From the IMG/VR virus record IMGVR_UViG_2850784384_000007: DNA of 59,292 bases, one strand, 5' to 3'. The notes below the pieces were generated by a model that searched no databases, was not told where the DNA came from, and saw nothing but the letters and a program-made list of their open reading frames with translations. Positions 1-59,292 of the stretch are shown in pieces. A program made the translations under genes and the position numbers. Source of the DNA: a virus (lineage: Duplodnaviria > Heunggongvirae > Uroviricota > Caudoviricetes). Every line of letters begins with the position of its first letter. Position 1 is the stretch's first letter.

Positions 1-11248: not shown

Positions 11249-11577
11249 CAGTTCACCACCTGTTCAAAATCGGCCGTTACAGTCACCCATAACGCCCCCA
11301 CGCTTGCCGACCATTTACGACAAACCACCCTGATCAGTTTCCAGTCATAAGGTGGCGTCCACTGAAATGCGCGGACGCCACCGTGCCGTTCCAGAAAGGC
11401 TTTTAAAGATGGGTGTTCACCTTTACGAACACGTATCGTCACGCTGTAAGTCGACAACTGGTTATTCAGTCCCGCCGCACGACGCTGTTCATAACCATCG
11501 CCCAGCTTCACTGTCACCACTTTCGGCTCTGATACCACATTCATATCCGGGCGCACTTTCCAGTGAAACGTCTCCAT
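11248..11577 (-). CDS. M: minor tail protein M
   Basis: 109 aa, lambda gpM-like, canonical position. Confidence 0.85.
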   Translation of the reverse strand: METFHWKVRPDMNVVSEPKVVTVKLGDGYEQRRAAGLNNQLSTYSVTIRVRKGEHPSLKAFLERHGGVRAFQWTPPYDWKLIRVVCRKWSASVGALWVTVTADFEQVVN

Positions 11578-11593
11578 TACCGGTATGCTCCAC

Positions 11594-14313
11594 TTAACCG
11601 GCCACCATCACGGGCCTGCTGTTGCATAAAGTCCGCGGCCGCTTTTTCCCGAGGTCATAAACCACCTTCAGGGCAGCCGGACCTATCTGCCCGTTCGTGC
11701 CGTCGTTATTGATCTCAATGTTGTACTGCGGGGCAAACATCACCATGCCTGAACCACCAGTATCCGCCACAACCCCCAGCTTACCATCAGCACCGCGACG
11801 CAGTGGCAGAATGGCTTCAGGTCCCGCTTCCCCCATCACACCCGCGCCTTTTGCAAAAGCAAAAAACGTCGGACGGTTAACCACCGTGCCACTGTAGCGA
11901 CTCAAATCAGCAGACTGGTAAACACCGCCATCAGCATTAGTCGTGAAGCCGAATAAAGAACCGACGCCCTTTACCGCCTGCATCATGGCCATCTGTGCCA
12001 TAATTCTGGCCATATCTGACAACAGGGAAGAGGTGAAGGATTTAAAATTCAGCTTACCGGTGGTACAGAATGTCGCCAGTGCATTACCGGCACTGCTGAA
12101 TGCCACTGTAAACATCTGTTCTGCCGTTCCCGCCGCATTATCCGCATCCGCCGTAAAATTCTGAAACGCCCGCATGGCACCGTTTTTCCAGTCGCCCTGC
12201 GCCACTTCCAGTTCCTGCCAGTAGCGTTTGTTTTCATTCAGTTGTCGCTTCAGGCTCCCCTTCAGCACCTCCTCAGCCCTCCGGTAGTCCTCCGTCCCGT
12301 AAGTGCCTTTCTGGCGACTGTCATTCTCAAGCTGTTGCAACTGTTGCCGGTATTCCTGCCGGATGCGCAACTGTGCCTGGTAGCGCTGCCGCTGCTTATC
12401 CCCCATACCTGCAGTGGCAATATCCAGATTGTGCTGCTCACGCAGTGCACGTTCTTTGTCTGCCAGCTGGCTGGTCAGCTGAACCGTTTTTTTCTCAGGT
12501 CGTTAAGCGCTGTCTGTTTCTGCAGCTCCTGCTGTTTCACATCCAGCAGCGTCAGCGCCTGAATCAGCTCATTCTTACGGGCCAGCACACTCTTTTCATC
12601 TGCCGTCAGCTTTTTCCCGTCCAGGTCGCTGATGCGCTGCTGCAGGGCCAGAAGCTGTTTATGCGCTTCAGTCATCCTTTCAGTGGCAATGCCTGCTGAC
12701 TGTCTGGCAGCAGCAATCTGCCCTTCCACCTGTGCCTGCTGCTGACTGTACTGCAGCAATAACCGGGTGGCCTCATCATTACGGGTTGCCCGTGTATTTT
12801 TCTTAATGGCTTTTTCGTAACGTTCATTTTCACGCTGTATCGCCGCATCCCTGACAGCCTGGTCGGCGTACTGCATGGCATTAATACGCGCAATTTCCCG
12901 CTGATGTCGTGCAGCTTCCGTTTCATTCATCCGGTTCAGCGCGGCATTTTCAGCATTCCGGCGTTTCTGTTGCTCCTGGTAATTCCGTTCTGCCTGCGCT
13001 TTTGCATCCTGCAAATCCTTCCGGCGTTTTTTCTCCTGAAGATCGTTAAGACGCTGCTGATCGTACTCCACCTGTGTGGAGGCGTTTGTCCACGGATATT
13101 TTTTCGCGCGCTGAATTTTTTCCTGTAACGCATCAATCTGCGCATCCAGCGAGTCTTCACGACCAATATTCATGGCCGCATCCCAGAACTGCTTCCACCA
13201 GTCAGACAAGGTTTGCAGCGTACTACCCAGCGCATTGAGATTATTATCAATATCAGATGTGCGTTTACCGGTTTCCTCTGCCAGCGCAGACATGGCGATC
13301 CGGGCCGCATCACTGGACCGCCCCTGCTCCCCAAGGACGCGTATCTGCTCAAGCTGAGTGGCATTCAAAAAATGCAGCGCATTGTCCAGCGCCTTCGCGG
13401 CATTTACAGGATCATCCTTCAGCCGCTTAAACTGATTTATGGTATCGCTGACCGACTGGCCAACCGATCGCTCCATCTGTGCGGCAGCTTTCGCCACCAT
13501 ACCAATATCGTTTCCATGAAATGCCCCACTGCCCACCACCTGTGCCAGCGCACCGGCTGCCGCATGTTGCGTGATACCATTCCCGGATATGGCCCGGCTG
13601 AGTTTCCACAACTGCCCGACAGTGACACCGGCATAATGTCCCGTCAGCGCCAGCTGACGGTTAAATTTCTCGCCCTCCTTCCGGCCGTCATGCCAGGCTT
13701 TACCCAGACCCAGGACCGCCGCGACAAGTCCGCCAATAACGCCGCCAGTCATCATGCCTTTCGGCGACATCAGTGCGCCTGTCCATCCGGCACGGTTAGC
13801 CAGCGTTATCCCGGATCCCCTCAGCGCACCAAAATTGCCGCGCGCCATCTGACTGATTAACACCCCCAGCTCCCGCCGGGCTGCCGCACTTTTCAGCCCC
13901 AGCGAATGTGTGGCTTTTCCTGCCCGCTCCATTTTGCGGATATACACTTCTGCAGCACTGCTTACCCCCAGCTGAGCCGCCCTGGCCTGCGCCTGTTCCT
14001 CGCGCATTTTCTGATTCAGGGCATCCACGCGCAGACGGGTTTGTTCCACCTCACGGGCCATGCGTTCATGAGCCCGTGCATTCTTCTCCACCGTCTGCGC
14101 ATGGGCTGATGCTGCTGTTGCAGCCGAAGAAGCCGCCTGCATTGTCTGCCGGGCCGCCTGAGTCTGACGCTCCATAAAACGCTGCATACGGGCAGAAGAC
14201 CGTTCTGCATCGCTGGCTGCACCATTCAGAAGGTTTTTGATACGGGGAATTTCATTTTTAAACTCTGCCGCATCAATCCCCAAATCAATGACCAGGTTGG
14301 CTATCTGGTCCAT
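11594..14313 (-). pseudogene. H: tail tape measure protein H, frameshifted in an A7/T7 homopolymer
   Basis: N-terminal ORF (to stop at 12475) and C-terminal ORF (from 12406) in different frames; C-terminal part matches lambda gpH C-terminus (NNDGTNGQIGPAALK...); adding one base to the T7 run at 12487-12493 restores a continuous frame. Confidence 0.8.
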
Positions 14314-14614
14314 AACGCACACCTCCGGAAATACCTTCCCCAAGATGCATCAGTTCTTCGTCCGTTCGCTCCGGTATCCCGTTCTCTTCCGGTAAAAGGC
14401 TGAAATCAGCCACCGCAGCATCGCTGCTGCCGGACACCATTCTCACGATCAATGCCTTCAGCGAGGCAAACTGCGCATCCATCCACACATCACTGAAGCT
14501 CTGCATCCGGAAATAATCGCCCCACTCACCAAGCTCAGTGGCCGACATATCCGACAGCATCCGCCGCCAGTCTGCCCGCCGGAACTCCCGGGCAAGCCGC
14601 ATGACAAACTGCAT
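14285..14614 (-). CDS. T: tail assembly protein T-frame segment (G-T -1 frameshift product)
   Basis: 109-aa ORF in the -1 frame relative to the G ORF and overlapping its end, as in the lambda G/GT arrangement; slippery heptamer not identified. Confidence 0.6.
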   Translation of the reverse strand: MQFVMRLAREFRRADWRRMLSDMSATELGEWGDYFRMQSFSDVWMDAQFASLKALIVRMVSGSSDAAVADFSLLPEENGIPERTDEELMHLGEGISGGVRYGPDSQPGH

Positions 14615-14622
14615 TTCCCGCG

Positions 14623-15012
14623 TCAGGACTTTTCCGGCGTCAGCGCCTCATGATCATCATCCCCGGCATTCTCAATGGTCCCCATACCGCTCAGCGACAG
14701 AACCCTCTCCGCCCCCGCGCCCAGCGCATCATACGACCATGTTGTCATAATGGATGCGCAAAGCGTCTCAACATCCTGAGACTGCTCAGCATTCCACAGT
14801 GAGCGGGAAACCAGCCAGGCATTGATATCCATTCCCATACGCAGAAAAGCAATCTATCGTTCAGCCTCCGGCAGTTCTCCCTCCTGTGCATCAAACTTTG
14901 CCGTTCGCTGCTGAACAAACGTCAGATATTCAATTCTCTGCAGCCCGGACAGCTCACTGAGCACCACGGACTGTTTTTCATAATTAAACGTATCCTGTTT
15001 CAGAAACATCAT
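14623..15012 (-). pseudogene. G: tail assembly chaperone G with in-frame amber codon
   Basis: Minus-strand reading from ATG near 15012 gives MMFLKQDTFNYEKQSVVLSELSGLQRIEYL... (lambda-G-like), an in-frame TAG at 14854-14856, then ...IAFLRMGMDINAWLVSRSLW... Confidence 0.6.
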
Positions 15013-15066
15013 GTTCTCCGGATGCAAAAGCCCCGGATAACCGGGGCAATGATGAGTATCGTCCTG

Positions 15067-15807
15067 TTATGGTGCGCTGACGGTCACCGCAGCCACTGCC
15101 ACAAACTCTCCGTCAGAGGTCATGCCCACGATGCTGACACTGCCCTGCTTCACGCCTTTCACCGTGGCCACAAGCCCGCTCAGGGTCACCGAAGCAGTCT
15201 GAGGATCTGACGAATGCACACTGATCGCTTTGTCACTGGCCCCGTCAGGTTTTACTGTAAAGGTCAGTGTGGTGGTTGCTCCCGCTTTGACACTGACAGA
15301 TGCCGGTGCCACCGTCAGTCCGGTAACACCCACGGTTTCAGTGCCTTCCTCTGCCAGATACGGACGCCCCACACCGCTGATTTTCACAGTGCGGGTCATC
15401 ACGTCTTTTGAGGCAATGGTTTTACCCAGTGAGCTCAGCCAGCCGCGGAAAACATCAACAGTGCCGTTGGGATATTTGATACGAAACGCGCAGACTTCAC
15501 CGGAGTCGAACAACTGAACCAGTTTTTTCTGCCCGCTGTCACCCGGACGCCAGGCCAGCGTCGCCGAAGTATCACCAACGGATTTCTGCCCCTGGGTTGT
15601 CGTTTTCCAGTCTGCATCTTCATCATCGAGATAAGTGTCATCTTCTGCATCAGCGGTCATTTCGCCAGGTTGCAGATCCTTCACCATCGCAAGACGCAGC
15701 CAGTCAGTGTCCGACAAAGGGTTCGCAAACGCATCGCCGTTGCCGGTATACATCCAGAACGTCGTCCCCGCACCTTTCGTCTTTGCCAGTGGATTTGGTG
15801 TGGTCAT
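15067..15807 (-). CDS. V: major tail protein V with C-terminal Ig-like (Big_2) domain
   Basis: Start at internal MTTPNPLAKTKGAG; lambda gpV-like; C-terminal Ig-like repeat. Confidence 0.85.
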   Translation of the reverse strand: MTTPNPLAKTKGAGTTFWMYTGNGDAFANPLSDTDWLRLAMVKDLQPGEMTADAEDDTYLDDEDADWKTTTQGQKSVGDTSATLAWRPGDSGQKKLVQLFDSGEVCAFRIKYPNGTVDVFRGWLSSLGKTIASKDVMTRTVKISGVGRPYLAEEGTETVGVTGLTVAPASVSVKAGATTTLTFTVKPDGASDKAISVHSSDPQTASVTLSGLVATVKGVKQGSVSIVGMTSDGEFVAVAAVTVSAP

Positions 15808-15817
15808 TACCACCTCC

Positions 15818-16219
15818 TTAATTCGTGTACGTGATCTGGTACGTGATTTCCGCCATCGCCCAGGTAGCCATCTCATTATCACGTTGATAGTTAAAACCGA
15901 GTGGGTTCAGGGTGTCGATGAGTCCGGAAAGTGCCGGTACATCATTCAGGGCCGGGAAAATGGTGCTCTCCATCCACATATCCAGCTCTGAATCCGGTGC
16001 CTGTGCCCGGATGAAGACGGCAATATGCAGAACAGCCTGCCAGTCATCTTCATCCGTCATTTTTCCGGTGTACTGAGCATCACTCAGCCACACCGCCACG
16101 GCAGGCAGTTCCTGCGCATCAATAAATGCCGGAAGCCCGTCAAAAAACGTGGCGCTGTCTCCACACTGTTCCCGAAGGCGTGCCAGCACGCTCTGACGGA
16201 TTTGTGTGTGTCGGTTCAT
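15818..16219 (-). CDS. U: minor tail protein U (tail terminator)
   Basis: 133 aa, clear similarity to lambda gpU (..ATFFDG..PAVAV.L..A.YTG...D.WQA.LHI.VF..AQ.PDSELD.WMES..). Confidence 0.85.
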   Translation of the reverse strand: MNRHTQIRQSVLARLREQCGDSATFFDGLPAFIDAQELPAVAVWLSDAQYTGKMTDEDDWQAVLHIAVFIRAQAPDSELDMWMESTIFPALNDVPALSGLIDTLNPLGFNYQRDNEMATWAMAEITYQITYTN

Positions 16220-16803
16220 TTACTCAGATGTAACCTCAGTTGTTGTTTCAGGGCATACCCCAGCTGTTTCGGCATTTCCGCAGCAATGATGCGGTCGCGG
16301 GCATCTTCAAATGCCTGTGTCAGCGGTCCGGACATCGGGATTTTCACCACATCAATGGGGTAACGATTTTTGCCGTCAATACGCCGCATCACATGCCAGC
16401 GACCATTCGCCAGTTGCTGAATAAACGCATCCCGGAAAAGGTATTTCCCCACTTTCAGTACGCTGCCACGATGACGTGAGTTGCTGCCATGCCGGGAGCG
16501 GGCCAGTCTGACCTGTGCGGTACCCAGCTTAATGGCGGGCAGGTTACCCCGGTTAACACGCATGCGGGCATACATTTTTCCTGAGGGGCTGGCTTTAAGC
16601 AGCCTGACACGCTCCCTGACCGTTTTCAGGGGAATACCTTTCACCTGGTTATCCCCGGCAACGGTATTCTGCGCAACCTGCCGTGTGGCGACAGAAACAA
16701 TCTTTGCCGCCACACGGTTTACCGCCCATGCGCTGGTCTGTGGCACCATGCGGGTATCGAGGCTGTTCAGATTGCGGATGGCATTCTCAAGTCCCTTCAT
16801 CAT
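16216..16803 (-). CDS. Z: minor tail protein Z
   Basis: 195 aa, lambda gpZ-like, canonical position. Confidence 0.8.
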   Translation of the reverse strand: MMKGLENAIRNLNSLDTRMVPQTSAWAVNRVAAKIVSVATRQVAQNTVAGDNQVKGIPLKTVRERVRLLKASPSGKMYARMRVNRGNLPAIKLGTAQVRLARSRHGSNSRHRGSVLKVGKYLFRDAFIQQLANGRWHVMRRIDGKNRYPIDVVKIPMSGPLTQAFEDARDRIIAAEMPKQLGYALKQQLRLHLSK

Positions 16804-17164
16804 ATCGCCTCATTCTGGCATTATTCTGTGGGGCAGGACTGCCCCGCCTTAACCGGATATAACAGCATCCCCCGTCATCCGGAGTAATACGATCCACAAA
16901 GAAAGAATCATCCCCGATAGTTAACGTATCCTGACGGCGTAACTGCGATATATCTGCCGTTTTCACAAACAGGCACGGTGAGGAATCCTCAAGCCGGATC
17001 CCCCCGGCAACAAAAGAAATACTTTCGGGATCATCAAAAACCCCTGTCAGGTGTGTCCCCTCAAGTTCTCCGGACGTAATGACGGCGCTGATCCCCATAT
17101 CACGGAGAATGACTTCATTGACACCGGCAAGCGCAGCATCAAACAGATTATCGAAACCGTCCAC
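16787..17164 (-). CDS. head-tail joining protein FII
   Basis: 125 aa, MDGFDNLFDAALAGV... resembles lambda FII (MADFDNLFDAAIARA...). Confidence 0.8.
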   Translation of the reverse strand: MDGFDNLFDAALAGVNEVILRDMGISAVITSGELEGTHLTGVFDDPESISFVAGGIRLEDSSPCLFVKTADISQLRRQDTLTIGDDSFFVDRITPDDGGCCYIRLRRGSPAPQNNARMRRYDEGT

Positions 17165-17175
17165 GACATCTCCTG

Positions 17176-17562
17176 TTACTGCCTTTTTGCCAGACCACCT
17201 GCCGCCATGCTGGCAGCCACCTCAGCAGAAACACGAAACGACGTTCCCGGTGAAACAAATATCACTGAACCATTACATTTTGTATGCAGTGTCGCCAGTG
17301 CCACCACCGTAACCTGCCCCGTTTCGTCTCCGGTAACAATGCCTGGCTGTTCAGGAACTGACTCGCCTTTATGCGCGGTCGGATCATCTTTCGATGGTGA
17401 GTACGTATCCGGCTCTGCGACCTCCCCCGCATCTCCAAGCTCTTCCTCCAGTTCCGCCACTCGCTGCGCAATATCTGCCGCACTACCGGAGACATCCGGT
17501 TCACGCCCCAGCCTCTCAGCCAGCTCACAAAGACGTTTCAGGTTTTCTTCTTTCGTAGCCAT
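17176..17562 (-). CDS. DNA packaging protein FI
   Basis: Start at internal MATKEENLKRL; lambda FI-like (..LAQRVAELEEEL.. / ..VTVVALATLHT..). Confidence 0.75.
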   Translation of the reverse strand: MATKEENLKRLCELAERLGREPDVSGSAADIAQRVAELEEELGDAGEVAEPDTYSPSKDDPTAHKGESVPEQPGIVTGDETGQVTVVALATLHTKCNGSVIFVSPGTSFRVSAEVAASMAAGGLAKRQ

Positions 17563-17613
17563 ACCCGCTCCTGATTGAATGAAAAACGGGAGCATTTAGC
17601 TCCCGCTCACGGA

Positions 17614-18642
17614 TTATTTCACCTGCACCACCACAAACTCATCCGGATCCGGCAGCACCATCAGCGGCGCGGACTGCGTCATGGTGAATTCACGCGCCGG
17701 ATCACCCACGGTCAGCCAGTGTTTCGGATAACGGGAAGACGCCACCACGCCTTCAGACAATGCCTGCGCATCCTGAATGGCACCGTAGCAACGAATACCC
17801 TCTGCGGCCGTATTTCCCAGTACCAGTGTGCCGTCCGGCAGATAACGTTTTTCGGTACCGTCCTCTGCCACATAGGACGTTTTTGCCACCACGATTGCCA
17901 GATCACCATAATACCCTTTGAAGGACACCACCGCCCCCAGGTCTTTCACTGCCGTTTCCAGCTGTGAATTTGAGCCACGACGGGTATCCAGTTTTTCGCG
18001 GAACAGCTTAAAGCCATTCAGCAGACGCCAGACCTTACCATCCATAATGGCAATATTGATGGTGCCGGAAGCAAAATCACAGTACGCATCCAGATCATGC
18101 GTCGGATCAAAGGTATCGCGGTCCTGAGCGCTCCACTCCGTCCCTCCTGCCTGCGTAATGTTATTTCCCACCGACCGGCCAAAATCGACCTCAACAGTTT
18201 CAAACTGCTCTCCTTCCATGGTGTATTTGCCATACAGCACGGCATTCACCGCCTGCATCTCTTCCACCTGGACAATGGCGTGCTCTTCCTGTTTGAGGTT
18301 ATCGGTGATGATACGCAGGCGACGGTAAGCCGGGTCGTTCAGCTGGGCCGGATCTTCACCGGGAAGACGCTCCACCGCCTGCTGGTAATTAAATTCGTGT
18401 TTCGGATTAACGTAGCCCGGGCGCAGTACACGAGTTTCACCGCCACGGTGACGCAACACCTTTCCTTCAACAACCGGGGAGACATAGGCCGCCACCGGCG
18501 TTTTTCCGGTAATTTTGTCCAGCATTACCTCTTCGGTATGGAAATTCACCGTACGGCGGAAAAACAGCTCCAGAAACAGCGCACGAAATTTAACTTTTTG
18601 TTCGGTATAACCGAGTAACTGGCGGGTCGTAAACAATCCCAT
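17614..18642 (-). CDS. E: major capsid protein E
   Basis: 342 aa, strong similarity to lambda gpE (KLDTRRGSNSQLETAVKDLG..., TGDPAREFTM.QSAPLM). Confidence 0.9.
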   Translation of the reverse strand: MGLFTTRQLLGYTEQKVKFRALFLELFFRRTVNFHTEEVMLDKITGKTPVAAYVSPVVEGKVLRHRGGETRVLRPGYVNPKHEFNYQQAVERLPGEDPAQLNDPAYRRLRIITDNLKQEEHAIVQVEEMQAVNAVLYGKYTMEGEQFETVEVDFGRSVGNNITQAGGTEWSAQDRDTFDPTHDLDAYCDFASGTINIAIMDGKVWRLLNGFKLFREKLDTRRGSNSQLETAVKDLGAVVSFKGYYGDLAIVVAKTSYVAEDGTEKRYLPDGTLVLGNTAAEGIRCYGAIQDAQALSEGVVASSRYPKHWLTVGDPAREFTMTQSAPLMVLPDPDEFVVVQVK

Positions 18643-18699
18643 AAATCAGTTCCTTTCATTCAGAAATCAGTCAGGCTACCGCAGTGACCTGATAAAATG

Positions 18700-19047
18700 T
18701 TACGGCAGCGCTGCGTGACTCAGGGCACTGCCGGCAAAGGCATTCGCCTTTTTGTGTGTATCCACTCTCTCAGGCCAGTGGATGGCCTCCGTCGCAAAGG
18801 TCCCCGACTTGTAATACGTCAGCACCGTCTCTGTACCTTCAAGCGGCAGTACCAGTATGCCAACCACATGGCCTGCCTTCTGTCCGTCCCAGACCACCAG
18901 TTTCCCGGTATCCTCATCCAGCATCAGGGGCGTCAGAGCCGGTGTTGCCGAGGAAATCCCGCTGCTGCCTGTGGCGGTATGGGCCGGATCATTACCGGCA
19001 AAAATACGTACTTCCGCACGCTGTTCAGTGATGGTTTTCGTTACCAT
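18700..19047 (-). CDS. D: head decoration protein D
   Basis: 115 aa, lambda gpD-like (DPAHTAT...TPLMLD...YKSGTF). Confidence 0.85.
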   Translation of the reverse strand: MVTKTITEQRAEVRIFAGNDPAHTATGSSGISSATPALTPLMLDEDTGKLVVWDGQKAGHVVGILVLPLEGTETVLTYYKSGTFATEAIHWPERVDTHKKANAFAGSALSHAALP

Positions 19048-19083
19048 ATTGTAAAAACCTCATATTGATGGTCAGCACTGACT

Positions 19084-20589
19084 TCATGGCATGGCCATGA
19101 GCATTTTCACGTCCGCATCACCGTCTGCTGACGTCTGTGGCACGCCACCCTGTACCGCTGCCGGTGAATGGTTCGCCATGAAATGTTCAAACATGGCGGT
19201 TGTGGATGCAGAAACCGGTTCTGCCCTGCCTGAGGCTGCCGCCAGTACAGCCCGGGCATTCTCCACGGTCATCCCCGGACAGGCCGCCAGTTTTTCAGCC
19301 TGCGCCTCTGCCCCTTTTGCCTCATCCAGGGCCATAATCTGATCACGAAGTGAGGGTCCGGCATTCGCCTGCGGTGAAGCAGCCAGAATCGGACGGGCTT
19401 TTTCCACCGTCATCTCCGGCATCGCCGCCAGCGTTGCCGCCAGTTGTTCACGTCCTTTCGCCTCTTCACATGCCATAATGCGATCGGCTTCACTCTGCGC
19501 AGATACACCAGATTGTTGCGGTGCCGCCACGGCCAGAATCGCCCGGGCCTGCTCAACGCTCATACCCTGTTGCCCTGCCAGCATCGTGGCCAGTTGTTCA
19601 CGTCCTTTCGCTTCCTGACACGTCAGGATCCCCATCACTCGCTGGTTCTCCTGCGCGGCAGCCTCCGTTGCAGTTAATTGCGGCATAGTGCCTCCTGTAT
19701 CGTGTGTGTTCAGCGTCGCAGCCATCACGCTGATGGCGTCCGACGCATTGATTAATTCATCCGCCAGTTCGGCCTCAATACCGGACTGACCTTCAAAAAC
19801 GGCGGCCTCTGTTCCCATAACCGCATCCACAGATAAACCGGTATACATCGCCACTTTTTCAGCAAACATCCGGCGCGCCGCATCAATGCGCTGCTGCATG
19901 TCCTGGCGAACCTTTGCTGGCAGGGATTCAAACTGATTGCCATCCACCTTGTGCGATCCGGCGTAAATCAGCGTGATATCCACACCGGCCTGTGCCAGAT
20001 GACCGGCATAGCTGACATGGCCCATCATCACCCCAATGGAGCCGATACGGGATGTCTGGGTAACCAGCCGTCGGGAGCAGGCCGATGCCAGTAACATGGC
20101 GGCTGAACAGGCCGTGTCATTGCACAGTGCCCAGACAGGCTTCAGCTGCCGGAGACGGTAAATCATGTCAGCGCAGTCAAACGCGCCGGTGGCCTGCCCG
20201 CCAGGACTGTCAATGTCCAGCAGTACGCCCCGTACCTGAGTGTCCGCCATTGCCTGCTGAAGACAGGCGACAATGCCGTCATAGCCAGTCATTCCGGAAA
20301 ATGGCCGCATGCCACCCAGCCGGTGTACCAGCGTGCCGGTCACCGGCAGTACAGCAATACCGTTCACCACCCGGTAAACACGGGCAGGTCGTTTGCCTCC
20401 GGCCATGTACTCGTCCGTTTCAGCCAGCATCCCGGGAGCGTCAAGCTGTACCTGCTGTTGCGGTACCGAAAGGCTTGCTGCGCCCATCTCACGCCCGAGC
20501 GCGCAAAAGAAAACCCGCGCATAGGCGGGCTCCAGAAGCAGCGGCTCATTGAATGCCGCAGCGATAATATGTGAAAGATTACGTCTCAC
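19084..20589 (-). CDS. C: prohead protease / scaffold protein C (ClpP-like N-domain, repeat-containing C-terminal scaffold)
   Basis: 501 aa; ClpP/SppA-like protease region; C-terminal three tandem ~40-aa repeats (EAKGREQLA..MTVE.AR.ILA). Confidence 0.85.
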   Translation of the reverse strand: MRRNLSHIIAAAFNEPLLLEPAYARVFFCALGREMGAASLSVPQQQVQLDAPGMLAETDEYMAGGKRPARVYRVVNGIAVLPVTGTLVHRLGGMRPFSGMTGYDGIVACLQQAMADTQVRGVLLDIDSPGGQATGAFDCADMIYRLRQLKPVWALCNDTACSAAMLLASACSRRLVTQTSRIGSIGVMMGHVSYAGHLAQAGVDITLIYAGSHKVDGNQFESLPAKVRQDMQQRIDAARRMFAEKVAMYTGLSVDAVMGTEAAVFEGQSGIEAELADELINASDAISVMAATLNTHDTGGTMPQLTATEAAAQENQRVMGILTCQEAKGREQLATMLAGQQGMSVEQARAILAVAAPQQSGVSAQSEADRIMACEEAKGREQLAATLAAMPEMTVEKARPILAASPQANAGPSLRDQIMALDEAKGAEAQAEKLAACPGMTVENARAVLAAASGRAEPVSASTTAMFEHFMANHSPAAVQGGVPQTSADGDADVKMLMAMP

Positions 20590-22172
20590 GTGATGTTGTC
20601 TCCTCTTCCGGCCTGCGACTCTCCGCTATCTGCTGCTGATACGCCTGGGCTATCCACACCGGACGTGAGAGTCCGGCTTTTTCGCGCTCTGCGGATTCCC
20701 TGACCTGCTGGCGGAAAATGTCCTGATAATCTTCGCCCATCAGTGCCAGTTCTTTCTCATACGTGCTCAGTCCGGCCTCAATGCGCATCACCGATTCCTG
20801 GACCTCCTTGAGCCCGTCAATGGCCATTCTTCCGGAGCCAATCCACTCTGCCCGTGACCAGGCTGAACGCGCCTGGTAAAAATCAAAACGCGCCCGTGGC
20901 GGACGAATAATCCCCCGAAGAAGCGCCTCTTCCAGCCAGCAGGAAAACATCTGCGTGGCCAGCCGGGCCGCAATAAATTTTCGCCGCCCCATAAAATAGC
21001 GCCACGACTCATTGGCGGAGGCACGGGCACTTGAGTAACTGACCTTCGAGTAATCACGGGACAACTGTTCGTAGGAAACGCCAAGACCGGCTGCAATATA
21101 CCGCAGCAGCGCCTGTTCAAGCGCCGAAAATCCATTGTCTGAATCCTGCGCTGTCTGCAGGTTCAGCGCATCGCCAGGAAAAAAGGTGCGGAATTTTAAC
21201 ACCGCCCAGCGTCACGTTATTCGTGTCATACCAGCGGGTGAACTTCTCCAGAATATTAATAAGCGGATTATCCTGCTGACCTTGCGGTGCCCCCGCGATA
21301 TATTCAAATGCCTTTTCGGTATCAAGTTCACTTTCGATTGTGGCTGCATACATCGCCTTCACAATGGCCGACTGAAGCTGCGTGGCCTGCAGGGAGTCCA
21401 GCATCTTCATCCGCTCCATTACGCTGTAAAACTGATTGGCCCCACGGGTCTGCCCGTCCTCCACCGGCTCAAAAATATGCAGCATGGCCGGACGCCCGGT
21501 GGGAAGCTCACGCGGGATCCGCTCCCAGCGTCCGGCACCAGAGAACGGAAAATCATCCTCACAGATATGGTACGCAATCGCCCGCCCATACCGATCGACC
21601 TCAACCCCGGCCCGCAGAAAGTGGTTCCCCATACCGTGTCCTGGCGTGTCCACCCGTTTCGGACTCACGGCTTTAAAACGCGTACGGAATAACTGCGTGG
21701 TTTCCGTATCCCAGACCGGCTGCACAAAGATTTCGCCGTTAAAGGCATGCACGCCCACCCCTTCACGGATAAATTCCGTAAACGTGCGTTTCCCTTCCAC
21801 GTCGATCTCGCCAAACATTCCTTCTGCGTATTCCGACCAGGCTGCTTCCACCTCCCCGACAAAACTTTTTGCCGTGGTCTCCCGCATCCCCAGCCAACGC
21901 CAGTTCAGACGGTAGCTGATAAGAAACATGTGCCCGACGATATGATCCTTATGCAGGGCCACCGCATTAGCCGCGATACCGTTATTGCGCACCAGATCAT
22001 CTGCCCGGGCATTCCCCAGACGCAATGCAGGCAACAGGGCCGCATCGGCACTCTGCGCCGGTGGTAACCACTCTGCCATTTGCCCGCCAAATCCTGCGCC
22101 GCCTCCGTTGTAGCTGAGACTCTCACGAAGCGGAACGCCGTTCACATCAATCAGGACAGGCGTTCGTTTCAT
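20579..22172 (-). pseudogene. B: portal protein B, frameshifted in a T6/A6 homopolymer
   Basis: ORFs 21117-22172 (351 aa) and 20579-21202 (207 aa) in different frames sum to lambda gpB length; removing one base from the A6 run at 21179-21184 joins them. Confidence 0.8.
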
Positions 22173-22372
22173 AACCTCACTCCCAGCGGTCGGCGGCGTC
22201 GGGTCGTACCCAGAACCGACTCCGCATCGTTGATCGCACGGTTAAGCTCATTCAGGGACGCTGCCGTATATTCGATCCTGCGACCGTCTTTCTGTACCGA
22301 CACAACCCGTTTACCGGTTAATAAATCAAGGCGCGCCTGACGCAGCGCCTGCAGTTCAGCGACTGTAACCAT
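22169..22372 (-). CDS. W: head-tail joining protein W
   Basis: 67 aa, lambda gpW-like, canonical position between A and B. Confidence 0.8.
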   Translation of the reverse strand: MVTVAELQALRQARLDLLTGKRVVSVQKDGRRIEYTAASLNELNRAINDAESVLGTTRRRRPLGVRL

Positions 22373-46142: not shown

Positions 46143-46148
46143 GGTCCG

Positions 46149-46932
46149 TTACCCCCTGAAGCCTGGCGGGATCGCACTGTCCGGCAACGAGACGGTGTTA
46201 ACCTGTCGGAGCAACGTCTCAGGCCGAACACCTTTCGGCGCGAACAGGCCCTGGTATTCATTGGCGATGCTGTGTCGAATCACCTGCTCAGGTGTAAAAC
46301 CCTGCTGACGGAATTTTTCCAGTTCCCGTATCGCCCTGCTCCGTTCGAATCGGTTTTCGCAATGCCTGTCTGAACCGGACCCACTCATGCCAGAGTGTTT
46401 CCGGCAACCAATCGGGCAGCTCAATAGCCTCCGGCTCGAATTTTTTAGACGCTCGTTTTTGGCGAGGGGGATTTAGGGGGAGATCAGTATTTAGATCTTC
46501 CTCTTCCTCTTCCTCTTCCACTGGTAACGCTTTTTGATCCGTTTGTGTAACGCTGGCAGCGTTACCTTTTCGTTTCAGTTCGCGTATTTTTGTTACTCGC
46601 TCGTTTGTAACCGCCCGTTTTTTAGAGCTTTTTCCGTTATGACGTTCAAAGTTAGGTAGAGAAAGCCCACCGTCATTTTCGACCAGCCATCCAACCTGAA
46701 TTAACGCATCAGCAAAACCAGACATAAAAGTGATGCGATCTATTGCACTTTTTGTAACGCCGCGAGCGTTACAATCTGCATTACCGTCTATCATTTGTTG
46801 ATCCGCCCATGCCCAGAAGCGAATAACCTTCCCTAATGCGGCATCTGGATCAATATTCAGAATCTCAGCAAGCCTGAATATTTCCGGCTTATCCGGCGTA
46901 ATAACCTCGAGCTTTATCCAGTTTGAAGCCAT
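46149..46932 (-). pseudogene. replisome organizer (Rac ydaU-like) with DnaT-like C-terminus in a different frame
   Basis: ORF 46288-46932 (214 aa) and ORF 46149-46424 (ending ..LPDSAIPPGFRG, DnaT-like) overlap in different frames; could also be a natural two-gene arrangement. Confidence 0.45.
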
Positions 46933-47009
46933 TTGTTTTCACCTTGTAACGCTCGCAGCGTTACATTTAACTGATACCGAACAAAACAATCCGGCACGAT
47001 TAATTTCAA

Positions 47010-47432
47010 TCAATGCACTACGACAGAATCGCCGGGCGACCCACCACCGCTGAAATGTGCTTTCCGGTAAACGGCCTGGACAGCATCATCATGCGCATCA
47101 ATTGCCGTACTCAACGCTTCCTGCGCCGCCAGTAATGCACGGCGTTCCAGGGTATCGAAGATACAGAGTCGGTGACGCAGCTCACGCGGAAGAATTGCCA
47201 GAACCGCAGGGATCAGTTTCTGAATTTTTTCCCTTTGCGCTTTCGTTTCACCTTTCAACCAACGGTGATAGATATTCTGCTGATTGTTCCAGTCCTTGCC
47301 TGGTACCAGAGACAATTCGCCGCCCCCCTGCCGCAGATATTCTTCAGTAATTGCGTTAGCGACCCACGCCTGCCCTTTTTCGGCTGCCAAGGCTAACAGC
47401 ACTGATTCGATGTGCTCATGCCTGATTTTCAT
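47010..47432 (-). CDS. ydaT: YdaT-like protein (Rac prophage CII-like regulator/toxin family)
   Basis: 140 aa, MKIRHEHIESVLLALAAEKGQAWVANAITEEYLRQGGGE... near-identical to K-12 YdaT as recalled. Confidence 0.8.
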   Translation of the reverse strand: MKIRHEHIESVLLALAAEKGQAWVANAITEEYLRQGGGELSLVPGKDWNNQQNIYHRWLKGETKAQREKIQKLIPAVLAILPRELRHRLCIFDTLERRALLAAQEALSTAIDAHDDAVQAVYRKAHFSGGGSPGDSVVVH

Positions 47433-47643
47433 GAATCACCTTCCCAGGTCGTTTTGCCTTACGATATTCGTCATAAACTTTGGGGTCGTACTGAAGTTCC
47501 CCGCCAGATGCCTCTTGCAGGCGCATCGCGCGACCTTCAGGAACCAGTTCCCCCCATGCAGCAATGCTTGCCAACCTAACTCCTGCGGCATTGGCAAGCT
47601 TTGTTTTGCTGCCAAAAAACGCTATAGCATCAATTTTCAACAT
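47416..47643 (-). CDS. ydaS: YdaS-like Cro-type HTH protein
   Basis: 75 aa, divergent from racR, overlapping ydaT start. Confidence 0.75.
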   Translation of the reverse strand: MLKIDAIAFFGSKTKLANAAGVRLASIAAWGELVPEGRAMRLQEASGGELQYDPKVYDEYRKAKRPGKVIHENQA

Positions 47644-47719
47644 ATCGAGCTCCTTAGATTTTCCTAAGGAAACCAGGCCGTAGAGAAACCTAAGTCAAGA
47701 AAAATTAGAATTCCCTAAT

Positions 47720-48127
47720 ATGAAAAACGAAACCTTCGGTGCTCGCCTCTTACATAGGCGTAAAAAATTAAAACTGTCTCAGGCCGCATTAGGTAAGCTG
47801 GTCAAAGTGGCTCACGTAACAATTTCTCAATGGGAAAGAGATGAAACACAGCCGGCGGGGAAAAGATTATTCGCACTGAGCCAAGCGCTTCAGTGCTCAC
47901 CGACTTGGCTTCTTTTTGGGGATGAAGATAAACAACCAGGCGAACCGATCCCGGATAATCAGCCAGCCATTCTGACAGAAGATCAAAAAGAGTTACTTCA
48001 ACTGTTCGACGCACTGCCTGAGTCAGAGCAAAAGGCCCTGTTGTCAGAGATGCGTGCTCGAGTTGAAAATTTCAACAAACTTTTTGAAGAACTACTCAAA
48101 GCTCGCAAAAGAAGCGCAAACAAATAA
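47720..48127 (+). CDS. racR: RacR-like prophage repressor (HTH only)
   Basis: 135 aa with HTH (LSQAALGKLVKVAHVTISQWERDETQP); divergent promoter region shared with ydaS. Confidence 0.75.
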   Translation: MKNETFGARLLHRRKKLKLSQAALGKLVKVAHVTISQWERDETQPAGKRLFALSQALQCSPTWLLFGDEDKQPGEPIPDNQPAILTEDQKELLQLFDALPESEQKALLSEMRARVENFNKLFEELLKARKRSANK

Positions 48128-48329
48128 TCCCCTTTTTTCTCCACACCCTGTAATAAAAAGCACAAACTTTCAAACACTTGTGTTTTTTACATCAAAAAAC
48201 TTAGGTTTTTCTACATAAAAATCTTGATCACCCTCCTTAGGTTATTCTAAATTTTATTCATCAAGACACCGCACGGTGTTCTCAGCAAACAGTTCCGCTA
48301 CCCCGGCGTTAAGGGGAAATGGGGTCAAC

Positions 48330-48485
48330 ATGAATACTATCGATCTTGGCAACAACGAATCTCCGGTGTACGGCGTGTTCCCCAACCAGGACGGCACATT
48401 CACCGCCATAACGTATACCAAAAGCAAAACGTTTAAAACCGAAGCTGGCGCACGTCGTTGGTTGGGAAGACATTCAGGTGAGTAA
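48330..48485 (+). CDS. YdaF-like small protein
   Basis: MNTIDLGNNESPVYGVFPNQDGTFTAITYTKSKTFKTEAGARRWL... resembles Rac YdaF as recalled. Confidence 0.5.
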   Translation: MNTIDLGNNESPVYGVFPNQDGTFTAITYTKSKTFKTEAGARRWLGRHSGE

Positions 48486-48690
48486 AATGAACGAGACAGA
48501 ATTAAAACACGTTATCGCTCTACTCCTAGAAGATGCAAAACGCCTCCAGCAACTGGAGCCAAATGCAGGCACTGGGGCACGCATCTGGCTGGCTAAAGAA
48601 GCGCTGGAATCTGGCGATTATGATAGCGAAGAAGCCTTCTACAAAGCAGAAGGCCGTGCAGGATATTCACCGGGTCTTGGCGGGGTATAA
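48478..48690 (+). CDS. small hypothetical protein (Rac ydaG-position)
   Basis: 70-aa ORF overlapping previous stop. Confidence 0.35.
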   Translation: MSKMNETELKHVIALLLEDAKRLQQLEPNAGTGARIWLAKEALESGDYDSEEAFYKAEGRAGYSPGLGGV

Positions 48691-50298
48691 ATACCATGCG
48701 CATTGACTGAATTCGCAAACAAAAACAGACGCGCGATACCCGGATAGTCGGTCTGCATAGTCAGATATCTGGCTGCGAATTTGATAAATATCACCGCCCT
48801 TTTCGGAAACATAAGTTCCGTCCGGGAGTTGATTATACGAACCATCTCCATGGGGGATCGTTCTCCTGAATCCTAGTGAGAGCATATATTTATGAAGCCC
48901 TTCGTAATCCTCTGGCTCAGTGGATTTGCCCCTATATTTCCAGACATCTGTTATCACTTAACCCATTACAAGCCCGCTGCCGCAGATATTCCCGTGGCGA
49001 GCGATAACCCAGCGCACTATGCGGATGCCATTCGTTATAATGCTCGAACGCCTCTGCAAGGTTCTTTGCTGCCGTTAACCCGTCTGGTTTGGGCATGATA
49101 CTGATGTAGTCACGCTTTATCGTTTTCACGAAGCTCTCTGCTATTCCGTTACTCTCCGGACTCCGCACCGCCGTGTTCTTCGGTTCAAGTCCCAACATCC
49201 GGGCGAACTGGCGTGTTTCATTAGCCCGGTAGCATGAACCATTATCCGTCAGCCACTCCACTGGAGACGACGGAAGATCGTTGCCGAAGCGGCGTTCCAC
49301 CGCTCCCAGCATGACGTCCTGTACTGTTTCACTGTTGAAGCCGCCGGTAGTCACCGCCCAGTGCAGTGCCTCACGATCACAGCAGTCCAGCGCGAACGTG
49401 ACACGCAGTCTCTCTCCGTTATCACAGCAGAACTCGAACCCGTCAGAGCACCATCGCTGATTGCTTTCTTTCACGGCCACTCTGCCTGTATGTGCCCGTT
49501 TCGATGGCGGTACAGCAGGTTTTCGCTCAAGCAACAGCGCATTCTGGCGCATGAGCCGGTAAACACGTTTGGCATTGATCGCAGGCATACCATCAAGTTC
49601 TGCCTGTCTGCGAAGCAGCGCCCATACCCGACGATAACCATACGTGGGCAGCTCTCCGATAACATGGTGTATACGGAGAAGCACATCCGTATCATCAGTG
49701 TGACGACTGCGGCGGCCATCCATCCAGTCATCGGTTCGTCTGAGAATGACGTGCAACTGCGCACGCGACACCCGGAGACAACGGCTGACTAAGCTTACTC
49801 CCCATCCCCGGGCAATAAGGGCGCGTGCGCTATCCACTTTTTTGCCCGTCCATATTCAACGGCTTCTTTGAGGAGTTCATTTTCCATCGTTTTCTTGCCG
49901 AGCAGGCGCTGGAGTTCTTTAATCTGCTTCATGGCGGCAGCACGTTCAGAGGCAGGAACAACCTGTTCTCCGGCGGCCACAGCAGTAAGACTTCCTTCCT
50001 GGTATTGCTTACGCCAGAGAAATAACTGGCTGGCTGCTACACCATGTTGCCGGGCAACGAGGGAGACCGTCATCCCCGGTTCAAAGCTCTGCTGAACAAT
50101 TGCGATCTTTTCCTGTGTGGTACGCCGTCTGCGTTTCTCCGGCCCTAAGACATCAATCATCTGTTCTCCAATGACTAGTCTAAAAACTAGTATTAAGACT
50201 ATCACTTATTTAAGTGATACTGGTTGTCTGGAGATTCAGGGGGCCAGTCTACTCAGCATTATATAGTTCTACTCTGGCGAGATACGTTGGCATATTCA
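48667..50298 (-). pseudogene. small phage gene (~96 aa when rejoined) disrupted by IS2
   Basis: Removing IS2 and one copy of the 5-bp duplication joins MPTYLARVELYNAE to PEDYEGLHKYMLSLGF... in frame. Confidence 0.4.
48921..50251 (-). mobile_element. IS2 with 5-bp CTCAG target duplication; insD 48932-49837, insC 49795-50160
   Basis: Ends TGGATTTGCCCCTATATTTCCAGACATCTGTTATCACTTAA and ...TGGTTGTCTGGAGATTCAGGGGGCCAGTCTA; Ins[19 protein letters not shown]..., InsD 301 aa; CTCAG on both flanks. Confidence 0.9.
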
Positions 50299-50697
50299 TT
50301 TCCTTACTGGTTGTGTGAGAACTTCAGTAAAGATACCACCAAAGCCCGGAAGTGGTGAAATAAAACCGGGCACAACACGAAGGCGCATTTCCGGTATCCA
50401 TAAAGAGTCGGTCTTGTCTGTGAAATTTAAATGGTGGGAGTGCGCTTCCGGTTGTAAATAACGACATTGCTGTGTGAAGTACCAGTTGGCGGCATCGGTT
50501 TAATTGCTGGCTGATGTCCGCCCTTTTTAAAGTGAATTTTGTGATGCGGTGAATGCGGCTATGCGCACGCGGCACAGTTAAAAGTCATGTTAGTCCTTAT
50601 TGGTTTGGGTGGGAAAGCCAACTGTAATTGTTAACTGGTTAACGTCACCTGGAGGCACCAGGCACCGCATCAACAAAGTTCACTTCGGTGATGAAAG

Positions 50698-51556
50698 GAA
50701 AGAGAAAATGTTGAATGTAGCTATTGAAAACCAGAACGGGTGGAATTATAGTGCACCTGCACCTCATAAAACGGGTGCCGGGATTGCTACCCCGACGATG
50801 ACTACTGCGCATAACCGCGCTCAGGCGGTTTTTTTATGCGTCAAGCACAGCCACATTCAGATTATGGTGGGGCGTGCAGGGCAGCCGCAAGGCTGGCCGG
50901 TTTCGGTAGTCACCGGTTGTAGCAACCCTGTGCGTCTCACCACCCATGAGATTGCTACCTCTGGTGGTGAGTCATTTAAACTGACTATCGAGGCTGCCAT
51001 CATGGCTACTATCCTTACCCTTTCTCACCCTGACGCAACCATCGAAAATGGTCGCGCTGTCACTACGTCTGTTGCGGTTGCGGAGTTCTTCCGGAAAATG
51101 CACAAAAACGTTATTCAGAAGATCGAAACTCTCGAATGCTCGCCGGAGTTTAACCGGCTTAATTTTAAGCCCGTCACCTATACCGACGCCAAAGGCGAAA
51201 AACGCCCAATGTACCAAATCACCAAAAACGGCTTCGTTTTCCTGGTGATGGGCTTCACTGGCAAAAAAGCCGCCGCATTCAAGGAAGCCTACATTGCTGA
51301 GTTCGACCGCATGGAGGCCGAACTGCGCCAGAATAACACCCCACCTGCTGACAAGATGATTCCGGGTGATGGTCGCACTCTGGTTGTTCACTTCGACAAA
51401 TTCGGCAATGTCGAATTCACCGAAACCGTTCCTGATGGCGCACTGGTCTGTACCCTGGAGACTTTCCGGTTTTATCTGGAAAAACAGGGATGGACTCTTG
51501 TTAACCGGGGCGCAATTAAAAATATGACTGTGGAACAATTACTTTCTTTAAAATAA
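50698..51556 (+). CDS. Rha-family phage regulatory protein (antirepressor-like), intact
   Basis: 286 aa from ATG at 50698 with RBS; Rha-domain-like segment TSVAVAEFFRKMHKNVIQKIETL and ..GFVFLVMGFTGKKAAAFKEAYIAEF. Confidence 0.65.
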
Positions 51557-51572
51557 AAATGGAGCTACGGAT

Positions 51573-51854
51573 ATGAACCCTATGCTTGATTATTGTTTTA
51601 CCTCTGCACCTCAGCAGACCATAACACACACCGGAATCAAAAATTTGTTATGGATAATCAAAAAAAACCTCCAGCAGAAAGGTGATCCCGATTTAATTCC
51701 CTGTGCTTATGGCCTGTGTGACAGACAAGTAAGCCCTGATAAGGCTTACACTGCTGAACTTATTTACATGCACGGAACCATGATGAGGAAAAAGAAACGC
51801 AAATATTGTAGTGAAATCTGCGCCGAAAAAGACCAGATGGCACACGAACTTTAA
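51573..51854 (+). CDS. hypothetical small Cys-containing protein
   Basis: 93-aa ORF immediately downstream of the Rha gene. Confidence 0.35.
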   Translation: MNPMLDYCFTSAPQQTITHTGIKNLLWIIKKNLQQKGDPDLIPCAYGLCDRQVSPDKAYTAELIYMHGTMMRKKKRKYCSEICAEKDQMAHEL

Positions 51855-51928
51855 TTAACTGACTATTCGAAACTGAATTTATGCCAGCAATGGCAGGGAT
51901 TCGCTCAACCTTAATTAAGGAGAAAAAC

Positions 51929-52005
51929 ATGAACACCAATTATGAAGCCACTGTTGCAACTACTGATAACATTGTTCACGAGGTTTACCTGGAAGGAAAG
52001 CATAT
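51929..52005 (+). pseudogene. 5' fragment of an unknown gene truncated by IS600
   Basis: AAGGAG RBS then ATG; MNTNYEATVATTDNIVHEVYLEGKHIE then the IS600 terminus. Confidence 0.3.
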
Positions 52006-53242
52006 TGAGGTAGCCTGAGTTTAACGGACACTCCTTCCTGAAATAGAATGGCATCAGAAGGAGCTAATAATGAGCAGAAAAACCCAACGTTACTCTAAAG
52101 AGTTCAAAGCCGAAGCTGTCAGAACGGTTCTTGAAAATCAACTTTCGATCAGTGAAGGCGCTTCCCGATTATCTCTTCCTGAAGGCACTTTAGGACAATG
52201 GGTTACCGCCGCCAGAAAAGGGCTCGGTACTCCTGGTTCCCGCACGGTGGCTGAACTGGAATCTGAAATTCTGCAACTGCGTAAGGCGTTAAATGAAGCT
52301 CGCCTTGAGCGCGATATATTAAAAAAATCAACAGCGTATTTTGCACAGGAGTCGCTGAAAAATACGCGTTAATCGAACAATGGCGACAACAATTTCCCAT
52401 TGAAGCGATGTGTCAGGTATTTGGTGTATCCAGGAGCGGTTATTACAACTGGGTACAGCATGAACCCTCAGACAGAAAACAAAGTGATGAGCGGCTAAAA
52501 CTGGAGATTAAGGTGGCACATATCCGCACTCGCGAAACATATGGAACCCGGCGGCTCCAGACGGAGCTGGCAGAGAATGGCATCATCGTTGGTCGTGACC
52601 GACTGGCACGTCTTCGTAAGGAGCTGAGGCTACGCTGTAAGCAGAAACGCAAGTTCAGAGCGACTACGAACCCGAACCACAATCTGCCTGTTGCGCCAAA
52701 TCTGCTGAACCAGACGTTCGCTCCTACAGCACCAAATCAGGTCTGGGTGGCGGACCTGACGTATGTTGCTGGCATCAAAGATGTTTATACGTGCGAAATT
52801 GTCGGCTACGCCATGGGAGAGCGCATGACAAAAGAGCTGACAGGTAAAGCCCTGTTTATGGCGCTCAGGAGCCAGCGCCCACCTGCCGGGCTAATCCACC
52901 ACTCTGATCGAGGTTCACAGTACTGCGCATACGATTACCGGGTCATACAGGAGCAGTTTGGTCTGAAAACATCAATGTCGCGTAAAGGTAACTGTTACGA
53001 CAACGCTCCGATGGAAAGCTTCTGGGGAACGCTGAAAAATGAGAGCCTGAGCCACTATCGTTTTAATAACCGGGATGAAGCCATCTCAGTAATACGGGAA
53101 TACATTGAGATTTTCTACAATCGTCAGCGTCGTCACTCTCGTCTGGGGAATATCTCCCCGGCAGCCTTCAGGGAAAAATATCATCAGATAGCTGCTTAAA
53201 AAAAGAACAAATGGTAGTGTCCGCTATTGCCAGTACACCTCA
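52006..53242 (+). mobile_element. IS600 copy 4 (1237 bp, 27-bp deletion variant); orfA 52070-52372, orfB 52408-53199
   Basis: Same termini as copy 3; OrfB 263 aa; no target duplication. Confidence 0.9.
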
Positions 53243-55120
<1,878 letters not shown>

Positions 55121-55419
55121 TGTTTTTTAACCTCAACTCAGATTAAAATTACTGCGAGTGATGAATAAATGTCCCAGGTTCTTCACTCAGGCCTGCACAC
55201 TGTGCAGGCTTTCTTTTTTTCAGATTTCACCTTTTAATTTCATTGCAATCAGATTTGCCAGAAATTCGGCTTTTTTTCTGCGGGCAGATTATTTCCGATG
55301 TAAACTAGGCACATTTTTGTGGCACCTTCAACAAGAGTTTTAAAGTTTCCTGATAGACCGTCGATATCAACTACAGTGAATGGGGTTTCTTTATTTTCTG
55401 TTTTAATTACGTAGCCAAT

Positions 55420-56683
55420 ATGAGGTGTACTGGCAATAGCGGACACTACCATTTGTTCTTTTTTAAGCAGTCATCTGATGATATTTTTCCCTGAAGGCTG
55501 CCGGGGAGATATTCCCCAGACGAGAGTGACGACGCTGACGATTGTAGAAAATCTCAATGTATTCCCGTATTACTGAGATGGCTTCATCCCGGTTATTAAA
55601 ACGATAGTGGCTCAGGCTCTCATTTTTCAGCGTTCCCCAGAAGCTTTCCATCGGAGCGTTGTCGTAACAGTTACCTTTACGCGACATTGATGTTTTCAGA
55701 CCAGACTGCTCCTGTATGACCCGGTAATCGTATGCGCAGTACTGTGAACCTCGATCAGAGTGGTGGATTAGCCCGGCAGGTGGGCGCTGGCTCCTGAGCG
55801 CCATAAACAGGGCTTTACCTGTCAGCTCTTTTGTCATGCGCTCTCCCATGGCGTAGCCGACAATTTCGCACGTATAAACATCTTTGATGCCAGCGAGGTA
55901 CAACCATCCCTCCTGTGTGGCAACATACGTCAGGTCCGCCACCCAGACCTGATTTGGTGCTGTAGGAGCGAACGTCTGGTTCAGCAGATTTGGCACAACT
56001 GGCAGATTGTGGTTCGGGTTCGTAGTCGCTCTGAACTTGCGTTTCTGCTTACAGCGTAGCCTCAGCTCCTTACGAAGACGTGCCAGTCGGTCACGACCAA
56101 CGATGATGCCATTCTCTGCCAGCTCCGTCTGGAGCCGCCGGGTTCCATATGTTTCGCGAGTGCGGATATGTGCCACCTTAATCTCCAGTTTTAGCCGCTC
56201 ATCACTTTGTTTTCTGTCTGAGGGTTCATGCTGTACCCAGTTGTAATAACCGCTCCTGGATACACCAAATACCTGACACATCGCTTCAATGGGAAATTGT
56301 TGTCGCCATTGTTCGATTAACGCGTATTTTTCAGCGACTCCTGTGCAAAATACGCTGTTGCTTTTTTTAATATATCGCGCTCAAGGCGAGCTTCATTTAA
56401 CGCCTTACGCAGTTGCAGAATTTCAGATTCCAGTTCAGCCACCGTGCGGGAACCAGGAGTACCGAGCCCTTTTCTGGCGGCGGTAACCCATTGTCCTAAA
56501 GTGCCTTCAGGAAGAGATAATCGGGAAGCGCCTTCACTGATCGAAAGTTGATTTTCAAGAACCGTTCTGACAGCTTCGGCTTTGAACTCTTTAGAGTAAC
56601 GTTGGGTTTTTCTGCTCATTATTAGCTCCTTCTGATGCCATTCTATTTCAGGAAGGAGTGTCCGTTAAACTCAGGCTACCTCA
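55420..56683 (-). mobile_element. IS600 copy 5, full length 1264 bp; orfB 55463-56281, orfA 56317-56619
   Basis: Both termini present; OrfB is the 272-aa form. Confidence 0.9.
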
Positions 56684-57302
56684 CATGTCTCTGGCGCAAT
56701 GCCCGGGCTTTTTATTCGCACATCGTGAGGAATGCACCGTGGAAATTAAAAAAATCATTAATCCCCGTTATACCGAAAGTGGCGCAGTAGACTGTGACGT
56801 TTTTTTTGACGACAGGGACCAGGCAGTCCCCTACACAGCCACCGCTGATGATGTCGCACCGACGGGTCAGCGAATCTGGCAGGAACTGCAAAGTGGCAAA
56901 TGGGGTGAGATAGCCCCATTCACTGTGACACCAGAAATGCTGGAAGCGGCCAGAGAGGCCAGACGTCAGGAAATTGAAGCATGGCGCACAGAACAGGAGG
57001 CGAAGCCGTTCACGTTTGAATGGAACGGTCGTATCTGGAATGCTGGCCCCAACTCACTGGGCCGCCTTTATCCGGTGGTAATGGCTGCGAAATCCGACAT
57101 TGTACGGGACGTGATGACGTGGGGTGATGCCGATAATCAGCAGGTGAAACTGTCGATGCCGGAACTGGAAGAACTGGCGGCAGCAATGGTGCAGGCGCAG
57201 GTCGATCGCAACGATGAGATTTATCGCCGTCAGCGTGAAATGAAAGAGGAGCTGAGCGGTCTGGATGATTTGGCTTCAATTCGGGCGTTTGACGTTGAGT
57301 AA
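56684..57302 (+). CDS. tfa: tail fiber assembly protein Tfa, second copy (inverted relative to 3003-3626)
   Basis: [31 protein letters not shown]... about 90% identical to the first Tfa; starts immediately after the IS600 end. Confidence 0.8.
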
Positions 57303-58260
57303 TGAATAAGCCGCAACTGGCGGAATCACAGAAGACCGCTTTGCTTACCGAAGCGGAGTCTGTCATCCGGCCGCCGGGGCGTGCTGTCAGGCTGAACAGG
57401 GAAACGGATGAATCCGGGGAGGCCCGGGGGCGGGCCTCTGTTTTTCCGGAGTCAGTCCGGTCTGTGGTTTATGCGATGTGATTATGAATGGTGCAGTTGT
57501 GAGCCGTTTTCAGACAATCGCAGGGCCAGTACCTCGTCAGTCAGCTGACGGTAAATCTGCTGTTCAGTCTCACGCATCACCTGTGCTCCTGCTTCCCTCT
57601 CCGCATCCGCATCATCGCTCAGACCGGATGCTTTCAGCCGGTCAGCCACCCTCTGAGGGTACTCATTCTCCAGCATCTCATACTTCTGCTCTTCTGCCTG
57701 CGCCCAGCGGTCAGCTTCCGTACGCTTCAGTACAGCATGCCATGGTCCCCAGAGGGAGAACCAGTCCGTAAATTCATTCTCTTCACGGCTTCTGACCATG
57801 GCTTCGGCAGTGCGGAGGTCATTTGCTGTCACTCCCGACACGCCATAGAAACGCATTTCCTTCACGGCAGTGGAGAGCTGAAGTTTCTCTGCGAGCATGG
57901 TCTGGAAGGCCAGGTAGACTTCTATCTCATCCACAAAATGGAGAGTTCTGACTTTATCCCGGGCAATGTCCTCCAGAATTTCGAGGCGGAACATTTCCCT
58001 GCCCAGGGAGAGCAGAGCGCCGGTATCATTATCGAAAAGGCCTTCAGATGCCTGATGGACCAGGAGGGTTTTCCGGAGATTGTTCCATGTGAGCGCGACA
58101 CGGTCCTCACAGCTCTCAGTGGCATCAGCAGCAACAGCGAAAGACTGCTGTCGAAGCTCCGCAGAGGCACTGAGTTTTTCCAGCCATGCAGCGACCTGTT
58201 CACGGAATCCGGAGGTATTGCGTGCAGAGACGGTATCGGAAAGGCGGTCAAGGAACGCGG
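56684..58260. repeat. right arm of the inverted ipaH-tfa repeat
   Basis: See left arm. Confidence 0.7.

Positions 58261-59292: not shown

Follow-up and report, generated by a model that had tools for sequence, protein, structure and literature searches.

Candidate iterons embedded in a phage replication-initiator gene from a family unrelated to lambda O

The window, by which we mean the whole stretch of 59,292 nucleotides that was analyzed (from a virus of the Caudoviricetes, IMG/VR record IMGVR_UViG_2850784384_000007), contains a block of replication and regulatory genes. The replication-initiator gene, which belongs to PHROG 2509 and sits inside the early operon, occupies 46149..46932 on the minus strand, its ATG being at 46932-46930. 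Downstream of it lies a ydaV/DnaC-like helicase-loader gene encoding an IstB/DnaC-like protein (45396..46142, minus strand). On the other side of the initiator are a YdaT/CII-like gene (47010-47432, minus strand), a Cro/YdaS-like gene (47416-47643, minus strand), and a gene for a CI-like repressor (47720-48127), which is the sole plus-strand gene of the block. The nearest annotated relatives are Rac-like lambdoid prophages of Escherichia coli and Shigella and phages such as vB_EcoS-666R9, in which the initiator gene is annotated either as "DNA replication protein O" or as "phage replication initiator YdaU family protein." In the window, this gene is broken. An 11-bp deletion near 46337 cuts the initiator to a 214-aa open reading frame (46288-46932), the rest being in another frame, while intact homologues, among them URC10127.1 of phage vB_EcoS-666R9 and WP_498370835.1, are 262 aa long. 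The ydaV-like gene has an in-frame stop codon at 45801-45803, in the Walker A region. Together, the frameshifted initiator and the interrupted loader show that the replication module has decayed in the window.

As for the initiator protein, an intact homologue (L001) matches the PHROG 2509 family "replication initiation protein" over its full length (residues 1-262, E 2.1e-88), and the same family is matched by members from Pseudomonas, Planctomycetes, and Akkermansia. The N-terminal 115 residues, which have no match in sequence searches of Pfam, NCBIfam, or the PDB, are predicted to form a winged helix and belong to a large family (6,664 cluster representatives at 50% identity, with E up to 0.001). 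The C-terminal half matches phrog_6451 and phrog_678, which are of the YdaU type, and the last 90 residues can be aligned with the C-terminal domain of DnaT from E. coli (2ru8, E 1.6e-4; 9zbt, E 4.5e-4). The tail PD-S-x-IPPGFRG is identical in the initiator and DnaT, and many relatives of the initiator exceed the Pfam threshold for DnaT. Judged from these alignments, the C-domain resembles the C-terminal domain of DnaT and is probably homologous to it. The gene had originally been called ydaU-like, a description that fits its C-terminal half but not its N-domain, which is unrelated to that of K-12 YdaU (hhalign of the profile, probability 0.2%).

A scan of the 59,292-bp window for TGTAACGC-N5-GCGTTACA, allowing up to two mismatches, returned exactly three matches, at 46546-46566 (one mismatch, the last base being C), 46753-46773 (no mismatch), and 46945-46965 (no mismatch). 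No match was found in 100 dinucleotide-preserving shuffles, with none expected in 59 kb, which excludes chance as an explanation for the palindromes. The three palindromes of the original prediction are thus real, with the letters that it quoted and with no other match in 59 kb, and they are placed as it claimed, one lying 12 nt upstream of the initiator start and two within the gene. They are ~200 bp apart and do not form a tight lambda-like array.

The first palindrome, site 1 (46546..46566, minus strand), reads GGTAACGC-TGCCA-GCGTTACA in gene sense and lies at +366, in the linker-coding part of the gene, within the conserved core cluster. That cluster includes a fourth site absent from the original prediction, an isolated half-site that reads GCGTTAC in gene sense (46524..46530, minus strand). 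Directly after it comes a polypurine tract of 24 nt (GGAAGAGGAAGAGGAAGAGGAAGA in gene sense; 46496..46519, minus strand), which encodes poly-Glu and was likewise absent from the original prediction, and just downstream of the tract is a short AT-rich stretch (46466..46497, minus strand) with two GATC sites (46482-85 and 46494-97) and a C5-TAAAT-C5 dyad (46466-46480). Site 2 (46753..46773, minus strand) is a perfect palindrome at +159 that encodes C-N-A-R-G-V-T, and its predicted position in the protein is a low-confidence loop of the putative winged-helix domain. It forms an accessory cluster with a degenerate half-site, GTAATGC, located 12 nt upstream of it (46778..46784, minus strand), which had also been missed and which reads GTAACGC in close relatives (L001 and L003, at +148). 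Site 3 (46945..46965, minus strand), likewise a perfect palindrome, is an accessory, Enterobacterales-specific site in the spacer between the ydaT-like gene and the initiator, with its end 12 nt from the initiator ATG, right next to the Shine-Dalgarno sequence AAGGTGA.

We compared the window with 80 species-level loci from Enterobacterales, Pseudomonas, Verrucomicrobia/Akkermansia, Planctomycetes, Burkholderiales, and others, with 35-70% protein identity. Nearly all of them carry the palindrome at about +148/+160 and again at +337 to +412, the half-site GTAACGC recurring at the same two gene positions. When palindromes were counted in 49 non-redundant homologues from Enterobacterales, Pseudomonas, Verrucomicrobia, and Planctomycetes, with presence defined as up to two mismatches over the 14 arm positions, the site-2 homologue was found in 44/49 and the linker palindrome (i.e., the site-1 homologue) in 45/49. 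For example, Klebsiella phage ST11-OXA245phi3.2, Enterobacter phage BUCT554, and E. coli phage TL-2011b, which show only ~68% nucleotide identity and have other neighboring genes, keep GTAACGC-N5-GCGTTAC at two gene positions, with invariant arms and variable spacers. In an unbiased count of 7-mers, GTAACGC/GCGTTAC ranks first, with a density of 8.0 per kb between -100 and +500 of the gene vs. 0.49 per kb in the flanks, i.e., a 16-fold depletion in the latter.

The distribution of the sites distinguishes a core from accessory elements. The core common to all relatives examined is the linker cluster, whose palindrome in the window is the one at 46546 alone, while those at 46753 and 46945 are accessory and confined to particular lineages. 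Upstream palindromes homologous to site 3 were found at -32 to -44 in loci from Shigella, Mixta, Erwinia, Yersinia, Serratia, Winslowiella, and Pantoea, and none was found outside Enterobacterales among the 80 species-level loci. The site-2 homologue is absent from a subfamily recognizable by WIKMR..DDPRV, which has the linker cluster alone. The notion that two clusters are universal is ruled out by this subfamily.

Several features show that the palindromes are selected as DNA and not as codons. Within the palindrome, synonymous codons are nearly fixed (GGT 91%, AAC 98%, AGC 97%, and GTT 91%), while conserved residues elsewhere in the N-domain use near-random synonymous codons (about 1.9 bits for Gly and Val, about 1.0 for Asn). 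Codon entropy collapses inside the palindrome only. The linker site is moreover read in two frames, as G-N-A-x-S-V-T in 34 loci and as V-T-x-x-A-L-Q in 11; the third frame, as read from the sequence, would hold a TAA stop codon. Finally, among 58 distinct close relatives obtained by a scan of viral contigs with protein alignment, diversity is 0.0022 at 48 arm positions, 0.055 at 15 spacer positions, and 0.021 in the rest of the region, these loci being 96-98% identical and too close for a measure of divergence. Fixed synonymous codons, a site used in two frames, and invariant arms with variable spacers together point to selection at the DNA level.

The same data bear on a different explanation, in which the motif has no protein-binding role and is either a by-product of coding constraint or junction DNA that serves as a homology patch for module shuffling. 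The peptides under such constraint would be the conserved G-N-A-x-S-V-T and those of the charged linker. Site 2 does encode the former, which is nearly invariant, and protein and DNA constraints are entangled there. In addition, the C-terminal modules of the family (YdaU-type, DnaT-type, DUF1627, and others) are swapped directly after the polypurine tract, as a homology patch would allow. However, synonymous positions are frozen inside the motif only, the two frames of the linker site give unrelated peptides (GNAxSVT vs. VTxxALQ), and site 3 is intergenic. Coding constraint also leaves the codon usage of the polypurine tract unexplained, and a homology patch leaves unexplained both the repetition of half-sites at one-turn spacing and their replacement between subfamilies. 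We find this explanation quite improbable, and its simplest form, coding constraint alone, is excluded by the codon and frame data.

The linker cluster has a stereotyped order: a palindrome, often extra half-sites at an 11-12-bp phase, a final isolated GCGTTAC, the polypurine tract, and a TA-rich decamer. It lies at +337 to +430 in 45/49 homologues. In the window it spans +366 to +408 and is made up of 46546-46566, 46524-46530, and 46496-46519. The arrangement of GCGTTACC followed by polypurine recurs across phyla. It is also specific to this gene family, since a DNA-first scan of viral contigs for the junction between half-site and tract returned 113 places, and 74/74 of those that could be assessed are in genes of the initiator family. 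In relatives, the tract is 14-31 nt long and consists of (AGAGA)n or, in Enterobacterales, of (GAGGAA)n. Arg codons within it are AGA in 43/43 cases vs. 32/442 elsewhere in the same genes, whose GC content is 45-63%, which indicates that the tract too is constrained as nucleic acid. In the 10 nt that follow the tract, AT content is 0.75 vs. a background of about 0.45 (mean of 42 loci), and C-tract dyads are also found in distant homologues. The polypurine tract is a candidate for an unwinding or R-loop-prone element; the AT-rich stretch is short (10-15 bp), and a role for it as an unwinding element is conjecture.

The spacing of half-sites is equally regular. Pairs are inverted at 12 bp (97 pairs) or direct at 11-12 bp (71 pairs), with multiples at 22-24 and 33 bp, which places the half-sites on one face of the helix. 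No helical phasing was seen between the distal and linker clusters in the 80 species-level loci, where the two are separated by 189-264 bp with no periodicity. The presence of isolated and directly repeated half-sites in both orientations is consistent with recognition of duplex DNA.

This architecture is relevant to the idea that the palindromes function within the early-operon mRNA as hairpins, with an 8-bp stem and a 5-nt loop, controlling the stability or translation of the initiator mRNA. In a variant of this idea, a hairpin at site 3 would act at the Shine-Dalgarno sequence, and the hairpins are possibly targets of RNA-binding proteins. Each palindrome can indeed fold, the spacer region folds better than shuffled sequences (z -2.97), and AAGGTGA follows immediately on site 3. 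Pairing would also be retained in a few variants, namely GTCAC/GTGAC (3 cells) and changes from G-C to G-U (3 cells). However, what is kept across phyla is the sequence of the stem itself: both sides are changed in 5/630 cells, while 40/630 are unpaired, including a mid-stem G.A mismatch common to both sites of locus L121. Furthermore, conservation is widest for an isolated half-site, which is unable to pair, and direct repeats occur in both orientations, in which a single-strand motif is not expected to function. A scan against Rfam gave no relevant match. Control by RNA hairpins is thus improbable.

In divergent subfamilies, the half-site has a different sequence. Salmonella phage epsilon15 and Pseudomonas phage PSA-2T have GTCCGC, Ralstonia phage Raharianne has GTAGAC, and Vibrio phage 1.211.A and two metagenome-assembled genomes (L130 and L151) have GTCAC. 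These subfamilies retain the layout and the polypurine tract, and within each genome the variant half-site is common to both clusters. K-12 YdaU, whose N-domain is unrelated, carries TGTTCAAACA repeats in place of the motif. The half-site hence changes together with the initiator subfamily, which indicates that initiator and iteron have co-evolved. The sole gene that is constant across all compared loci is the initiator, making its N-terminal domain, the predicted winged helix, the best candidate for the protein that binds the sites. The comparison of loci shows that selection acts on the sites as DNA, that they belong specifically to the initiator family, and that they change with its subfamilies.

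Binding by another phage-encoded factor that always travels with the initiator gene would also fit this pattern, but no such constant neighbor was seen in the compared loci. The conservation of the same 7-mer in phages of very different hosts could alternatively mean that the sites are bound by a host protein, such as a global regulator or a replication factor, that the phage recruits. No host DNA-binding protein of one such specificity is known across Enterobacterales, Planctomycetes, and Verrucomicrobia. In contrast with what a host protein would predict, related initiators from the same host genera have different half-sites, as seen when epsilon15 (Salmonella) and PSA-2T (Pseudomonas) are set against canonical members from Escherichia/Shigella and Pseudomonas. 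Moreover, within the 59-kb window the motif is confined to the region of the initiator gene, and the flanks of the compared loci are depleted of it. Recruitment of a host protein is in our opinion very improbable.

The remaining candidates are the neighboring regulators, for which the palindromes could be operators. The dyad symmetry of the sites and the position of site 3, just downstream of the ydaT-like gene, would be in line with operators for the YdaT/CII-like, Cro/YdaS-like, or CI/RacR-like protein. However, YdaT recognizes ATGATT-N6-AATCAA or TTGATT-N6-AATCAA (PMC11879457, PMC9986795), a box from which the palindromes differ, and the window has a separate site resembling that box at 47423-47438. 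The motif also persists in loci without ydaT, ydaS, or racR, which have other immunity genes, for example in Klebsiella, Enterobacter, TL-2011b, Pseudomonas, and Planctomycetes. Conversely, K-12 Rac (L002) has RacR, YdaS, and YdaT, yet none of the palindromes is found there, its ydaU gene included. We consider it extremely improbable that the sites are operators of these regulators. As for autoregulation by the initiator, a promoter scan found no sigma-70-like promoter in 46100-47800 and none overlapping site 3, and without a promoter over site 3 a classical autoregulatory operator is not supported. The sole "terminator" match of the scan was site 1 on the antisense strand, which we regard as incidental.

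Taken together, the evidence makes it probable that the palindromes are iterons for the N-domain of the initiator encoded by the very gene that hosts them, and that the linker cluster and its tract are the core of an origin. The layout is lambda-like, but the initiator family is unrelated to O, widespread, and undescribed. The original prediction had proposed binding sites for an initiator or a repressor, marking either an origin or an autoregulatory operator. Comparison of loci supports the first member of each pair: the motif tracks the N-domain across phyla and in differing gene surroundings, is conserved at synonymous positions and in two frames, switches with the subfamily, and has a lambda-like position with a purine-rich and AT-rich tract after it. 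The repressor (or YdaT operator) is rejected, and a classical autoregulatory operator is not supported.

From this pattern we infer a binding protein, an origin, an unwinding site, and a route of helicase loading, which could be connected as follows. The probable origin core comprises site 1 (46546), the half-site at 46524-46530, and the polypurine/AT-rich segment at 46466-46519, and it is found where the sequence for the DNA-binding N-domain meets that for the DnaT-like C-domain. The 7-bp half-sites (GTAACGC), which lie 11-12 bp apart, would be filled by subunits of the initiator, with dimers on inverted pairs and single subunits on isolated half-sites. This complex would destabilize the polypurine/AT-rich segment, and the DnaT-like C-domain would engage the exposed single-stranded DNA and bring in DnaB with the DnaC-like loader (YdaV). 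Sites 2 (46753) and 3 (46945) may stabilize the complex by looping or may throttle expression of the initiator. With a frameshifted initiator and a stop codon in the loader gene, the origin in the window would be able to fire only with an initiator supplied in trans, and its sites could be an orphan origin that responds to such an initiator alone.

A more specific version of these ideas, which we put forward tentatively and judge unlikely, is that the sites represent an undescribed cross-phylum class of origin, in which a winged helix reads a nearly invariant 7-bp iteron, placed in permissive loops and linkers of its own gene, and firing proceeds via an R-loop or triplex at the (AGAGA)n tract. 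Such a structure would arise from either the sense transcript or negative supercoiling, and the DnaT-like domain, being tethered, would turn it into a loading site for DnaB. Firing would then be set by the (AGAGA)n tract rather than by simple AT-rich melting, and the whole would amount to a form of the replication-restart primosome that is specific to an origin.

An iteron origin embedded in an initiator gene is of a kind already known. What is unusual here is that the half-site is invariant across phyla, that it is overprinted on coding sequence, and that the polypurine tract is conserved. We found no published description of this origin in the literature searched, which does not prove that none exists. 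If the preferred reading, that of iterons for the host gene's own initiator, is true, it would give a large set of phages and prophages, for which we found no described origins, a candidate origin defined at the level of sequence. Among them are Rac-like prophages of Escherichia and Shigella, epsilon15/phiV10-like podophages, Xanthomonas CP2-like and Ralstonia phages, and prophages of Pseudomonas, Akkermansia, and Planctomycetes. The motif is also a clear natural case of regulatory DNA overprinted on coding sequence, with frozen synonymous sites and one site read in two frames. The combination of GTAACGC half-sites and a polypurine tract could serve as a signature for annotating origins and for predicting whether co-resident prophages are incompatible or activate each other. 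When a Shigella-like genome, such as the present one, has an orphan origin whose own initiator is broken, the initiator of a related prophage could still fire it.

The closest parallel in layout is with lambda, in which the iterons lie inside O at the boundary between the N- and C-domains, at +348 to +432, compared with +337 to +430 for the linker cluster. In both cases, a purine-rich/AT-rich segment of the sense strand follows, which in lambda is an A-tract. As in lambda and in the ori/O pairs of lambdoid and Stx phages, the sequence of the sites varies with the type of N-domain, while C-domains and loaders are exchangeable. However, neither domain of the initiator shows homology to lambda O (hhalign probability 0.1%, BLASTP E above 1, and no Pfam hit). 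Lambda has four tandem iterons of 18-19 bp, whereas here there are 7-bp half-sites at an 11-12-bp phase together with isolated half-sites, accessory sites ~200 bp away, and a long (AGAGA)n/(GAGGAA)n instead of the A-tract. In addition, the C-domain is DnaT-like and not P-binding, and the same half-site is kept across phyla.

The organization of the sites is also reminiscent of iteron plasmids. In P1, F, pSC101, pPS10, and R6K, a Rep protein with a winged-helix DNA-binding domain acts on direct-repeat iterons and on an inverted-repeat operator. Similarly, one half-site is used here both as direct repeats and as inverted pairs with helical-turn phasing, an inverted pair is found just upstream of the initiator gene, and the N-domain is predicted to be a winged helix. 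Unlike in these plasmids, the sites are embedded in coding sequence and the upstream palindrome has no promoter over it. The initiator has no Rep_3/RepA-type match in Pfam. In a non-systematic inspection, we noticed no DnaA boxes.

Two further systems offer partial parallels. Satellite phage P4 requires its initiator sites in two separate clusters, ori and crr, and most members of the present family likewise have two separated intragenic clusters, although one subfamily is without the second. In Bacillus phage SPP1, with oriL in gene 38, and in many lactococcal phages, the origin is inside the replisome-organizer gene. The P4 and SPP1 proteins differ from the initiator described here in being unrelated to it. 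DnaT itself has no sequence-specific N-terminal origin-binding domain and acts with PriA and PriB at abandoned forks, whereas the DnaT-like domain of the initiator is tethered to a specific putative origin.

K-12 Rac shares with the window its operon context (repressor, ydaS/cro, ydaT, initiator, and DnaC-like ydaV). Rac has been reported to carry an active origin, oriJ (PMC3945230; Potrykus et al. 2000, as cited in PMC11014345), for which we found no sequence-level definition in the searchable literature. The C-terminal half of K-12 ydaU is homologous at ~84% nucleotide identity, and the part of the window that aligns is 46101-46500 only. At the equivalent mid-gene position, K-12 YdaU has repeats of the TGTTCAAACA type.

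The replication module of this prophage is decayed. The initiator gene (46149-46932, minus strand) carries an 11-bp deletion near position 46337, and in the downstream ydaV/DnaC-like loader gene the Walker A motif is interrupted by an in-frame stop codon (45801-45803). The module consists of two pseudogenes, in which every putative binding site is still intact.

In several homologous loci, half-sites of the GTAACGC type, the 7-bp arm of the palindromes in and near the initiator gene, are arranged in tandem with a 12-nt period, and on translation they yield repeated x-N-A-x tetrapeptides such as SNAKGNAISNAASVT. These loci come from Serratia (L095/L096), Pantoea/Erwinia (L103/L104), an uncultured Gammaproteobacteria MAG (L126) and a viral contig (L178), and in the same set additional half-sites are found within insertions in the N-domain loop. 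It appears that the DNA sites drive the insertion of peptides where the protein tolerates them. Around the polypurine tract of the window (46496-46519), a C5-TAAAT-C5 dyad, read in the sense of the gene, is clustered with three GATC sites (46466-46497 and 46536-46539). Comparable C-tract dyads of the form CCCCCC-TTA-CCCCCC, in many cases with GGGGG behind them, lie 3' of the tract in distant homologues, and they also occur in the ydaU gene of the Escherichia coli K-12 Rac prophage. Although such dyads encode P-P-x-P-P, the use of CCC codons in a run suggests a feature at the level of the DNA. The middle of K-12 ydaU also contains four to five TGTTCAAACA-type repeats (positions 2938-3020 of that locus), and an A-rich tract that includes two GATC sites comes after them. 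Their location corresponds to that of the linker cluster, the candidate origin core in the window's initiator gene. This part of ydaU is a plausible core of the Rac origin oriJ.

Upstream of the initiator gene, the spacer that separates it from the ydaT-like gene harbors a second inverted repeat (about 46975-46995; CCGGATTGTTTTGTTCGG in gene sense), which is predicted to fold into an mRNA hairpin and whose counterpart in phage vB_EcoS-666R9 is a perfect ACCGAAC-N6-GTTCGGT. A further inverted repeat, TGATTTTCATGAATCA (47423-47438), matches the YdaT box ATGATT-N6-AATCAA, defined experimentally for Rac and CP-933P (PMC11879457, PMC9986795). It overlaps the start codon of the ydaT-like gene, and the prophage has therefore probably kept the autoregulation of YdaT. 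The CCTAAGGAAA-type repeats in the CI/Cro intergenic region (47644-47719), which are unrelated to the GTAACGC motif, look like immunity operators.

Pairs of IS3-family transposase ORFs are found on either side of the immunity/replication block (42372-43576 and 48932-50205), an arrangement consistent with a decayed prophage that is Shigella-like and rich in IS elements. The nearest protein matches are fragments from Shigella flexneri and Shigella sonnei, and a QueH-like ORF is located at 43711-44397. Elsewhere in the family, a C-5 cytosine methyltransferase gene lies directly upstream of the initiator gene, and overlaps it, in epsilon15 and Vibrio phage 1.211.A, two distant members of this family, in which CG-containing half-sites occur.
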